The notes under the pieces are model-generated. The model worked only from the letters and a program-made list of their open reading frames with translations, did not search any database and was not told where the DNA came from. From NCBI GenBank assembly GCA_963703345.1, contig OY969814.1, forward strand, positions 2,048,001 through 2,112,000: 64,000 nt of DNA. The letters run 5' to 3'. Both the position numbers and the translations under genes were made by a program. The first letter of the stretch is position 1; each line of letters starts with the position of its first letter. This document shows positions 1 to 64,000 of the stretch, in pieces. Source of the stretch: an uncultured Chloroflexia bacterium (lineage in GTDB: Bacteria > Chloroflexota > Dehalococcoidia > DSTF01 > JALHUB01).

Positions 1-1070
1 GCCTCGACGTTGCTGAAGCGGAGGCGCTGCATTATCGACTCGGCTTTTTCGGCGCCGAGGTCGACGTGGCCGAGGAAGCGGATGCGGCCGGTGCGGTCCG
101 GCGCCTTCGTCTCCGGCTTGGCGACGTCGTGGAGAAGGCCAGCCAGCTTGAGGAGAGTGCCCCGCGATCTTCCTTCGACAAGCGCCTCGCGGAAGTGCTC
201 GCGGACGTTCGGCAGCCAGGCCATCTGCTCCCAGAGCTCGCGCCAGAAGGCCCTCTCGCGGCCGCCGGCGGGCTCTTCTTCGGCCAGCATGAAATCGAGG
301 GCGACCACGGTCTGGAGCAGGTGGTCGAAGACGTCCCAGTAGTGCTCCTTCGGCTGGGAGACGCCCCGGCAGGCGGTGACCTCCGGAAGCAGTCGCTCCA
401 GCAGGCCGAGGCCGTCGAGCTGGCGGAGGGAGCCGCCGGAATCGCGCGTGGCCAGGATGCGGGCGATCTCGTCGCGTTTGCGTTCCGGTGCGACGGGATC
501 GAGGCAAGCAGCGTCGCGGCGGACGAGCACGGCGGTGGCGTCGTCGAGGAAGAAGCCTAGCTCGGCGCAGAGGCGGACGGCCCTAAGGAGGCGCAGCCCG
601 TCGGCGCGGAAGACGCCTTCGCCCCGGGCGCGGACGAGCCTCCGGCGAAGGTCGTCGGCGCCGGCGCAGGGGTCGATGAGCGGCTGCGGCGAGCGACAGG
701 TCGCGGCGGCCAGCGGCAGGGCCGTGGCGTTGATGGTGAAGTCGCGGGCGGCGAGGTCCGACTCGATGTCGCCGCGGAGTCGCGTTATGTCGACGTAGCC
801 TACCGCGGCGTCTTCCGGCAGGACGACGCGCATGATGCCGCGCTCTTCGTCGAGAGGGAAGGCGTGGCCGCCTGCGGCTTCGGCGGCAAGCTGCGCCAGC
901 AAGGCGGGATCGCCGGCGAGGGCGATGTCGACGTCGCGGACGGGGCGGTCGAGCAGGAGGTCGCGGAGGAAGCCGCCGGTGATGTAGCCGTCGGCGTCGT
1001 GCTGGAGCCAGACGCGTCGCAGGTCGGAGAGGAGACGGCGAACGGGAGCGGGAAGTGATACGCGCGGCAA
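1..1070 (-). CDS. CCA tRNA nucleotidyltransferase / poly(A) polymerase family with HD domain (3' end runs off window)
   Basis: Manual minus-strand translation gives YITGGFLRDLLL..DVDI, DLAARDFTINA, DGLRLLRAVR, ERKRDE and LLHDVAKP; TTG start at 1070 preceded by AGGAGG. Confidence 0.85.
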   Translation of the reverse strand, partial: MPRVSLPAPVRRLLSDLRRVWLQHDADGYITGGFLRDLLLDRPVRDVDIALAGDPALLAQLAAEAAGGHAFPLDEERGIMRVVLPEDAAVGYVDITRLRGDIESDLAARDFTINATALPLAAATCRSPQPLIDPCAGADDLRRRLVRARGEGVFRADGLRLLRAVRLCAELGFFLDDATAVLVRRDAACLDPVAPERKRDEIARILATRDSGGSLRQLDGLGLLERLLPEVTACRGVSQPKEHYWDVFDHLLQTVVALDFMLAEEEPAGGRERAFWRELWEQMAWLPNVREHFREALVEGRSRGTLLKLAGLLHDVAKPETKAPDRTGRIRFLGHVDLGAEKAESIMQRLRFSNVE

Positions 1071-1091
1071 AACGCCTCCTGCGGGCCGGCG

Positions 1092-1592
1092 CTATTCCTC
1101 GGCGACGGCGGCCTCTTCGCGGGCTTCGATGCGCTTTAGCTGGTCGGGGCTGTCCAGGTAGTCGATGTAAAGGATGCCCTCCAGGTGGTCCATCTCATGC
1201 TCGAGGGCCTGGGCGAGCAGGTCGTCGCGGGCCCTGACGCGGAAGGGCCGGCCTTCGCGGTCGAGCGCCTTGACGATGACGGCTTCGGAGCGCGTTATTT
1301 CGGCGGCGTAGCCCGGCACGGAGAGACAGGCCTCTTCGAGGCGTCGCTCGCCGGACCGCTTGACGACGCGCGGGTTGATGAGGACGATGACTTCTTCTTC
1401 GGGTATGCCGATGACGGCGATGCGCAGCGATTGTCCTATCTGGGGCGCCGCCAGGCCGACGCCGTGGGCGTCGTGCATGGTGTCGATCATGTCGTCGATG
1501 AGGCGCTGGACGGAGGCGTCGATCTTGCGGACGGCATGGGTCTTCTGTCGCAGGGCGGGGTCGCCGACAAGTCGGAGTGGCAGGACAGCCAC
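1092..1592 (-). CDS. def: Peptide deformylase
   Basis: GVGLAAPQIG, EACLS and HEMDH motifs. Confidence 0.97.
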   Translation of the reverse strand: MAVLPLRLVGDPALRQKTHAVRKIDASVQRLIDDMIDTMHDAHGVGLAAPQIGQSLRIAVIGIPEEEVIVLINPRVVKRSGERRLEEACLSVPGYAAEITRSEAVIVKALDREGRPFRVRARDDLLAQALEHEMDHLEGILYIDYLDSPDQLKRIEAREEAAVAEE

Positions 1593-1650
1593 GGCTTAAA
1601 GCTCTCCTTCTTGGTCTATACATCCATTGTAGCGGACGTCCGCAAGGACG

Positions 1651-1990
1651 GGAAGCGGCGGGGGTTCGGCGCGACGAGCGAAGCGAGGAGCGCAACGAGA
1701 ACGCGATCAGCGCACGTCTCACTGCCGCTACGAAGGCGACATGGACGATCGACGCAACATGAGGCTTCGTTGCAGGAAGCGACGTGGGTTCGGCCGCGAG
1801 GCTTCGCCTCGCGCAAGGCAAGCCTCCAATTCTGAGCCTGGCGATCCAGAAGCTGAGGGATTCATCCCTCAGAACTGTTTGTCGCCGCAGGAGGAGGTCT
1901 ATTGGGATCGGCGCGACGAGCGAAGCGAGGAGCGCAACGAGAACGCGATCAGCGCGCGCGGTAGCGTCGTCACGAACGCGACTTGGGAGA
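1651..1990 (+). repeat. Intergenic array of three repeat units (~120-bp period); identical 48-bp cores at 1666-1713 and 1908-1955, degenerate unit at ~1775-1826
   Basis: TCGGCGCGACGAGCGAAGCGAGGAGCGCAACGAGAACGCGATCAGCGC occurs twice exactly; 1651-1670 and 1775-1794 match at 18/20. Confidence 0.9.
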
Positions 1991-2017
1991 AGACCGGTCG
2001 CGAAAGGGAGGGGCGGG

Positions 2018-2371
2018 CTACTCGGGTCGAGCCGTCGTCTTCTCTTTGATGCGGGCGGCCTTTCCGGCCAGGCCCCGGAGATAGTACAGCCGGGCCCGTC
2101 GCACTTTGCCTCGTCGCGTGATCTCGATCTTCTCCAGGCGCGGCGAGTAGAGCATGAACGTGCGCTCAATGCCGACGCCGTGCGAGAGGCGGCGAACCGT
2201 GACGTTGGCGCTGGGTCCGCCCCGTCGCGACCGGATCACGACGCCCTGGAAGACCTGCGTGCGCTCGCGGTCTCCTTCGACGACTTTGGCGCTCACCCTG
2301 ACGGTATCGCCGATGCCGTAGGCGGCGACCTCCGGGTTCATCTTGACTTCGACTAGCGAGTTTGCATCCAC
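2018..2371 (-). CDS. rplS: 50S ribosomal protein L19
   Basis: [41 protein letters not shown]. Confidence 0.98.
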
Positions 2372-2406
2372 CAGGGTTTACTCCGTAGCCCCTAGACTAG
2401 CAGATA

Positions 2407-3144
2407 TCAGTCCTTTTCCGCCAGTGTCTCCGTGGCGAGGCGTCGCTCGGCTTCGCTGAGGGCGACGCGCTCCAGCAGATCAGGGCGACGGCGGCAGGTG
2501 CGCAGGATGCTCTGCTCGCGTCGCCAGGCGGCGATCTGGGCGTGGTTGCCGGAAAGAAGCGGCTCCGGCACCTTCCAGCCGCGAAACTCAGCGGGCCGAG
2601 TGTACTGCGGGTACTCCAGCAGCCCCTGCGCGTGCGACTCCTCGGCCAGCGAGTCCTTCGAGCCGAGGACGCCGGGCAGGCGGCGCACCACAACGTCGAT
2701 AAGCACCATCGCCGGCAGCTCACCGCCGGACAGGACGTAATCGCCGATGCTGATCTCGTCGTCGACCAGGTGCTCGCGCACGCGTTCGTCGACGCCCTCG
2801 TAGTGGCCACAAACAAGGATGAGGCGCCCGCGACGGGCAAACTGATCGCCGACCTGCTGCGTCAGGAGGCAGCCCTGCGGCGTCAGCAGGACGACGTGCG
2901 GGCTCCTCTCGTCCATGGCGGTGACGGCTTCGACGGCGTCGAACAGCGGCTCCGGCTTCATCACCATTCCCGGACCACCGCCGTACGCATAATCGTCTAC
3001 GACATGGTGCTTGTCTTTGCTGTAGTCGCGGATGTTGTGAAGGGCGACTTCGACGCGGCCGCTTTCGATTGCCCGGCCGAGGATGCTTGCCTGCAGGGGG
3101 CCGCTGAACATCTCCGGGAAGAGGGTGAGGACGTCGATGCGCAT
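2407..3144 (-). CDS. trmD: tRNA (guanine37-N1)-methyltransferase
   Basis: [36 protein letters not shown]. Confidence 0.98.
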
Positions 3145-3299
3145 GGTGGTCGCCTAGACGTGGTCGCCGTAGCGGCCTCTGGCGGTGCGAACGGCGTGCT
3201 CCAAGATGGGTGTCATATTCGAATCCGACCCATGATAGCACAGGCCCCGAGAATCTGAAAGCCGACCGTTCTTTCCCAAAAAACCGGGGGAAATAACCC

Positions 3300-3361
3300 T
3301 TGACAGGAGAAAGGTTTGTGGTAGCATGTGGGGAAGTGTGGGAAGAAGTGGCAGGGAATGG
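3300..3361 (+). promoter_or_regulatory. dcw promoter (TTGACA-N16-TAGCAT) overlapped by MraZ-type GTGG direct repeats
   Basis: GTGG at 3318, 3328, 3338 and 3348 and ATGG at 3358, an exact 10-bp period, directly upstream of mraZ. Confidence 0.85.
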
Positions 3362-3399
3362 CACGCTTGCCTCGCTGGCCCACCAGTCTGGGCGGGAAA

Positions 3400-3831
3400 A
3401 TGGTATTTCGCGGTACTTTCAGGTACAGCTTGGACAATCGGGGAAGGATCCCCATTCCCGCCCGCTTCCGCGCGTCCTTCGGCAACGACGTCGTGCTGGT
3501 AGAGAACCGGGACGGGTGCGTCGAAGTTTTCAGCGCCGCTGCCTACGAGAAGGACGCGGAATTCCTCCTGAACCAACGGCCGACCCGCCGGAAAGTGCGC
3601 CTGCTGTGGCGCGGGTATTTCGGCAACTCCTTCGACGCGGAGATAGACGGACAGGGCCGCATCCTCTTGCCGCCACACCTGCGTCAGCATGGCGACCTCG
3701 ACGGGCAGGTGGTGATCGTAGGATGCGGCGAATACCTGGAGATCTGGAATCCGCAGCGCTGGGCCGCCCAGCAAGAGGAGATAAACGCGCGGTACGACGC
3801 TGACCTGGAGTCGATGGAAGAGCGGCCATGA
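3400..3831 (+). CDS. mraZ: Transcriptional regulator MraZ
   Basis: Two DxxGRIxxP repeats (LDNRGRIPIP, IDGQGRILLP), YLEIW; first gene of dcw cluster. Confidence 0.95.
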   Translation: MVFRGTFRYSLDNRGRIPIPARFRASFGNDVVLVENRDGCVEVFSAAAYEKDAEFLLNQRPTRRKVRLLWRGYFGNSFDAEIDGQGRILLPPHLRQHGDLDGQVVIVGCGEYLEIWNPQRWAAQQEEINARYDADLESMEERP

Positions 3832-4769
3832 CGGTAGTGATGATGACGGCAATACATATTCCTGTGATGGTGCGAGAAGTCCTCGACGGGCTGGCAGTGC
3901 GGCCTGGCGGACGCTACGTCGACGGCACGGTCGGTGAGGGCGGCCACGCGGAGGCGATCCTGGAAGCCGCGTCGCCGGGCGGACGCCTGCTCGGCATCGA
4001 CCGCGACCCGGGCGCGCTGGCGGTGGCGGAAGAGCGGCTGAGCCCTTACGGCCGCAACGCAACGCTCGTGGAGGGCAACTACGTGGAGATGGCGGAGATA
4101 TGCCGTCGCCACGAATTCGCACCTGTCGATGGGATTCTGCTGGACCTGGGCGTCTCGTCGTTCCAGTTGGAGCACGGGAGGCGCGGGTTCAGTTTCAATC
4201 GCGAGGGGCCATTGGACATGCGCTTCAGCCCCACACACACGCTCACCGCGGACGATTTCGTCAACGGGTACCGGGAGGAAGACCTGGCGGACCTGATCTG
4301 GCGTTTCGGAGAGGAACACCGCAGCCGCCGCATCGCCCGCTGCATCGTTGAGCAGCGACCGATCCTCACCACAACTCAGTTGGCCCGAGTCGTCGAGCAG
4401 GCCGTGGGCAAGAGGGGTCAAAGCGTTACCCACCCCGCCACCAGGACGTTCTTAGCCCTTCGAATTGCGGTAAATCAAGAGCTAGCCCACCTAGCTGCCG
4501 CGCTTGAAAAAGTCCACGGTCTGCTCGACGGCTCCGGCTCCCGACTGGCGGTCATCTCCTATCACTCGCTGGAGGACCGCATCGTCAAGGAGTTCATGCG
4601 GAGAGAGGCAAGCGATTGCATCTGTCCGCCGGAAACTCCCGTTTGCACCTGCAATCATCGAGCGACTCTGCGTCTGGTGACCCGAAAGCCGCTGCGGCCT
4701 TCGGACCTTGAAGTGCTGATTAATCCGCGCTCTCGCAGCGCGCGGCTGCGAGTCGCTGAAAAGCTATAG
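3828..4769 (+). CDS. rsmH: 16S rRNA m4C1402 methyltransferase
   Basis: HIPVM, DGTVGEGGH, DLGVSS, GPLDMR, ISYHSLEDRIVK, NPRSRSARLR. Confidence 0.98.
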   Translation: MTVVMMTAIHIPVMVREVLDGLAVRPGGRYVDGTVGEGGHAEAILEAASPGGRLLGIDRDPGALAVAEERLSPYGRNATLVEGNYVEMAEICRRHEFAPVDGILLDLGVSSFQLEHGRRGFSFNREGPLDMRFSPTHTLTADDFVNGYREEDLADLIWRFGEEHRSRRIARCIVEQRPILTTTQLARVVEQAVGKRGQSVTHPATRTFLALRIAVNQELAHLAAALEKVHGLLDGSGSRLAVISYHSLEDRIVKEFMRREASDCICPPETPVCTCNHRATLRLVTRKPLRPSDLEVLINPRSRSARLRVAEKL

Positions 4770-4803
4770 GCAAGGATACTCCGCGGAAGCAGGTCTGACA
4801 AGG

Positions 4804-5241
4804 ATGTCCGCACTCGACCGTCTGATAGCACGACCACTGCCGAGGCCGCTTCCCCGGCTGACGGGCGTCCGGCCGGCGCTGCTCATCGCCTTCCTGGTCG
4901 TCGCCTCCGTGGGGCTCCTACAGGTCTTCCAGATAAGCAACGCGACGACGAACGGCTACACTCTGGAGCAACTGCAGCAGGAGCGCTTCGACAAGCAGGC
5001 AGAGGTGCATACGTTGGAGGCGGAAGTGGCGCTGCTGACGTCGATAGACCGGATCGACCAGGAGGCGCGCGGACGGCTGGGCATGGTGCCGGCGGACAGG
5101 GTTATGACGTTGGAGGTGCACAAGCAGCCGCCGGAGCAACAACTGGTGCCGCTGCGGTTCATTTCCACGAGCAAGACGGCGACGGTCGAGACGCGTTCCT
5201 GGTGGCAGAAGCTTCTCGGCCTCGTGCCTCTCCCGGGTTAG
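4804..5241 (+). CDS. ftsL: FtsL-like cell division protein (single TM plus coiled coil)
   Basis: Lies between rsmH and ftsI; N-terminal TM, heptad region, RIDQEARGRLGMV. Confidence 0.7.
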   Translation: MSALDRLIARPLPRPLPRLTGVRPALLIAFLVVASVGLLQVFQISNATTNGYTLEQLQQERFDKQAEVHTLEAEVALLTSIDRIDQEARGRLGMVPADRVMTLEVHKQPPEQQLVPLRFISTSKTATVETRSWWQKLLGLVPLPG

Positions 5242-5303
5242 ACGTAACGGCCTCTGCCTCGGCTCGGCGGGTCAGAAGGCCAAATCGATAGCTGGAGCCT
5301 GAC

Positions 5304-7034
5304 ATGCCACAACGAATGGCGCGGGTCTCCTGGCGACTCCTCTTGTTGGGGGCCATGTTCTGCGCCCTCAGCGTCTTCATCGTCGCCCGCCTCGCTCAAC
5401 TCCAGATACTCAGCCACGGGCACTACGAAGTGGAGGCGCAGGACGAGCACATGGGCGTCGACAAGGTGTTTCCTCCCCGCGGCGCCATCCTCGACCGGAA
5501 CGGCTATCCCCTTGCGCTTACCCTGGACACATATGATATCTACATAAGTCGTCAAGTATGGCAGGACCAGCAGGTGGCGGCGACCGGGGCGGCGGCGCTT
5601 GCTTCGGCGCTGGGCAAGAAGCCGGAGGATATACGGTCGGCGCTTGGGTCGGAAAGCGAGGGCGACGTGCTCATCGCCGCCGACGTGGGCTACGACGCGG
5701 GGAAGAAGATCATCGAGATGGGCGTGCCCGGCGTGAAGGCGACACCAAGGATCCAGCGCTTCCATCCGGAAGGCGACCTGGCGTCGGCGCTGCTGGGCTT
5801 TGTCGGCCGGGATGAGACGGGGCTCAGCGGCCTGGAGGCTGACCTTCAGGACGAGCTGGGCGGGCAGCCCGGCACGCTCTATTACGAGCGCGACAGCATG
5901 GGCAATCCGATTCCCTTCGGCTACAGCCAGATGACGAAGTCGGAGCCGGCGTCGGACGTTCGGCTGACCATCGACCGCCGCGTCCAGCAGGCGGCGGAGC
6001 AGTCGCTGGACGAGGCGATCCAGAAGAACGACGCGTCGGGCGGGACAATCATTGTCATGGAGCCGAAGACAGGCGCGATTCTAGCAATGGCGAGCCGTCC
6101 CAGCTTCAAGCTGAGCCAGCTCGACCTGTCGAACGACAGCCAGATGGACCTCTACCGGAACCGCGCCGTCACGGACCTCTACGAGCCGGGCTCCGTCATG
6201 AAGCTTGTAACAATGTCGGCGGCGGTGGACCAGGGGCTCGTTACGCCGAATACGACCTACGACGACACCGGCACGGCGTACGTCGGCGGCTACACAATCC
6301 AGAACTGGGACTTCTCGGTCAACGGCACGACGACGATGACGCAGGTGCTGCAGAAAAGCCTCAACACCGGCGCCGTCTGGGTCAGCGGGCTCCTGGGGCC
6401 GGACCGGTTCTACCAGTACATCAGGCAGTTCGGTTTCGGCGCGCCAACCGGCGTCGGCCTGAGCGGCGAAGCGTCCGGCCAGGTGCGCGACAGCGAGTCG
6501 CCGGACTGGACCCAGTCCGACCTGGCGACGAACTCCTTCGGCCAGGGCATAAACGTCACGCCGCTGCAGATGATAACGGCCGTCGCGGCGATCGCCAACG
6601 GCGGCATGCTGATGAAGCCGTACATCGTGCAACAGGTCATCGGGCCCGACGGCGCCAAGACAACCCAGCCCCAGCCGGTGCGGCAGGCGATCTCCGAGCA
6701 GACGGCCAGCACGCTGACGACGATGATGAACGACGTGGTGGAGGGTGTGCCCGGGAACCTGGCGAGGATTCAGGGTTATCACGTAGCGGGGAAGACCGGA
6801 ACCGCCTATATTTCGGTGCCCGGCGGGTACGCGCCCGATAGGGTTATCACCTCCTTCATCGGCTTCGCCCCGGTGAGCGATCCACGGATGATCGTTCTGG
6901 TGAAGATCGATGAGCCGCAGGGAGCGCAACTTGGGGGCACTGTGGCAGCCCCCGTCTTCGCTGAACTGGCCCCGAAAATCCTCAGCTATCTTGGCGTTCC
7001 GCCCAACGCAGACGCGTTGGTGCAGGGCCAGTAG
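5304..7034 (+). CDS. ftsI: Class B penicillin-binding protein (FtsI/PBP2 family)
   Basis: RGAILDRNG, YEPGSVMK (SxxK), SLN (SxN), AGKTGTA (KTG). Confidence 0.93.
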   Translation: MPQRMARVSWRLLLLGAMFCALSVFIVARLAQLQILSHGHYEVEAQDEHMGVDKVFPPRGAILDRNGYPLALTLDTYDIYISRQVWQDQQVAATGAAALASALGKKPEDIRSALGSESEGDVLIAADVGYDAGKKIIEMGVPGVKATPRIQRFHPEGDLASALLGFVGRDETGLSGLEADLQDELGGQPGTLYYERDSMGNPIPFGYSQMTKSEPASDVRLTIDRRVQQAAEQSLDEAIQKNDASGGTIIVMEPKTGAILAMASRPSFKLSQLDLSNDSQMDLYRNRAVTDLYEPGSVMKLVTMSAAVDQGLVTPNTTYDDTGTAYVGGYTIQNWDFSVNGTTTMTQVLQKSLNTGAVWVSGLLGPDRFYQYIRQFGFGAPTGVGLSGEASGQVRDSESPDWTQSDLATNSFGQGINVTPLQMITAVAAIANGGMLMKPYIVQQVIGPDGAKTTQPQPVRQAISEQTASTLTTMMNDVVEGVPGNLARIQGYHVAGKTGTAYISVPGGYAPDRVITSFIGFAPVSDPRMIVLVKIDEPQGAQLGGTVAAPVFAELAPKILSYLGVPPNADALVQGQ

Positions 7035-7048
7035 CGGTTGCATTTGCC

Positions 7049-8410
7049 ATGATCCGAGCGAGCGACCTCAGCGGCAGTCTCGGCTCTCTTCTACTGGACA
7101 CGGTAGGAGAGCCGCCGGCCGGCTTCCGCCGCGCCGTTGTCGACTCACGCGAAGTGAGGCGCGGCGACCTGTTCGTCGCGCTGCCCGGCGAGCATCGGGA
7201 CGGCCATGACTTCGTCGCCGACGCGCTTGACCGCGGGGCGGCGGGCGTCGTGGTACGGCGGGCGCCGCAGGAGCTTCCCGAGAGGACGGTCGCTTACGTC
7301 GTCGAGGACTGCCTGAAGGCGCTGCAGAGGATAGCAGCGGGACATCGGGCAGCGCTGCCGGTGAAAGTCATCGGCGTTACGGGAAGCGTGGGCAAGACGA
7401 CGACGAAGGAGATCGCGGCCTTCGTCCTCGGCAAGCGATACCGGCTGGTGAAGAACGAGGCGAACTATAACAACGAGATCGGCCTGCCGCTGACGCTGCT
7501 GAAGCTGACGCCGCGGCACGAGCGGGCGGTGCTGGAGATGGGAATGTACGCGCCGGGAGAGATCCGCCTTCTCTGCGAGCTGGCGCGGCCGGAGATCGGC
7601 CTGGTGACGAATGTCGGGCCGGTGCACCTGGAGCGAATGGGCAGTATTGAAGCGATAGCGGCGGCGAAGGCTGAGCTGGTGGAGGCGCTGCCTTCGGACG
7701 GCTTCGCGGTGCTCAACGGCGACGACCGGCGCGGGCGGGCGATGGCGAAGAGAACGAAGGCGCGGGTCGTCTATTTCGGCACCTCGGACGGTTGCGACGT
7801 ACGAGGGAGCGATCTGGAGAGCAAGGGGCTGGAGGGCATTTCCTTCACGCTTGAGTATGGCGGCGAGCGTCTGCGCGTGCGGACGAGGCTTCCCGGTCGG
7901 CATCTGCTGCTGAATGCACTGGGCGCGACGGCGGTGGCATTGCTGGACGGGATGAGTTTGGGCGAGGTGGCACAGGCGCTCGCCGCCGCTCGCGTGCCGC
8001 TACGACTGCACGTGCACCGCGGCCGCAACGACTCGACGATCCTCGACGACACGTACAACGCCAGCCCTGCTTCGATGATGGCGGCGCTGGAGCTCCTGGC
8101 TGACCTTCCGGGACGTCGGATAGCGGTTCTGGGGGACATGCGGGAGCTGGGCGCCGAGGAGCAGGAAGGGCACCGGCTCGTTGGGCGGGAGGCGGCGCGC
8201 GTGGCGCAGGTGATCTACGCCGTCGGCGATCTGGGGCATCTCATCGGCGAGGAGGCGAAACGCGCCGGACATCCGGCGGTGAGCCTGTGGCCGTCGAAGG
8301 AGGAGGCAGCGCGACGGCTGGCGTCGGAACTGCGCGTTGGCGACGTCGTGCTGCTGAAGGCGTCGCGGGCGATGGCGCTGGAGACGATCCTGCCGGAGCT
8401 GAAGGGCTGA
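7049..8410 (+). CDS. murF: UDP-MurNAc-tripeptide--D-Ala-D-Ala ligase
   Basis: GVTGSVGKTTTKE, NNEIGLPLT, DDTYNASPASM, LGDMRELG, KASR. Confidence 0.97.
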   Translation: MIRASDLSGSLGSLLLDTVGEPPAGFRRAVVDSREVRRGDLFVALPGEHRDGHDFVADALDRGAAGVVVRRAPQELPERTVAYVVEDCLKALQRIAAGHRAALPVKVIGVTGSVGKTTTKEIAAFVLGKRYRLVKNEANYNNEIGLPLTLLKLTPRHERAVLEMGMYAPGEIRLLCELARPEIGLVTNVGPVHLERMGSIEAIAAAKAELVEALPSDGFAVLNGDDRRGRAMAKRTKARVVYFGTSDGCDVRGSDLESKGLEGISFTLEYGGERLRVRTRLPGRHLLLNALGATAVALLDGMSLGEVAQALAAARVPLRLHVHRGRNDSTILDDTYNASPASMMAALELLADLPGRRIAVLGDMRELGAEEQEGHRLVGREAARVAQVIYAVGDLGHLIGEEAKRAGHPAVSLWPSKEEAARRLASELRVGDVVLLKASRAMALETILPELKG

Positions 8411-8411
8411 C

Positions 8412-9377
8412 ATGGTCTACGCACTCTTCGTCGGGACGGCAGCCTTCCTGGTCTCGATTACTTCCGGGCACTGGGTAGTCAACTATCTGCAGGCGCGCGG
8501 CCTGGGCAAGCAGATATCGGCGGACGCGCCGGCGTCGCATGCGGTGAAGGCCGGCACGCCGACGATGGGCGGCGTTCTCATCTTCGGCACCGTCTTTCTG
8601 ATCACGGCGCCGACGAACCTCTTCGACAAGCGTTCGATCTTCCTGCCCCTGGGGATAATCGTCGCCACCGGCAGTCTGGGGATGATCGACGACTTCTTGA
8701 CGATTGAGGGCCGGGCGATGGGGCGGCCGGGCCTGAACAAACGGTTGAAGACGGGGCTGCTGGTAGCCCTGGGGCTGACGGCGGCGCTGATCCTCTACTT
8801 CGGCCTGGAGGCGCGGAGCATCAACGTCCCGTGGATGGGCAAGCATGAGATAGGGCTGCTGTACATCCCGGTCGCTGTGGGCGTATTCCTGGCTACAACG
8901 AGCGCGGTGGCTGTGACCGACGGGCTGGACGCTCTGGCCGGCGGGACAACCGCGCTGGCGTTTGCCGTGTATGGCGTCATTGCCTTCCTCCAGGACCAGA
9001 CGTTCCTGGCGACGTTCTGCCTGACGGTCGTCGGTGCGACGCTGGGCTTCGTCTGGTACAACGCCCATCCGGCGCGCGTCTTCATGGGAGACACCGGCGC
9101 GCTAGCGCTGGGCTCGACGCTGGCGGTGGTGTCGCTGATGACCGGCTGGTGGCTGATCCTGCCGGTGGTCGGCGTGGTCTTCTTCATGGAAGGCCTGTCA
9201 ACGGCGATCCAGATCGCCTATTTCCGGGTGACCGGTGGCCGGCGAATCTTCAAAATGACGCCTCTGCACCATCATTTCGAGCTTTCGGGCTGGTCGGAGC
9301 CACAAATTGTCACAAGATTCTGGCTAATTGGCATGGCTGGAGGCCTTTTGGGTATAGCGCTAGCCTTGACAGATTAG
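8412..9377 (+). CDS. mraY: Phospho-N-acetylmuramoyl-pentapeptide transferase
   Basis: KAGTPTMGG, DGLDAL, FMGDTG, PLHHHFE; multi-TM. Confidence 0.97.
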   Translation: MVYALFVGTAAFLVSITSGHWVVNYLQARGLGKQISADAPASHAVKAGTPTMGGVLIFGTVFLITAPTNLFDKRSIFLPLGIIVATGSLGMIDDFLTIEGRAMGRPGLNKRLKTGLLVALGLTAALILYFGLEARSINVPWMGKHEIGLLYIPVAVGVFLATTSAVAVTDGLDALAGGTTALAFAVYGVIAFLQDQTFLATFCLTVVGATLGFVWYNAHPARVFMGDTGALALGSTLAVVSLMTGWWLILPVVGVVFFMEGLSTAIQIAYFRVTGGRRIFKMTPLHHHFELSGWSEPQIVTRFWLIGMAGGLLGIALALTD

Positions 9378-9387
9378 CTAAAATGCT

Positions 9388-10794
9388 ATGACGCATAAAC
9401 AAGACTTCCAGGGCAAGCGGGTGACGGTGGTGGGGTTAGGCATCGAGGGCGTTGACTTGGCGCGCTACTTGGTGGGCAAGGGTGCGACCGTCACGATTAG
9501 CGACGCCCGTCCGGCGGAGCGGCTGTCGCAACATCTGCGAGAGCTGGACGGGTTGCCGGTGCGCCTCTCTCTCGGAAAAAACGACCCGGCAGACACGATC
9601 GCGGCCGATCACGTCTTCGTCTCGCAAGGGGTTCCCATGGACATTCCAGCGCTGTCGGCGGCGCGCGAGCGAGGCGTCCCGCTCGACTCGATGATGCGGC
9701 TGTTCCTGAACCTCTGCGCCGGGCCGGTTGTCGGCATCACGGGGAGCAGCGGCAAAAGCACCACGACGAGCCTGGTTGACGCGATGTTCGCGGCGGCCAG
9801 CAAGAGGCACGTGGTCGGCGGGAACATCGGCGTCGGCCTGCTATCGCTTCTCGATGAGATCACGCCGGAGACGTGGGTGGTGCTGGAGGTCAGCCACACG
9901 CAGTTGGAGCTGACGACGAAGAGCCCGCACGTGGCCTGTGTGCTGAACGTGACGCCGAATCACCTCGACCGCTACTCCTGGGAGAGCTACGTAGACCTCA
10001 AGCGCAACATCCTGCGCTATCAGACAGCGGACGACGTCGCGGTCCTCGGCTATGACAACGCGGTCTCGCGGGCGCTGGCATCGGAGGCACGCGGGAAGGT
10101 GGTCTTCTTCAGCGATGGGGCGGACCTTCCGGGGCCGGCGGCGCTCGCCATCGACGACGCGCTGGTGTGGCGAGACGGCGGGTCGGACAAGGCGGTCCTA
10201 CCGCTAGCGGCGATTCCGCTGCGAGGGCGGCACAACGTTTCCAACGTTCTCGCGGCAACGGCGGTGGCCTCGTCCTGCGGCATCGGAGTCGATGCGATTG
10301 CAGCGGCGGTGCGCAACTTCAAGGCGGTGCCGCATCGGCTGGAGTACGTCGCCAGCATCGACGGCGTGGCCTATTACAACGACAGCATCGCGACGACGCC
10401 GGAACGGACGCTGGCCGGGATGCGCTCGTTCTCGGAGCCGCTGGTGCTGCTGCTGGGCGGTCGCGAGAAGAAGCTCCCGCTCGCGGAGATGGCGTCGGAG
10501 GCCTGCGAGCGCTGTCGCGCGATTGTGGTGTTCGGTGAGGCGAGAGAGACGCTCGTCGCGGCCGCCTTGGCGGCAAGCGACGCTGTTGGGTCGAAGGAGC
10601 GACCTGCAATCGAGACCGTCGAATTGCTGGCGGACGCTGTTGAGGCCGCCAAGGCGGCCGCGCGACCCGGCGATGTGGTACTGCTTTCGCCGGCCTGCAC
10701 CAGCTTCGATGCTTATGACAACTTCGAGGAGCGCGGGAAGCATTTCCGTCGCCTCGTTCTGGAGATGGCGCGTCGAGAAGGAGGCCCACCATAG
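9388..10794 (+). CDS. murD: UDP-MurNAc-L-Ala--D-Glu ligase
   Basis: GITGSSGKSTTT, HLDRY, HRLE, YNDSIAT, LLSPACTSFD. Confidence 0.97.
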   Translation: MTHKQDFQGKRVTVVGLGIEGVDLARYLVGKGATVTISDARPAERLSQHLRELDGLPVRLSLGKNDPADTIAADHVFVSQGVPMDIPALSAARERGVPLDSMMRLFLNLCAGPVVGITGSSGKSTTTSLVDAMFAAASKRHVVGGNIGVGLLSLLDEITPETWVVLEVSHTQLELTTKSPHVACVLNVTPNHLDRYSWESYVDLKRNILRYQTADDVAVLGYDNAVSRALASEARGKVVFFSDGADLPGPAALAIDDALVWRDGGSDKAVLPLAAIPLRGRHNVSNVLAATAVASSCGIGVDAIAAAVRNFKAVPHRLEYVASIDGVAYYNDSIATTPERTLAGMRSFSEPLVLLLGGREKKLPLAEMASEACERCRAIVVFGEARETLVAAALAASDAVGSKERPAIETVELLADAVEAAKAAARPGDVVLLSPACTSFDAYDNFEERGKHFRRLVLEMARREGGPP

Positions 10795-11981
10795 CAGCCT
10801 CTGAGACGACCCGCGTCCGGCCGGGACCGCCCGATGCCGTGGTCCTGACGCTCGTTGTGATGCTTGTCACCGTCGGGGTGCTTGCCGTCTACAGCGCCAG
10901 CTTCGCGCTCGGCAGTCTGGAGTACGGCAGCCCGTATTACTTCGTGGCGCGGCAGACCATGTGGGCGGTCGTCGGCACCGGCATGCTCGTCTTCCTGATG
11001 CGCTTCGACTACCACCGCCTGCGCGCGATCAGCCCGCTTCTCATGTTCGGCGCGCTCGTCGGGCTAACGGCGGTGCTGACGCCGGGCATCGGCGTGAACC
11101 ACAACGGCGCCAGTCGCTGGATCGCGATGGGGCCGCTTCCGCCCGTCCAGCCGAGCGAGTTCGCCAAGCTGGCGCTGATCATCTACGTCTCGGCCTGGCT
11201 TTCGGGCAAGAGCCGCAACCTGCGCAGCTTTGCCGCCGGGCTCGTGCCGTTCGTCGTCATGGTCGGTCTCGTCGCGGGCCTCGTGATGCTGGAACCGGAC
11301 ATGGGCACCACCATAATCATCGTCCTGACCACTCTGACGCTCTTCTTCGTCGCCGGCGGCGCGCTAAGCCACCTGTTCGCGCTCACGTCCATCGGCGGCG
11401 TGACCGCGGCCTTCCTCGTCGTGACCGGCGGCTACCGGATGGACCGCATCTTCGCCTTCGTCTCGCCGGAAGCGGACCCCGCGGGCAAGGGGTTCCACAT
11501 TCTGCAACTGCTCATCGCGTTGGGCAGCGGCGGTGTGACCGGCCTTGGCATAGGGGCCAGCCGCCAGAAATTCTTCTATGTCCCCGGCGCCCACACCGAC
11601 GGCATCTTCGCCATCATCGGCGAGGAGATGGGGTTCATCGGCGCCATGGCGGTCATCCTGCTGTTCGCGCTGCTGGTGTACCGGGGAATCCGCATCATGC
11701 TCAGTGCGCCGGACAACTTCGGCTCGCTGCTGGCGCTCGGCGTGACGAGCTGGATCGCCTACCAGGCGGTCATCAACATCGGCGGCATAACGCGGAGCAT
11801 GCCGCTAACGGGAATACCGCTGCCGTTCGTGAGCTACGGCGGCTCGGCGCTGGCGGCGACGATGGCGGCGGTCGGCATACTACTGAGCATATCGCGCTAT
11901 TCGAAAGCACGCGTCGCGGTGAGGGAACGCCGGCCCGTCCCGAAAACGATGAGGCGCCGCCTTCGAGAGGAAGGAACTTGA
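10791..11981 (+). CDS. ftsW: SEDS peptidoglycan polymerase FtsW (probable ATA start at 10791; first GTG at 10839)
   Basis: NGASRWI, QPSEFAK, EPDMG, HTDGIFAIIGEE, TGIPLPFVSYGGS. Confidence 0.95.
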   Translation: MAASETTRVRPGPPDAVVLTLVVMLVTVGVLAVYSASFALGSLEYGSPYYFVARQTMWAVVGTGMLVFLMRFDYHRLRAISPLLMFGALVGLTAVLTPGIGVNHNGASRWIAMGPLPPVQPSEFAKLALIIYVSAWLSGKSRNLRSFAAGLVPFVVMVGLVAGLVMLEPDMGTTIIIVLTTLTLFFVAGGALSHLFALTSIGGVTAAFLVVTGGYRMDRIFAFVSPEADPAGKGFHILQLLIALGSGGVTGLGIGASRQKFFYVPGAHTDGIFAIIGEEMGFIGAMAVILLFALLVYRGIRIMLSAPDNFGSLLALGVTSWIAYQAVINIGGITRSMPLTGIPLPFVSYGGSALAATMAAVGILLSISRYSKARVAVRERRPVPKTMRRRLREEGT

Positions 11982-13069
11982 GGGTGGCTCTTTCCGGCGG
12001 CGGCACAGCGGGACACGTTTACCCCTGTCTGGCGGTGGCATCTGCCCTGCGACAGCGACTAGCGTCGCGCGACGAGCCGCTTTCGCTGCTCTATCTCGGG
12101 ATTCGCGGCCGCGTCGACGAGCAGTTGCTGGCGGGAGAGGGCATCGAGTTCCAGCCGGTCCGAGCCGGTGCCCTGCGCGTGCGCTCTCCGCTTCGCTTTG
12201 CCGGCGGTCTTGTCGACCTGGCGCTCGGCGCCTGGCAGGCGCGACGCCTCTTGCGCCGCTTCCAGCCGCAGGCCGTCTTCGCGACGGGCGGCTACGCAAG
12301 CGCTCCCGTCGCGCTCGCTGCTCGCAGCCTGCGAAAGCCGTTGCTCGTCTACCTGCCAGACGTCCGCCCCGGCTGGGCGGTGCGCATGATGGCGCGCCTG
12401 GCGAATCGCGTGGCGGTTACGGCGGAAAGCTCGCTGCCCTACCTGCCGCGGCGAAAAGCGGTCGTCACCGGCTATCCGGCGCGATCAGACTTCCTGACGG
12501 CGGAGAGAGAAGAGGGACGTCGCCGGCTGGACCTGGAGCCGTCGACCAGGACGCTTTTGGTTAGCGGCGGCAGCCTGGGCGCGCGCGCGCTCAACATTGC
12601 CGTCGCCGAGAAGCTCCCGTCGCTATTGGACTTATGTCAAATCATTCATCTGTCCGGCGCTGCGGATTTCGACTGGCTGAAGCAGCGTCGCGACGATCTC
12701 CCGGACGAGCTGCGAAGCCGGCATCACCTGCACGCCTATCTGCCGGAGATGCCCTGGGCGATGGCCGCCGCGGACCTCGCACTCATGCGCGCCGGCGCCA
12801 GCACCCTGGGCGAGTTGCCGCTTGCCGGCCTCCCGGCGGTGTTGGTCCCGGGCGCCTTCTCCGACCAGGCGGACAACGCCCGCCATCTGGCCGAACGCGG
12901 CGCGGCCCTGGTCTTTCCGGACGAACGGGTCGCGGAGGCGGTCGAAGCGGTCAAGGAGTTGCTGCAGGATGACGCACGGCTGAAAGCGATGTCGGAGGCG
13001 ATGCGGGCGCTGGCCCAGCCCGACGCGGCCGACCGCATCGCCGGCATGCTAATGGAAATCGCGGCGTAA
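11978..13069 (+). CDS. murG: Lipid II N-acetylglucosaminyltransferase
   Basis: GGGTAGHVYP, TGGYAS, GGSLGA, RAGAST, Q..NA; TTG start overlaps ftsW stop. Confidence 0.96.
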   Translation: MRVALSGGGTAGHVYPCLAVASALRQRLASRDEPLSLLYLGIRGRVDEQLLAGEGIEFQPVRAGALRVRSPLRFAGGLVDLALGAWQARRLLRRFQPQAVFATGGYASAPVALAARSLRKPLLVYLPDVRPGWAVRMMARLANRVAVTAESSLPYLPRRKAVVTGYPARSDFLTAEREEGRRRLDLEPSTRTLLVSGGSLGARALNIAVAEKLPSLLDLCQIIHLSGAADFDWLKQRRDDLPDELRSRHHLHAYLPEMPWAMAAADLALMRAGASTLGELPLAGLPAVLVPGAFSDQADNARHLAERGAALVFPDERVAEAVEAVKELLQDDARLKAMSEAMRALAQPDAADRIAGMLMEIAA

Positions 13070-13071
13070 GA

Positions 13072-14505
13072 ATGACGACGATGACGCAGGAAGAGCGAGG
13101 CGCAAAGACGATACCACAGCGGGTCCATCTTGTCGGCATCGGCGGCGTGCACATGTCGGCGATTGCTCACATTCTGATGGCCTGGGGCCACGAGGTCAGC
13201 GGCTCCGACCAGCGTCTCTCGTCGTTCACGGACCGCCTCGTCAAGCAGGGAGCGACGGTATCTCGAGGCCACGACGCGGCGAACGTGGATGAGGCCGGGC
13301 TGGTCGTCGTCACCTCCGCGGCGACGAAAGAGAACCCGGAGATACTGGAGGCGCGGCGTCGCGGGATTCCCGTGATTAAGCGCGCCGACATGGTCGCGCG
13401 GTTGATGGAGGGGCATCGTTCGATAGCGGTGGCGGGAACGCACGGCAAGACGACGACCTCCGCGCTCATCGCCTTCATGCTCGTCGAAGCCGGGCTTTCG
13501 CCGACGTTCCTTGTCGGCGGCGACATCGTCAACCTGGGCACGAACGCCGCCGCCGGAGAGGGCGAGCACGTCGTCGTCGAAGCGGACGAGTTCGACGCCG
13601 CCTTCCTTAGCTACGAACCGGACATCGCCGTCATTACGAACGTCGAGGCCGATCACCTGGACGTCTACGGCTCGTTCGACAACCTGGTGGGCGCCTTTGC
13701 CCAGTTCCTCAAACAGGTGCCGCCGGGTGGCCTGATCATCGCCTGCGCGGACGACCCCGTCGTCGCCGAGCTGCTGGAGCGCGGCAAAGGCCCCGGTGTT
13801 CAACTCCAGACACGGCAGGTGGAGCTTTACGGGCTGGATACGCCGGTGGACTGGGTGGTCAGTCACCGCGGAAAGCTGGAAGACGGCGGCCAGGAGTTCT
13901 ACGTCGGGCTGAACGGCCGGCCGTACGGCGAGTTCCGCATCGGGCTGCCGGGCCGGCACAACGTGAGCAACGCGCTGGCAGCGATAGCCGTCGGACACCA
14001 CGTCGGCGTGCCGATGGAGGCGATGAAGAAGGCGCTGGCGGAGTTCCGCGGCGCCGGCCGTCGCTTCGAACTCGTCGGCGAGGCGGGCGGCGTAACGGTG
14101 ATGGACGACTACGCGCACCACCCGACGGAGCTGTGCGCGACCATCGCGGCCGCAAGCGAGCGCTTCGCCGGGCGACGGTTGGTCGCCGTGTTTCAACCGC
14201 ACACCTACAGTCGCACGCTCTACCTTCTCGAAGGCTTTCGCACCTGTTTCGAAGGGCTGGATGCGCTGCTTGTCCTGGAAACGTACGCCGCGCGCGAGCC
14301 GGTGGCGGCCGGCATGAGCGCCGAAGAGCTGGTGCGGCAGATCGCCTTCCCCGCGGCGCGCTTTGTCGCGACGTTCGAGGACGCGGCGGCAGCGGCGCTT
14401 GAGATGCTGCGGCCCGGCGACGTGTTCTTCACGCTGGGCGCGGGGGACGTGAACGAAGTGGGGCCGCTGGTCCTGGAGGGTCTACGCAAATGGAAGGCGT
14501 CATGA
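13072..14505 (+). CDS. murC: UDP-MurNAc--L-alanine ligase
   Basis: VGIGGVHMS, AGTHGKTTTS, VEADEFD, DDYAHHPTE, FQPHTYSRT. Confidence 0.98.
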   Translation: MTTMTQEERGAKTIPQRVHLVGIGGVHMSAIAHILMAWGHEVSGSDQRLSSFTDRLVKQGATVSRGHDAANVDEAGLVVVTSAATKENPEILEARRRGIPVIKRADMVARLMEGHRSIAVAGTHGKTTTSALIAFMLVEAGLSPTFLVGGDIVNLGTNAAAGEGEHVVVEADEFDAAFLSYEPDIAVITNVEADHLDVYGSFDNLVGAFAQFLKQVPPGGLIIACADDPVVAELLERGKGPGVQLQTRQVELYGLDTPVDWVVSHRGKLEDGGQEFYVGLNGRPYGEFRIGLPGRHNVSNALAAIAVGHHVGVPMEAMKKALAEFRGAGRRFELVGEAGGVTVMDDYAHHPTELCATIAAASERFAGRRLVAVFQPHTYSRTLYLLEGFRTCFEGLDALLVLETYAAREPVAAGMSAEELVRQIAFPAARFVATFEDAAAAALEMLRPGDVFFTLGAGDVNEVGPLVLEGLRKWKAS

Positions 14506-15437
14506 CGGGCATAAACGAGAAGCTGGTCGAAGAGCTGCGGAAGGTCGGCGGCGTGCGGCTGAACGAGCCGGTCTCGCGCCACACTACGTTCGGGATCGGC
14601 GGACCGGCGGACGTCTACGTCATCGCCGACGACGCGACGCAGCTAAGAACGCTGGTCACCCTTTGCGGCAGCCATGGCGAGCCTTTCTTCGTCCTCGGCG
14701 CCGGCAGCAACATCCTCGTCAGCGACAAGGGCATCCGCGGCGTGACAATCGAGAACCGGGCGCGGGCGCTGGAAGGTCCGCTGGAGGCGGATGACAGCCG
14801 GGTCATCTTCCGCATTGAATCGGGCGCCAGTCTGGCGGCGACGGCGCGAGACCTTTCGCATCGAGGCTACGCCGGGCTGGAGTGGGCCAGCGGCATTCCC
14901 GGGACAATCGGCGGCGCGGTGGTCTACAACGCCAGCGCCTACGACGGCAGCATGGCGGCGATTCTACAAGGCATCGGGATGCTGAGCGGCGACGGCCTGG
15001 AGTATGAGCTGGCGGTAGCGGAGCTGGGCCTGGGCTACCGGGAAAGCGCCTTCACCCGCAAGCTGTTCACCGGTCACGTGATCCTCCGCGCGAGCCTGTT
15101 GCTGCGTCGGTCTGACGCCCGCGAGCTTTCGGAGCGGATGGAGGAGCTGGACAGGAACCGTCAGGCCGCACAGCCGCGCGGGCGGAGCGCCGGCTCCATA
15201 TTCAAGAACACGCGCGAGTATCCCGCCTGGTGGCTCATCGACCAGGTGGGGCTTCGCGGCTATCGCATCGGCGACGCGGAGTTCTCGACGAAGCACCCGA
15301 ACTTCATCGTCAACGTCGGTCGGGCTACGGCCAAGGATGTCCGGCAGCTCATGGAGCTGGCCGAGAGAAGGGTGGCCGATGAGTTCTCGATCAAGCTGTT
15401 GCCGGAGGTGGCGTTCGTGGGAGAGGACCCGGCGTGA
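14502..15437 (+). CDS. murB: UDP-N-acetylenolpyruvoylglucosamine reductase
   Basis: HTTFGIGGPA, GAGSNILV, GIPGTIGGA, SAGSIFKN, KHPNFIVN. Confidence 0.97.
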   Translation: MTGINEKLVEELRKVGGVRLNEPVSRHTTFGIGGPADVYVIADDATQLRTLVTLCGSHGEPFFVLGAGSNILVSDKGIRGVTIENRARALEGPLEADDSRVIFRIESGASLAATARDLSHRGYAGLEWASGIPGTIGGAVVYNASAYDGSMAAILQGIGMLSGDGLEYELAVAELGLGYRESAFTRKLFTGHVILRASLLLRRSDARELSERMEELDRNRQAAQPRGRSAGSIFKNTREYPAWWLIDQVGLRGYRIGDAEFSTKHPNFIVNVGRATAKDVRQLMELAERRVADEFSIKLLPEVAFVGEDPA

Positions 15438-16543
15438 GCGTCGCGGGAGGTCGCAGGCTCAGGCTGGGCGTCATCTTCGGCGGGCGCAGCGGTGAGCATG
15501 AGGTGTCGGTGGTGTCAGCGCAGCATGTGATGGCGGCGGTCGACCGCAGCCGCTTCGAAGTCGTGCCGATCGGCGTGACGAAGGGCGGCGCCTGGCTGAC
15601 GCCGGAGGAGACGCAGGCGCAGATGGACGCCCCGGCGGCTCCCTTCAAGAAAACGCTCGTCGACGAGAGCGCCGCGCGAGGCGGCAGGCGGGTCGAAGGG
15701 CTGCTGGGACGGCCGCAGGCGCTGTCGGTGCTGTCGGAGATAGACGTGGCGTTTCCGCTGGTCCACGGGCCAAGCGGCGAGGACGGGACACTGCAAGGGC
15801 TGCTGGAGCTGGCGCGCGTGCCTTACGCCGGCGCCGGCGTGGCGGCAAGCGCGGCCGGGCTGGACAAGGCGCTGATGAAGGCGCTTCTCCGCGACGCCGG
15901 GCTGCCGGTCATCGACTGGCTGGTGATAACGCACTCGCAGTGGGCCAACAACGCGGCAGGACTGACATCGAGCGTTGAGACGGAGCTTGGCTATCCCTGC
16001 TTCGTCAAGCCGGCGAACGGCGGCAGCAGCGTGGGCATCACGAAGGCGCACTCCCGCGAAGAGTTGGTCAACGGCGTGGCGCAAGCGTTCCGCTTCGACC
16101 GCAAGCTCATCGTCGAGAAGGGCGTGGAGCCGCGGGAGATCGAGTGCGCGGTGCTCGGCAACGACGCGCCGGAGGCGTCGCCGCTGGGGGAGATCGTCTG
16201 CGAGCGCGAGTTCTACGACTACGAGGCGAAGTACCTCGACTCGTCGACGACGCTGTCGATACCGGCGGAGCTGCCGGAAGAGAGGTCGTCCCAGATACGG
16301 GCGCTGGCCCTCGACGCCTACCGCGCCATCGACTGCTGCAGCATGGCGCGCATCGACTTCTTCCTCACGCCCGAGGGCGAGGTCTTCGTCGATGAGCTGA
16401 ACACGATACCGGGCTTTACACCGGGCAGCATGTACCCGCGGCTCTGGCAGGTCGCCGGACTGTCGTACCCCGAACTGATAAGCCGCCTCGTCGATCTGGG
16501 ACTGGAGCGTTTCGAAGAGAGGGAGCGTCTTGCGCAAGGATAG
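15434..16543 (+). CDS. ddl: D-alanine--D-alanine ligase
   Basis: FGGRSGEHEVS, HGPSGEDG, GSSVG, FYDYEAKY (Tyr in omega loop, D-Ala-D-Ala type), ELNTIPG. Confidence 0.97.
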   Translation: MSVAGGRRLRLGVIFGGRSGEHEVSVVSAQHVMAAVDRSRFEVVPIGVTKGGAWLTPEETQAQMDAPAAPFKKTLVDESAARGGRRVEGLLGRPQALSVLSEIDVAFPLVHGPSGEDGTLQGLLELARVPYAGAGVAASAAGLDKALMKALLRDAGLPVIDWLVITHSQWANNAAGLTSSVETELGYPCFVKPANGGSSVGITKAHSREELVNGVAQAFRFDRKLIVEKGVEPREIECAVLGNDAPEASPLGEIVCEREFYDYEAKYLDSSTTLSIPAELPEERSSQIRALALDAYRAIDCCSMARIDFFLTPEGEVFVDELNTIPGFTPGSMYPRLWQVAGLSYPELISRLVDLGLERFEERERLAQG

Positions 16544-17291
16544 TCGCAGGCAAACGGGGCGCCGGGATGCGCCGCGGCTCGGGGAGCGAATAAAGCGCGG
16601 CCTGAAGCGTCTGACGCTGCTGGCGATGCTCGTCGGGATCGTGGGCGCCGGCTGGCTGGTCTACCAGTCGCCGCTGTTCCAGGTCAGGACGGTCTCTGTG
16701 AACGGGGCCGAGACGCTGGACCCCACGCTGCTGGCGAGTGTCTCCGGCCTCCAGGGGCAGAACATCCTCCAGGTGGACACGGAAGCGGCGAAGCAGCGCC
16801 TGCTTGCCTTGCCGATGGTGGCGAGCGTGTCGGTGGAGAGGCAGTGGCCCGGCAAGATGGTGCTGAACGTGCAGGAGCGCCACGCCTGGGGCTACTGGCA
16901 GATCAAGGACCAGCCGTACGTCATTGACGACCAGGGCGTGGTTCTCGATGACGCGCGACCGGACGATGGCGCGCCGACGATCGTCGAAGTGGACAGCGAG
17001 CGTCGGCTGGCGCCCGGCGACAGGGTGGATGCCGACGCCGTCGCGCTTTCGAAACAACTCATCGACGCAGCGCCGCGGGCGTTGCAGCGAAACGTCACCG
17101 GCCTGGAGTACAGCGATCACAGCGGGCTCACCGCGTCGTTCGAAGGCGGATTGCGCGCGACGTTCGGGGACAGCCGCGATCTCGATTACAAGCTCAGCGT
17201 CCTGTACGTGCTGCTGGACAAGGCGCAAACGCAGGGCCTGGCGGTGAACAGCGTCGACCTGCGTTTCGGCGAGACGGTGTCGTTCCAGTAG
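16530..17291 (+). CDS. ftsQ: Cell division protein FtsQ/DivIB
   Basis: TM, POTRA-like region (VSVERQWPGKMVLNVQER), C-terminal VDLRF; lies before ftsA. Confidence 0.9.
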   Translation: MRKDSRRQTGRRDAPRLGERIKRGLKRLTLLAMLVGIVGAGWLVYQSPLFQVRTVSVNGAETLDPTLLASVSGLQGQNILQVDTEAAKQRLLALPMVASVSVERQWPGKMVLNVQERHAWGYWQIKDQPYVIDDQGVVLDDARPDDGAPTIVEVDSERRLAPGDRVDADAVALSKQLIDAAPRALQRNVTGLEYSDHSGLTASFEGGLRATFGDSRDLDYKLSVLYVLLDKAQTQGLAVNSVDLRFGETVSFQ

Positions 17292-17349
17292 CGGCGACTG
17301 AAGAGAGGGCGACATCGCGGGAGCGGCGCCCAGGGAAGGAGGAACCAAG

Positions 17350-18591
17350 GTGAGAGCGGATACCTTCGCCTCAGTTGACGTCGGGACAACGAAGGTCTGC
17401 ACCGCCGTCGCGGAGGTCGGCGACGACCAGGCGATACGCATTCTCGGCGTCGGCGTCGCGCTGGCCGGCGGCTTCAGTCGCGGCATGGTAGACAACATCG
17501 CCGAGGCGACGCAATCGATCCGCGACTCCGTCGACAAGGCGGAGCGCTCCGCCGGCACGCGCATACTCTCGGCGCACGTCGGCATCACCGGCTCGCACAT
17601 CCAGTCGCTGAACAACCGCGGGATCGCTGCCATTGCCGACCGCAACCACCCCATAGGCAGCGACGACGTGGAGCGCGTGCTGGAAGGGGCGCGCGTCATC
17701 AACATCCCGTCCAACCGCGAGGTGCTGCACGCCGTGCCGCGCTACTACGTCGTCGACGGGCAGGACAGCGTGAGCGACCCGCTGGGAATGCACGGCCAGC
17801 GCCTGGACGTGGAGACGCACATCGTCACCGCTTCGACGAGCGCGATGCAGAACCTGACGAAGTGCGTCGAGGGCGCCGGTGTCGAGGTGGAGAGCCTGAT
17901 CCTGGAGCCGCTGGCCAGCGGCGAGGCGGTGCTGGAGGAGGAGGAGCGCAAGCAGGGAGTCATTGTCGTCGATATCGGCGGGGGAACGACCGGGATAGCA
18001 GTCTACCTGGACGGCAGCGTCTTCCACACGTCGGTGCTGCCGGTCGGCGGCAACCACCTGACGCGCGACCTGGTCGCCGGGCTGCGCTGCCCCTACGTCG
18101 TCGCCGAGGAGGCGAAGGCGAAGTTCGGGCACGCCATCCCGAGCATGGTGGACGCCGGCGAGAGCGTCGACCTGGATTGCTTCGGGGCGGAGCGCCAGAA
18201 GAGCGTGCCGCGGCGCCGGCTATGCGAGATCATCCAGGCGCGCTGCGAAGAGATCCTGGAGATGGTGATGAGCGAGGTGAAACGCAACGTGCACGACGAC
18301 ATTCTGTCGGCGGGCATTGTGCTGACCGGCGGCACGGCGAAGCTGCGCGGCCTCGACGTCCTCGCCGAGCAGGTGACGGGCCTGCCGGCGCGTATCGGCG
18401 TTCCCCGTTATCTCCAGGGGCTCTCGGAGACGCTGGCCGACCCAGCCTACGCCACGAGCGTCGGGCTGCTGCAATGGGCGCTCAAGGAGAACGGCATGCT
18501 CTACGGGGGCCAGCGCCTGGGGCCGAGCTTGGCCTTCGGCGGGCTATGGCGTCGGGTGAGCCAGTGGATGCGCGTGCTCATGCCTGAGTAA
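17350..18591 (+). CDS. ftsA: Cell division protein FtsA
   Basis: DVGTTKV, VDIGGGTT, VGGNHLT.DL, VLTGG. Confidence 0.97.
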   Translation: MRADTFASVDVGTTKVCTAVAEVGDDQAIRILGVGVALAGGFSRGMVDNIAEATQSIRDSVDKAERSAGTRILSAHVGITGSHIQSLNNRGIAAIADRNHPIGSDDVERVLEGARVINIPSNREVLHAVPRYYVVDGQDSVSDPLGMHGQRLDVETHIVTASTSAMQNLTKCVEGAGVEVESLILEPLASGEAVLEEEERKQGVIVVDIGGGTTGIAVYLDGSVFHTSVLPVGGNHLTRDLVAGLRCPYVVAEEAKAKFGHAIPSMVDAGESVDLDCFGAERQKSVPRRRLCEIIQARCEEILEMVMSEVKRNVHDDILSAGIVLTGGTAKLRGLDVLAEQVTGLPARIGVPRYLQGLSETLADPAYATSVGLLQWALKENGMLYGGQRLGPSLAFGGLWRRVSQWMRVLMPE

Positions 18592-18629
18592 GGCATTCGA
18601 TTCGACGGAACCAGCGAAAGGAGGCGACA

Positions 18630-19715
18630 GTGACCACAAGAGAGGACCTGGACAAGCTTCCCCCGATCAAGGTGATGGGTGTCGGCGGCGGCGGCGGCAA
18701 CGCGCTCAGCCGGATGATGGCGGACAAGATCCCGGGCGTGCAACTGGTGGCCGTGAACACGGACTCGCAGGCGCTGGCGCACACGGACGCCCACGTCAAG
18801 ATCCGCATCGGCGACCGGCTGACGAAAGGGCTGGGCGTCGGCGGCGACCCGAACAAGGGCCTGCGGGCCGCCGAGGAGAGCCGTGAGGAGCTCTTCGACG
18901 CCGTCAAAGGGGCGGAGATGGTCTTCATCACCGCGGGCATGGGCGGCGGCACCGGCACCGGCGCGTCGGCGATCGTCGGCGAGGTGGCGCGCGAGGCCGG
19001 TGCTCTGACCATCGGAGTCGTCACCAAGCCGTTCTCCTTCGAAGGGGCGAAGCGTCGCATGCAGGCGGAGGACGGCATCGAGCACCTGCGGGACAAAGTG
19101 GACACGCTCATCGTCATACCAAACGACCGCCTCCTTGCCGTTTGCACTCCCGACGTGTCCGTTCCCGAGGCCTTCCGTGTTGGCGACGAGGTGCTCAGGC
19201 AATCGATACAGGGCATCTCGGAGATCATCACCGTGCCCGGCGACATCAACCTCGACTTCGCCGACGTGCGCAAGATCATGGGCGAAGCCGGACAAGCGCT
19301 GCTCGCCATCGGGCGGGCCAGCGGCGAAAACCGCGCCGTCGAGGCCGCGCGGGCGGCGATCAGGAGCCCTCTGCTGGACACGAGCATCGAAGGCGCGAAG
19401 GGCGTGTTGTTCAACGTTACCGGCTCGCGCAGCATCGGACTGCACGAGATGAACGCCGCCGCGCAGGTCATCGCGGAGATAGTGGACCCGGACGCGGAGA
19501 TCATCTTCGGCACGGCCACGGATCCGGACCTGGGCGACGAGATAAAGGTGACCGTTATCGCCACGGGGTTCCAGCCGGCTCAGACCCTGGAACAGGGGCT
19601 GGAGGAAGTGCTAGGCCGAGAGCACAGGCTGCGGCCGCTCCGGGTGGAGAACCTGCGGAACGTGGGCGATACGGACCTGCCGACCTTCCTGCGTCGCACC
19701 GTCTCGTTGCGGTGA
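18630..19715 (+). CDS. ftsZ: Cell division protein FtsZ
   Basis: GVGGGGGNA, GMGGGTGTG, NLDFADV, C-terminal DLPTFLRR. Confidence 0.99.
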   Translation: MTTREDLDKLPPIKVMGVGGGGGNALSRMMADKIPGVQLVAVNTDSQALAHTDAHVKIRIGDRLTKGLGVGGDPNKGLRAAEESREELFDAVKGAEMVFITAGMGGGTGTGASAIVGEVAREAGALTIGVVTKPFSFEGAKRRMQAEDGIEHLRDKVDTLIVIPNDRLLAVCTPDVSVPEAFRVGDEVLRQSIQGISEIITVPGDINLDFADVRKIMGEAGQALLAIGRASGENRAVEAARAAIRSPLLDTSIEGAKGVLFNVTGSRSIGLHEMNAAAQVIAEIVDPDAEIIFGTATDPDLGDEIKVTVIATGFQPAQTLEQGLEEVLGREHRLRPLRVENLRNVGDTDLPTFLRRTVSLR

Positions 19716-19820
19716 GGCGCTAGAGGGAAATATCAAATGAAAGGAGGGGTTCTGTCTAGCCGAGCAACCACGAGCCCCGGCGGAACGGGGATTTGAAGGT
19801 TGCCTCTCGGATGAGGCAAT

Positions 19821-19866
19821 CGGTCGCGGTCGGTGATAGGGAGATGCGCCGACCGCGACCATTTTT
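19821..19866 (+). terminator. Intrinsic terminator after the dcw cluster
   Basis: GGTCGCGGTCGGTG...CGCCGACCGCGACC hairpin followed by ATTTTT. Confidence 0.7.
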
Positions 19867-20032
19867 GTCGATGGCGGCCGTCGCGGGCGCGCCGCTGCCT
19901 GCCCGCCTATGGAGGGTTCGCCCCTACGACGTCGCCGAAACGCAGTCGTCCTGGTTATGTTCAGGAGGCAATGAATTCACTTTTCGGGCGGCGGAATCGC
20001 GGAGGCTTGACAGAAGACGGCGCACAACTTGA

Positions 20033-20084
20033 CCACAATATGTTGGGTTTACCTCTTGACAACCGCTATATGTTGTGCCAAAAT
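20033..20084 (+). promoter_or_regulatory. Tandem NrdR boxes overlapping the nrdR-nrdJ promoter
   Basis: CCACAATATGTTGGGT (20033-20048) and CCGCTATATGTTGTGC (20063-20078) fit acaCwAtATaTwGtg; TTGACA at 20056, CAAAAT at 20079. Confidence 0.85.
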
Positions 20085-20090
20085 CCGCCC

Positions 20091-20738
20091 ATGCGGTGCC
20101 CCTACTGTACGTCTCAAGACACAAGGGTGATCGACTCGCGCGAGACGGACGACGGCATACGACGCCGTCGAGAGTGCGCGGCTTGCGGCGAACGCTTCAC
20201 GACTTATGAGCGTCCGCTGGCGACGGGGCTGCTCGTCGTCAAGAAGGACGGCCGCCGCGAGGAGTACACGCGCGAGAAGGTGCTGCTGGGCATCCGCAAG
20301 GCGTGCGAGAAGCGACCGCTGGCGATGGGGACGCTGGAGGCGGTGGTCGACGAGATAGAGGCGGTGCTCAACGAGCAGGGACTAGCCGAGGTGTCGAGTC
20401 GCGACATCGGCGAGATGGTGATGGGGCACCTGCGGCAATTGGACCAGATAGCCTACATTCGCTTCGCCAGCGTCTATCACCAGTTCGCCGATCTCGACGA
20501 CCTGAAGGACGAGGTCGACGCGCTGGAGGCGACGCTGGGGACCGCGGAGGGGACAAGCCAGCCGCCGCTCATACCGGAAGAGGAGTTGCAAGGCCTGGCC
20601 AGGTCGCCGGCCTGGCGGGCCTTTCAATACGGCAAGGGGGCAAAGACTCGTTATCGGCAGAGGCGGGCCGTCTCGGCGGCCGCCGGCGAGGCGAAAGGAA
20701 TCGCTTCGTCGTCCGCTCGACGGGGCGGCCCAAGATAA
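20091..20738 (+). CDS. nrdR: Transcriptional repressor NrdR (with C-terminal extension)
   Basis: MRCPYC..DTRVIDSR..IRRRRECAACGERFTTYE, ATP cone, AYIRFASVY. Confidence 0.97.
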   Translation: MRCPYCTSQDTRVIDSRETDDGIRRRRECAACGERFTTYERPLATGLLVVKKDGRREEYTREKVLLGIRKACEKRPLAMGTLEAVVDEIEAVLNEQGLAEVSSRDIGEMVMGHLRQLDQIAYIRFASVYHQFADLDDLKDEVDALEATLGTAEGTSQPPLIPEEELQGLARSPAWRAFQYGKGAKTRYRQRRAVSAAAGEAKGIASSSARRGGPR

Positions 20739-20766
20739 TCAGGCAAAGGAAACACATCTCACGAAA

Positions 20767-21072
20767 ATGGAGTCGGAATACGGTCGGGACTACGGTCGGG
20801 TGCTGAACGGCGGCGGCGAAGTGCTGGCGACGGGCGCGTTCGAGATCAACAAGGAGCGCTGCGAGATCGTCTTCCGCCCCGTCGTCGATAGCAGCCTGCT
20901 GGACAAAGAGACCGGCCCGCTGATCATGGAGCTGGACGATGGCCGCATGCTGGAGATCGCCGGCAAGTACCTTCGCTTCCGCCTCCACGGGCCCGACGGG
21001 GAGCGCCAGTCAATCTACCGCCTCCGTTACGCTGCGGGGCAGGAGGCCCGCGGCTTCCCCGTCTCTCGCTAG
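20767..21072 (+). CDS. Hypothetical protein (101 aa)
   Basis: ATG-started ORF with genome-like GC3 codon bias, co-oriented between nrdR and nrdJ. Confidence 0.7.
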   Translation: MESEYGRDYGRVLNGGGEVLATGAFEINKERCEIVFRPVVDSSLLDKETGPLIMELDDGRMLEIAGKYLRFRLHGPDGERQSIYRLRYAAGQEARGFPVSR

Positions 21073-21168
21073 AACACTGGCTATAAAGCGCCGCCCGGCG
21101 AGGACGGGACGGCGTCATCCGTCTTTAGGAACCCTCCTCGGTTGATTTTTGGAAAGGAACCAGGGGTC

Positions 21169-23883
21169 ATGACCACGGTCACAGAGGCATCGCCATCAGC
21201 GCCGCGGGCGCACCTGCCGATCAGGCGTCTGTTCACGACGCCCGGTCGCCACCCGTACGACGAGGTGGAATGGGAGACGCGCACCGCGAGTATCGTCGGC
21301 GAGGACGGCAAGGCCGTCTTCGAGCAGCACGACGTGGAGGTGCCGAAGGATTGGTCGCAGCGGGCGACGAACGTGGTCGCCTCGAAGTACTTCCGCGGGC
21401 CCCTGAGCGCCGACGCCGTCGTTCACCACGAGCGCGGCGAGATCAAGCGCGAGCGTAGCGTGCGCGAGCTCATCGACCGCGTCGCCGGCACGATAACGGC
21501 CTGGGGCGTCAAAGACGGCTACTTCGCGGACGGCGACGAGGCGGACAGCTTCGCGGCGGAGCTCGTTCACGTCATCCTCAACCAGAAGGCGACCTTCAAC
21601 AGCCCCGTCTGGTTCAACGTCGGCGTGGAGGAAGCGCCGCAGTGCTCCGCCTGCTTCATCCTCTCCGTCGACGACACGATGGACTCGATCCTCGACTGGT
21701 GCCGGACGGAAGGCATGATCTTCAAGGGCGGCTCGGGCTCCGGCGTCAACCTGTCGCGGTTGCGCTCGTCGCGGGAGCCGCTGTCGACGGGCGGACTCGC
21801 TTCCGGGCCGGTGTCGTTCATGCGCGGCGCCGACGCCATCGCCGGCTCCATCAAGTCGGGCGGAAAGACGCGGCGGGCGGCCAAGATGGTCATCCTCAAC
21901 GCCGACCACCCGGACATCGTCGAGTTCGTCGAATGCAAGGCGAAGGAGGAGCGGAAGGCGTACGCGCTGGGCGAGGCGGGCTACGACCTGTCGCTGGACG
22001 GCGAGGCGTGGACCTCGATCCAATTCCAGAACGCCAACAACTCCGTGCGCGTGACGGATGAGTTCATGCGGGCGGCGACGTCGGATGGGCAGTGGTCTTT
22101 GCGCGCGGTGACTACGGGCGAGACGGTGGAGGCGCTGCCGGCCCGCGACCTGCTGCGCAAGATCGCGGAGGCGGCCTGGCAGTGCGGCGACCCCGGGATG
22201 CAGTTCGACACGACGATCAACGACTGGCACACTTGCCCGGAGAGCGGCCGCATCAACGCCTCGAACCCCTGCTCCGAGTATATGCACCTCGACAACTCCG
22301 CCTGCAATCTGGCGTCGCTCAACCTGATGAAGTTCGTCGATGACGAGGGCGAGTTCGACGTGGAGTCGTTCCGGCAGGCGGTGACGGTAATGATCACGGC
22401 GCAGGAGATCATCGTCGGCAACGCCGGCTACCCGACGGAGCTCATCGGTGAGAACGCCAACAAGTATCGAGCGCTGGGGCTCGGCTACGCCAACCTCGGC
22501 GCGCTGCTCATGTCGCGCGGCCTCCCCTACGATTCGGACGCCGGACGCGCTTATGCCGCCGCGGTCACCGCCCTCATGACCGGCTACGCCTACGCGGCGT
22601 CCGCCCTGCTGGCGGCGCTCAAGGGCCCGTTCGCCGAGTTCGAGCGGAACCGCGCGCCGATGCTCGGCGTCGTCGAAAAGCACCGGAACGCGGTGGAGGG
22701 GATCGATGCGCCGCTGGTGCCGGAACCGCTGCTGGCGGCAGCGACAGCGGCCTGGGAGGAAGCGCTTTCGGCGGGGAGAGAGCACGGCTATCGCAACGCG
22801 CAGGTCAGCGTCCTGGCACCGACGGGCACCATCGCCTTCATGATGGACTGCGACACTACGGGCGTGGAGCCGGACATCGCGCTGGTGAGCTATAAGCGGC
22901 TGGTCGGCGGCGGCATGATCAAGCTGGTGAACCGCACCGTCCCGCTGGCGCTGCGCAAGCTCGGCTACGGGCGCGAGCGGATCCAGGAGATCGTGTCTTA
23001 TGTCGACCAGCAGGGCGTCATCGAAGGGGCGCCGAACCTCTCAGAGGAGCACCTGGCGGTGTTCGACTGCGCGCTCAAGCCGGCGAAGGGAACGCGCTGC
23101 ATTGCGCCGTTGGGGCACGTCCGGATGATGGGAGCAATCCAGCCGTTCATCTCCGGCGCGATCTCGAAGACCGTGAACCTGCCCAACGAATCGACGGCGG
23201 AAGAGGTGATGGAGACGTTCGTGGAAGCGTGGCGCAATGGCGTGAAGGCGATCGCCGTCTACCGCGACGGCTCCAAGCGCACGCAGCCGGTGAGCACGGG
23301 TCGGGAGAGCGCGGGGCCGGTCGCGAAGCCGGTGCGCCGCCGCCTGCCGGACACGCGCCACTCCATCACCCACAAGTTCTCGATAGAGGGGCACGAAGGA
23401 TACATCACCGTCGGGACGTACGAAGACGGCCCGCCGGGGGAGATCTTCATCACGATGGCGAAGGAAGGCAGCACGATCTCCGGCATGATGGACGCCTTCG
23501 CCACGTCGATATCGCTGACGCTGCAGTACGGTGTGCCGCTGAAGGACCTGGTGAACAAGTTCGGGCACATGCGCTTCGAGCCGGCGGGCATGACGCAGAA
23601 CCGCGAGATTCCGGTCGCTCAGTCGGTCGTCGACTACGTGTTCCGCTGGTTGGGCTCGCAGTTCCTGGGCGAGGAGGAGAAGGCGGAGCTGGGCATTCTC
23701 AGCGAGGCGGTGCGGCTGCGACTGGCGGCGGACTACGGGAAGCAAGGAGAGTTCGTCATCAAGTCGAACGGGCACAACGGGCAGGACGACGCGCCGGTGT
23801 GCATGAACTGCGGCTGGATTATGACGCGCAGCGGCACGTGCTATCGCTGCGAGAACTGCGGGAGCACGAGCGGCTGCTCATAA
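21169..23883 (+). CDS. nrdJ: Class II (adenosylcobalamin-dependent) ribonucleotide reductase with C-terminal TSCPD/Zn-ribbon
   Basis: FNSPVWFN, CSACFI, GGKTRRAA, NASNPCSEY, APTGTI, ISKTVN, RRRLPDTR, C-terminal CxxC..CxxC. Confidence 0.95.
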   Translation: MTTVTEASPSAPRAHLPIRRLFTTPGRHPYDEVEWETRTASIVGEDGKAVFEQHDVEVPKDWSQRATNVVASKYFRGPLSADAVVHHERGEIKRERSVRELIDRVAGTITAWGVKDGYFADGDEADSFAAELVHVILNQKATFNSPVWFNVGVEEAPQCSACFILSVDDTMDSILDWCRTEGMIFKGGSGSGVNLSRLRSSREPLSTGGLASGPVSFMRGADAIAGSIKSGGKTRRAAKMVILNADHPDIVEFVECKAKEERKAYALGEAGYDLSLDGEAWTSIQFQNANNSVRVTDEFMRAATSDGQWSLRAVTTGETVEALPARDLLRKIAEAAWQCGDPGMQFDTTINDWHTCPESGRINASNPCSEYMHLDNSACNLASLNLMKFVDDEGEFDVESFRQAVTVMITAQEIIVGNAGYPTELIGENANKYRALGLGYANLGALLMSRGLPYDSDAGRAYAAAVTALMTGYAYAASALLAALKGPFAEFERNRAPMLGVVEKHRNAVEGIDAPLVPEPLLAAATAAWEEALSAGREHGYRNAQVSVLAPTGTIAFMMDCDTTGVEPDIALVSYKRLVGGGMIKLVNRTVPLALRKLGYGRERIQEIVSYVDQQGVIEGAPNLSEEHLAVFDCALKPAKGTRCIAPLGHVRMMGAIQPFISGAISKTVNLPNESTAEEVMETFVEAWRNGVKAIAVYRDGSKRTQPVSTGRESAGPVAKPVRRRLPDTRHSITHKFSIEGHEGYITVGTYEDGPPGEIFITMAKEGSTISGMMDAFATSISLTLQYGVPLKDLVNKFGHMRFEPAGMTQNREIPVAQSVVDYVFRWLGSQFLGEEEKAELGILSEAVRLRLAADYGKQGEFVIKSNGHNGQDDAPVCMNCGWIMTRSGTCYRCENCGSTSGCS

Positions 23884-24065
23884 CGTGTTTGGAAGCTGTC
23901 GGCGGACTCCCCCGCCACCAGCCGCCCGGCAGCGATCAAAGTAGTGGCGTCTCTGTGCAATCAGGGGCGCCACTCATTATTGGCGCGCAACAGAAGTGAT
24001 AAACTGGATCCAGCAAGAATCCGGACTGATGGACCCTGGGTAGAGGACGACCCGGAGGTGCACTC

Positions 24066-26423
24066 ATGGCGACAAAAGCTCACCCCGACTCCGTGCCCCT
24101 CTCCGACAACGCGCGCCTGGTACTCGAGCGGCGCTATCTGGCGAAGGACGAGCACGGGCGTATCGTCGAGACGCCGGACCAGCTCTTCCGACGCGTCGCA
24201 CACAACATCGCCGGCGCCGAAAGCGCGTACGGCGGTGCGCAGCAGGTGGACTTCTGGGAGCAGCGCTTCCACGAGGCGATGACCAGCCTGCGCTTCCTCC
24301 CCAACTCGCCGACGCTGGGGAATGCCGGTCAGCCGCTGCAGCAGCTCGCGGCCTGCTTCGTCCTGCCGGTCGAGGACTCGATGGAGGGCATCTTCGGCGC
24401 GATCTGCAACATGGCGGTGATCCACAAGAGCGGCGGCGGCACCGGCTTTTCGTTCAGTCGATTGCGGCCGGCCGGCGACATGGTGCGCAGCACGGCGGGC
24501 CTGGCGAGCGGGCCGGTATCGTTCATGAAGGTCTTCGACGCGGCGACGGAAGCGATCAAGCAGGGCGGCACGCGTCGCGGCGCCAACATGGCGATCCTCA
24601 ACGTCGAGCACCCGGACGTCGAGGAGTTCATCCGCATCAAGTCGGACATGGTGACGCTGACGAACTTCAACATCTCGGTGGGGGTGAACGAGCGGTTCAT
24701 GGAAGCCGTGGAGCGGGACGAGGAGTTCTCGCTCGTGAACCCGCGCACGCGGCGGCCGGTGGGCAAGCGACGGGCGCGCGCCGTGTTTCGCCTCATCGTC
24801 GAGAACGCCTGGGGGAACGGCGACCCCGGGCTCGTGTTCATCGACCGGGTGAACCGCGACAATCCGACGCTGCGACTCGGACCCATCGAGGCGACGAACC
24901 CCTGCGGCGAGCAGCCGCTGCTGCCATACGAGTCGTGCACGTTGGGCTCGATCAACCTGTCGCGGTTCGTCAAGGAGGGCGCGCGCGAGGTTGATTGGGA
25001 GGCTCTGGCGGCGACGGTGCCGGTCTGCGTGCGCTTCCTGGATGACGTCATCGACGTGAACCACTATCCGATGCCGGAGATAGCCGAGATGACGCTGAAG
25101 ACGCGGAAGATCGGCCTCGGCGTGATGGGCTGGGCCGACCTCCTCTTCCAGCTTCGCATCCCCTACGACTCCGACGAGGCGCTGAAGCTGGGCGAGCATA
25201 TGATGGCGTTCATCCAGGAGAAGGCGGACGCGGCTTCGGCGGAGCTGGCGCGGGAGCGGGGGACGTTCCCGGCATGGGAGGACAGCGTCTACGCGGCAGG
25301 GCGGGAGAGGCGGCCGCTGCGCAACTCGACGCGGACGACGGTGGCGCCGACGGGCACGCTTTCGATAATCGCCGACTGCTCGGGCGGCATTGAGCCGGTC
25401 TTCTCGCTGGCGTTCACGCGACAGCACTTCCTCGACCCGCACCATCCGAAGACGGCGACGAAGCTGACGGAGGTGAACAAGCAGTTCGAGCGCGTCGCGA
25501 AAGAGGAAGGCTTCTATTCGAAGAAGCTCATCGACGCACTCGCCGCCGGGGCGAGTCTCCGCGAGCAGGCGAAGGTGCCCGAGTGGGCAAAGGCGGTCTT
25601 CGTGTCGGCGCACGACGTCGCGCCGGAGTGGCACGTGCGGATGCAGGCGGCGTTCCAGCGCCACACGGACAACGCGGTGAGCAAGACGATCAACTTCCGT
25701 CAGGAGGCGACGCCGGACGACGTGGAGCGGGCGTACCTCCTCGCCTATCACGAGGGGTGCAAGGGGATCACGATCTATCGCGACGGGTCGCGGGAGATGC
25801 AGGTGCTGTCGCACACGACGGCGAAGGGCCCGGAGCAGCAGGAGGCGATAGCAGCGGAGCGGTCGCTGGGAGTGGCGGCGGGCCCGCCGTCGCTGCGGCC
25901 GGGCGAGCCGTACCGGCGCCGGCTGCCGGACCAAAGGGCGTCGCTGACGCACAAGTTCCAGGTGGGCGACCAGGAGGGGTATCTGACGGTCGGCCTGTAC
26001 GACGACGGCAGCCCCGGCGAGGTGTTCGTCACGATCTCGAAAGAGGGGTCGACGATACGGGGGCTGATGGACTCGGTGGCGGTGCTGACGTCGCTGGCGC
26101 TGCAGTACGGCGTGCCGCTGGAGGACCTGGCGCGGAAGTTCGAAGGGACGCGCTTCGAGCCGTACGGGTTCACGAACAATCCCGACCTGCGGCAGGCGAC
26201 GTCGCTGGTGGACTACATCTTCCGCTGGCTGGAGATGCGCTTCGGCGAGGGGAAGAAGGCGCCGCCGGCGAGCGGGTCGGCGCGCAGTCGCAAGAAGGGC
26301 GCCCCTCTGCCGGCGAGCGGGGACATCAGCACGGGGGTGGCGTGTCCGGACTGCGGGTCGCTGCTGGTGTTCGCGGAGGGGTGCCTGGCGTGTCGCTCCT
26401 GCGGGTATGAGCGGTGTGCTTAG
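24066..26423 (+). CDS. nrdJ: Second class II ribonucleotide reductase (different subfamily) with TSCPD/Zn-ribbon
   Basis: FLPNSPTLGNAG, QLAACFV, QGGTRRGANM, ATNPCGEQPL, APTGTLS, AVSKTIN, CPDC..CRSCG. Confidence 0.93.
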   Translation: MATKAHPDSVPLSDNARLVLERRYLAKDEHGRIVETPDQLFRRVAHNIAGAESAYGGAQQVDFWEQRFHEAMTSLRFLPNSPTLGNAGQPLQQLAACFVLPVEDSMEGIFGAICNMAVIHKSGGGTGFSFSRLRPAGDMVRSTAGLASGPVSFMKVFDAATEAIKQGGTRRGANMAILNVEHPDVEEFIRIKSDMVTLTNFNISVGVNERFMEAVERDEEFSLVNPRTRRPVGKRRARAVFRLIVENAWGNGDPGLVFIDRVNRDNPTLRLGPIEATNPCGEQPLLPYESCTLGSINLSRFVKEGAREVDWEALAATVPVCVRFLDDVIDVNHYPMPEIAEMTLKTRKIGLGVMGWADLLFQLRIPYDSDEALKLGEHMMAFIQEKADAASAELARERGTFPAWEDSVYAAGRERRPLRNSTRTTVAPTGTLSIIADCSGGIEPVFSLAFTRQHFLDPHHPKTATKLTEVNKQFERVAKEEGFYSKKLIDALAAGASLREQAKVPEWAKAVFVSAHDVAPEWHVRMQAAFQRHTDNAVSKTINFRQEATPDDVERAYLLAYHEGCKGITIYRDGSREMQVLSHTTAKGPEQQEAIAAERSLGVAAGPPSLRPGEPYRRRLPDQRASLTHKFQVGDQEGYLTVGLYDDGSPGEVFVTISKEGSTIRGLMDSVAVLTSLALQYGVPLEDLARKFEGTRFEPYGFTNNPDLRQATSLVDYIFRWLEMRFGEGKKAPPASGSARSRKKGAPLPASGDISTGVACPDCGSLLVFAEGCLACRSCGYERCA

Positions 26424-26432
26424 CCGGCAATG

Positions 26433-26602
26433 GCGTTCCTGGTTGCGTCCGCCTCCGGCGGACGCGCGAAACCGCGCCGCTATTTGGAAGATCGCCTAAT
26501 GTTACGTCGAAGTTCCATCCGACGTGCGAAACGGCAGTGCAAGGCGCGATGATCGCGTTCTTGTTGCGCTCCTCATCCGCCTGCGGCGGACTCGTCGCGC
26601 CG
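26433..26602 (-). repeat. Dispersed ~170-bp element, homologous over its length to 1667-~1826
   Basis: Reverse complement begins CGGCGCGACGAG-[TCCGCCGCAGGCGGAT]-GAGGAGCGCAACAAGAACGCGATCA and continues with the shared blocks CACTGCCG, ATGGA and TCGACGyAACATkAGGC. Confidence 0.85.
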
Positions 26603-26633
26603 TCCTGCAAAGTGACGTTCTGAAATCGAAAGG

Positions 26634-27326
26634 ATGTCGATGACAGCAGCAAGCGACATCGCCGACAACCTGCGGCGCGTGCAAGAGCGCATCGACGCCG
26701 CCTGCCGGCGCGCCGGACGCTCGCCTGCAGACGTCACCATCGTCGGCGTCAGCAAAGGCTTCCCTGTCGAGGCCGTCGTCGCTGCCTGGCAAGCCGGTCT
26801 GCGCGACGTCGGCGAGAACCGCGTCCAGGAGGCGGCCGCCAAGCTTCCGGCGGCGCTGGCCCGGGGCGCTACCTTCCGCCGACACCTCGTCGGCCACCTT
26901 CAGACCAACAAGGTAAAGACCGCACTCGATCTGTTTGATATAATCCATTCAGTGGACTCGCTGCGCCTCGCGGAGGCCATCAGCAGGACAGCCGGCAAGC
27001 CTGTGCGCGTCCTGCTGGAGGTGAACGTCGCGGCTGAAGAATCGAAGTACGGTCTGAAGCCGGACGACGTGCCACAGGCACTGGAGCGCGTTCGCTCTCT
27101 GCCGAACATCGACGTGGTAGGGCTGATGACGGTCGCGCCGGCGGCAGACGATCCGGAGAGCGCGCGACCGGTCTTCCGGCGACTGCGCGACCTGGCAGAG
27201 GCGCTCCGCCTGGCGGAGCTATCGATGGGGATGAGCGACGACTTCGAGGTCGCGGTGGAAGAGGGCGCGACGATGATAAGGATCGGACGCGCTATCTTTG
27301 GGCCACGGCCCGAGCGGAGTGAATGA
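26634..27326 (+). CDS. yggS: PLP homeostasis protein YggS
   Basis: VSK, GENRVQE, GHLQTNK, HSVDS, LSMGMSDD, IRIGRAIFG. Confidence 0.96.
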   Translation: MSMTAASDIADNLRRVQERIDAACRRAGRSPADVTIVGVSKGFPVEAVVAAWQAGLRDVGENRVQEAAAKLPAALARGATFRRHLVGHLQTNKVKTALDLFDIIHSVDSLRLAEAISRTAGKPVRVLLEVNVAAEESKYGLKPDDVPQALERVRSLPNIDVVGLMTVAPAADDPESARPVFRRLRDLAEALRLAELSMGMSDDFEVAVEEGATMIRIGRAIFGPRPERSE

Positions 27327-28126
27327 TGAAGGTCGGATTCATAGGCGGCGGCAAGATGGCGGAGGCGCTCATAGGCGCCCTTCTCGTCAACGGCGTCTCC
27401 TCGCCGGAGGAGCTCGCGGTCGGCGAGCCGCTGCCCGCCCGGCGGCAGACGCTGGCGGAGGAGTATCGCGTCCAGGTCTCCGCGGACAACCGCAAGGCGA
27501 TAGCGGGCGCTGAGCTCGTCGTCGTCGCCGTCAAGCCGAACCAGTTCAGCGCCGTCGCCGCGAATCTGCAGGGACGGCTCGCCGCCGAGCAGACGGTCGT
27601 TTCGATAATGGCCGGAATCACGCTGCAACGGCTGCGCGAAAGCCTTCGCCACGAGAGCGTGGTGCGGGTGATGCCGAATCCGCCGGCGCAGATCGGCGAG
27701 GGGATGAGCGTATGGATAGCGACGCCGGAGGTTGACGAGGAGGCGCGGCAGAGGGTGCGACAGCTTCTCCAGGCGGCCGGCAAGGAGCTGTACGTCGAAG
27801 AGGAACGGTTCATCGACATGGCGACAGCCGTGTCGGGAAGCGGCGCCGGCTTCGTCTTCCTGCTCATCGAGGCGTTCATCGACGGCGCCGTGCACATCGG
27901 CCTGTCGCGGGACATGGCGCGCGAGCTGGTGGTCCAGACGTTCGGCGGTTCAGCGGCGCTGGTGGACCGCTCCGGCAAGTCGCCCGGCGACCTGCGGGCA
28001 ATGACGACGACGCCCGGCGGGACTACCGCCGAAGGGCTGCTGGTGCTGGAAGAAGCGGGAATCCGCGCCGCCGTAACCGAGGCGCTTATCGCGGCCTTCG
28101 AGAAATCGAAGGCTTTGGGAGGTTGA
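27323..28126 (+). CDS. proC: Pyrroline-5-carboxylate reductase
   Basis: FIGGGKMA, AVKP, RVMPN, TAVSGSG, TPGGTT. Confidence 0.97.
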   Translation: MMKVGFIGGGKMAEALIGALLVNGVSSPEELAVGEPLPARRQTLAEEYRVQVSADNRKAIAGAELVVVAVKPNQFSAVAANLQGRLAAEQTVVSIMAGITLQRLRESLRHESVVRVMPNPPAQIGEGMSVWIATPEVDEEARQRVRQLLQAAGKELYVEEERFIDMATAVSGSGAGFVFLLIEAFIDGAVHIGLSRDMARELVVQTFGGSAALVDRSGKSPGDLRAMTTTPGGTTAEGLLVLEEAGIRAAVTEALIAAFEKSKALGG

Positions 28127-28133
28127 GCAATTC

Positions 28134-28388
28134 ATGCTCTTTGTTAACTTTGTCAGAGTATTCACCGACATCATGATCGCGGCGATATTCATCCGCGCGC
28201 TGCTGTCGTGGGTGACCAACGACCCGCGTAATCCGCTCGTCTCGGCGCTCGACCAGATAACGGAGCCGATCCTGTCGCCGCTGCGCCGCGTAATGCCGAG
28301 AATGGGGATGTTCGACTTCACACCGATGGTCGCCATCTTCATCCTTTTCGCGATCCAGACCATCGTCACCAGCGCTTATTCGGGATAG
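28134..28388 (+). CDS. yggT: YggT family membrane protein
   Basis: ALLSWV, ITEPILSPLRRVMP, FDFTP. Confidence 0.93.
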   Translation: MLFVNFVRVFTDIMIAAIFIRALLSWVTNDPRNPLVSALDQITEPILSPLRRVMPRMGMFDFTPMVAIFILFAIQTIVTSAYSG

Positions 28389-28653
28389 CGGCCGAAAGGC
28401 GGGCCCGCACCTCCTCCTCCGTTAGCCCCCCGACAGCGACGACCTTGTTGCGCTGCGTCTGACCGACGACGAGCGTGAGGCGGCTTTGCGGCACGTCGAG
28501 GGTCCGTGCCAGCAAGCGGAGCAGCGCCTGATTGGCGCGACCTTCGACGGGCGGCGCAGCGACGCGAACGCGCAGCACGCCCTCTTCCCAGCCGACGACC
28601 TGGTCTCGCGATGCCTTCGGCGTCAGTCGGACGGACAGTCGATATTCTGCCAT
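28366..28653 (-). CDS. DUF167/YggU family protein
   Basis: VRLTPKASRD, VAAPPVEGRAN, GQTQRNK. Confidence 0.92.
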   Translation of the reverse strand: MAEYRLSVRLTPKASRDQVVGWEEGVLRVRVAAPPVEGRANQALLRLLARTLDVPQSRLTLVVGQTQRNKVVAVGGLTEEEVRARLSAAIPNKRW

Positions 28654-28699
28654 GCGGCCATGATAGCAGAACGGGCCGGCGTCGCTGGCCAAAGAAAGT

Positions 28700-28713
28700 C
28701 GAACATTTTTTCG
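28700..28713 (+). promoter_or_regulatory. Candidate LexA (GAAC-N4-GTTC type) box upstream of recA
   Basis: CGAACATTTTTTCG, one mismatch from consensus; recA promoter TTGCCG(28733)-N17-TATCAT(28756) follows. Confidence 0.5.
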
Positions 28714-28819
28714 CTTTTCGGGCGATTTTGTCTTGCCGAGGCCCTCAGCAGGTGCTATCATTCCGGAGAATGATTGATTTGAGAAGTTTCCTTAGCTATT
28801 TCAGGCAGGAGGTTGGCGC

Positions 28820-29872
28820 ATGACTGACGGAGACAAGAGTCAGGCGCTGGAGATGGCCATCGGCCACATCGAGAAGCAGTTCGGCAGAGGCGCCATTATG
28901 CGCCTGGGCGAGGCGTCGGCGCACCTCCAGATCGAAGCGATTCCCACCGGATCGATTTCGCTGGATATGGCGCTCGGCATCGGCGGCATACCGCGCGGGC
29001 GGGTGACGGAGATATTCGGGCCGGAGTCGGCGGGCAAGTCGACGCTGGCGCAGCACATCATCGCCGAGGCGCAGAAGACGGGCGGCACGGCGGCCTACAT
29101 CGACGTCGAGCACGCCCTCGACCCGACCTACGCCGGGGCCTGCGGCATCAAGATCGACGACCTGCTGGTGTCGCAGCCGGACACCGGCGAGCAGGCGCTG
29201 GAGATCACCGAGGCGCTGGTGCGCAGCAACGCCGTCGACGTCATCGTCATCGACAGCGTGGCCGCGCTGGTGCCGCGGGCGGAGATCGAAGGCGACATGG
29301 GCGATTCGCTTCCCGGCCTCCAGGCGCGGCTCATGTCGCAGGCGATGCGCAAGCTGTCGGCGGCGATCGCCCGCTCGCGCACGGCGGTCATTTTCATCAA
29401 CCAGCTTCGCGAGAAGGTGGGCATCGTCTTCGGCAACCCGGAGGTGACGCCCGGCGGTCGCGCGCTCAAGTTCTACAGCTCCGTCCGCATCGACCTGCGG
29501 CGCATCGAGAGCCTGAAGCAGGGGCAGCAGTTCATCGGCAGCCGCGTGCGGGCGAAGGTCGTGAAGAACAAGGTCGCGCCGCCCTTCCGCCTGGCCGAGT
29601 TCGACATCATGTTCGTCGGCAAGGACCTGGGCATCAGCCGCCAGGGCGACATCCTGGACCTGGCGGTGGACATGGGCATTGTCAAGAAGATGGGCGCCTT
29701 CTTCAGCTACGGTGAGCAGCGCCTGGGGCAGGGCCGGGAGAACGCGAAGGACTTCCTGCGCGAGAACCCGGAGCTGACGAGTGAAATCGAGTCCAAGATC
29801 AGGAGCGGCAGCGGCAACGGTGTCGCAGCGCCGGCGCCGGAGCTGGAAGAGGCGACCGAGCCATCATTGTAA
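28820..29872 (+). CDS. recA: Recombinase RecA
   Basis: [45 protein letters not shown]. Confidence 0.99.
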
Positions 29873-29891
29873 GGCATTCACGGTTTCGAAC

Positions 29892-29924
29892 GAGGGGCCG
29901 GGCCGGCGGGGCGCGGCCCTTTTC
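29892..29924 (+). terminator. Hairpin/attenuator between recA and recX
   Basis: AGGGGCCG...CGGCCCTTTT. Confidence 0.55.
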
Positions 29925-29942
29925 ACTTCAAGGAAGGCAATC

Positions 29943-30575
29943 GTGATCATCACCGGCGTGGAGCGGCAGCGAGGACGACGGCGCGTCAACGTGTTCGTCG
30001 ACGGGCGGTACGCGCTGTCGCTGGGGCGCAGCTTCGCGCAGGAGAAGGGGCTGCACGCCAGCATGGCCATCGACGAGGCCGGGCTGCAGGAACTGCGCGT
30101 CGAGGATGAGCGCCGCGCCGCTTACGACGCCGCCATCCGTCTCCTCTCCTATCGACCACGCAGCGAACGGGAGATGCGCCAGCGCCTCCGTCGCCTCAAC
30201 ATCTCGCCTGAAGTGATCGATGAGACGGTGGCGAGGCTGCTGGCGTCGCACTACCTCGACGACGCCGCCTTCGCCGAGTTCTGGCGCGAGAGCCGCGAGA
30301 ACGTGAGCCCTCGCAGCGGCCGCCTCATCCGTAGCGAGCTCCTCTTCAAGGGCGTGAACGCGGACACAGCAACGACGGCGGTAGACGGCCTCGACGAGGA
30401 GGAGTCGGCGTACCGCGCGGCGTCGAAGCGGCTGAAGTCGCTGGCGGGCGCCGACTACGACGGCTTCCGGCGACGTCTGGGCGGTTTCCTCACGCGGCGC
30501 GGCTTCGGCTACGAGACGGTGCGCCGGACGCTGGAGCGCTGCTGGCGAGAAACGGGCGCCGACGCATTCTCCTAA
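29943..30575 (+). CDS. recX: Regulatory protein RecX
   Basis: LLSYRPRSEREMRQRL, YLDDAAFA, ELLFKGV, FLTRRGF; follows recA. Confidence 0.93.
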   Translation: MIITGVERQRGRRRVNVFVDGRYALSLGRSFAQEKGLHASMAIDEAGLQELRVEDERRAAYDAAIRLLSYRPRSEREMRQRLRRLNISPEVIDETVARLLASHYLDDAAFAEFWRESRENVSPRSGRLIRSELLFKGVNADTATTAVDGLDEEESAYRAASKRLKSLAGADYDGFRRRLGGFLTRRGFGYETVRRTLERCWRETGADAFS

Positions 30576-30612
30576 ACGAGGTTTCTCCGACATCCAGCGA
30601 GCCCCGTTTTTC

Positions 30613-30641
30613 TTGACAGAGCGATTGGCTGAGCCTATCAT
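30613..30641 (+). promoter_or_regulatory. Sigma70-type promoter for rny
   Basis: TTGACA-N17-TATCAT. Confidence 0.7.
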
Positions 30642-30704
30642 GAGGGGCAGAAGTTCACCTTCTGAACCTTCACAATTTATCGGTTTTAGCTACAGGAAAG
30701 CGAG

Positions 30705-32243
30705 GTGACAATGCCCGCAGCCATCGCGATTATCCTCGTTGGGATTCTAGCGCTGGCGGTCGGGGCTCTCGTTGGTTACAACACAAGGCTCAGGATCAAT
30801 CAAACGCAGCTTGCCGCAGCGGAGCGGAATGCTGCCAAGATCCTTTCGGAGGCACAGACAAGACAAAAGGAGATCCTTCTAGAAGCCAAAGAGGAGGCTA
30901 TGCGTGCCCGCGCTCAGGGCGAAACCGAGATCAGGGAACGGCGCTCTGAGCTGCAAAAGTCGGAACAACGCCTCACTCAAAAAGAAGAGAGCCTGGATCG
31001 CAAGATTGAGGCCCTGGAGCGTCGCACCACTGCCCTATCCGATCAGGAGAAGGCGCTGGAAACAACGCGGCAGGAGCTCCAGGAGCTTCACCAGAAGCAA
31101 TTAGCGGAGATAGAAAGAGTCTCCGGCCTCACCAGCCAGGAGGCCCGCGAAATCCTCCTCTCGGAAGTAGAGAAGGAGGTGCGGACCGAAGCCAACCGCA
31201 GGGTGAAACTGGTGGAGGCGGAGGTCAAAGAAGAGGGCGACGAGCGCGCCCGCAAGGTCCTTGTCGCCGCCATACAGCGGCTCAGTACTGACGTGACCTC
31301 GGAGTCCACCGTCAGCGTCGTCCCCATACCGAGCGACGACATGAAGGGCCGCATCATCGGTCGCGAGGGGCGCAACATACGCGCCCTGGAGGCGGCAACC
31401 GGCGTCGATCTCATCATCGACGACACGCCGGACGCCGTCACGCTGTCCGCCTTCGACCCGGTGCGCCGTGAGATCGCGCGCGTCGCCCTCACGCGCCTGG
31501 TGACGGATGGCCGGATCCACCCTACTCGGATAGAAGAGGTGGTAGAGAAGGCGCGCCAGGAGGTGGACGCCGACATCAAGCTGGCCGGCGAACAGGCGGC
31601 GGTGGACGCCGGCTGCCCCGGCCTGCACCCGGAGCTCTTGAAGACGCTCGGCCGGCTGCGTTACCGGACGAGCTACGGCCAGAACCAGCTGAAGCACGCC
31701 GTCGAATGCGCCCACGTCTGCGGCATGATTGCGGACGAGATCGGCGCCGACGTGCGGGTTTCCCGACGCGCCGGCCTCCTGCACGACATCGGCAAGGCGC
31801 TGGACCACGACATCGAGGGCACGCATGCCCTTCTTGGCGCGGACCTGCTGCGTCGATTCGGCATGAGCCCCGCCGTCGTGCACGCCGTAGCCGCGCACCA
31901 CGAGGAGGAGGAGCCGCAGTCGGTGGAGGCGGTCATCGTTCAGGTGTCTGACTCCGTCAGCGGCGGACGTCCCGGAGCGCGGCGCGAGACGCTGGAGCAC
32001 TACATCAAGCGAATGCAGTCGCTGGAGGCGGTCGCGCACGAGTTCAAGGGCGTCGAGAAAGCGTTCGCCATCCAGGCCGGCCGCGAGATCCGGATAATTG
32101 TAAAGCCGGAAGAGATCGACGACCTTGAGTCGATGCGGCTGGCGCGCGACATCAGTCGCAAGATCGAAGAGACGCTGGAATACCCCGGGCAGGTGAAGGT
32201 CACAGTCGTAAGGGAAACCCGAGCTGTGGAGTATGCCCGCTAG
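30705..32243 (+). CDS. rny: Ribonuclease Y
   Basis: N-terminal TM, coiled coil, KH (MKGRIIGREGRNIR), HD (LLHDIGK), YPGQVKVTVVRE. Confidence 0.98.
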   Translation: MTMPAAIAIILVGILALAVGALVGYNTRLRINQTQLAAAERNAAKILSEAQTRQKEILLEAKEEAMRARAQGETEIRERRSELQKSEQRLTQKEESLDRKIEALERRTTALSDQEKALETTRQELQELHQKQLAEIERVSGLTSQEAREILLSEVEKEVRTEANRRVKLVEAEVKEEGDERARKVLVAAIQRLSTDVTSESTVSVVPIPSDDMKGRIIGREGRNIRALEAATGVDLIIDDTPDAVTLSAFDPVRREIARVALTRLVTDGRIHPTRIEEVVEKARQEVDADIKLAGEQAAVDAGCPGLHPELLKTLGRLRYRTSYGQNQLKHAVECAHVCGMIADEIGADVRVSRRAGLLHDIGKALDHDIEGTHALLGADLLRRFGMSPAVVHAVAAHHEEEEPQSVEAVIVQVSDSVSGGRPGARRETLEHYIKRMQSLEAVAHEFKGVEKAFAIQAGREIRIIVKPEEIDDLESMRLARDISRKIEETLEYPGQVKVTVVRETRAVEYAR

Positions 32244-32320
32244 CAAGAGAGGGAGCGGAGTCAGTCGCTAGAGGCGGCTAATCGAGGGATAGACCCGCTC
32301 CCTATCTCTGTGTCCGCGAG

Positions 32321-33106
32321 GTGCGCTTGAAGGTCCTGATGGTGGGAGACGCAGTGGGCCGGACCGGCCGCGAGGCGCTGGCGACGCTGCTACCCGCGCT
32401 CCGTCGCGAGCTGGCGGTCGATGTCGTCATCGCTAATGGCGAAAACGCCGCCGCCGGACGCGGCATAATGCCGAACGAGGCTGAGGAGTTCTTTCGCTGC
32501 GGCGTCGATGTAATCACCACGGGCAACCATGTCTGGGACCAGAAACAGATAATCCCCTACCTTGATTCCGGCGCGCCGATCCTGCGGCCGCTGAACTATC
32601 CGCCCGGCGTTCCCGGACGCGGCATTCTTCAGCAGGACGCCTTCACCATCATCAACCTGCAGGGACGCGTGTTCATGGTGGATATCGACGACCCGTTTCG
32701 AATCGTCGACCGGGCGCTGGCGGACCTTCGTGACGGCGCCGTCGTCATTGTCGACATGCACGCGGAGGCGACGAGCGAGAAGATGGCGATGGGCTGGTAT
32801 CTGGATGGGCGAGTGAGCGCGGTACTGGGGACGCACACGCATGTGCCGACGGCGGACGCGCGCGTTCTGCCTCGGGGAACGGCCTTCGTCTGCGACGTCG
32901 GCATGACGGGCGCGCGCGATTCCGTCATCGGCGACAACGTCGAAGGTGTGCTCCAGCGCTTCCTGACGGCGATGCCGGTGCGGTTGCAACCCGCAAGCGG
33001 GCCGGCAATTCTCAACTCCGTCCTGGTCGACATCGATGAGCAGACCGGGCGGGCGCGAAGCATCGTCCGCGTGGATAGGGAAACCGGCGGTGACCAGCAG
33101 AGCTGA
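32321..33106 (+). CDS. ymdB: YmdB-family metallophosphoesterase
   Basis: GDAVG, NGENAA, TTGNH, DMHAEATSEK, GTHTHV, DVGMTG; follows rny. Confidence 0.94.
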   Translation: MRLKVLMVGDAVGRTGREALATLLPALRRELAVDVVIANGENAAAGRGIMPNEAEEFFRCGVDVITTGNHVWDQKQIIPYLDSGAPILRPLNYPPGVPGRGILQQDAFTIINLQGRVFMVDIDDPFRIVDRALADLRDGAVVIVDMHAEATSEKMAMGWYLDGRVSAVLGTHTHVPTADARVLPRGTAFVCDVGMTGARDSVIGDNVEGVLQRFLTAMPVRLQPASGPAILNSVLVDIDEQTGRARSIVRVDRETGGDQQS

Positions 33107-33941
33107 CTTCCATACTCATACGAACGCCTCGGACGGCAAACTGACGCCGACGGCGCTGGTCCGACTAGCCATGTCGCGAGGCCTCAGCATACTGGGCGTG
33201 ACGGACCATGACTCGACGGAAGGCATCCCCGAGGCGCTGGCGGCGGCGGCGGAGTACCCCGGCTTCACGCTGGTGCCGGGCGTCGAGATGAGCACGGACA
33301 TACCGGGCGACGAAGTGCACGTCCTCGGCTTCTTCATCGACCCCGAGGACGCCGCCTTTCAAAAAGCGCTGCGTGATCTGCGGACGGCGCGTCGGGACCG
33401 CGGGCGGATGATGGTGGAGAAGCTGCACGCCTTGGGCATCGACATACCGTGGGAGCGCGTGGAGCAGATGGCGGGTGACGCCTCGGTGGGACGGCCGCAC
33501 GTGGCGCAGGTGCTGCTGGAGAAGGGATATGTGTCGTCGTTCCAGGAGGCCTTCGACCGCTACATCGGCAGGAACGGGCCGGCCTACGCGGAGCGAGTCA
33601 AGCTGACGCCGGCCGAGGCAATCGAGATGCTGGCGAAAGCGGGCACCCTGCCGGTGCTGGCTCATCCGGCGAGCCTGTCGAATCTCGACGACCTGCTCGA
33701 GGAGCTGAAGGCGGTGGGCATGGTAGGAATGGAGGTCTACTACCAGGACTACGACCGAAATACTCTGGCTCGCCTCGCTGCCGCGGCGGAGCGATACGGC
33801 CTGCTGAAGCTGGGTGGCAGCGACTTTCACGGCATCGGCGGCCCGCGGGAGCGCCTCCCCGGCGATATTCCGCTCCCTGACGAAGCCGTCGACGAATTCA
33901 TGTCGGCGGCGCGACGGTTGATCTCTGCTCGAAAGGGATAG
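33090..33941 (+). CDS. PHP-domain protein (TrpH/YciV-like)
   Basis: DFHTHTNASDG, TDHD, GVEMS, GRPH, AHP, GGSDFHG. Confidence 0.93.
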   Translation: MTSRADFHTHTNASDGKLTPTALVRLAMSRGLSILGVTDHDSTEGIPEALAAAAEYPGFTLVPGVEMSTDIPGDEVHVLGFFIDPEDAAFQKALRDLRTARRDRGRMMVEKLHALGIDIPWERVEQMAGDASVGRPHVAQVLLEKGYVSSFQEAFDRYIGRNGPAYAERVKLTPAEAIEMLAKAGTLPVLAHPASLSNLDDLLEELKAVGMVGMEVYYQDYDRNTLARLAAAAERYGLLKLGGSDFHGIGGPRERLPGDIPLPDEAVDEFMSAARRLISARKG

Positions 33942-33970
33942 CGAACGCCCTCAGTTCGAGAGCGACGACG

Positions 33971-34627
33971 TCAGGGGGGTCCATAGTAGACGTTCACGGG
34001 CACCCAGTCGAGGTAGAAGCTGCGGCCGCTGCATCCGCCGCCGCTGCAGTTGCAGGTGAGGCGGACGCGGAAGCTGGTGTTGCTCAGGTCGTTGAGAGTC
34101 CAGCTGTGGCCCCAGGTGTCGCTTGAGCCGCCGAGTAGGCCGGTGTGCTCGTCCTTGCTCTCGGCCGTGTCCGTGTACGGCGCCGTCCAGGTACTGCCGC
34201 CGTCCCACGAGAGCTCCGCGGATACGCTGCTGGAGCCGCCTATCGCGTCGACCCACCAGTCCAGGCGCACTTCGATTCCCTTCACCGCGCAGTAACTGGC
34301 GATATTGACGCCGTAATCGTAGAAGCGATGGCGATCTCCAGGGCCGGCGATGTTGCTGGCGTAGCCGCCGCCGTCGGCATAGGCGTCGGTTGGGTTCAGC
34401 TCGAAGCCGTCGCCGTTGCCGCCGGTGTCAGCCGCGTTGGCTGACGGATCAAGCAAGCCGGTGCTTCCGGAGGTGCAGAAAGACGCGGCGCTGGTGAAGG
34501 TGTTGCCGGAGTTGTCGGCCTGATCGGTGGAGATGCCGAGGCCATTGACGATGGCAGCGGTGAGACTCGAAACAGCGAGCGCCATCGCCAGGACAGCCAG
34601 CATCCCCGGTCGGATGAGCATCAGCAT
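33971..34627 (-). CDS. Secreted protein with SipW-type signal peptide
   Basis: Hydrophobic N-terminus followed by STDQADNSGNTFTSA, matching the TasA-like neighbour; beta-rich Cys-containing body. Confidence 0.75.
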   Translation of the reverse strand: MLMLIRPGMLAVLAMALAVSSLTAAIVNGLGISTDQADNSGNTFTSAASFCTSGSTGLLDPSANAADTGGNGDGFELNPTDAYADGGGYASNIAGPGDRHRFYDYGVNIASYCAVKGIEVRLDWWVDAIGGSSSVSAELSWDGGSTWTAPYTDTAESKDEHTGLLGGSSDTWGHSWTLNDLSNTSFRVRLTCNCSGGGCSGRSFYLDWVPVNVYYGPP

Positions 34628-34690
34628 CGCCTCCCACCGGCTAGGCGCTCCCGGCAATCAGCGTTGAGGCGAGCAGGAGGTTCGCGCGGT

Positions 34691-35263
34691 CTAGCATTGC
34701 GGCTCCTCGCTGAAGTAGGGGACTGGCGCTGCCCCCTTCCACGTTTGCCAGAGGACGATTCCGGTCAGCAACGTCGCCGGGAGGAAGAGCAGGAAGACGT
34801 GACCGGCGAAGCTGCGGGCGAAGTGCACGAGGTAACCGACGCAGGGAATGCTGAAGACGACGCGATCACCGGCGCCCTGGAGGGTCACGGGCTGCGGATC
34901 AGGGTCTTCGTTGGCGTCGCCGCGAGTGACGAACTTACGTGTGCCGTCGCTGGTGTCGATCTCGATGATGCGGTGCAGTATCGGAAGCGAGCGCGAGGAG
35001 CGCTTTATGGCGACGATGTCGCCCACTTGGATCGCGGCTGGATCAATCTTCCTGGTGATGCCGATGCTGCCGTTGGAGAGGGCCGAGCCCATGCTGCCGC
35101 CATAGACGACGTAGGCGCGGTAGCCGAAGAGGGCGAGAATTGAGGGGACGACCAGCAGGACGATGATGGCCAGCGCCGCGACCAGGTACGCCCAGCCGGC
35201 AAGGGCAAGGCCCTTGCTCAGCGGGACAAGTCGTCGGTGCAGGTCAGGGAACCAGCGCGGCAT
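34691..35263 (-). CDS. sipW: Signal peptidase I, ER/archaeal type (SipW)
   Basis: VVYGGSM (Ser), GDIV, ILHRII (His), TRGDAN..PD, IPCVGY; flanking TMs. Confidence 0.88.
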   Translation of the reverse strand: MPRWFPDLHRRLVPLSKGLALAGWAYLVAALAIIVLLVVPSILALFGYRAYVVYGGSMGSALSNGSIGITRKIDPAAIQVGDIVAIKRSSRSLPILHRIIEIDTSDGTRKFVTRGDANEDPDPQPVTLQGAGDRVVFSIPCVGYLVHFARSFAGHVFLLFLPATLLTGIVLWQTWKGAAPVPYFSEEPQC

Positions 35264-35294
35264 CCTTACCTCCAGCCCCTTACCCAGGCGTCTC

Positions 35295-35858
35295 TTACGG
35301 GTTGTTCGTCGTCTGCTCCGCTGCGAACGTGAACGTCGCGGTCGTGGCGGCGCTTTCAGGTCCGGTGGCGTTGTCCGGGAGCGTCACCTTGAAGCACAGG
35401 TCCTCGCTGGTGCTCGCGTCGAGCGTCCGGTCGCCGTCGTCGCCGCCCGTCGTCGGGTCGCCGATGAAGCCGCTCGCGAGCGTCCCGGTGTAGAGCGTGG
35501 TGCCGTTGAACGTCGAGCAGTCGGTGCCCTTCTCCTTGATGACCAGCGTCAGAGCATCGCGAAGGTTCTTGCTGTCGGTGTTCGTGGCGACCGTGGTCAT
35601 CGCGTAGCGGAGTTGGAGCGAGCCGCCGTTAGAGATCGTCAGTTGGTGGGTCACAGTATCGCCGGGCGCCATGTTGCTCATGGTGATGAAGGCCGTGGGC
35701 GGAAATGCAGGACTCGTGCTGATTATGACGCTGCCGCTGGTGAACGTGTTGCTGCCGTTGTCAACGCTCTGGGTGAAGAGGGACAGTCCGCCCCCCAGGC
35801 TGACGCAAGCGGCAAGAGTGCTGATGGCTATCAGGCTTATGAGAATCCGTCTAATCAT
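35295..35858 (-). CDS. TasA/camelysin (CalY)-family secreted protein
   Basis: Signal peptide ending GGGLSLFT..NTFTSG, NMAPGDTV..LTISNGGSL, C-terminal FTFAAEQ. Confidence 0.85.
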   Translation of the reverse strand: MIRRILISLIAISTLAACVSLGGGLSLFTQSVDNGSNTFTSGSVIISTSPAFPPTAFITMSNMAPGDTVTHQLTISNGGSLQLRYAMTTVATNTDSKNLRDALTLVIKEKGTDCSTFNGTTLYTGTLASGFIGDPTTGGDDGDRTLDASTSEDLCFKVTLPDNATGPESAATTATFTFAAEQTTNNP

Positions 35859-36191
35859 TGTCGTACGCCCCCTCTCCGGAGGGCTTGGCGGCTCCAGCCT
35901 CCCTTACGCCCGAGCCGGAAGCCTTTCGTCCCATCCGCGGGCCGTTCCAGGGCGCCCCGGCGGGACCTGCCACCTCCCTGTCGCAAGAAGCGTTCCTTCT
36001 CTCGTTTCTCGTCGAGTCGGACGGCTTTCGCCGTGAGACTCCACCGATGAGCGTATGCCGTTAGACATACGTTTCCTGTTGCAGTATCGGTAGGGGAAGA
36101 GAAATGTAAAGGGTGACGCTACTCAATTATGGAAGACCGGTGCGATAATAGCGGATGAACACGCCTGGGAAGCCATGAGGAGAGATTCAAG

Positions 36192-36680
36192 ATGCAGTGC
36201 GCGACACATCCAGATGTTGAGACGGAGCTGGCTTGCAGCCGCTGCGGCAAGCCGATCTGCCCGCGCTGTCTGGTGTACACGCCTGTAGGCGCGCGCTGTC
36301 GCGAGTGCGCCCATCTGCGCCGCATACCGACGTATGATGTGGCGCTGCCTTACCTTCTGAGAGCGATCGGAGTTGCGGTGGTCGGCGGCGTTCTCGGCGG
36401 GCTACTGTGGTGGCTCCTGCTGCCGCGCCGGGGATCAATCGTCTCCTACTTTGCGTTGTTCTTCGCACTGGGATTAGGCTACGCGATCGGCGAGGCGGTT
36501 AGCTGGGCGTCGAACCGGAAGCGGGGAGCCGTGCTTCAGGGGACGGCGGCCTGCGGCATCGTCATCGCCTATCTCCTCCGAAACGTCCTGCAGGGCTCGG
36601 GGCTGCTGGCTGCGAACGACCTCTTCGGCTACGTGACGGTGGGTCTGGCGATTGTGGTGGCTATCGGGCGTCTTCGCTAG
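36192..36680 (+). CDS. B-box-like zinc finger membrane protein
   Basis: CATHP..ET.LACSRCGKPICPRC..TPVGARCREC followed by four TMs. Confidence 0.85.
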   Translation: MQCATHPDVETELACSRCGKPICPRCLVYTPVGARCRECAHLRRIPTYDVALPYLLRAIGVAVVGGVLGGLLWWLLLPRRGSIVSYFALFFALGLGYAIGEAVSWASNRKRGAVLQGTAACGIVIAYLLRNVLQGSGLLAANDLFGYVTVGLAIVVAIGRLR

Positions 36681-36738
36681 TGTTCGGTTGCGGCGAGTCG
36701 AAAGCCGACGCTGGAAAGCCTCGGCTACGGTCTTCTGT

Positions 36739-37005
36739 CTACCGGAAGACGAGGGACAGGACAACGATCAGCGTCATCATGCAAGCCATGAAGACTAAAA
36801 TGCGTCGGAGCTCCCTGCCGACGTAGCTGAAATCCATCATACCGGGCACACGGCGCGCCGGGGCCGCCGGCGTCGAGGGCGCTTCGGCGACTTTCGTGGC
36901 GCTGGAGATGGGTGCGACCCGCGCGCGTGCTGCGGCAGGCGGCGGAACCAGGCGCCTTCGTCCTTTCCGTTTGTCGCGAGGCCTGCCGGCCGGTTGTCTG
37001 CTCAT
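36739..37005 (-). CDS. Small hypothetical membrane protein
   Basis: GGAGG RBS; basic N-terminus, DFSYVGRELRRI plus C-terminal TM. Confidence 0.65.
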   Translation of the reverse strand: MSRQPAGRPRDKRKGRRRLVPPPAAARARVAPISSATKVAEAPSTPAAPARRVPGMMDFSYVGRELRRILVFMACMMTLIVVLSLVFR

Positions 37006-37107
37006 CCGCTCCTCCGCCTTGAATCAGCTCCTGCTGGGATTATACATCGGCGAGATGCGAGGGACAACGAAAGGCGGCAATTGGGGTCGAAGGGATAGAC
37101 GGATGAA

Positions 37108-37184
37108 TGGTGCGCCCGGCGGGATTCGAACCCACGGCCTCAGCCTCCGCAGGGCTGCGCTCTATCCAGCTGAGCTACGAGCGC
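37108..37184 (-). tRNA. tRNA-Arg(GCG)
   Basis: Cloverleaf GCGCTCG...CGGGCGC-ACCA; anticodon arm CAGCC-CT-GCG-GA-GGCTG. Confidence 0.95.
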
Positions 37185-37236
37185 CCAATCAACAATCAAG
37201 CGACGGGCAGTCGGCCCGTCTCGATTCGCTTTTCAA

Positions 37237-37322
37237 TGGTGCCGAAGGTGGGATTTGAACCCACACGCCCTTGCGGACACTACGCCCTGAACGTAGCGCG
37301 TCTGCCATTCCGCCACTTCGGC
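37237..37322 (-). tRNA. tRNA-Leu(CAG)
   Basis: Anticodon arm CTACG-TT-CAG-GG-CGTAG, long variable arm, encoded CCA. Confidence 0.96.
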
Positions 37323-37332
37323 AGGGCATGCA

Positions 37333-37409
37333 TGGTGGGCGGTACAGGGCTCGAACCTGTGACCTCTTCCGTGTGAAGGAAGCGCTCGTTCCAACTGAGC
37401 TAACCGCCC
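37333..37409 (-). tRNA. tRNA-Val(CAC)
   Basis: Anticodon arm CTTCC-TT-CAC-AC-GGAAG, encoded CCA. Confidence 0.96.
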
Positions 37410-37423
37410 TCTTCCCGCTCACG

Positions 37424-37452
37424 ATTCTATCTAACGAGGAGGGGGCTGTCAA
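37424..37452 (-). promoter_or_regulatory. Promoter of the Val-Leu-Arg tRNA operon
   Basis: TTGACA-N17-TAGAAT on the minus strand. Confidence 0.75.
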
Positions 37453-37515
37453 CCGAAAAGCTTCGATGACGAGGTTCGCTGCGAGCGGCAGAAGACGCGT
37501 TTCGGGCTGCGTTGA

Positions 37516-38733
37516 CTAGGCGGAGGGAGTCGCCAGCGCGGCCTGGTAATCGCGCCAGCGCTCCTCCAGACGCGGGTCTTTCAGCGTCGCGAGGACGTAA
37601 TCGGTGAACTCACAGCCCTTGACGCCGGTCGGCCGGCCCGTGACGACCATCTTCTTCTCGAACGTGTCGCAAATCTCCAGGGCCATCTCCAGGCGGCGGC
37701 CGCGGTCGGCGAAACCGATGTGATTGAGGAGCATGGCGCCGGCGCGTATGAGGCCGCTGGGGTCGGCGTACTCCACGCGTCCTTCCTCGACCATGCGGGG
37801 CGCGCTGCCGTGAATGGCTTCGAACATGGCGTAGTGGCGGCCGATGTTGGCGCTGCCGGCGGTGCCGACGCCGCCCTGGAGCTCGGCGGCCTCGTCGGTA
37901 AGGATGTCGCCGTAGAGGTTGGGTAGGACGACAACGCGGAAGTGGGAGCGGCGCTTAGGGTCGACGAGTTTGGCCGGGATTATGTCAATATACCAGTCAT
38001 CCCACTCGATCTCAGGGTAGGCGGCGGCAATCCGCCTCGCCGTCTCGAGAAACTTGCCGTCGGTGGTCTTGATTACGTTGGCCTTGGTTACGACGGTGAC
38101 TCGTTTCTTGTCGTGCTTGCGCGCGTAGTCGAAGGCCATCTCGATGATGCGCTCGCTGCCCTGACTCGTCACCGCCGTGAAGTCGAAGGCGAGGTCATCT
38201 GTGACGTGGATGCCGCGGCTGCCCATAACGTAGGCGCCCTCGGTGTTCTCGCGGAAGAACGTCCAGTCGATGCCCTGGGCTGGGATCCTGACGGGGCGAA
38301 CGTTGGCGAAGAGGTCGAGGGCGCGGCGCATGGCGACGTTGGCGCTCTCGATGTTGGGCCAGGGGTCGCCGGCGCGCGGCGTGGTTGTGGGCGCCTTGAG
38401 GATAACGTGACAGCGCTTTAGCTCGTCGAGCACGTCGTCGGGGATGGCCTTGAGCTGGGCGGCGCGGTTTTCGATGGTGAGGCCGTCGATTGTCCTAAAG
38501 ACGATATCGCCGCGCTCCACTTCTGGCGCGAGGATGAACTCGAGGACGCGCTGCGATTCGCGGGAGATGTAGGGACCGATGCCGTCGCCGCCGCAGACGC
38601 CGATGACGAGCGGCCGGAGCGTCGAGTAGTCGACCCAGCCGTTGTCGGCCTTCATGCGGTCGACACGCGTTAGCTGCTCTTCGACTAGGGTCGCAAAGTG
38701 CTGTTTTGCCCGTTCGACGGCTTCTCTATCCAT
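37516..38733 (-). CDS. Isocitrate/isopropylmalate dehydrogenase family protein
   Basis: GDGIGP, LKAPTTTP, LDLFANVRP, RENTEG, TKANV, NLYGDILTD, FEAIHGSAP. Confidence 0.93.
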   Translation of the reverse strand: MDREAVERAKQHFATLVEEQLTRVDRMKADNGWVDYSTLRPLVIGVCGGDGIGPYISRESQRVLEFILAPEVERGDIVFRTIDGLTIENRAAQLKAIPDDVLDELKRCHVILKAPTTTPRAGDPWPNIESANVAMRRALDLFANVRPVRIPAQGIDWTFFRENTEGAYVMGSRGIHVTDDLAFDFTAVTSQGSERIIEMAFDYARKHDKKRVTVVTKANVIKTTDGKFLETARRIAAAYPEIEWDDWYIDIIPAKLVDPKRRSHFRVVVLPNLYGDILTDEAAELQGGVGTAGSANIGRHYAMFEAIHGSAPRMVEEGRVEYADPSGLIRAGAMLLNHIGFADRGRRLEMALEICDTFEKKMVVTGRPTGVKGCEFTDYVLATLKDPRLEERWRDYQAALATPSA

Positions 38734-38810
38734 GTGTCCCTATGCTAGCACGAGTGCCCGCGAAAAGGCTGCAAGCCTCCGAAGCTGACCCCGAGGCGGA
38801 AGAGGCGGAA

Positions 38811-38886
38811 TGGTGGCAGCGGAGGGATTTGAACCCCCGACCAAGGGCTTATGAGTCCCCTGCTCTACCGACTGAGCTACGCTGCC
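38811..38886 (-). tRNA. tRNA-Met(CAT), probably elongator (Ile2 not excluded)
   Basis: GGCAGCG...CGCTGCC-ACCA; anticodon loop CT-CAT-AA; paired G1-C72, so not fMet. Confidence 0.92.
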
Positions 38887-38920
38887 ACTGACACCCACCA
38901 AATGGCTGTTCAGCCGTAAT

Positions 38921-39022
38921 GGCGGGATTTGAATCCGCCGGCGGACAGGCACCCCAACCAAGGGGCTGGGCCCGGGTCGCCTCAGGCGACAGTCCCCTCT
39001 CGCCTTCGGCGAGTACGCTGCC
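38921..39022 (-). pseudogene. Degenerate duplicate of the adjacent tRNA-Met with palindromic hairpins in the D loop, anticodon loop and T arm
   Basis: Collinear blocks GGCAGCGTA / AGGGGACT / AGCCC(C)TTGGTyGGGG / TTCAAATCCCkCC shared with 38811-38886. Confidence 0.85.
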
Positions 39023-39046
39023 AACATGTGTGCTACCGGCGAATCG

Positions 39047-39076
39047 ATGATAGCAAAGGCTTTCTGAGGGTGTCAA
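39047..39076 (-). promoter_or_regulatory. Promoter driving the tRNA-like copy and tRNA-Met
   Basis: TTGACA-N18-TATCAT with extended TG on the minus strand. Confidence 0.75.
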
Positions 39077-39091
39077 ACCTGGCGGGTCGCA

Positions 39092-39508
39092 TCAGAGCGC
39101 GGGCGTCACCTCTGAAGTGCAGTAGGCGCAGCGACGCGCTTCCGACGGTATGTCGCTCAGGCACTCCGGACACTTGCGGACGGTCGGGTCCGGCGGCGGC
39201 TCCTTTCGAGAGCGGGCCAGATAGGCGTTCAGCGGCACGACTATCAGGAAGAAGACTACCGCGCCTATCAAAACGAAGGTGATCGTTTTGTTGATGAAGT
39301 CGCCGTAGCGGAAGGTGCTGTCGTGGATTGTGAAGGCGAGGGCGGAGAAGTCCTGCTGGCCGCCGATGGCCGCGATGAGCGGCGTTATGAAGTCCTGGAC
39401 CAGCGCCGTGACTACCGCGCCGAAGGCGGCGCCAACCACTACCGCAATCGCGAGGTCGACGACGTTCCCCCTTAGCAAGAACGCCTTGAAGTCGTTGATG
39501 AGTTTCAT
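39092..39508 (-). CDS. mscL: Large-conductance mechanosensitive channel with C-terminal CxxC..CxxC
   Basis: FKAFLLRGNVVDLAIAVVVGAAF, YGDFIN, CPECLS..CAYCT. Confidence 0.95.
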   Translation of the reverse strand: MKLINDFKAFLLRGNVVDLAIAVVVGAAFGAVVTALVQDFITPLIAAIGGQQDFSALAFTIHDSTFRYGDFINKTITFVLIGAVVFFLIVVPLNAYLARSRKEPPPDPTVRKCPECLSDIPSEARRCAYCTSEVTPAL

Positions 39509-39649
39509 GTTCTCTCCCTCCTTGGAGATCCGGCCGGCAGGGCGCCGAAGAGCACGCCTGCCGCATCTGAACAGCTGGCCGGCCTGTGCCAAAGCGCGCG
39601 GCTGCGCCACTTGAGAGGGCCTCGAGGCGAGCCTACAATGAATATGCCA

Positions 39650-41497
39650 ATGATAGCGACCAAGCAACCTCTTGTCGAACGCGTGGGGGCGCTACCGAAC
39701 AAGCCCGGCGTGTACATCTTCCGCAATGAAGAAGGACGCGTCATCTACGTCGGGAAGGCGGCGGCGTTGCGCAATCGCGTGCGCTCCTACTTCGGCTCGC
39801 CGCGGAGCATGGAGTCGAAGGTGCGGGCGCTGGCGTCGAGCATCGCTGATTTCGACTACATCGTCACGAACACAGCGCAGGAGGCGCTGCACCTGGAGGC
39901 GACGCTGGTCAAGCGGCACCAGCCCGTCTTCAATGTGCGCCTGAAAGACGACAAGCACTACCCGTACCTCAAGATCGACGTGCAGAACCAGTGGCCGCGC
40001 GTCGAGATAACGCGACGCATCGAGAACGACGGCGCGCGCTACTTCGGGCCGTACGCGAGCGCCAGCTCCGTGCGCAGAACCCTCGACGTCGTCAAACGCC
40101 TCTTCCCCTGGCGTCCCTGCACTGAGGAGGTCACCGGTAGTCGCCCGCGGCCATGCCTGGACTTCTTCATCGGGCGCTGCATTGCGCCCTGCTCCGGCGC
40201 CTGCTCCGAGGAGGAGTACGACGAGGTGATCCGCCAGGTGATCCTCTTCCTCGAAGGGCGGACCGAGAACGTGCTGCGGGCGCTGCGAGCGCAGATGGAC
40301 GAGGCGTCGCGGAACATGCAGTACGAGCGGGCGGCGATCCTTCGCGACCAGATTCGAGCCATCGAGAACGTGTCGGAGGCGCAGGTGACGGCGTACGCGC
40401 GGCCGACAGACGAGGACGTCTTCGGTCTTGCGCGGTCGGAGGGCGAAGCGGTGGCGCAGGTGCTGTTCGTCCGCGGCACGAAGATGATCGGCGGCGACCA
40501 CTTCCCGCTCGACGGGACGAAGGGGGAGCCAGACGCGGAGGTGATGAACGGCTTCCTGAAGCAGTTCTACGAGTCGGCGACTTACGTTCCGCGGACGGTC
40601 CTGCTGCCGCTGGAAATTCCGGAGATGGCGGAAATCGAGGATTGGCTGTCGGAGCGGCGCGGTGGTCGCGTGAAGCTGGTGACGCCGAGGCGCGGCACGA
40701 AACGCCGTCTCGTCAATATGGCGACGGAGAACGCCCGCGAGGCGCTGGCGGTGGCGCGGCTGCGCTGGCTAACGGACTCGGGCAAGACGCAGCAGGCGCT
40801 GGAGGAGCTCCAGGAGGAGCTCAATCTGCCAGCGCCGCCAGGTCGCATCGAGTGCTACGACATCTCCGACATCATGGGCGCGCATCCGGTCGGCAGCATG
40901 GTGGTGTTCGTCGATGGGCGGCCCCGGCGCGCGGAGTACCGTCGCTTTCGGGTCAAGAGCGTCGAAGGGGCGAACGACGTGGCGATGATGGCGGAGGTGC
41001 TGCGACGTCGCTTCAAGCGGGCGGCGCAGGCGGTGGAGGCGCAGGAGGAAGCGCAGGCGGAAGGCTGGGGCGCTCTACCGGACCTGCTCATCGTCGACGG
41101 CGGGAAGGCGCAGCTCAACGCGGCGCTCGACGTGTTACGGGAGGCCGGCGTGCCGCTCATTCCGGCAGCAGGGCTGGCCAAGCAGCAGGAGGAACTTTAT
41201 GTGAAGGACGTGTCGGAGCCGATTGTGCTGTCGCGCACGTCGCAGGCGCTCTACCTGCTGCAACGCATCCGCGACGAGGCGCATCGCTTTGCTGTCACGT
41301 ACCATCGCAATGTGCGACAGAAGGCCGGGACGCGCTCGGCGCTGGATGCAATACCGGGCGTGGGGCCGAAGCGGAAGCAGGCGCTGCTGCGGAAGTTCGG
41401 GTCGGTGCGAGAGATACGGGAGGCGAGCGTCGATGAGATTGCCTCGACGGTTGGGTACACGCGGTCGCTGGCGGAGCGGGTGAAGGAGTACCTCTAA
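39650..41497 (+). CDS. uvrC: Excinuclease ABC subunit C (start could be 39638 or 39644)
   Basis: GIY-YIG (PGVYIF..YVGKA), RIECYDIS, DGGKAQL, IRDEAHRFA, HhH. Confidence 0.98.
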   Translation: MIATKQPLVERVGALPNKPGVYIFRNEEGRVIYVGKAAALRNRVRSYFGSPRSMESKVRALASSIADFDYIVTNTAQEALHLEATLVKRHQPVFNVRLKDDKHYPYLKIDVQNQWPRVEITRRIENDGARYFGPYASASSVRRTLDVVKRLFPWRPCTEEVTGSRPRPCLDFFIGRCIAPCSGACSEEEYDEVIRQVILFLEGRTENVLRALRAQMDEASRNMQYERAAILRDQIRAIENVSEAQVTAYARPTDEDVFGLARSEGEAVAQVLFVRGTKMIGGDHFPLDGTKGEPDAEVMNGFLKQFYESATYVPRTVLLPLEIPEMAEIEDWLSERRGGRVKLVTPRRGTKRRLVNMATENAREALAVARLRWLTDSGKTQQALEELQEELNLPAPPGRIECYDISDIMGAHPVGSMVVFVDGRPRRAEYRRFRVKSVEGANDVAMMAEVLRRRFKRAAQAVEAQEEAQAEGWGALPDLLIVDGGKAQLNAALDVLREAGVPLIPAAGLAKQQEELYVKDVSEPIVLSRTSQALYLLQRIRDEAHRFAVTYHRNVRQKAGTRSALDAIPGVGPKRKQALLRKFGSVREIREASVDEIASTVGYTRSLAERVKEYL

Positions 41498-41518
41498 CCG
41501 CGGAAAGCGGCACTGGTC

Positions 41519-41572
41519 CGGCGCGACGAGTCCGCCCCCGGCAGACGAGGAGCGCAACCCCGAACGCGATCA
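41519..41572 (+). repeat. Further copy of the dispersed repeat core
   Basis: CGGCGCGACGAG-[TCCGCCCCCGGCAGAC]-GAGGAGCGCAACCCCGAACGCGATCA between convergent genes. Confidence 0.85.
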
Positions 41573-41612
41573 CCGCAGGCCACGCCACCCTGTCGAGCGG
41601 TCGATGGCGCAC

Positions 41613-42410
41613 CTAGCTGTTGATCGCTTCCTCCTCGTCCTCCTCCTCATCGTCGAAGTCCTCTTTGAGCGCGAACGGCGTCACATACTCGACGAGCGTC
41701 TTCGCGTTCTGGACAGCGAAGGCGTTGGCGTCGTTGTTGAAGTAAACGAACACCTCGCGGACGTCTTCCGGTAGATCGCGCAGGCGGGCCGCCCAGATCG
41801 CCAGGTCGCCGTCGGGATAGGAGCCGCCGTAGACGCTGTCGGCGCCGTGAAAGCGCAGGTAGGCGAAGTCGGTCGTCGCTTCCAGCGGCGTCTCCCAGCC
41901 GGCCATGTGGAAGGCGCAGAAGCCGGCGTTGTGCACCCGCAGCAGGGAGAAGAGCTCCGGGTTGAACCAGGAGTCATGGCGAAACTCGAAGACGTGGCGC
42001 ATGTCGGCCGGAAGGAGCGACAGGAAGGCGGTGAGACGTTTGACATTCTCCGGCTTGTAGTGGAAGTTGGGCGGCAACTGGTAAAGCACCGGGCCCAGCG
42101 CGTGGCCGAGCAGTCGGGCGCGGCCGAGAAAGTTCTGCAGCGGCTCTTCGCAGTCTTTCAGTCGCTTGACGTGGGTCATGTAGCGGCTGGCCTTCACCGC
42201 AAACTGGAAGCCGCGTGGCGCCGACTTGTGCCACTTTCGCCACGTGTCCTCTGAAGGCAGACGATAGAAGCTGTTGTTCACTTCGACTGTGGAGAAGTGT
42301 TGGCTGTAGAACTCGAACCAGTAGCGGGCGGGCAAGTCCGGCGGGTAGAAAGGCCCGCGCCAGTGCTTATATACCCAGCCGGAAGTCCCAATATCGTAGC
42401 GTGAAGGCAT
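41613..42410 (-). CDS. DUF72 (YecE) family protein
   Basis: IGTSGWVY..W, TVEVNNSFYRLP, FAVKASRYMTH, YQLPP, EFRH.SW, YLRFHG, YFNND. Confidence 0.95.
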   Translation of the reverse strand: MPSRYDIGTSGWVYKHWRGPFYPPDLPARYWFEFYSQHFSTVEVNNSFYRLPSEDTWRKWHKSAPRGFQFAVKASRYMTHVKRLKDCEEPLQNFLGRARLLGHALGPVLYQLPPNFHYKPENVKRLTAFLSLLPADMRHVFEFRHDSWFNPELFSLLRVHNAGFCAFHMAGWETPLEATTDFAYLRFHGADSVYGGSYPDGDLAIWAARLRDLPEDVREVFVYFNNDANAFAVQNAKTLVEYVTPFALKEDFDDEEEDEEEAINS

Positions 42411-42548
42411 CGGCGCTCCATTTCGAATCTGACCCCCGCGACGGCCGAGATTGCGTCGCATTATATCATCGGCCGCAGTTGGGGAGCGCTTGAGCTTGTG
42501 CTATCGTAAGGGAGAAGCGGGGATAGAGTTGAACTGGAGGCCCGGGGA

Positions 42549-43208
42549 ATGGAAATCGACTTCGCGATGGCTCGACTGGCGATGGTCGAGGGCCTGCGGT
42601 CGGAGATCGGGGACGAACGCGTGCTGCGGGCGGTAGCTCGCGTCCCGCGCGAGGAGTTCGTCCCTCCTGAGTATCGTCACTTGGCCTACCAAGACCGTCC
42701 AATTCCCATCGGCTACGGCCAGACAATATCGCAGCCGCTTATGGTCGCCATGATGACGGAGCTGCTTCATCTCAAGGGCCACGAAAAGGTGCTGGAGGTC
42801 GGCACCGGCTCCGGCTACCAGGCGGCGATCCTGGCGGAGCTGGCGGCGCGGGTAGAAACGGTGGAGCGAGTGCCCGAGTTGGCGGAGATTGCCACCGAGC
42901 GATTGCGTCGCCTGGGGTACACGAACGTCGTCGTGCACGTGGCCGGCGGAGCGCTGGGCTGGCCGGAGGAAGCGCCCTATGACGGCATCCTGGTGACGGC
43001 CGGCGCACCGCGCGTCCCGCGTCCGCTGGTCGAGCAGCTTGCGATAGGCGGCCGGCTGGTCATCCCGGTCGGACGACGACAGATCCAGCAGCTTCTATCG
43101 GTCACGCGCCAGCCGGATGGCGTGAAAGTGCGTCGCCACGGGCCGTGCCGATTCGTGCCGCTGATCGGCGAGCAGGCCTGGCCGGAAGAGGAGTCAGCTT
43201 CGCGCTGA
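42549..43208 (+). CDS. pcm: Protein-L-isoaspartate O-methyltransferase
   Basis: VPREEFV, GQTISQP, VLEVGTGSGYQAA, APYDGI, FVPL. Confidence 0.97.
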   Translation: MEIDFAMARLAMVEGLRSEIGDERVLRAVARVPREEFVPPEYRHLAYQDRPIPIGYGQTISQPLMVAMMTELLHLKGHEKVLEVGTGSGYQAAILAELAARVETVERVPELAEIATERLRRLGYTNVVVHVAGGALGWPEEAPYDGILVTAGAPRVPRPLVEQLAIGGRLVIPVGRRQIQQLLSVTRQPDGVKVRRHGPCRFVPLIGEQAWPEEESASR

Positions 43209-43429
43209 ATCCGACTCCTATCAGCACAGACTCGCTACCCTCAATCACACGTGTCGTCGCGCTTTGTTCCGCTCGCATGCCCTTCCGACGCCCCGCAGCC
43301 AGCAAGAGCCGTCGTCCCGAAAAATTACCATAATTTCCTCCGCTCGCTCATAGACAATGGCCGACGCTGTGGTAAAATGGGCTCGCTTCTTCCCCGACCA
43401 TTTCATGCAAGGCAAGGCGAGGTGAGGTC

Positions 43430-44341
43430 ATGGACGACCATGTCGGTCAGTTCCTTCACTACCTATCGGTCGAAAAGGGTTCCTCCGCCAACACGATCGC
43501 CGCTTATAGCATCGATCTAACGCAATTCCGCGGCTACCTCTCCGCCTCGCGCAACGGCAACGGCGACTCCCTCTGGAACGGCGTCAACCGCGCCTTCGTC
43601 ATTGACTACATCTCTGACCTGAAGCGGCGCCAGTACGCCGAGGCGACCGTTGCCCGCAAGATCGCGGCGATAAAGGCGTTTTTCGCCTTCCTCCACGAGG
43701 TCGAGGGGATCGTCAAACAGAATCCGACGGAGAACGTCGGCTTCCGCGTCCCCAAGTCATTGCCAAAGCCGCTCTCGATCAAAGAAGTCGACGAGCTGCT
43801 GGAGCAACCGGCCCGCGCAGCTACACCGGAGGCGAAGCGCGACAAAGCGATGCTCGAGCTCCTGTACGCGACCGGCATGCGCGTGACGGAGCTGGTCTCT
43901 CTGGACATGAGCAGCGTCCATACCAACGCCGACGCGCCGCACGTGCGCTGCATGGGCAAGGGGTCGAAGGAGCGCACGATACCGATTCATAAGGACGCGC
44001 TTGAGGCTATCGAGGACTACCTCGACGACGCCCGGCCGCGGCTTGTGCGGGACAAGCATGAGCCGGCGCTCTTCGTCAACCGGCGCGGCTACCGGCTTAC
44101 TCGACAGGGCTTCTGGCTGATTCTGAAGGGCTACGCCAAGAAGGCGTCGATCAACAAGTCCGTCACGCCGCACACCTTGCGCCACAGCTTTGCCACTCAT
44201 ATGCTGAGGGGCGGTGCGCCTTTACGTAACGTCCAGGAGCTCCTGGGGCATGCAAACATGTCGACGACGCAGGTCTACACGAAGCTCACAGACGACATGG
44301 TGCGCCAGGTCTACGAGAAAGCACACCCTCGGGCCAAGTAA
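43430..44341 (+). CDS. xerD: Tyrosine recombinase XerD
   Basis: ELLYATGMRVTEL, GKGSKER, TPHTLRHSFATH, LLGHANMSTTQVY; promoter TAGACA-N16-TAAAAT at 43351-43378. Confidence 0.92.
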   Translation: MDDHVGQFLHYLSVEKGSSANTIAAYSIDLTQFRGYLSASRNGNGDSLWNGVNRAFVIDYISDLKRRQYAEATVARKIAAIKAFFAFLHEVEGIVKQNPTENVGFRVPKSLPKPLSIKEVDELLEQPARAATPEAKRDKAMLELLYATGMRVTELVSLDMSSVHTNADAPHVRCMGKGSKERTIPIHKDALEAIEDYLDDARPRLVRDKHEPALFVNRRGYRLTRQGFWLILKGYAKKASINKSVTPHTLRHSFATHMLRGGAPLRNVQELLGHANMSTTQVYTKLTDDMVRQVYEKAHPRAK

Positions 44342-44381
44342 CGAGCTCAGCGACGAGCCTCTCCCAAGCAGCCGCAACCTG

Positions 44382-46289
44382 ATGCGTTCGGCTGCTTTCT
44401 TCTTGCTTGGACTCATCGCCATCTTCGGCGCAGTCGCTTGCGGCAGCAGCAACAGCGGACCGGCGCCTACCACAACAGTAACCGCCACAGCCGTCGCAAC
44501 ACCCGCGCCCGCCGTCGGGCCCGTCCCCGAAACGGACAGCCTTCCCTCCCGTGACCTGCTCGACCTGGCGTTTCGGCTCAAGGGGCTGCAAACGCCACCC
44601 GCCGATCCGGTAAACCCACTGCCGCAGAGCCTGAGCGTCGGCGACCAACACGTGTTCAACCTGGTCATGATGCCGCAACCGGGAACGGCCGGCGACCAGC
44701 CGCCGAAGGTAGTGCCGGCCCCGGCGACGCTGCGATTGGTGACGCCGCACGCCTACTTCTACGTCCAGGACGGGCAATCGGCGTCGTCCGACGACATCAA
44801 CACAGCCGGGCAGCGATTCGAGAACGAAGTCTACCCCGTCGTGACGAGCGCTTTCGGCATGGAGCTTAGCCCCGGCATCGACAACGACGCGCACATCACC
44901 ATCTTCAACGGCCAGCTAGAGGGCGCCGCCGGCTACTTTTCCGACCTGGACGAGTATCCGAAGGCCCTGGCCCCTCTGAGCAACGAACGGGAGATGGTGT
45001 ATTTGGACCTCTCGCTGGGGATGGGCAGCGATGACTACACCTCCGTTCTTGCTCACGAGCTCCAGCACCTCATCCACTTCAACGGCAACCCGCGAGAGGA
45101 TGTCTGGGTAAACGAAGGCATTTCCGTCGTCTCTGGGAATCTTGCCGGGCAGAGCGACGACTTCCGCAACACGTTTCTCAAGCAGCCGGACACGCAGCTT
45201 ACGTCCTGGAACCTCAATGGCGACAACTACGTCCACTACGGCGCCGCCGGCCTCTTCTTCCGCTACCTGTCGCTGCGCAGCGGCGGCGCGAGCACGCTGC
45301 ACGATCTTGTTTTCGAGACGGGAAAGGGGATCAGCGGCATCGAGGACTTCCTGCGAAAGCACGACGAGCCGAACTTCAACGACGTCTTCGCCGACTGGAC
45401 GGCGGCGAACTACACGGGCGGCCCGCAAGGCTACTTGGCCGCCGACCAGCGCGTCGCCACGACCACCACGCTCGACGGGCCGAAGAGCGCCGGCGCGACC
45501 GTGCAGCAGTTCGCCGCGAACTACATCGAGGTCGATCTGCCGGGCCAATCGGGAGGGTTCAGCTTCAACGGCGCGGAGACCGTGCCACTGCTATCGGACC
45601 AACCGCACAGCGGCAGCGGCCAGTGGTGGTCCGGCCGCGGCGACGACATAGACACGACGCTGACGCGCGAACTCGACCTCGAATCGGTGAGCAAGGCCAC
45701 GCTCCAGTTCTGGACGTGGTTCGATATCGAGCACTGGTACGACTTCGGCTACGTAGAGGTGTCCACCGACGGCGGCACGACCTGGCAGGCCCTGCGCGGC
45801 AAGCAGACCAGCGACGACGACCCTGTGAAGCAGGCGTACGGGCCGGGCTATGGTGGCGAGAGCGGCGGCGGCCCGTCGCCCGCGTGGGTGCAGGAGTCGA
45901 TGGACCTGACGCCGTACGCCGGCAAGAAGATGCTCCTACGCTTCGAGTACGTGACCGACGGCGGCGTGAGCGGACAAGGCTGGGCAATCGACGACGTGAG
46001 CGTGCCGGAGATAGGCTTCTCGGACGACGCGGAGACGAACCGCGATTGGCAGGCGAACGGATTCCAGCGTATCGACGCGCCGATAGCGCAAAAGTTCGAG
46101 GTGCAGGTCGTGAACGTCACCGCCGGCTCGCCGGGGGAGCGGGTGCCGCTGGACGCTTCCAACGATGCCGTCATTCCGCTGGCCGGCTCCGCTCAGGGGC
46201 CCACGAAGTACGTCATCGTCGTCGCTGCGGAGAGCCAGGGCACGACCGAGGAAGCGCACTACTCCTACTCGTTGACCACCAGCCAGTAG
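44382..46289 (+). CDS. Lipoprotein zinc metalloprotease with immune inhibitor A-like C-terminal domain
   Basis: Lipobox AVAC, AHELQHLIH..WVNEG (HExxH), YDFGYVEVSTDGGTTW, LRFEYVTD. Confidence 0.82.
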   Translation: MRSAAFFLLGLIAIFGAVACGSSNSGPAPTTTVTATAVATPAPAVGPVPETDSLPSRDLLDLAFRLKGLQTPPADPVNPLPQSLSVGDQHVFNLVMMPQPGTAGDQPPKVVPAPATLRLVTPHAYFYVQDGQSASSDDINTAGQRFENEVYPVVTSAFGMELSPGIDNDAHITIFNGQLEGAAGYFSDLDEYPKALAPLSNEREMVYLDLSLGMGSDDYTSVLAHELQHLIHFNGNPREDVWVNEGISVVSGNLAGQSDDFRNTFLKQPDTQLTSWNLNGDNYVHYGAAGLFFRYLSLRSGGASTLHDLVFETGKGISGIEDFLRKHDEPNFNDVFADWTAANYTGGPQGYLAADQRVATTTTLDGPKSAGATVQQFAANYIEVDLPGQSGGFSFNGAETVPLLSDQPHSGSGQWWSGRGDDIDTTLTRELDLESVSKATLQFWTWFDIEHWYDFGYVEVSTDGGTTWQALRGKQTSDDDPVKQAYGPGYGGESGGGPSPAWVQESMDLTPYAGKKMLLRFEYVTDGGVSGQGWAIDDVSVPEIGFSDDAETNRDWQANGFQRIDAPIAQKFEVQVVNVTAGSPGERVPLDASNDAVIPLAGSAQGPTKYVIVVAAESQGTTEEAHYSYSLTTSQ

Positions 46290-46326
46290 CGGCATTGGCC
46301 TGACATTCGCCAACAGGAGAGACGAG

Positions 46327-46893
46327 ATGAAGCGAGAAGAAGCCTGGGAGCTGCTCTGCGAGTACACGAAGAGCGATAGCCTGCGCAAGCACGGCCTTGC
46401 GGTGGAGGCCGCGATGCGTCACTACGCGCGCAAGTACGGCGACGACGAGGAGAAGTGGGCGGTCGTTGGCCTGCTGCACGACTTCGACTATGAGATCCAC
46501 CCCACGCTGGACAAGCATCCGCAGGAGGGCGCGAAGATCTTGCGCGAGCGCGGCGTCCCGGAGGAGATCGTACGAGCGGCGCTGAGCCACGCCGAGCACC
46601 TCGGGCTGTCCCGCGATTCGATCATGGAGAAGACGCTCTACGCCGTCGACGAGCTCTCCGGCTTCATCATCGCCGTGGCGCTGGTGCGGCCGAGCAAGAG
46701 CATCCTCGACGTGGAGCCGTCGTCGGTGCGGAAGAAAATGAAAGACAAGGCTTTCGCGCGGGCGGTGAACCGCGACGACATCATCAACGGCGCGCAGGCG
46801 ATGGGCGTCGACCTCAACGAGCACATCGCCGAGGTGACGGAGGCGCTGAAGGGGATCGCGGACGAGCTCGGGCTGCGCGGGACGGCCGTCTAG
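46327..46893 (+). CDS. HD/HDIG-domain metal-dependent phosphohydrolase
   Basis: LRKH.LAVEAAM, GLLHDFDYE, SH, VDELSG, KDKAFA. Confidence 0.93.
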   Translation: MKREEAWELLCEYTKSDSLRKHGLAVEAAMRHYARKYGDDEEKWAVVGLLHDFDYEIHPTLDKHPQEGAKILRERGVPEEIVRAALSHAEHLGLSRDSIMEKTLYAVDELSGFIIAVALVRPSKSILDVEPSSVRKKMKDKAFARAVNRDDIINGAQAMGVDLNEHIAEVTEALKGIADELGLRGTAV

Positions 46894-47396
46894 TCTTCGA
46901 CGAACTCGCTCTCGCGGCCCAGCGTCAGCAACGCCGCAGTCGAGATGAGGAAGAGCGCCGTCATGATAATCGCTGAGCTTGCGCACCAGATGCAGACGGC
47001 GTCGATGACGAAGAGCTCGACGTAGGTCAGGTAGACGGAGTAGGCGAAACCGGCAAGGCTCATCCCCCAGATCAGGAGTAGCGGCCGGTTCTCGAAGCGA
47101 TCTCCCGTGGCCAGCCAGAAGAGCGAGACCGACAGTATCGCCAGGTAGCCGAGCAGCCCGAGGAAGGCGACAGGGACGCCGCCAATCCACGCGTAGCTGC
47201 TCTCGGCAACCACACGGCAGGTATGCAAGCCTCCGCAGGCGATGGGCTTGTTGAACCAGTGGACGTAGGTCAGGTAGCCGGCGACACCGGCGCCCGCCAC
47301 CTCCAGCAGTGCCAGCAGGCCGGCGACTAGCTTCTCTGCGAGTCCGGCGCTGACCACCGCTACGCCCTCATTCTCCGCCACGTCCACCTCTCCCAT
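46890..47396 (-). CDS. Vitamin K epoxide reductase family (VKOR) membrane oxidoreductase
   Basis: C.....C..VAESSYA loop pair, GVPVA.LG, CIWC active site. Confidence 0.93.
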   Translation of the reverse strand: MGEVDVAENEGVAVVSAGLAEKLVAGLLALLEVAGAGVAGYLTYVHWFNKPIACGGLHTCRVVAESSYAWIGGVPVAFLGLLGYLAILSVSLFWLATGDRFENRPLLLIWGMSLAGFAYSVYLTYVELFVIDAVCIWCASSAIIMTALFLISTAALLTLGRESEFVED

Positions 47397-48139
47397 TACT
47401 GGCCCGCAAGCACCTTGTCGATGTCGGTCTTGAACGCGCTATAGTCCTGCGCGCCGATGATCTGCTTGGCGCCGGGGAAGGGGACCGACTCACTGTTGAT
47501 GACGCTCGTCTGGCCGAGGTAGAACGTCGGTGTGGAGTTGACGCCGGCCGCGAGGTCGCTGTTGGTGCCGCTAACGATCTGGTCTTTGTACTTGTCAGAG
47601 TCGAGGCAGGAGTTGAAAGCGGTGGTGTCCAGGCCAAGGTCTTTCGCGTACTGCTTGAGATTGTCCTTGCTGTACGGATTGACGGTGGAGAAGTTGGCGA
47701 ACACAAGGTCGTGGTAGTCCCAGTAGTGGTTCTGCTCGCCAGCGCAGAGTGCCGCCTCCGAAGCCGTCAGCACGTCGCCGCTCGCTTCCAACGCTAACGC
47801 GCGGAAGATGATCCGCAGCTTACCAGTATCGACGTAGTCCTTCTCGATGCTTGGGGCCGTGTTCAGGGCGAAGTCGGCGCAATGCGAGCAGTCGAATCGG
47901 AAGTACTCGACGAGCGTGGCTGGGGCGCTGTCCTGGCCAGCGGACGCGTCGCTCTGCGGCGCCGAGTGAGTCGGGCCGGGAGTCGCCCTGGTGGCGCTGA
48001 CGTTGCTACCGCCGCCGACGACGTTGCTCACTACCACGATGATGACAACAACGAGTACGGCCCCCACACCTATAAGCGCTATGGGCACCCAGGCGCGCTG
48101 CGACGATGCTTGCTTCCTTCTCGCTCTTCTTGGTTGCAT
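47396..48139 (-). CDS. Membrane-anchored DsbA-family thioredoxin
   Basis: TM anchor, FDCSHC, cis-Pro loop GVNSTPTF. Confidence 0.92.
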   Translation of the reverse strand: MQPRRARRKQASSQRAWVPIALIGVGAVLVVVIIVVVSNVVGGGSNVSATRATPGPTHSAPQSDASAGQDSAPATLVEYFRFDCSHCADFALNTAPSIEKDYVDTGKLRIIFRALALEASGDVLTASEAALCAGEQNHYWDYHDLVFANFSTVNPYSKDNLKQYAKDLGLDTTAFNSCLDSDKYKDQIVSGTNSDLAAGVNSTPTFYLGQTSVINSESVPFPGAKQIIGAQDYSAFKTDIDKVLAGQ

Positions 48140-48185
48140 TCGTTCTGCCTCAGCTATCTAGTGTGCCGACTATGCGGCCCGACGA

Positions 48186-49139
48186 TCAAGCCTGCCTTTC
48201 GGCCGGCGGGCTCTCCGCGTTTTCTGCTTTCAGGAAATCGATTATAGCGCGTGAGCACTCTTGGGGCTGCTCCTCCAGAACGAGATGGCCGGCTTTCTCA
48301 ACGAGCACGAAGCCGGCGCCGGGGATCAGCTCCCGCAATCGCTCTCCGTGAACGAACGGCATCCAGCGATCGGCGGTTCCCCAGATGATGAGCGTCGGCT
48401 GGGTGATGGAAGCGACGTCGAGGGGCGCATCGAGCCGCCGGTCGACCATGAGCGAGCCGAGGGCGTGGAGATGGCCACGGATATGTGTCGGCGCCAGGTA
48501 GCCCTCCATGATCTCCGTCGTGACGAAGGCGGGGTCGTAGCAGGCGCTGCGGAGGGACATGCGGCGAAAGCGCTGGTTTTGCAGAGTGAACGCGGCGACG
48601 ACCGGCAGGAACGGCCGGATCAGGCGAGCGCTGCGCAGGCCGCGTCGCAGCTCGCTGTCGTCGGCGGCGGAGACGAGGATGAGGCGCTCGATGCGCTCCG
48701 GGAAGGCGAGGGCGAGTCGCATCGCGACGGCGCCGCCCAGCGAGTGGCCGAGGACGAACGCTTTCTCGATGCCGAGCGCGTCGAGGAAGCCGGCGACGAG
48801 TCGCGCTTGCTCCCCCAGCGAGTAGTCGCCGCCGGAGGGCCGGTCGGAATAGCCGAAGCCCTTCAGGTCGAGGGCGATGGTACGGAAATGGGGCGCCAGG
48901 TAGGGCATCAGGAGGCGAAAGCTGAAGGTCGAGCCGTTCAGGCCGTGCAGCAGGAGGAGCGGCGGCCCTTCGCCCGCCTCCACGTAATGGAGCCGCACGC
49001 CGTCGACGTGAACCTTCTGACCCGGCTTGACGACGGCCGTGAGGTCGGTGTCTTCCCAGCGGCGCACCTTCCGGCTGGAGTAGCTCCAAACGGTGCCGAG
49101 GACCGCGGCGAGAAGGAAGAGGCGCTTTCGTGAAGTCAT
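48186..49139 (-). CDS. Alpha/beta hydrolase
   Basis: LLLHG, DLKGFGYS, GHSLGG, WGTAD, AGH. Confidence 0.92.
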   Translation of the reverse strand: MTSRKRLFLLAAVLGTVWSYSSRKVRRWEDTDLTAVVKPGQKVHVDGVRLHYVEAGEGPPLLLLHGLNGSTFSFRLLMPYLAPHFRTIALDLKGFGYSDRPSGGDYSLGEQARLVAGFLDALGIEKAFVLGHSLGGAVAMRLALAFPERIERLILVSAADDSELRRGLRSARLIRPFLPVVAAFTLQNQRFRRMSLRSACYDPAFVTTEIMEGYLAPTHIRGHLHALGSLMVDRRLDAPLDVASITQPTLIIWGTADRWMPFVHGERLRELIPGAGFVLVEKAGHLVLEEQPQECSRAIIDFLKAENAESPPAERQA

Positions 49140-49225
49140 TGCTTTTTCCGGCGCGGGATCGTGTTGGTCGAAATCTCCCGGCGGCCTTCAGTATAACATC
49201 GCGGCAAGAAATCGGCTGGCGCGGC

Positions 49226-49275
49226 TTGACAAGGCAACGAGGGCGATCTATTTTGAAGTTGATACCAGGTATCAA
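49226..49275 (+). promoter_or_regulatory. Promoter plus perfect palindromic Fur/Zur-type operator
   Basis: TTGACA(49226)-N17-TATTTT(49249); TTGATACC-A-GGTATCAA at 49259-49275. Confidence 0.8.
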
Positions 49276-49279
49276 AGCA

Positions 49280-49708
49280 ATGAGAACGAAAGAAGCCACT
49301 GTAGCGGACCTGCTGAAAACAAGGGGGCTGCGGCTCACGCCCAGCCGTCGCACCATTGTCGAGAAGGCGCTGGCTGGCGACGAGCCGTTCAGCGTCGCGG
49401 ACATGCAGCGCCTCCTGCCGGGCATCGGCAGGGCGACGGTCTTCCGCACGATCCGACTGCTCGTCGACCTCGACCTGCTGTGTCGCGTTCTGCTGGAGGA
49501 TGGCACGCCGCGCTACCGGGCCAGTCGCGCTGCTCATCATCATCACCTCGTGTGCACCGGCTGCGGCAGCGTCGAAGATTTCGCCGAGTGCGACCTCAGC
49601 GCTGTGTCCGCGACTCTTGCCGGTCGCACGAACTACGAGATCCAGGGGCATCGACTGGAGCTGTTCGGACTTTGCCCCACCTGTCGCGTCGCCGCCGCGT
49701 CGCCATGA
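49280..49708 (+). CDS. Fur-family metalloregulator (Zur-like)
   Basis: GLRLTPSR, ATVFRTI, HHHHLVCTGCG, LFGLCPTC. Confidence 0.93.
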   Translation: MRTKEATVADLLKTRGLRLTPSRRTIVEKALAGDEPFSVADMQRLLPGIGRATVFRTIRLLVDLDLLCRVLLEDGTPRYRASRAAHHHHLVCTGCGSVEDFAECDLSAVSATLAGRTNYEIQGHRLELFGLCPTCRVAAASP

Positions 49709-49729
49709 CGATCTGAGGGGATCAAGACC

Positions 49730-50647
49730 GTGTCGCGCCTACCCACCGTTCTTTCTCACAAAGCTGCCCTGGCGCTCGTTGCGCCGCTGCTTCTGGGCCT
49801 GGCCGTCTCGTGCGGGGGAACCGCGAGCCAGAGCGCCTCCGGCCAGGTGCGAGTGGTGACGTCGCTGAACCTCTTCGCCGACCTCATCCAGCACGTCGGC
49901 GGCGACAAGGTGCAGGTGACCGCCCTCGTTCCGGCCGATGCGGACCCCCACACGTACGAGCCGGTGCCGTCGCAGGTGGTGAAAGTCGCGCAGGCCGACC
50001 TGGTGCTGATCAACGGCCTGAATCTGGAGCAGACGCTTCACGACCTGATCTATAACAACGTGCGCGGCGGCGTGGCGGTAGTCGAGATGTCGGCCGGCCT
50101 GCCGACCATTGTCGGGACCGCCTCAGCGGGCGAGGCCGTCAACCCGCACCTGTGGCTGAACGTCCAGAACGCGATGCGGTACGTCGAGAGCATAAGGGAC
50201 GGACTGATTGCGGCGGACCCGCCGGACGCCGACACCTTCCGTGCCAACGCAACCGCGTACCTGTCCGAGCTGGACGCGCTCGACAAGGAGACGGAGGCCG
50301 CGATTCAAACGATACCACCGGAGAACCGCAAGCTCGTCACGTTCCACGACGCCTATCCCTATTTCGCCGACAGATACGGGCTGACGCTCATCGGGTTCGT
50401 CGTGCAGTCGGAAGGGAAGGAGGCGAGCGCACACGACATCGCCAACCTGATCGAGGAGGTCCGCGCCCAGCACGTCCCCACGGCGTTCGCGGAGCCCGAG
50501 TTCAACCCGCAGCTACTAAACGCGGTGGCGCAGGAGGCACACGTGCAGGTGAAGCAGCTCCTGAGCGACGCCTACTCCGGCGATGTTCATTCTTATGTCG
50601 ACTTGATTCGCTTCGACGCGCAGCAACTGGTGGACGGACTCCGATGA
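49730..50647 (+). CDS. Zn/Mn ABC transporter substrate-binding lipoprotein
   Basis: Lipobox AVSC, DPHTYEP, NPHLW, TFHDAY. Confidence 0.95.
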   Translation: MSRLPTVLSHKAALALVAPLLLGLAVSCGGTASQSASGQVRVVTSLNLFADLIQHVGGDKVQVTALVPADADPHTYEPVPSQVVKVAQADLVLINGLNLEQTLHDLIYNNVRGGVAVVEMSAGLPTIVGTASAGEAVNPHLWLNVQNAMRYVESIRDGLIAADPPDADTFRANATAYLSELDALDKETEAAIQTIPPENRKLVTFHDAYPYFADRYGLTLIGFVVQSEGKEASAHDIANLIEEVRAQHVPTAFAEPEFNPQLLNAVAQEAHVQVKQLLSDAYSGDVHSYVDLIRFDAQQLVDGLR

Positions 50648-51447
50648 GACTACTCCCATCCAAGCAAGCAGCGCAGCCGGCCGATGGCATGGCCGTCGCC
50701 GTCGAGGACGTCTGGGCAGGCTACGGCAACCGCATGGCGCTCCAGGGAATCGCCTTCGAGGCGCCGGCCGCGAGCATGGTGGCGCTGGTCGGGCCCAACG
50801 GCTCCGGCAAGTCAACACTCATCAAAGTGATTCTGGGCATGCACGGGCTGTGGCGCGGGCGCGTGCTCGTGTTCGGCCGGGAGCCGAAGAGCGCACGGCG
50901 GCTAATCGGCTACACGCCGCAGACGGAGTCGGTAGACTGGGAGTTCCCGGTCACGGTGCGCGACGTCGTGACGATGGGGCGCTTCGGCCGGCTGGGGCCC
51001 CTGCGCTGGCCCGGCGCGGAGGACAAGCGGGTCGTCCAGCAATGCCTGGAGCGCCTGGGCATTGTCGACCTGGCGAAGCGTCAGATCGGCGAGCTGTCCG
51101 GCGGCCAGCAGCGGCGGGTCCTTATCGCGCGGGCGCTGGCGCAAGAGCCGCTGGTGCTGCTGATGGACGAGCCGATGGCAGGGCTGGATGCGACGATCCA
51201 GCACGAGCTGCTGACGCTCTTCGAAGGGCTACGCGACGAGGGCAAGACACTGGTGATGGCAACGCACGACCTCTCCTGCGTCGATTGCTGCTTCGACCGC
51301 GTTCTGCTGATGAACCGGCGCAAGATTGCCTACGGCGAGCCGGAGAAGACGTTCACCAAGGAATTGCTTGACCAGACATTCGAAAGCCACCTGATAACGC
51401 TGCCTGTCGAGGGCGCATTCTACGTGGACCATCACGGCCATGCATGA
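50644..51447 (+). CDS. Zn/Mn ABC transporter ATPase
   Basis: GPNGSGKST, LSGGQQRR, LMDEP, THDL; His-rich C-terminus. Confidence 0.95.
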   Translation: MRLLPSKQAAQPADGMAVAVEDVWAGYGNRMALQGIAFEAPAASMVALVGPNGSGKSTLIKVILGMHGLWRGRVLVFGREPKSARRLIGYTPQTESVDWEFPVTVRDVVTMGRFGRLGPLRWPGAEDKRVVQQCLERLGIVDLAKRQIGELSGGQQRRVLIARALAQEPLVLLMDEPMAGLDATIQHELLTLFEGLRDEGKTLVMATHDLSCVDCCFDRVLLMNRRKIAYGEPEKTFTKELLDQTFESHLITLPVEGAFYVDHHGHA

Positions 51448-52345
51448 CATTTGGGCCTGGCTGTCAAACCCACTTCAGTACGCCTTCATGCAGCGCGCGC
51501 TACTGGCGCTGACAATGGTCAGCCTGGTAAGCGCGGTCATCGGCGCATTCGTCGTGCTCAAGGGGCTGGCGTTCATCGGCGACGCGCTGGCGCACGCCTC
51601 GTTTGGCGGCGTGGCCATCGCCTTCGTGCTCGGCGGCAGCATCTATCTCGGCGCGATGATCGCGGCGATCGCCACCGCCATGGCTATCGGCTACGTGGGG
51701 CGTCGCGCGCGCCTCAGCCTGGACACCGCGATCGGCATCATCTTCGTCGGCGTGTTCGCCCTGGGCGTCGTCGTTATCAGCCATCAGAGCAACTACACCG
51801 TGGACCTGTTCAGCTTCGTTTTCGGCAACGTTCTGGGCGTCGGACGGCACGATCTGCTGCTGATCGGCGCCATGGCGGCAGGGATAATCGCCGTCGTCGC
51901 GCTCTTCTACAAGGAGCTGCTCTTCTACGCGTACGACCCAGAGATGGCCGCCGCTTCCGGCATTCCGGTCCGAATCCTGCACTACGGATTGCTGGCGCTT
52001 ATCGCAATCGCCGCGGTCGTCGCTCTCAAGGCCGTGGGCATCATACTCGTCGTCGCCATGCTCATCACGCCGGCAGCCACGGCCGCGCTGCTGGTGCGGC
52101 GCCTCCACCTGATAATGATCGGCGGCGCGCTGCTGGGATTCGTTTCGTCCGTGGTCGGACTCTACGCCTCGTACTACGCCTCCGTCGCTACCGGCGCGTC
52201 GATAGTGCTGGTCGCGACGCTCTTCTTCACCCTGGCGCTGGTCTTCTCGCCGAAACGCGGGCTGCTGGCGGCCCTGCGCCATCCGGCGGCGCTCTACGAG
52301 CTCGACGCGCAACCGCTGCCGCCGACCCCGGCCGATCCGGCCTGA
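51440..52345 (+). CDS. Zn/Mn ABC transporter permease
   Basis: FMQRAL, GDALAH, DTAIG, LITPAATA. Confidence 0.95.
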   Translation: MHDIWAWLSNPLQYAFMQRALLALTMVSLVSAVIGAFVVLKGLAFIGDALAHASFGGVAIAFVLGGSIYLGAMIAAIATAMAIGYVGRRARLSLDTAIGIIFVGVFALGVVVISHQSNYTVDLFSFVFGNVLGVGRHDLLLIGAMAAGIIAVVALFYKELLFYAYDPEMAAASGIPVRILHYGLLALIAIAAVVALKAVGIILVVAMLITPAATAALLVRRLHLIMIGGALLGFVSSVVGLYASYYASVATGASIVLVATLFFTLALVFSPKRGLLAALRHPAALYELDAQPLPPTPADPA

Positions 52346-52396
52346 TTTCTTGCCTCCGTTCGCTTCGCTCGGGTAAGCTTAAGAGTAGGAGCACTT

Positions 52397-53887
52397 TTGC
52401 CGACCGGAATGAAAGGCCCCGTGACGACCAAGACGAAACAACCCCTCGACAGGAAAGCGCGGCTGAAGCTGCCGCCCCAACCCATCGTCAGGCGGGCACC
52501 GGAGAGCCGCGTCAGGGACTGGGACGAGATCTACCTGCCGTGGGACGGCGAGACGGCGCGGCTGGAGGCGAGCCGCTGCATCCAGTGCCCGGCGGCGCCC
52601 TGCAGCAAGGCCTGCCCGCTCCATAACAAGATCCCGGAATACCTGGCGCTGCTGGAAGCCGGCGACGTCGTCGCGGCGGCGAACAAGCTGCGCGAGACGA
52701 GTCCGATGCCGGAGATATGCTCGCGGCTGTGCCCGCAGGAGCGCCAGTGCGAGGGATATTGCGTCCTGGCGAAGACCTCGCGCGCCGTCGCTATCGGGCG
52801 CATCGAGGTGTTCATCACCGACCACCAGCGCGAGCACGGCGGGCGTCCCCTGCCGGAGGTGGCGGCTCCGAGCGGCAAGCGAGTCGCAGTTGTCGGCGGC
52901 GGGCCCGCGGGGCTGACCGTCGCTGAAGAGCTCGCCAAGAAGGGCCACGCCTGCACCGTCTTCGATGCCTGGCCGGAGCCGGGCGGACTGCTCCTGTACG
53001 GAATCCCGGGCTTCAAGATGGACAAGGCGATTGTCGACGAGAAGATCGCCTTCCTCAAGAGGCTTGGCGTGGAGTTCAAGGCGAGCACGGTCGTCGGCGA
53101 GGACGTGACGGTGGACGGTTTGCTGAACGCCGGTTTCGATGCCGTCTTCCTCGGCTACGGCGCGACGAAAGAAACGCCGCTGCCCCTTCCCGGGCAGGGC
53201 ATCGACGGCGACTACGAGATGGCGGGCAACGAACTGGCCGGCGTCTACTGGGCGATGGACTTCCTTGTCCGAGCGAATGTGCCGGCGGAGAAGCTTCCGG
53301 AGACGATGAGACGGCCGGTCGAGATCAGCAGGCGCGTTGCGGTCATCGGCGGCGGCGACACCGCGATGGACTGCCTGCGCACGGCGCTGCGACTCGGCGC
53401 GGAGCAGGTGACCTGCGTGTATCGACGGACCGAGGCAGAGATGCCGGGTCGCGCCGCGGAGCGGACGAACGCGCGAGAGGAAGGGGCGCAGTTCCACTTC
53501 CTGGTGGCGCCGGTGCGACTCCTCGGCGACGCGACGCGACACGTTCGCAAGATGGAATGCCGGCGCATGGAGCTAGGCGAGCCCGACGAGAGCGGCCGCC
53601 GGCGTCCGATGCCGGTTGAGGGCTCGGAGTTCCTGGTCGACGCCGACACGGTCGTATTCGCGCTCGGCTTTGGCGTCGACGAGGCGCCGGCGCGAGGCTG
53701 CAATGGCTTGAAGACGGACCGCTGGGGCGAAGTCGTCGTGGACGCGGAGACCGGCGCGACGAGCCGTCCTGGCGTCTTCGCCGGCGGCGACTGCGCTCAT
53801 GGCGCCGACCTAGTCGTCACGGCCATCGCGGATGCGAAGCGCGCCGCGCAGGGGATCGACCGCTTCTTGAGCGAGCGGCAAGGCTAG
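52397..53887 (+). CDS. GltD/NfnB/SudA-like Fe-S flavin oxidoreductase
   Basis: EASRCIQC..PC...CP, CSRLCPQERQCE, GGGPAGL, GGGDTAMDC, FAGGD. Confidence 0.9.
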   Translation: MPTGMKGPVTTKTKQPLDRKARLKLPPQPIVRRAPESRVRDWDEIYLPWDGETARLEASRCIQCPAAPCSKACPLHNKIPEYLALLEAGDVVAAANKLRETSPMPEICSRLCPQERQCEGYCVLAKTSRAVAIGRIEVFITDHQREHGGRPLPEVAAPSGKRVAVVGGGPAGLTVAEELAKKGHACTVFDAWPEPGGLLLYGIPGFKMDKAIVDEKIAFLKRLGVEFKASTVVGEDVTVDGLLNAGFDAVFLGYGATKETPLPLPGQGIDGDYEMAGNELAGVYWAMDFLVRANVPAEKLPETMRRPVEISRRVAVIGGGDTAMDCLRTALRLGAEQVTCVYRRTEAEMPGRAAERTNAREEGAQFHFLVAPVRLLGDATRHVRKMECRRMELGEPDESGRRRPMPVEGSEFLVDADTVVFALGFGVDEAPARGCNGLKTDRWGEVVVDAETGATSRPGVFAGGDCAHGADLVVTAIADAKRAAQGIDRFLSERQG

Positions 53888-53946
53888 GGCGGGAAGCGTT
53901 TCGTCCAATCAGTCAGCCCCTTTCGAGGGAAGGAGTCCACGAGGAG

Positions 53947-54420
53947 GTGGTCGCAACGGCAGAGATAGCAGTTGGTCAGCCGGCGCCGGACTTCGCGCTG
54001 CCGGATGAGAACGGCAAGATGGTGCGGCTTTGGGATCAGCGCGGCAGCCCCGTCGTGCTGGTCTTTCACCCGGCGGCATTCTCTTCGGTCTGCACCGATG
54101 AACTGTGCGCCTACCGCGACGACTACTCAGAGTTCGAGGCCAAGGGCGCGAAGGTGTTCAGCCTCAGTCGCGATACCCACTGGACGCTGAAGGCATGGAA
54201 AGAGGCGATGGGATTCAAGCATACGCTTCTCTCCGACATGAAGGGCGAGGTGGCGCGCCTCTACGGCTGCTGGAACGAAGCGCTGGGGCTGGCGGAGCGT
54301 CTTACCGTCGTCATCGATAAGGACGGATTCATACGCTACACCACGCGCAGCGAGATGCTCCAGCCGCGCGATCACCGCGAGGCGCTGGAGGCAATCGAAG
54401 GCCCAGCGAAGACCGCTTGA
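53947..54420 (+). CDS. Peroxiredoxin (AhpE/BCP-like)
   Basis: APDFAL, FHPAAFSSVCTDE (PxxxSxxC), LLSD, R. Confidence 0.9.
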   Translation: MVATAEIAVGQPAPDFALPDENGKMVRLWDQRGSPVVLVFHPAAFSSVCTDELCAYRDDYSEFEAKGAKVFSLSRDTHWTLKAWKEAMGFKHTLLSDMKGEVARLYGCWNEALGLAERLTVVIDKDGFIRYTTRSEMLQPRDHREALEAIEGPAKTA

Positions 54421-54902
54421 CCACGAAGGAAGACATGGAAGAACAGAAACCCGAACGACACTACTGCTTCGGCTGTAGCAAGCGTAACCCGCTGGGGCTG
54501 CATCTATCCTTCCAAATGGAGAACGGCGAGGTGAAGGCCTCCTTCACGCCGCAGGCGGAGCACCAGGGATGGCCCGGCTTTGTGCACGGCGGCCTGGTCG
54601 CGACGATGCTCGACGAGGCGATGGGCTGGGTCACCATGAGCCACGGCATCTGGGCGGTGACCGGCAAGATCAACGTCCGCTATCGCGACCCGGTGCCGCT
54701 GTTTCGGCCGGTAAGCGTCGTCGGGATGATCGAGAAGAACCGGCGGAGCTGGGTGACCGTGCGGGCGGAAGTGCGCTCAGCCGAAGGCGTCGTGCTCTCG
54801 GAGGCGGACGCCATTTTCATGCGCGTCTCGGGCGAGCGGCAAGTGGAGCTGGAAGAGATCTACCGCGACATGACGCTGGAGGACGTGGCGCAAAGGTCTT
54901 GA
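54417..54902 (+). CDS. PaaI-family thioesterase
   Basis: CFGCS..NPLGL, HQGWPGFVHGG..ATMLDEAMG. Confidence 0.92.
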   Translation: MTTKEDMEEQKPERHYCFGCSKRNPLGLHLSFQMENGEVKASFTPQAEHQGWPGFVHGGLVATMLDEAMGWVTMSHGIWAVTGKINVRYRDPVPLFRPVSVVGMIEKNRRSWVTVRAEVRSAEGVVLSEADAIFMRVSGERQVELEEIYRDMTLEDVAQRS

Positions 54903-54915
54903 GCGCTGACTTAGC

Positions 54916-56100
54916 ATGGGCAGGATAATCCTATACACGGGCAAGGGAGGCGTTGGGAAGACGACGGTCTCCGCCGCGACGGCGCTGCGGGCCGCCGAGC
55001 TGGGGCATCGCACCGTGGTCCTCAGCACCGACGCCGCGCACAGCCTCGCCGACTCCTTCGACACGCCGCTCGGCCCGGAGCCGACGCAGGTTGCCGAGAA
55101 CCTCTGGGCGCAGGAAAGCGACGTCTATTTCAACATCAAGAACTGGTGGGGGATCGTCCAGGAGTGGCTGACGGCGCTGCTTGTCTGGCAGGGCATGCAG
55201 GAGATGGAGGCGGAAGAGGTGGCGGTGCTGCCCGGTATGGAGGAGCTGGCGAACCTGCTCTGGATCACGCGCAACTACGAAAGCGGCAAGTTCGACACCG
55301 TTGTCGTCGACTGCGCGCCGACAGGGCAAGCGCTGTCGCTGCTCAGCTTTCCGGAAGCGGCGCGCTGGTGGATCGACAAGGTGCTGCCGGTTGAGCGGCG
55401 ACTGGCGAAGATAGCGGGGCCGGTGGTGCGCGGTCTGACGGGCATGCCGGTGCCGAAGAAGGAAGTCTTCGACGCCGCGGAGGAGCTGTGGGCGCGGTTG
55501 GCTGAACTGCACGACCTCCTTTCGGACCGCGAGGTGTCAACGGTGCGGCTGGTCATCAATCCGGAGAAGATGGTCATCAAGGAGGCGCAGCGCAGCTTCA
55601 CCTATCTCAACTTGTACGGCTACGTGACCGATGCCGTGGTCTGCAATCGCCTGCTGCCGCGGGAAATCGAGGACGACTACTTCTCGCGCTGGCAGGAGGC
55701 GCAGAAACGCTACCGCCGGCAGATCGACGAGGCGTTCTCGCCGCTGCCGGTGCTTACGGCGCCACTGCTGGAGCACGAGGTGGTGGGCATGGAAGGGCTG
55801 CGCGAGATGGCGGACCACCTGTTCGGCGGCGGCGACCCGACTCGCATCTACTATCCCGCCGTCGCGCAGGAGGTGCGGGCCTTAGACGGCGGATACGTCC
55901 TCAGCCTGGGCATGCCGTTCGTCGAGCGGGAAGACGTGTCGCTGGCGCAGCGCGGCGATGAACTGACGGTTCGCGTCGGCCGCTATAAGCGGCAGGTGCT
56001 GCTACCGCGGGCGCTGGCCGGTCGGCGGGCGGTATCAGCGAAAATGGACGGCGACCGCCTGACCATCGCCTTCAGCCGAAACGACCAAACACGTTCATAG
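54916..56100 (+). CDS. ArsA/Get3-family ATPase with C-terminal HSP20-like domain
   Basis: GKGGVGKTT, STDAAHSL, PGMEE, DCAPTG, NPEKMV. Confidence 0.93.
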   Translation: MGRIILYTGKGGVGKTTVSAATALRAAELGHRTVVLSTDAAHSLADSFDTPLGPEPTQVAENLWAQESDVYFNIKNWWGIVQEWLTALLVWQGMQEMEAEEVAVLPGMEELANLLWITRNYESGKFDTVVVDCAPTGQALSLLSFPEAARWWIDKVLPVERRLAKIAGPVVRGLTGMPVPKKEVFDAAEELWARLAELHDLLSDREVSTVRLVINPEKMVIKEAQRSFTYLNLYGYVTDAVVCNRLLPREIEDDYFSRWQEAQKRYRRQIDEAFSPLPVLTAPLLEHEVVGMEGLREMADHLFGGGDPTRIYYPAVAQEVRALDGGYVLSLGMPFVEREDVSLAQRGDELTVRVGRYKRQVLLPRALAGRRAVSAKMDGDRLTIAFSRNDQTRS

Positions 56101-56128
56101 CCGAGACTTTCCAGTCTTGGCGGTTGCC

Positions 56129-57049
56129 CTACCTCAGAAGCCAGCCACCGTCTTCGAATCCGGCCTCTGCCGTCGGACAGAGCAGTTGCGTTTCGCCGGC
56201 GCGTCGAATCGTGTAGTGGAGGTGCGGCGCCTCGCTGTAGCCGCTGCTGCCGCTGTAGCCGATAACGTCGCCGCGCTTCACCGGCCAGCGCGCTACGGGC
56301 GTGAAGACGCGAAAGTCGCGCATGGAGGCGAAGAGCGACACGTAGTCCGAGTCGTGGGCGTAGCCGGGCAGGAAGGCGGCAGCCGCCACGCCGGCGATTG
56401 TCGGCGCCGGGTCGAGGTGGCCGTAGTCGGTGACGAAGCTGTCGTTTCCCACTTCGACGAAGACGCCCTTACCGCCGCTCGCGCCGGCAAACGGCGCCAC
56501 GGGCGCGCGCAATCGGTCGGGGTTACCCATGTACGGTTCGCCGTTCACGCCGTAATAGTCGAAGGCGCCGGCGACGGTCACGATGTTCAGTGTCGCGATG
56601 CCATCCATCGTTGCGTGGACAGGCGTGCCGGTTGGAACGTACCAGTTGACCGCCGGCTGCCCCTCGTACTCAACATGTGTACGGCAGTCCCAGCCGGCGT
56701 TGTTTGCCCGCTCCGGGTCGTCCGACGGCTGGTCGTCGCTGGTGTACGACAACGCATCCGGCCCGGCGTCCCAGGCGATGCTCCGGTCCGGCGACTGACC
56801 GACGACGAGCCCCAGCTTCAGCGTCAGATCGATGGGGAAGCCGCGCGGTTCGAGTGGCGCGACGACCGGCACTGGACTTGGCGTTGCGGAAGGAGACGGC
56901 AGCGGCGATGGCGTGAGCCTGGCAGTGGGACGCGAGCTCGCAGACGGCGACGCAGGGGGCGTGCTGGTAGCGGTCCGGTCGGCGCGACCGCAGGCGGTGG
57001 TCGTGAGCGCGACAAGAAGGACCCGCGCAATTGCCAGGCGTCTGTTCAT
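56129..57049 (-). CDS. M23-like (LytM-type) peptidase lipoprotein
   Basis: TTAC lipobox, Pro/Ser linker, GTPVHATMDG, YGHL, GDVIGYSGSSGYSEAPHLHY. Confidence 0.8.
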   Translation of the reverse strand: MNRRLAIARVLLVALTTTACGRADRTATSTPPASPSASSRPTARLTPSPLPSPSATPSPVPVVAPLEPRGFPIDLTLKLGLVVGQSPDRSIAWDAGPDALSYTSDDQPSDDPERANNAGWDCRTHVEYEGQPAVNWYVPTGTPVHATMDGIATLNIVTVAGAFDYYGVNGEPYMGNPDRLRAPVAPFAGASGGKGVFVEVGNDSFVTDYGHLDPAPTIAGVAAAAFLPGYAHDSDYVSLFASMRDFRVFTPVARWPVKRGDVIGYSGSSGYSEAPHLHYTIRRAGETQLLCPTAEAGFEDGGWLLR

Positions 57050-57173
57050 CGTCTCCGCCTCGCTCCGCCGAAAGCATAACGCACGAGGGGCCGGCGGCAA
57101 ACCGCGGCGTCGGGTGAAAATGCGGGAGATCGCGAACAGACTGACAGCGGTTCGGACCGATAACATGAGTGTC

Positions 57174-57362
57174 ATGAATGGCTTTTATGTAGGCGCAGCC
57201 GTCGCAGTGGGCATCGAGGTCGGGGCGACAATCGTCAGCCCCTAGCTGGAACTCAGTCAGGTGCTGATGCTCATGTTCTTCTTCGGCGCGATCTTCGGCT
57301 TTGTCTTTCACCTCTACAAGATGGCCTTCAGCGGTTCACGCTTGCCCTTCCGGCGTCCGTAG
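57174..57362 (+). pseudogene. 62-codon two-TM ORF interrupted by an in-frame TAG at 57243-57245; paralog of 63343-63531
   Basis: MNGFYVGAAVAVG..P*..MFFFGAIFGFVFHLYKMAFSG.RLPF aligns without gaps to MNGFGVGLSVALG..PD..MLWWGTISGLIFHLYQWALRG.HPPF. Confidence 0.75.
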
Positions 57363-57403
57363 CAGCAAACGCGCCTCACGCCTTCCACCCCGGCAGTCTC
57401 GCC

Positions 57404-57433
57404 TTGACAGACTAACTGGCCTCGCCTAGTCTG
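57404..57433 (+). promoter_or_regulatory. Promoter with overlapping inverted repeat upstream of the vWA-FHA gene
   Basis: TTGACA-N17-TAGTCT; CAGACTA-N12-TAGTCTG. Confidence 0.55.
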
Positions 57434-57485
57434 AGAAAAAGCATCGAGCATTTCCCACACTCTCCCCGCACAGTTGGAGCCGGCA

Positions 57486-58946
57486 TTGCTGAAGGGACTG
57501 GCGACAATCGGACTTCTGGCGGCGCTGGCGGCCGCGTTCCCCGCGCACGCGCAGTCGCCCTTGACCGTCGATGTGACGCAGGTCATAACCAGCGCCTATC
57601 CCGACGTAACCGCTGTCGTCACTGTGCGCGATGCGGCGGGCGCGCCCATAGGCGGACTGAGCGCCTCGAACTTCTCGGCGAGCGAGGGCGGGAACCCGGT
57701 CGCCGTGACGTCCGTGCAGGCGGCCGTCAACGCCGATGTCGGCCTCGCGGTCGTGCTCGTTATGGACACGAGCGGCAGCATGGCGGGAGCGCCGCTATCG
57801 CTTGCCGAGGAGGCAGCGGTCAGCCTGGTCAACAGCCTCCTGCCGAAGGACGGCGCTATCGTCATTCCCTTCGCCGACAACGTCGGCGCGCCCAGCCCTC
57901 TGACCGCCGACAAGCAGGCTCTGGCGGCGACGCTGCGCGGCCTTCAGGCGGGCGGCTCGACGGCGCTGTACGATGCGGTGGTGGCTGCGGCGCAATCGGC
58001 GAAGAGCGCGCCGCTGCCACGCAAGGTCGTCGTCCTCCTTACCGATGGCCAGGAATCGGGGAACCGCAGCGCGGCGGACGTGGACGGCTCGCTGAGCGCG
58101 GCGGTTAGCTCCGCGGTGCCGTTCTTCACCATCGGTCTCGGTAACGACATCAATGTGCTCTACTTGCAGGCGCTTGCGCAGCGCACCGGCGGCGAGTTCC
58201 TGGCGGCGCCGGCGCCTGGGGACATCCCATCAGTCTACGATCACATCGGCATCATGTTGCGCTCACAGTACCTGGTGCGACTGCAGCTCAGCGCGCCCGC
58301 GGACGGCGGGACATCGGACCTTACACTGACGGTCAATTCAGGCGGAGCATCAGCCAGCGGCTCGGCGCAATTCGTTCGGCCGGGCGTGGCATCAACCGCG
58401 ACGCCGCAGCAGGCGTCAGAAGCTGTCGGGGACACGACGAGCAACGGCGCTGGACCGAACCCGGCGCTTTTCGGGCTTGCCGGCGCGATGGCCGTGCTTC
58501 TCGTGGGCGGCGGTGTCCTCGGTGTGCGACGCATGCGACGCAGCGGGATGGCGGCAGGGGAGTCGGGCGCGACGACGGCCAGCCGCTCCTACACACCGCC
58601 GCCGGTCGCTGCCTGGGAAAGCGAGTCGCCGCCGACGGCCTATCTCGTAGTCGTCGACGGGCCGGACAAGGGGAAGAGCGTTCCGCTGGGCGAGGAGGCG
58701 GTCACCCTCGGCGCCGACGCCGATTGCGCGCTTTCGCTTGCCAATCCCGACGGCCGTGTCGGCGGCCATCACGCGCGGGTCTGGCTGCGCGAAGGGCACT
58801 TCATGCTGCACCACCTGGAAGGCTCACGCTTCATGACGCAGGTGGGGGAGCGCCAGGTGGCGTGGGCGGTGCTGGAGGACGGCGACGAGATCGTCATCGG
58901 GCCGCACAGGCTGCGCTTCGAGGCGACGACGAGGGGCGAAGAGTAG
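57486..58946 (+). CDS. Signal peptide-vWA (MIDAS)-TM-FHA-like membrane protein
   Basis: AHA signal cleavage, DTSGSM, TALYDAV, LLTDG; TM near residue 335; C-terminal FHA-like LEDGDEIVIG. Confidence 0.88.
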   Translation: MLKGLATIGLLAALAAAFPAHAQSPLTVDVTQVITSAYPDVTAVVTVRDAAGAPIGGLSASNFSASEGGNPVAVTSVQAAVNADVGLAVVLVMDTSGSMAGAPLSLAEEAAVSLVNSLLPKDGAIVIPFADNVGAPSPLTADKQALAATLRGLQAGGSTALYDAVVAAAQSAKSAPLPRKVVVLLTDGQESGNRSAADVDGSLSAAVSSAVPFFTIGLGNDINVLYLQALAQRTGGEFLAAPAPGDIPSVYDHIGIMLRSQYLVRLQLSAPADGGTSDLTLTVNSGGASASGSAQFVRPGVASTATPQQASEAVGDTTSNGAGPNPALFGLAGAMAVLLVGGGVLGVRRMRRSGMAAGESGATTASRSYTPPPVAAWESESPPTAYLVVVDGPDKGKSVPLGEEAVTLGADADCALSLANPDGRVGGHHARVWLREGHFMLHHLEGSRFMTQVGERQVAWAVLEDGDEIVIGPHRLRFEATTRGEE

Positions 58947-58996
58947 CGCTACGCTTGTAGCGGGCTTTCCGTCTGCAGCCTTCGATGCGATGCAGC

Positions 58997-59023
58997 GTTT
59001 ACGCTGTGTTTACAAAAGTTTAC
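58997..59023. repeat. Three phased GTTTAC direct repeats at the left edge of the island
   Basis: GTTTAC at 58997, 59008 and 59018 in an AT-rich patch. Confidence 0.7.
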
Positions 59024-59100
59024 ACAAAAGCCCCTAAAAAGGCGCCAATTGCGATTTCCGCTGAGGGCGAGCGTCCGGGCTCCGTCTAGAGGGCTCTCGT

Positions 59101-59598
59101 CTAGGAGATTCGAACGTACCGCCGGTCCACGACGATCGTTATTCCCGGCACCACTTCACCTGTCTGCCGGAAGTGCTCCAGGATCTGAGAACGGTCAATC
59201 TCGACTTTGATCCGCCGGAACTCCTCTGGTACGTCGCCCACGCACACGATGTCACAGGAAAGAGGAGCTTTGGCCAGGGACACCGTCAGCGTCGGCCCGC
59301 TCACCTTTTCCCGAGTCACCGCCTCCATCTCCCCAAGCAGATAGCGCTTGAGCCAGTCAATGCGGCCTGCGAGATGCCTCTTCCGCCCCTGCAGCCTGTC
59401 CACTTCCGCGGCAAGAACCGTCACGTCGGCCGCCATGGACCGGATGATCTTGGCGATGCTCAACACCTTCTCGTCAAAGGCGCCACCGAGACCACTTAAC
59501 AGATCGAGATAACGAGTCTCATCCTCGCCATCTCCAGAGGCTTCGCTGAGCTCTTCAAGGACGGAGCGATAAGCATCGGTCAATTCATACAGCTTCAT
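59101..59598 (-). CDS. Siphovirus Gp157-family protein
   Basis: MKLYELTDAY..LEEL, EKV.SIAK.IR, EVDRLQ.RK, LKRYL..M, GEVVPG. Confidence 0.82.
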   Translation of the reverse strand: MKLYELTDAYRSVLEELSEASGDGEDETRYLDLLSGLGGAFDEKVLSIAKIIRSMAADVTVLAAEVDRLQGRKRHLAGRIDWLKRYLLGEMEAVTREKVSGPTLTVSLAKAPLSCDIVCVGDVPEEFRRIKVEIDRSQILEHFRQTGEVVPGITIVVDRRYVRIS

Positions 59599-59846
59599 TG
59601 TTCTTGCCCCTCTCTCGCCAGCCTCATCCTCAAGGCCATAGCGTGCTTGCACACCCCTCGATATGTGTAAGCCGCACAGCTGCAACGAATGTGACCCCAG
59701 GGGCTGACGTCTAGTTCAAAATAGGAGCCCGGCTCGGCGGTGCGGCTGCGCGCCAGGTAGCGACTAGTCCCTGCCAACTTGACCAGGCGGACCCGCTCGG
59801 CAACAGCTCGAGCCTTCGCACGGGTTTCCAGTTCAGAAGGTTCCAT
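59595..59846 (-). CDS. SWIM zinc-finger protein
   Basis: CSC......GVCKH (CxC-n-CxH); ATGA overlap with the Gp157 gene. Confidence 0.8.
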   Translation of the reverse strand: MEPSELETRAKARAVAERVRLVKLAGTSRYLARSRTAEPGSYFELDVSPWGHIRCSCAAYTYRGVCKHAMALRMRLAREGQEQ

Positions 59847-59860
59847 GGCCCGCACCCCGG

Positions 59861-60196
59861 TCAACTGGCCTGTTGGGCGCGCTCAGCGACGCCGCCGGCG
59901 CCCGTTCCCGGCAGCCGGTTTAGTAGCCTCGCTCGCTCGTAAGCCTGAGTGATATTGGCCCGCACGAAGGGCCTCTCAATTACGAGCATACGAGCGAGAC
60001 CAGCTAAGCAGTTGCTTCCCACGAAGTAGTCCCTCTGCGCCTCTATGTCTCGAAGTCCCCAAAGAAGGTTGGGTAGTGCCGAACCGCAGGCATCACAGGT
60101 GCTATCCCTCGGGTTCCGCACCACGCCCCGGAACCGCCTTAGCCTCTTGCCCGCCGCGAACGCAGCAAGTTTGGCCTCAAATCGGGAGCCGTACAT
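59861..60196 (-). CDS. Hypothetical putative Zn-binding protein
   Basis: AAGGAGA RBS; CDACG..VGSNC. Confidence 0.72.
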   Translation of the reverse strand: MYGSRFEAKLAAFAAGKRLRRFRGVVRNPRDSTCDACGSALPNLLWGLRDIEAQRDYFVGSNCLAGLARMLVIERPFVRANITQAYERARLLNRLPGTGAGGVAERAQQAS

Positions 60197-60223
60197 CTAT
60201 CTCTCCTTTCTTGATCGCCGCTC

Positions 60224-61063
60224 TCAATAGCGGTTGCAAGCCCTGCAGATCTGCGGGGACACCGGCTCTCCCCGTTCCGTGCAGTACATCTGCAGCCACG
60301 AACACGGGCTCGGCTTTGCCAACACCTCGTCCTCAACGGCGCCGCCGGCGATGGCCAGCTCCGCCTTGAAGTCGGCGATGGAATACGAAGGCTTCTGAGC
60401 CTTCTGGTCCTCCGCGTAGCCCAGCCAGAAATGGGGATCGTTAGTCTGGGTTGCAACGATGTACCAAGTGACCTCCTGAAGGGAGCAGTTTTGCATTCGA
60501 TTGCAAACTCCACCCTCCCCCCCAAGGAAGAACACGTCCCACACCCTGGCCAGGTTATATGCCTGGCGCCAGCCGATCCCGAAGGTACTGCCCATTGCCT
60601 CCCAGGCTCGGTCCCCGTAGACGCTGCGTTGTTTGGCCTCCCACAGAATGGCGGCCTGGGCCTTCCAGGCGCGCTGATCGAAGCCACGAAGGTAGAGAAA
60701 GATGTTGACAAGCTGCTCGTCGCTGAGGTATGGTATCCCCCGGACGAGAGAATCGAGCCGCAATTCCAGGAGGTTGAGCTCGTGGAAGTACTCCGACGGC
60801 CTGAAGTCGGGGTTGAAGAGGCGCCGGGGGACAACCTTGCCTGTCCCGGGCTCGGTCACTGCCAGCTGACTCTTCGTGCGTTCCAGACGCCACCGCTGCT
60901 CAGTGACCTGTGTATGGCAGGAGCGGCAGAGGACCGCCTTATTGGACGCAGCTTCGATCTCGGGGCGACTCGAGCCTCCCATGCGACGCGGCTCGATGTG
61001 GTGGACCTCTAGATTGCGGGAGGTGCCACAGATTTCGCAGTGCCTGTCTTCCGCGATTAGCAT
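60224..61063 (-). CDS. HNH endonuclease fused to an unknown helical/HTH-like region
   Basis: CEICG..LEVHHIEPRRMGG..N..VLCRSCH at the N-terminus; C-terminal Cys cluster. Confidence 0.8.
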   Translation of the reverse strand: MLIAEDRHCEICGTSRNLEVHHIEPRRMGGSSRPEIEAASNKAVLCRSCHTQVTEQRWRLERTKSQLAVTEPGTGKVVPRRLFNPDFRPSEYFHELNLLELRLDSLVRGIPYLSDEQLVNIFLYLRGFDQRAWKAQAAILWEAKQRSVYGDRAWEAMGSTFGIGWRQAYNLARVWDVFFLGGEGGVCNRMQNCSLQEVTWYIVATQTNDPHFWLGYAEDQKAQKPSYSIADFKAELAIAGGAVEDEVLAKPSPCSWLQMYCTERGEPVSPQICRACNRY

Positions 61064-61078
61064 CGAGCTCCGACCTAC

Positions 61079-61111
61079 TGATACTGTAATGATACTATAA
61101 TGATACCACAT
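61079..61111. promoter_or_regulatory. Three 11-bp tandem repeats (candidate operators) in the divergent promoter region
   Basis: TGATACTGTAA / TGATACTATAA / TGATACCACAT; TATAAT at 61096. Confidence 0.7.
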
Positions 61112-61335
61112 TGAGCGCATCTGTCAAGCCCAACCACCCAACTCTGAGACTGCGCGAGTGGAGAACTAGGCGCGCGCTATCTCAACAGGACCTAGGTGAA
61201 CTCGCGGGAATCGGTAGGGCGACGATCGCGAGAATCGAGGAAGGCAAGCAGTTTCCGAGACCGAGGACGCTGCGGAGGTTGGCGATCGCGCTCGGCATCA
61301 AGCCAGAGAAGCTGTTCCAGGATCCTTTCACGTAG
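61111..61335 (+). CDS. XRE-family HTH transcriptional regulator
   Basis: LREWR..RALSQQDLGELAGIGRATIARIEEG..PRPRTLRRLA.ALGI. Confidence 0.9.
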   Translation: MSASVKPNHPTLRLREWRTRRALSQQDLGELAGIGRATIARIEEGKQFPRPRTLRRLAIALGIKPEKLFQDPFT

Positions 61336-61496
61336 AGAACAACAGCTACGCGGCAAGTGTTCGCCGGGCGACCGTCTGCACCTTCGGGTTGCACCCGTGT
61401 CGGTGCCGTCTCCTTCGTTTCGATCGCTTGCCAGATTAACCTTCCCCCACAAACGCTACCACTGCGTCGATAGCCCGCAACGCTGGGAAGTGACCA

Positions 61497-62843
61497 CTAC
61501 CTAGGGGAATCTCTCCCCACACACGGCACCTTCGGCAGCGTGAACAAGACGGCGTCGTCGTACTCCGTCCGCTGCCCGTAGCCCGCCGTGACATCGTCCT
61601 CCCAGTCGACGGGAAAGACGTTTCCCTTGGGAATGACGAGAAGGTCCGGCGGGCAGGCGATCAATTGCTGTCTCATCGCTTCGCCCCAGTCGCTTCTGGC
61701 TACGAGATGCGTGCTCACGAAGAAACGTCGTTCCGGCTGACGGTCGGCATAGGCATACAAGTACGTTCTGTCTCCCAGAACGTAGACCTCTCCCTTGGCC
61801 GTGTGGATCGCGTCGATCATCGCCTGTTGCGGCCTCGCGCCGGACCAGGCCACCACGAAGAGATCGAACGCGACGACGATGATGGCGACGAAGCCGAGAA
61901 CGGCGGTGATCACCCGGCGCTGGAATATGCGATCGAGCCCGATGGCGGCAAACAGCGCGGCCGGCGGAGCGAGCAGGGCGTAGTCATGCGCCCAGTCCAA
62001 GCCGGTGGCCTTCACCGAGACGACGCCGCAGACCGCCCAGAGCCAGATCAGCCGGTTCCGCTGGCGAAACGCGCCGGCCAGGGCAGAATACCAGAGAGGC
62101 AGCGCCCCGATGAGCACGCCCGGATTGGGAACGAGCAGTTGAAGGATCCCGTGCCCGTAGCCGAGGTTGCGGCCATAGCTAAGGTTGAAAGAGACGTTGG
62201 CCTCCAAATAGTCGCGCCAGATCGGCAGGAATGGCAGCGAGACGAGAAGGCACACCGCGGCGCCACCCAGCGCCGCCCGCCAGGCATCGCGTCGCCAGAG
62301 CAGCACGAGGACCGGCGCAAAGACAATGGCGACGGGCCTGGTCATGACGGCAATCCCCAGTAGCACCCCGGCAAGCACCGGCGATCCGACGGCAAACGAT
62401 GCCAGCAGCGGCAGCAGCAGGAACGCCTCGGTGTTGGCGCTGGCGAGCATGAACGGGTTGGCCATTAACAGCGTGTACGCTATGACCGCCAGCGAAGTCT
62501 GTCGACCGGAAAGCCAGCGCCTTGCGAGCACTGCCACCAGCGGGACGGTTGCGGCAACCAGGAGCGCCGCCAGAACGCGCTCGAACTCGATGCTCGCGCC
62601 CAGCCCGGCCGGCAGGTACCAGAGGTAGATTAGCGGAGGCTTGTGATCGAAGAGGTCGTGGTACGGCCATTTTCCATGTACGATGCCGGTGGCGATGATC
62701 TTGTAAATGGCCTCGTCGGGGTCGTAGGGAAGGATGAATGCAAGTACGGTCAGCCATGCGGCAAGCAGGGCCGCACAGACTTTCCACTGTACGCCTAGCT
62801 TCGAGTGCGGCGCGGGCAGCGCCTCCCGAACGGACGCGGCGAT
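61497..62843 (-). CDS. GT-C fold membrane glycosyltransferase (ArnT/PMT-like); start uncertain
   Basis: DPDEAIY, PYHDLFDHKPPLIY, ANTE, multi-TM; ORF is open to 62933, strong SD precedes ATC at 62843. Confidence 0.8.
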   Translation of the reverse strand: MAASVREALPAPHSKLGVQWKVCAALLAAWLTVLAFILPYDPDEAIYKIIATGIVHGKWPYHDLFDHKPPLIYLWYLPAGLGASIEFERVLAALLVAATVPLVAVLARRWLSGRQTSLAVIAYTLLMANPFMLASANTEAFLLLPLLASFAVGSPVLAGVLLGIAVMTRPVAIVFAPVLVLLWRRDAWRAALGGAAVCLLVSLPFLPIWRDYLEANVSFNLSYGRNLGYGHGILQLLVPNPGVLIGALPLWYSALAGAFRQRNRLIWLWAVCGVVSVKATGLDWAHDYALLAPPAALFAAIGLDRIFQRRVITAVLGFVAIIVVAFDLFVVAWSGARPQQAMIDAIHTAKGEVYVLGDRTYLYAYADRQPERRFFVSTHLVARSDWGEAMRQQLIACPPDLLVIPKGNVFPVDWEDDVTAGYGQRTEYDDAVLFTLPKVPCVGRDSPR

Positions 62844-62935
62844 GTTTCCCTCCTCTTCCCCGGACACATGCACCAAGCTCGCACATCCTGGCCCGTTCAG
62901 ACAAGAGCTGCCTACATCGACTCGTTTGAGCACTC

Positions 62936-63253
62936 GCGCCGTCCGTCCGCCTCGTGGTCGTGGAGGGGTCGGACAGCAGCCGCAGCGTCAACCTGGGCGA
63001 GCAGGCCGTCACCCTCGACTCCGACGCCGACTGCACGCTGCGGCTCGCCGACTCTGGCGGCCGTGTCGGCGGGCAGAACGCGCGCATCTGGCTGCGTGAG
63101 GACCACTTCGTGCTCCACCACCTGCTGGGCGGCCGCTACGCGACGGTGGTTGGGAAGAACTCGCTGAAGTGGGCGATGGCGGAGGACGGCGAAGAGATCG
63201 TCATCGGACCGCACAAGCTGTGCTTCGAGTCAATGGGAAAGAGTGAAGGATAG
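62936..63253 (+). pseudogene. Isolated paralogous copy of the FHA-like domain of 57486-58946 (5'-truncated or standalone)
   Basis: Ungapped match LVVV.G.D...SV.LGE.AVTL..DADC.L.LA...GRVGG..AR.WLRE.HF.LHHL..EDG.EIVIGPH.L.FE; in-frame TGA at 62927, no clear RBS. Confidence 0.75.
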
Positions 63254-63342
63254 CATCACCTAGGCGGGCGAGCGGGCGCTGGCGGCGTGCTGTGACCGGC
63301 GGACTACCGGTCGCAGGCAGAGTTGCCGATAGTCAAGATGGA

Positions 63343-63531
63343 ATGAACGGCTTTGGCGTAGGTCTGAGCGTAGCCTTAGGTTGGGGCATCGGAGGCCGGC
63401 TTGCCGTACCTGACGCGTACCCCGTAGCTCTCCTGATGGGCATGCTCTGGTGGGGCACGATCTCCGGGCTCATCTTCCATCTCTACCAGTGGGCGCTGCG
63501 CGGCGTCCACCCGCCGTTCGGCCGCCGCTAG
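63343..63531 (+). CDS. Small two-TM hypothetical protein (62 aa)
   Basis: Homologous to 57174-57362 from the same Met. Confidence 0.72.
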   Translation: MNGFGVGLSVALGWGIGGRLAVPDAYPVALLMGMLWWGTISGLIFHLYQWALRGVHPPFGRR

Positions 63532-63638
63532 TATATAGATTGGACTAAGGGGGACTCCGAACCCCGCACGATCTTCCTCGCCCAGCGGCCCGCACCGGCT
63601 GCGCTTCGAGCATGCGTCCAAGGCGTCGCCCCAGCCCC

Positions 63639-64000
63639 CTAGCGACGGACGAAGACCGATTCTACAGGCCCAGTGAACTCCTCCTGCCAGCCACTGCCGG
63701 AGCGCATCGCCTTCGCGAGCTTCGAGTCGCGCTGCACCAGCGCCACTTCGACGCCGTACTGCGAGAGCAGGTCGTCCCAGCCGTCGTCCACCCGCAGAAC
63801 GTGAATGTAGTCGCCAAAGATCTTGTCGCCGTAGAACTCCTCCCGACCGTCGATAAAGACGGGCGTGTTCGGATACAGGCGGTCGATCAGGTAGCCGCCC
63901 CAGCCGTAATCGTTGAAGAGGCGCTCGCCCGAGTAGTTGCTCTCCACGAAGGCCGCGCCCGCCGCCGGATAGCCGTCGCTGCTGGGCTGGAACCCGGAGA
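63639..64000 (-). CDS. C-terminal part of a membrane protein, GT-C-like family (5' end outside window)
   Basis: YP..A..F, LFNDYGWGGYLI, PVFIDGR..FYG. Confidence 0.7.
   Translation of the reverse strand, partial: SGFQPSSDGYPAAGAAFVESNYSGERLFNDYGWGGYLIDRLYPNTPVFIDGREEFYGDKIFGDYIHVLRVDDGWDDLLSQYGVEVALVQRDSKLAKAMRSGSGWQEEFTGPVESVFVRR

Follow-up and report, generated by a model that had tools for sequence, protein, structure and literature searches.

A hairpin-bearing partial copy of tRNA-Met in a Chloroflexota genome as the probable relic of a tRNA-nested GIY-YIG nuclease/hairpin cassette

Ssn nucleases (SsnA, CDD cd10448) nick single-stranded DNA site-specifically near a hairpin termed NTS, and the main text describing them proposes a mobile-element origin (Chenal et al. 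2025, PMC11893778). As in the cassettes described here, a single-domain GIY-YIG gene of about 90 aa is flanked by its own short palindromic repeat; here, however, hairpins take the place of arms in a duplicated tRNA, and tRNA is not mentioned in that main text (PMC11893778). T4 SegB is also encoded by a GIY-YIG gene in a tRNA gene cluster and its recognition is tied to a T stem-loop motif, but it is a phage enzyme with a 27-bp double-stranded site, and its abstract mentions neither a hairpin module nor a hairpin-bearing duplicate (PMC2330249). In contrast to SegB, the cassettes here are chromosomal, minimal and Slx1-like.

REP/BIME-RAYT systems similarly pair a dedicated nuclease gene with short non-coding palindromes that are rich in GC (PMC2817692). 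RAYT is an HUH/Y1 enzyme. The present copies are few in number and cluster in duplicated tRNAs and in the stems of RNAs. A preliminary description of this DNA had suggested looking for co-occurring HUH/RAYT nucleases or reverse transcriptases; the genome concerned (G000, 95.85% complete) gave no match to Y1_Tnp (PF01797) or to reverse transcriptase (PF00078), and the partner that emerged is a small stand-alone GIY-YIG nuclease. Integrative elements that target tRNA genes duplicate the att site, so that a partial tRNA duplicate brackets the cargo and one intact tRNA remains. Partial duplication that restores the gene is found here too, but both 5' and 3' duplicates occur and the duplicate bears a hairpin; the units of about 350 bp hold no integrase, the nuclease being the only ORF between the tRNA copies as judged by eye. 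Palindromic elements of Rickettsia are larger than the hairpins considered here. They share with them the tolerance of palindromic DNA within genes, including one in tmRNA, and differ, in the text consulted, in having hundreds of dispersed copies without a partner nuclease or tRNA duplication (PMC1458961). In rRNA genes of CPR bacteria, GIY-YIG ORFs lie in non-intron insertions at stem-loops and were judged, in the main text, not to have spread by homing (Tsurumaki et al. 2024, PMC11270868). Those insertions concern rRNA only, and the same main text mentions no palindromes, hairpins or tRNA (PMC11270868); they are possibly the same family as the tRNA cassettes, seen from another side. Our search of the full-text literature, which covered mostly open-access papers and their main texts, returned no account of tRNA-nested GIY-YIG/hairpin cassettes.

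The window analysed is a stretch of 64,000 nt of G000. On its minus strand, upstream of an intact tRNA-Met gene, lies what we call a ghost, a hairpin-bearing partial copy of that gene. Promoter (TTGACA-N18-TATCAT), the four blocks derived from the tRNA and all three inserts of the preliminary description were found in their places, as follows.

39047..39076, minus strand: sigma-70-type promoter with extended -10 of the tRNA-Met unit, 11/12 match, shared with genus relatives
39076-39071, minus strand: -35 box, by promoter match
39052-39047, minus strand: -10 box, by promoter match
39029..39037, minus strand: 9 nt, likely an older, decayed 5' tRNA stub, 6/9 bases equal to the tRNA start
39014..39022, minus strand: ghost block corresponding to tRNA positions 1-9, by sequence comparison
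38999..39013, minus strand: hairpin 1, with 6-bp arms and CGCC-N3-GGCG core, in place of the entire D arm
38991..38998, minus strand: ghost block corresponding to tRNA positions 26-33, by sequence comparison
38968..38990, minus strand: hairpin 2 (15 nt, 38990-38976) and 8-nt tail (38975-38968)
38952..38967, minus strand: ghost block of 3' anticodon stem, variable loop and 5' T stem
38934..38951, minus strand: hairpin 3, ahead of the T-loop TTC, at the G53/T54 junction
38924..38933, minus strand: ghost block of T loop and start of 3' T stem
38887..38926, minus strand: spacer in place of the 3' acceptor strand, with a small nested stem-loop by folding
38811..38886, minus strand: intact tRNA-Met(CAT) with encoded CCA, its sequence single-copy in the genome

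The ghost duplicates part of the adjacent tRNA-Met gene and carries three hairpin modules. Palindromes had been suggested to target loops, and they do sit at the D, anticodon and T arms; what is hit, however, is whole arms or stem junctions and not loops alone. Thus the D loop is indeed replaced, but hairpin 1 takes the whole D arm with it (16 nt exchanged for 15 nt), while hairpin 2 and its tail stand in for the four bases 34-37, which include the anticodon. Hairpin 3 has lost loop bases relative to the ghost of the relative G002, and its slot is used equivalently in other phyla. The spacer is likely a decayed fourth hairpin rather than mutated tRNA, judging from the hairpin that G010 and G012 have at that place. 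We also considered it as a remnant of the 3' end of a nuclease gene, and the similarity was not significant (p 0.3-0.94). Closer versions of the 5' stub at 39029..39037 are present in G003, G008 and G007. A promoter scan gave this single promoter-like match (11/12). The intact tRNA-Met, chosen among three credible CAT tRNAs by identity rules, is presumably of the elongator type; the flanking genes look to us like mscL with a C-terminal Cys-rich extension (39092-39508) and an isocitrate/isopropylmalate dehydrogenase (37516-38733). The only GIY-YIG domain within the window belongs to uvrC (39611-41497).

The resemblance of the ghost to the tRNA downstream, claimed beforehand, goes beyond chance. 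Gapped local alignment of the 164-nt leader with the adjacent tRNA-Met scored 54.1, a value reached by 0 of 2000 dinucleotide shuffles of the leader (mean 23.1, maximum 40.9) and by 2 of 5000 random genome windows, one of which was the ghost locus itself and the other a tRNA cluster. The adjacent tRNA-Met was also the best scorer among the 53 ARAGORN tRNAs of the genome, the next reaching 41.3. Rfam searches at the gathering threshold and at E<=10 placed the ghost in no family, with a weak match to YrlA (E 6.8, 12.8 bits vs 69), so we rejected the reading of the ghost as a Y RNA or known riboswitch. A DNA search of G000 found no second copy of this ghost.

We find it hardly credible that the ghost is an assembly artefact. 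Contigs of eight sequencing runs were inspected and none spans 38903-38964, the 3' half of the ghost, so the check on this half is indirect; in run X1 contigs are identical on both flanks and none crosses the ghost. Against an artefact stand homologous ghosts in separately assembled genomes and a contig of a relative from a peat metagenome (run X2, record 15), in which promoter and hairpins 1-2 are present and the sequence then runs into the tRNA.

The family examined comprised 18 genomes, and the Met locus was recovered in all of them but G009, in two of the 17 partly. A ghost or stub lies at tRNA-Met in 13 of the 17, on either side of the tRNA, and the number of hairpins ranges from one to four: one in G016, two in G001 and G004, three in G010 and four in G012, where eight 5'-half ghosts are also arrayed upstream. 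G003, G008, G013 and G017 have 5' stubs, the G007 contig terminates within hairpin 1, and no hairpin ghost was seen at the Met locus of G005, G006, G011 and G015. Although the copy in the window is decayed, together with its relatives it forms a series of zero to four hairpins at one locus. Such intermediates had been predicted, and the earlier suggestion that some mechanism places palindromes into a redundant tRNA copy is supported.

The ghost of G002 lies downstream of its tRNA, yet it aligns with the window ghost over all three insert slots. The G000 ghost sits, with the same 5' flank, where G002 has its intact tRNA, as a crossover within the first nine bases would give. Ghosts of G010 and G016 bear the tRNA-Met variant of their own genome. 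Derived inserts common to several genera suggest long vertical residence at the locus and not frequent jumping.

A functional role as a leader had been proposed as well; as such, or as a decoy, the ghost RNA would compete for the 3' acceptor strand and thereby tune how tRNA-Met matures. The ghost does lie between promoter and tRNA, the alternative fold is just 1.2 kcal/mol above the native one, and the hairpins stay paired across genera. Both sides changed in 4 of 12 outer pairs; this covariation is modest, since 19 of 500 shuffles did as well for pairs changed on both sides and the kin compared are not independent. However, within one genus the position, length and presence of the ghost vary (upstream, downstream, stub or absent), and folding of the precursor favours the native acceptor stem with a probability of 0.92 vs 0.08 for pairing with the ghost. 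Because placement varies and native pairing dominates, the leader is not supported, and we regard it as very improbable; no Rfam family fits it either. Contigs of the RNA runs X14 and X20 cover the tRNA and leave the ghost uncovered, which is uninformative at that depth.

What relatives hold at this locus points to another origin. In four genomes (G002, G012, G014 and G016) a gene encoding a GIY-YIG protein of 80-90 aa adjoins the Met ghost. Duplicate, hairpins and nuclease thus stand together at the locus in four relatives, and like cassettes occur elsewhere, in both orders and in tandem arrays. The relatives' proteins are small single-domain GIY-YIG proteins as in Ssn; the window encodes none, and the Met locus of G000 has no nuclease gene. 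Relatives keep this copy next to a tiny nuclease gene, so the ghost is likely what remains of a very small selfish element, one that nests in the tRNA genes of many bacteria. We consider it probable that it is the nuclease-less remnant of a selfish cassette of about 350 bp, made of a partial tRNA copy, a hairpin and a GIY-YIG gene of 80-90 aa.

Across the family we found 27 strong matches to short GIY-YIG genes, all single domains (PF01541) of 75-100 aa. Twenty-three lie less than 700 nt from an intact tRNA on the same strand, 22 of them less than 400 nt; the nearest tRNA is upstream of 19 and downstream of 4. Of the remaining four, one has a truncated tRNA-Met on one side and a ghost on the other; the last three are away from tRNAs. 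Nuclease-ghost units occur in tandem in G011 (three), G006 (two) and G000 (two), and arrays of ghosts only in G012 (eight) and at tRNA-Asn of G000 (three). The nuclease alignment (A1) shows no variation at the motif residues Tyr, Tyr-x-Gly, His and Glu, the closest solved proteins are of the Slx1-family UPF0213, and NCBIfam gave no family above cut-off. A tree of 54 rows, which has just 88 columns, groups the nucleases by tRNA type (Met 95/91, Ser 100/100, Val 100/99), and the hairpin sequences differ between the nuclease groups beside them. Exchanges of arm for hairpin nearly preserve length: besides the Met D arm, 15 nt replace 17 in the Val anticodon arm, 17 or 16 replace 17 at Ile, 17 or 15 replace 17 at Pro, and 17 replace 17 at Ala.

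These genes could be SegB-like homing genes. The nuclease would then cut the tRNA gene of an empty allele, for instance at a T-loop motif, repair would copy the cassette, and the hairpins, as scars, would abolish the cut sites of the duplicate. Free-standing GIY-YIG genes at tRNA genes are what we find, many inserts bracket or split the T loop, the nucleases cluster by tRNA type, and T4 SegB is itself a free-standing GIY-YIG homing enzyme whose abstract gives a tRNA T stem-loop motif as its recognition sequence (PMC2330249). However, an intact target tRNA is kept in cis, adjoining the nuclease gene in the 23 of 27 cases above; many hairpins occupy D or anticodon arms and non-tRNA RNAs; and the 75-100-aa single domains are closest to the Slx1 family, which is set apart from homing enzymes (PMC1564403). 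On balance homing is unlikely.

The three family proteins away from tRNAs branch apart from the tRNA-linked ones, and two of them adjoin NTS-like repeats. The proteins beside NTS-like repeats served as proxies for SsnA in the tree; they share 25% identity with the profile consensus and branch separately. By analogy, the cassette may work like Ssn/NTS, as a small GIY-YIG nuclease with a cognate hairpin, though it fails the test of the SRM motif: the published degenerate motif had no match in the ghost or in the flanks of any of the 54 nuclease rows, and it also missed the NTS-like loci L051 and L063. These two loci, away from tRNAs in two family genomes, are likely true Ssn-type genes with NTS-like repeats.

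The link between nuclease and tRNA duplicate extends beyond the family. In a reverse test, 300 genomes of the phylum were searched for the nuclease. A tRNA stands no more than 229 nt from each of the nine strong matches (E<1e-19), as against 3 of 12 weaker matches near a tRNA; eight of the nine have a hairpin-bearing duplicate by eye. Species genomes were also scanned, from DNA only, for a pattern of hairpin plus T loop, in which the T-loop position is fixed by construction. The scan returned 59 loci, in Bacteroidota, Planctomycetota, Omnitrophota, Patescibacteria and other phyla; 33 duplicate the adjacent tRNA, 18 of these with both flanks matching. A small GIY-YIG gene lies within 800 nt of 25 of the 59 and none within that distance of the other 34; 18 have no same-strand tRNA called, and 3 are inside called tRNAs of tRNA arrays. 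No nuclease gene was found at 14 tRNA-anchored control loci of the same order. Viral contigs gave two pattern matches, neither with a tRNA or nuclease. Two minor observations may be recorded here. Palindromes of 20 nt occupy the T arms of ARAGORN-called tRNAs in large Bacteroidota arrays, with no duplicate nearby (L137, L139, L141). In another family of the class, UPF0213-like GIY-YIG genes without a hairpin stand 40-60 nt from tRNA-Ser (L170, L176).

Further ghosts, predicted for the genome and its relatives, were found in the family genomes; in G000, ghosts with hairpins of this kind lie at tRNA-Asn, Ser and Ile, the first two of which also have nuclease genes. The tRNA-Asn locus (L040, G000:C1:1810400-1811100) has three identical 103-bp tandem 5' ghosts, then the intact tRNA, and downstream an 89-aa GIY-YIG gene whose stop codon lies inside a 3' ghost, so that G000 itself holds a complete-looking cassette. 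At tRNA-Ser(GCT) (L039, G000:C1:1147890-1148970) two GIY-YIG genes lie among duplicated promoter and tRNA pieces, and the T-loop inserts have a different tail type. The tRNA-Ile locus (L187, G000:C1:1263520-1263570) has a 5' ghost in the rRNA spacer, with the anticodon arm exchanged 17 nt for 17 nt and no nuclease gene. A fourth small PF01541 match in G000 (C1:1861498) is away from any tRNA and was left out.

Could the hairpins have arisen where they stand? Replication slippage and quasi-palindrome correction in an unselected tRNA copy would produce them locally, and the nuclease would be a passenger using tRNA promoters. Template switching can perfect palindromes without selection. Some hairpin ends are like the ends of the replaced native stems (Met D, Ile, Ala), a likeness that local template switching could also yield, and the Met locus of G000 is without a nuclease gene. 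Against this, the 15-mer of hairpin 2 is identical at the tRNA-Val loci of G003, G004 and G006 and in a T-box of G000, which marks it as a shared module and not a local fold-back. G000 has 56 perfect 6-bp CGCC-N3-GGCG hairpins, of which 7 lie less than 300 nt from a tRNA (0.59 expected, p=2e-6) and 29 are non-coding by the gene calls of a codon model made for this analysis (7.7 expected, p=2e-11); hairpins with other loop lengths show no comparable excess near tRNAs or in non-coding DNA. Clean 20-nt inserts with identical flanks are also seen in other phyla. We consider a purely local origin quite improbable, and return to the cassette.

Such a cassette might move as follows. The nuclease would bind its cognate hairpin and, in the manner of SsnA at NTS, nick single-stranded DNA close by. 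If the host then recombined one tRNA copy with the other, a small circle or concatemer could be freed and might re-enter through tRNA homology. The order would depend on where the crossover falls: tRNA-nuclease-ghost if 3' of the hairpin, ghost-nuclease-tRNA if 5' of it. Either way one intact tRNA would remain, and no integrase would be necessary. Template switching during repair of the nick would carry copies of the hairpin modules to other stems; they would accumulate in the spare copy and in variable stems of other structured RNAs, because hits in a sole working tRNA would be lethal. A GIY-YIG hydrolase hydrolyses DNA and cannot itself join it. Hairpin insertion would thus rest on host repair, and this joining step is the weak point of the proposed mechanism. 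The Met ghost of G000 appears to be eroding through deletion, and the nucleases of the Asn and Ser loci could still act on it in trans. Both nuclease activity and mobility are postulated from genome comparison.

A far-reaching version of this proposal is that the cassette is the smallest autonomous bacterial mobile element, a nuclease of about 85 aa, Slx1-like, with a cognate hairpin of 15-20 nt, which without integrase or transposase would move by tRNA homology, make structure-directed swaps of hairpin for stem-loop with clade-specific hairpins, and rewrite tRNA arms and T-box, riboswitch and RNase P helices. We offer it tentatively and would ourselves lean somewhat against it. The cassettes nevertheless offer a likely job and a testable substrate for a large group of unassigned stand-alone GIY-YIG proteins, and suggest a route by which selfish DNA could inhabit essential tRNA loci without an integrase. 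Nuclease-hairpin pairs of differing specificity could widen the toolset for single-stranded DNA begun with Ssn.

The hairpins may also be a source of variable helices in stable RNAs. Several non-coding copies in G000 make stems of structured RNAs (L182, L184, L186, L183, L185), namely in the P12/P19 region and terminator of RNase P RNA, in the antiterminator region of a T-box and in a c-di-AMP riboswitch; two more T-box-like leaders with hairpin stems were read by eye. At the RNase P loci of the family (L188-L205), at least one module copy is in or just after the gene in 9 of 18 rows, at varying places; those in P12/P19 may be native variable helices. One further copy, at G000:C1:1262497, is inside the rRNA operon, probably in 23S rRNA, where the helix may be native. 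The same core, with 9-bp arms, recurs in a dispersed intergenic repeat at G000:C1:2042072, 2074445, 2137077 and 2156779.

Follow-up and report, generated by a model that had tools for sequence, protein, structure and literature searches.

Short palindromes scattered through the window, by which we mean the whole 64,000-nucleotide stretch analysed here, are forms of one 15-nt hairpin, YYCGCC-N3-GGCGRR (commonly YYCGCC-NNA-GGCGRR). This hairpin is enriched between genes, polymorphic as a block at orthologous sites and placed in stem-loops, whose tips or arms it replaces, and it may well be copied into them by way of a nick from a small GIY-YIG nuclease and repair from a donor. The window is G000:C1:2048001-2112000, where G000 denotes its genome (2.28 Mb, 64% GC, a single contig) and other G numbers denote comparison genomes; coordinates given without a contig are those of the window.

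The earlier note on this DNA had described six CGCC-Nn-GGCG palindromes as a family linking otherwise unrelated loci. All six strings lie where it had placed them, five with perfectly complementary arms and either no loop or one of 3 nt, and the sixth, at 41531-41545, with one mismatch. The family was nevertheless drawn too widely, since of the loop lengths covered by 'Nn' only that of 3 nt is clearly enriched, and the three loci are in fact related, being copies of one ~150-nt repeat and one tRNA ghost. Enrichment was assessed in 370,127 intergenic nt (1,431 segments) defined by self-trained gene calls of G000, against Markov models of order 3 and order 5, each simulated 20 times; expectations are quoted in that order. 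CGCC-N3-GGCG is seen 67 times between genes where 42.5 and 39.4 are expected (simulated maximum 53), CCGCC-N3-GGCGG 22 times (3.8 and 4.2) and TCCGCC-N3-GGCGGA 14 times (0.1 and 0.1), a 140-fold excess for the last, which has no copy in the 1.91 Mb of G000 genes searched. The excess over a GC-matched expectation, named in the earlier note as a check, is therefore present for the 15-mer between genes, with none within them. In the same intergenic DNA the reversed-arm control GGCG-N3-CGCC is not enriched (36 against 42 and 41), loops of 0, 1, 4 and 5 nt occur at expectation (60 against 54-56, 40 against 38-41, 44 against 40-41 and 45 against 42-43, respectively) and the 2-nt form is marginal (46 against 36 and 33).

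These figures bear directly on whether the palindromes are simply chance matches in DNA of 64% GC, or sequencing or assembly artefacts at hairpins, which we regard as extremely improbable. The bare 8-bp core with a 3-nt spacer is indeed common, with 619 copies across the genome, and in the contigs from independent runs (4 of 9 listed runs) no listed piece spans the ghost. Set against this are the 140-fold excess between genes and absence from genes, the identical filled states in separate assemblies, the existence of decayed variants and the patchy counts, from 0 to 152 over 201 genomes of the class and from 8 to 118 within genus g38. Among the 37 intergenic G000 copies listed with arms of at least 5, some of them due to chance, no end tag of GTAG or CGTC common to the contexts was found. 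The loopless copy at 38934-38945 is probably a loop-deleted derivative. Other hairpin cores are also repeated in intergenic G000 DNA, namely GGGGACACCCC (13 times), TCGGCAACCCGA (11 times), GGATGAATCC and GGTTGAAACC (8 times each), and mark further repeat families.

Three of the six palindromes belong to a ~150-nt, MITE-like dispersed repeat. A full copy lies on the minus strand of the nrdJ-yggS spacer (26445..26601) with a slot at each end, both filled: the right-end slot (26445..26465) reads TCCGCC-GGA-GGCGGA on the minus strand and the left-end slot (26576..26590) has a GCA loop, also on the minus strand. The uvrC-DUF72 spacer contains the left end of another copy (41520..41571, plus strand), with the decayed hairpin at 41531-41545. 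Empty forms are found within the window itself, in a copy at 1668..1814 (plus strand), which has GCGAAGC in its left slot and CGAGGCTTCGCCTCG in its right, and in a second empty left end at 1910..1950 (plus strand). Of 15 copies in G000, nine have GCGAAGC in the left slot, four the hairpin and two another sequence. The repeat is itself polymorphic for presence, with ~15 left ends in G000 and more matches in congeners. The window also has two neighbouring, related ribonucleotide-reductase-like genes (21169-23883 and 24066-26423), the second being the B12-dependent NrdJ.

The same exchange is visible between congeners at orthologous sites. In the nrdJ-yggS spacer the 26576 slot is filled in G000 and has the empty, mini-hairpin form in all three congeners with the repeat there (G001, G007 and G008); G002 and G003 lack the repeat in this spacer. 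At the 26445 slot G008 has the filled and G007 the empty form. The uvrC-DUF72 slot is filled in G002 and G003, of empty type in two copies of G007 and occupied by a third type of hairpin in G008. In G007 this region is present on two contigs with different spacers (L395, L399), so that the assembly may mix strains. The earlier claim that each palindrome occupies a site where its partner holds a different or shorter sequence is thus confirmed both between repeat copies and between congeners, and the empty/filled pairs in close relatives that were to be looked for are present. Because both enrichment and orthologous empty/filled pairs were found, neither of the outcomes named beforehand as speaking against the idea, no excess over expectation and no such pairs, applies. 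The hairpin likewise appears in exchange for GCGAAGC in G136 and G099, there within repeat families of unrelated kinds.

The remaining three palindromes are edits of a tRNA copy. Between an isocitrate/isopropylmalate dehydrogenase family gene (37516..38733) and mscL (39092..39508), which flank the locus on the minus strand and serve as synteny anchors, lie an intact tRNA with a CAT anticodon (38811..38886, minus strand; called Met by ARAGORN, Met or Ile2) and its promoter-proximal ghost (38924..39022, minus strand), which covers tRNA positions 1 to ~62 and has three hairpin edits. In the first, CTCGCC-GAA-GGCGAG (38999..39013, minus strand) stands exactly in place of the whole D arm, tRNA positions 10-25, with identical boundaries in G001, G012 and G016. 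In the second, GTCGCC-TGA-GGCGAC (38976-38990) and an 8-nt linker (together 38968..38990, minus strand) replace the anticodon loop bases CATA, an edit found with other loops in the ghosts of G001, G002 and G012. In the third, CCTG and the loopless hairpin (38934..38949, minus strand) are inserted immediately before the T loop; the G002 ghost has the equivalent edit with a 3-nt loop. The edits form a series, with one in G016, two in G001 and three in G000. The predicted structure of the ghost RNA is not a cloverleaf (z -2.4), and the ghost is therefore not claimed as a functional RNA.

Hairpin ghosts are present at tRNA(CAT) in six of the 15 relatives' loci listed (G001, G002, G010, G012, G016 and G017) and a short stub in G003 and G008; the other listed loci have no ghost or no tRNA. 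The stub, of ~23 nt and directly upstream of the tRNA (L002 in G003, L003 in G008), suggests that the common ancestor of G000, G003 and G008 had the ghost and that G003 and G008 later lost it by deletion. In G012 at least eight mini-ghosts of ~37-45 nt, each a tRNA 5' end with a hairpin, are arrayed before tRNA(CAT) (L008). In G002, G012 and G016 a GIY-YIG gene of 84-96 aa lies directly behind tRNA(CAT), between tRNA and ghost, and since these genomes keep the gene there, the window ghost can be read as the scar of a cassette after nuclease loss. Most simply, then, it is likely to be a remnant of a tRNA(CAT) GIY-YIG cassette whose nuclease gene has gone. A phylum-wide search recovered the D-arm edit in only two of 301 genomes, G000 included, and among these 301 the edit is local to the window's family.

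The earlier note had also held that the enzyme is not in the window, and this agrees with what we find: the sole GIY-YIG domain found there is that of uvrC (39650..41497, plus strand), a repair gene and not the candidate. The candidates are stand-alone GIY-YIG genes of ~85 aa (UPF0213/Slx1-like) located elsewhere in G000 and at tRNA(CAT) in relatives. G000 has three, two at tRNA-Ser(GCT) and one at tRNA-Asn, all accompanied by hairpin ghosts, while its CAT and Ile loci have ghosts and no nuclease gene, both isotypes hosting the gene in relatives. At the Asn locus (L410, G000:C1:1810424-1811090) three tandem ghosts of 103 nt, all identical, stand before the tRNA, and the GIY-YIG gene follows it; the final codons of this gene overlap a further ghost, the fourth, which is hairpin-edited, and immediately after it an integrated element seems to start. 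At the Ser locus (L411, G000:C1:1147890-1148970) the two GIY-YIG genes are interleaved with tRNA-Ser(GCT) and with several fragments edited in the T loop, and the promoter region is duplicated upstream of both ghost and intact gene. The tRNA-Ile ghost lies in the rRNA spacer (G000:C1:1263520-1263590), with a hairpin for its anticodon arm and no adjoining nuclease gene. A fifth, weak GIY-YIG match (G000:C1:1861498-1861641) has no link to a tRNA, and extra tRNA-like genes outside the main clusters, a second Arg-GCG and an odd, short-armed 'Ser-GCT' (G000:C1:568830-568906 and 246578-246653), are possibly integration scars.

The association with tRNAs extends well beyond this genome. Within the window's family the GIY-YIG gene occurs in 14 of 18 genomes and is lodged among tRNA genes at 15 of 19 loci. 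In a pattern-limited sample of 110 homologous loci from many phyla, surveyed with a relaxed ARAGORN threshold, a tRNA lies within 400 nt of the nuclease gene at 94, a hairpin nearby at 34 and both at 31. A hairpin is found no more than 300 nt from the gene in 24 of 96 cases against three of 83 distal flanks, a control that is mostly coding DNA (L066, a duplicate locus, was omitted). The Asn-ghost pattern is present in at least 119 metagenome stretches and, among the matches listed, a same-strand GIY-YIG gene accompanies 77 of 119 Asn ghosts and 25 of the 34 with full flanks. Ghost loops are NNA or its complement, TNN, in 88 of the 101 distinct ghosts among the matches listed, with 24 loop types and both orientations represented, which fits a DNA hairpin.

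The edits themselves fall into several kinds. Exact arm swaps are seen for the D arm of tRNA(CAT) (10-25), the anticodon arm of Ile (27-43) and that of Val, the last without stem microhomology; Asn is partially replaced (29-34), and pure insertions occur in the D loop and T loop. The table behind these statements has 77 rows, some of them noise from neighbouring tRNAs, and the rows cited were individually inspected. Other hairpin 'dialects' occupy the same tRNA slots, of TCCTTCC type (L050, and L475, in G129 and G017), CCTGCC type (L078, L141) and CGC-loop type (L116, L134), and suggest several related hairpin families.

As proteins, the candidates are of a minimal kind. The catalytic Y, Y, G, R, H and E are kept in at least 158 of 169 proteins, all five tested proteins of 84-96 aa match PF01541 above cut-off and the structural model has a pLDDT of 86. 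Among solved structures, UPF0213 proteins and Slx1 come closest in sequence and fold; Foldseek with the model gave no match at E<=0.001. The nearest matches of the nuclease are labelled class Dehalococcoidia, so that the organism probably belongs to that class. In a quick tree of 169 proteins over 87 columns, nucleases of the same tRNA isotype group together, with 59 changes against 101 when shuffled, and four CAT-type nucleases form a starred clade; the Asn-ghost label still requires 13 changes. Each nuclease lineage at tRNAs carries a tRNA fragment with its own edit, and from this tree the edits appear to be inherited with tRNA-specific nuclease lineages.

A mechanism in keeping with these data would start from a Slx1/Ssn-like nuclease, specific for single strands or for structure, that nicks a stem-loop in single-stranded DNA. 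The nick would then be repaired from a hairpin donor, by template switching or gene conversion, with short conserved flanks as the guide. The cassette would gain either an edited tRNA copy immune to the nuclease or the nuclease's docking hairpin. Acting in trans, the same process could overwrite the GCGAAGC mini-hairpin where it occurs in dispersed repeats, and likewise the tips of variable helices in terminators, riboswitches and RNase P RNA; of the events there, selection would retain harmless ones only. The earlier suggestion of a minimal mobile or enzymatically written hairpin that targets stem-loops thus survives in so far as the hairpin is enriched and replaces stem-loop tips; autonomous mobility and de novo writing stay hypothetical, and at tRNAs the edits are inherited with nuclease lineages. 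A bolder version of the mechanism would make the 15-nt hairpin a selfish element, grafted in for the arm of stem-loops that a Slx1-like single-domain nuclease cuts in single-stranded DNA, with one such enzyme-hairpin pair rewriting tRNA copies, riboswitches, RNase P helices, terminators and loops of unrelated repeats across many phyla. This we hold only tentatively, and on the doubtful side.

It is also conceivable, if rather unlikely, that no dedicated enzyme is involved. Host recombination and template switching between stem-loops with short common flanks would then suffice; the hairpin would enter genomes inside repeats and tRNA cassettes, with the GIY-YIG gene just one vehicle, and selection would purge copies outside variable helix tips. 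The occurrence of the hairpin inside several unrelated repeat families is in line with this, as is the same swap with the same flanks in Ile and Val. Among the matches listed, moreover, the base adjoining the edit is that of the local intact tRNA in 67 of 69 Asn ghosts, which shows local gene conversion. What such a process leaves unexplained is the prevalence across phyla of one core with an NNA loop, and the clean, duplication-free insertion in G180 of a 43-nt hairpin module, which lies 3' of TC in 17 of 20 copies (see below).

Genome-wide profiling, suggested earlier as a way to a co-occurring enzyme, gave a divided answer: the link between enzyme and hairpin is strong at tRNAs and weak across whole genomes. 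By a set threshold 30 of the 201 class genomes are hairpin-rich, kin among them not being independent. The nuclease at E<=1e-8 is found in 17 of these 30 and in 73 of the 171 others (p=0.17); close homologues are found in 8 of 30 and 17 of 171 (p=0.017, with kin not independent). The figures for Y1 transposases are 10 of 30 against 32 of 171 (p=0.09) and for DUF559 15 of 30 against 58 of 171 (p=0.10), and GIY-YIG, Y1 transposase and DUF559 were each rejected as a universal enzyme, none covering the 30 hairpin-rich genomes. That no single tested enzyme is present in all of these genomes is a further point for a process with no dedicated enzyme. The hairpin-rich genomes G055, G072, G099, G172 and G196 have only a UvrC-sized GIY-YIG match, and G060 has none. 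These figures count against copying of the hairpin by way of the nuclease, as do the presence of a hairpin near only 34 of the 110 nuclease loci, the other hairpin types in the same tRNA slots and the many edits that are partial replacements or pure insertions. The hairpin lies beside genes from several phyla. A phage source was rejected, none of 51 viral loci matching a 16-base pattern having the nuclease and most looking like chance matches in coding DNA.

The genome G180 presents the hairpin in a different guise. Here it lies within a 43-nt module inserted 3' of TC with no target duplication in 17 of 20 copies, as might be expected of an IS200/IS605-type element; the replacements of G000 do not follow this pattern. 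The module occurs in at least four host repeat families and is at times nested in itself (L313-L332); over the ~0.4 Mb covered, an empty counterpart of the junction exists for 11 of the 20 copies, and one loop variant is dominant. The module is itself a candidate for a miniature mobile element. These observations would suit a scheme in which the hairpin or a longer module is generally a miniature non-autonomous element moved by another enzyme, either a HUH/Y1 transposase or a reverse transcriptase, and the difference in Y1 transposase frequency just given leans the same way. We nonetheless consider it unlikely: Y1 transposase (PF01797) is absent from G000, from G002 and from all nine genomes of G180's genus, g38, G000 has no match to reverse transcriptase (PF00078), and events in G000 are mostly replacements rather than insertions. 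Hairpin orientation, which tracks GC skew in G180 (29 of 34, counted by eye) and would also fit such an element, has the opposite bias in G000 (1 of 11), so that a replication-strand rule is unsupported and was not used.

Beyond repeats and tRNA copies, the hairpin is found in structured RNAs of G000. Copies lie in two variable helices of RNase P RNA, which we take to be P12 and P19, and in the hairpin behind it; others are in a c-di-AMP riboswitch and a T-box leader. The riboswitch, at genome position 523886, was identified by Rfam, overturning a label of SRP RNA for that site. These sites too vary among congeners. The rnpB terminator has a filled tip in G000, G002 and G003 and a decayed one in G006 and G007; a different tip is found in G001, G004, G005, G008, G010 and G012. 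At the riboswitch G008 is without one 15-nt copy, a 15-nt indel relative to G000, and a spacer copy at 280040 is missing from both G008 and G005. The T-box copy is common to four congeners; for the site at 476233 no alignment to congeners was obtained. The position at tips in essential RNAs may reflect survivorship instead of targeting.

Copies in functional helices and in a terminator, kept among congeners in the case of the T-box, might instead suggest convergence, whereby point mutation, fold-back correction and selection for very stable RNA or DNA hairpins, such as terminators, RNA caps and nuclease-resistant GNA loops, yield the same palindrome repeatedly. It is also true that GCGNAGC mini-hairpins are nuclease-resistant, the GCGAAGC of empty slots being the classic DNA mini-hairpin of this kind (PMC13037366). 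Convergence is very unlikely all the same, given that filled and empty forms differ as a block among close congeners, that the reversed-arm control is not enriched, that the loop is seen either way round in the RNA sense and that many loops are ANA or TNA, not GNA.

Transfer of the hairpin through a GIY-YIG nick and donor repair, our preferred reading, would have some wider consequences. In the published literature we found neither the hairpin swap nor the tRNA cassette described, although the Ssn supplements may list related motifs, and the hairpin is a real, polymorphic and apparently undescribed micro-element. Little is settled about the way very short repeats move in bacteria, and pairs of repeat and enzyme are limited to REP/RAYT and, recently, Ssn/SRM. 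The present case offers a 15-nt unit, clean empty and filled orthologous alleles and boundaries in tRNA coordinates, and the candidate nuclease is small and easily expressed, so that the question is testable with oligonucleotides. It suggests what a large, uncharacterised branch of UPF0213/Slx1-like proteins may do, how the variable helices of riboswitches and RNase P RNA may have arisen and why pseudo-tRNAs are called in uncultured bacteria. If true, a structure-directed 'hairpin swap' would be a mode of DNA mobility and a source of hypervariable bacterial RNA helices, and a new specificity among single-strand DNA nucleases would have value as a tool, as for Ssn.

Several known systems share features with the hairpin. 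The SDR elements of Nostoc, reportedly described by Elhai et al. in 2008, are said to be very small mobile repeats lying within other repeats and nested in themselves, 21-27 nt in size and restricted to a cyanobacterial subgroup; an RNA intermediate involving a reverse transcriptase was reportedly proposed, with the enzyme unnamed. They resemble the present hairpin in small size and in this nesting within other repeats and within itself; it differs from them in its 15-nt core, its presence in several phyla, its frequent replacement of an arm and its linkage to a nuclease. If it is indeed a selfish element, it would be smaller than the SDR repeats. The nuclease, for its part, is like the prokaryotic Slx1-like/UPF0213 proteins (PMC1564403; PDB 1zg2, 1ywl) in being a minimal stand-alone GIY-YIG domain, and these are its best sequence and fold matches. 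What that source says of them treats them as probable repair proteins and mentions no association with tRNA genes or hairpins (PMC1564403).

Location among tRNA genes is shared with SegB of phage T4, a free-standing GIY-YIG homing endonuclease that recognises a T-arm motif and spreads its own gene along with neighbouring tRNA genes (PMC2330249). SegB, which cuts double-stranded DNA, has a DNA-binding part at its C terminus (PMC2330249), whereas the proteins here are bare 84-96-aa domains with no C-terminal DNA-binding (NUMOD) part after the catalytic domain, encoded in cellular chromosomes beside hairpin-edited tRNA fragments. With REP and REPIN sequences the hairpin has in common that it is an extragenic palindrome of patchy and at times high copy number (PMC3733652, PMC3116915, PMC2817692), and GTAG-14 repeats have alternative self-complementary loop inserts with GCGG/CCGC termini (PMC3733652). 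Unlike REP/RAYT, G000 has no GTAG tag and no Y1 transposase, and the unit here is the loop insert itself, common to unrelated repeat families and RNA genes; some of its host repeats in other genomes do carry GTAG- or CGTC-type tags.

The likeness to Ssn/SRM lies in a single-domain GIY-YIG gene of ~90 aa tied to a short DNA hairpin that is also dispersed (PMC11893778). SsnA, of 94 aa and a precedent for the mechanism proposed above, binds its cognate hairpin only as single-stranded DNA and cuts a few bases upstream, and its authors propose an origin in a mobile element (PMC11893778). Ssn genes, of family cd10448, are flanked by SRM repeats of CGTC type while those described here flank tRNAs, a word absent from the main text of the Ssn paper (PMC11893778). 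The NP-x-W-x-D tail of SRM-flanked proteins is present in none of the 110 nucleases here, and identity to an SRM-type protein is 28% over 67 columns. A strict SRM motif (3 of 110 loci here) was dropped, having found none of seven in the positive control; with a looser CGTC-type pattern, SRM/NTS flanks are seen at six of 110 loci here, where shuffling gives a mean of 2.5 and a maximum of 7, against four of seven Ssn-like loci. In a further difference from Ssn/SRM, the hairpin described here replaces parts of other stem-loops.
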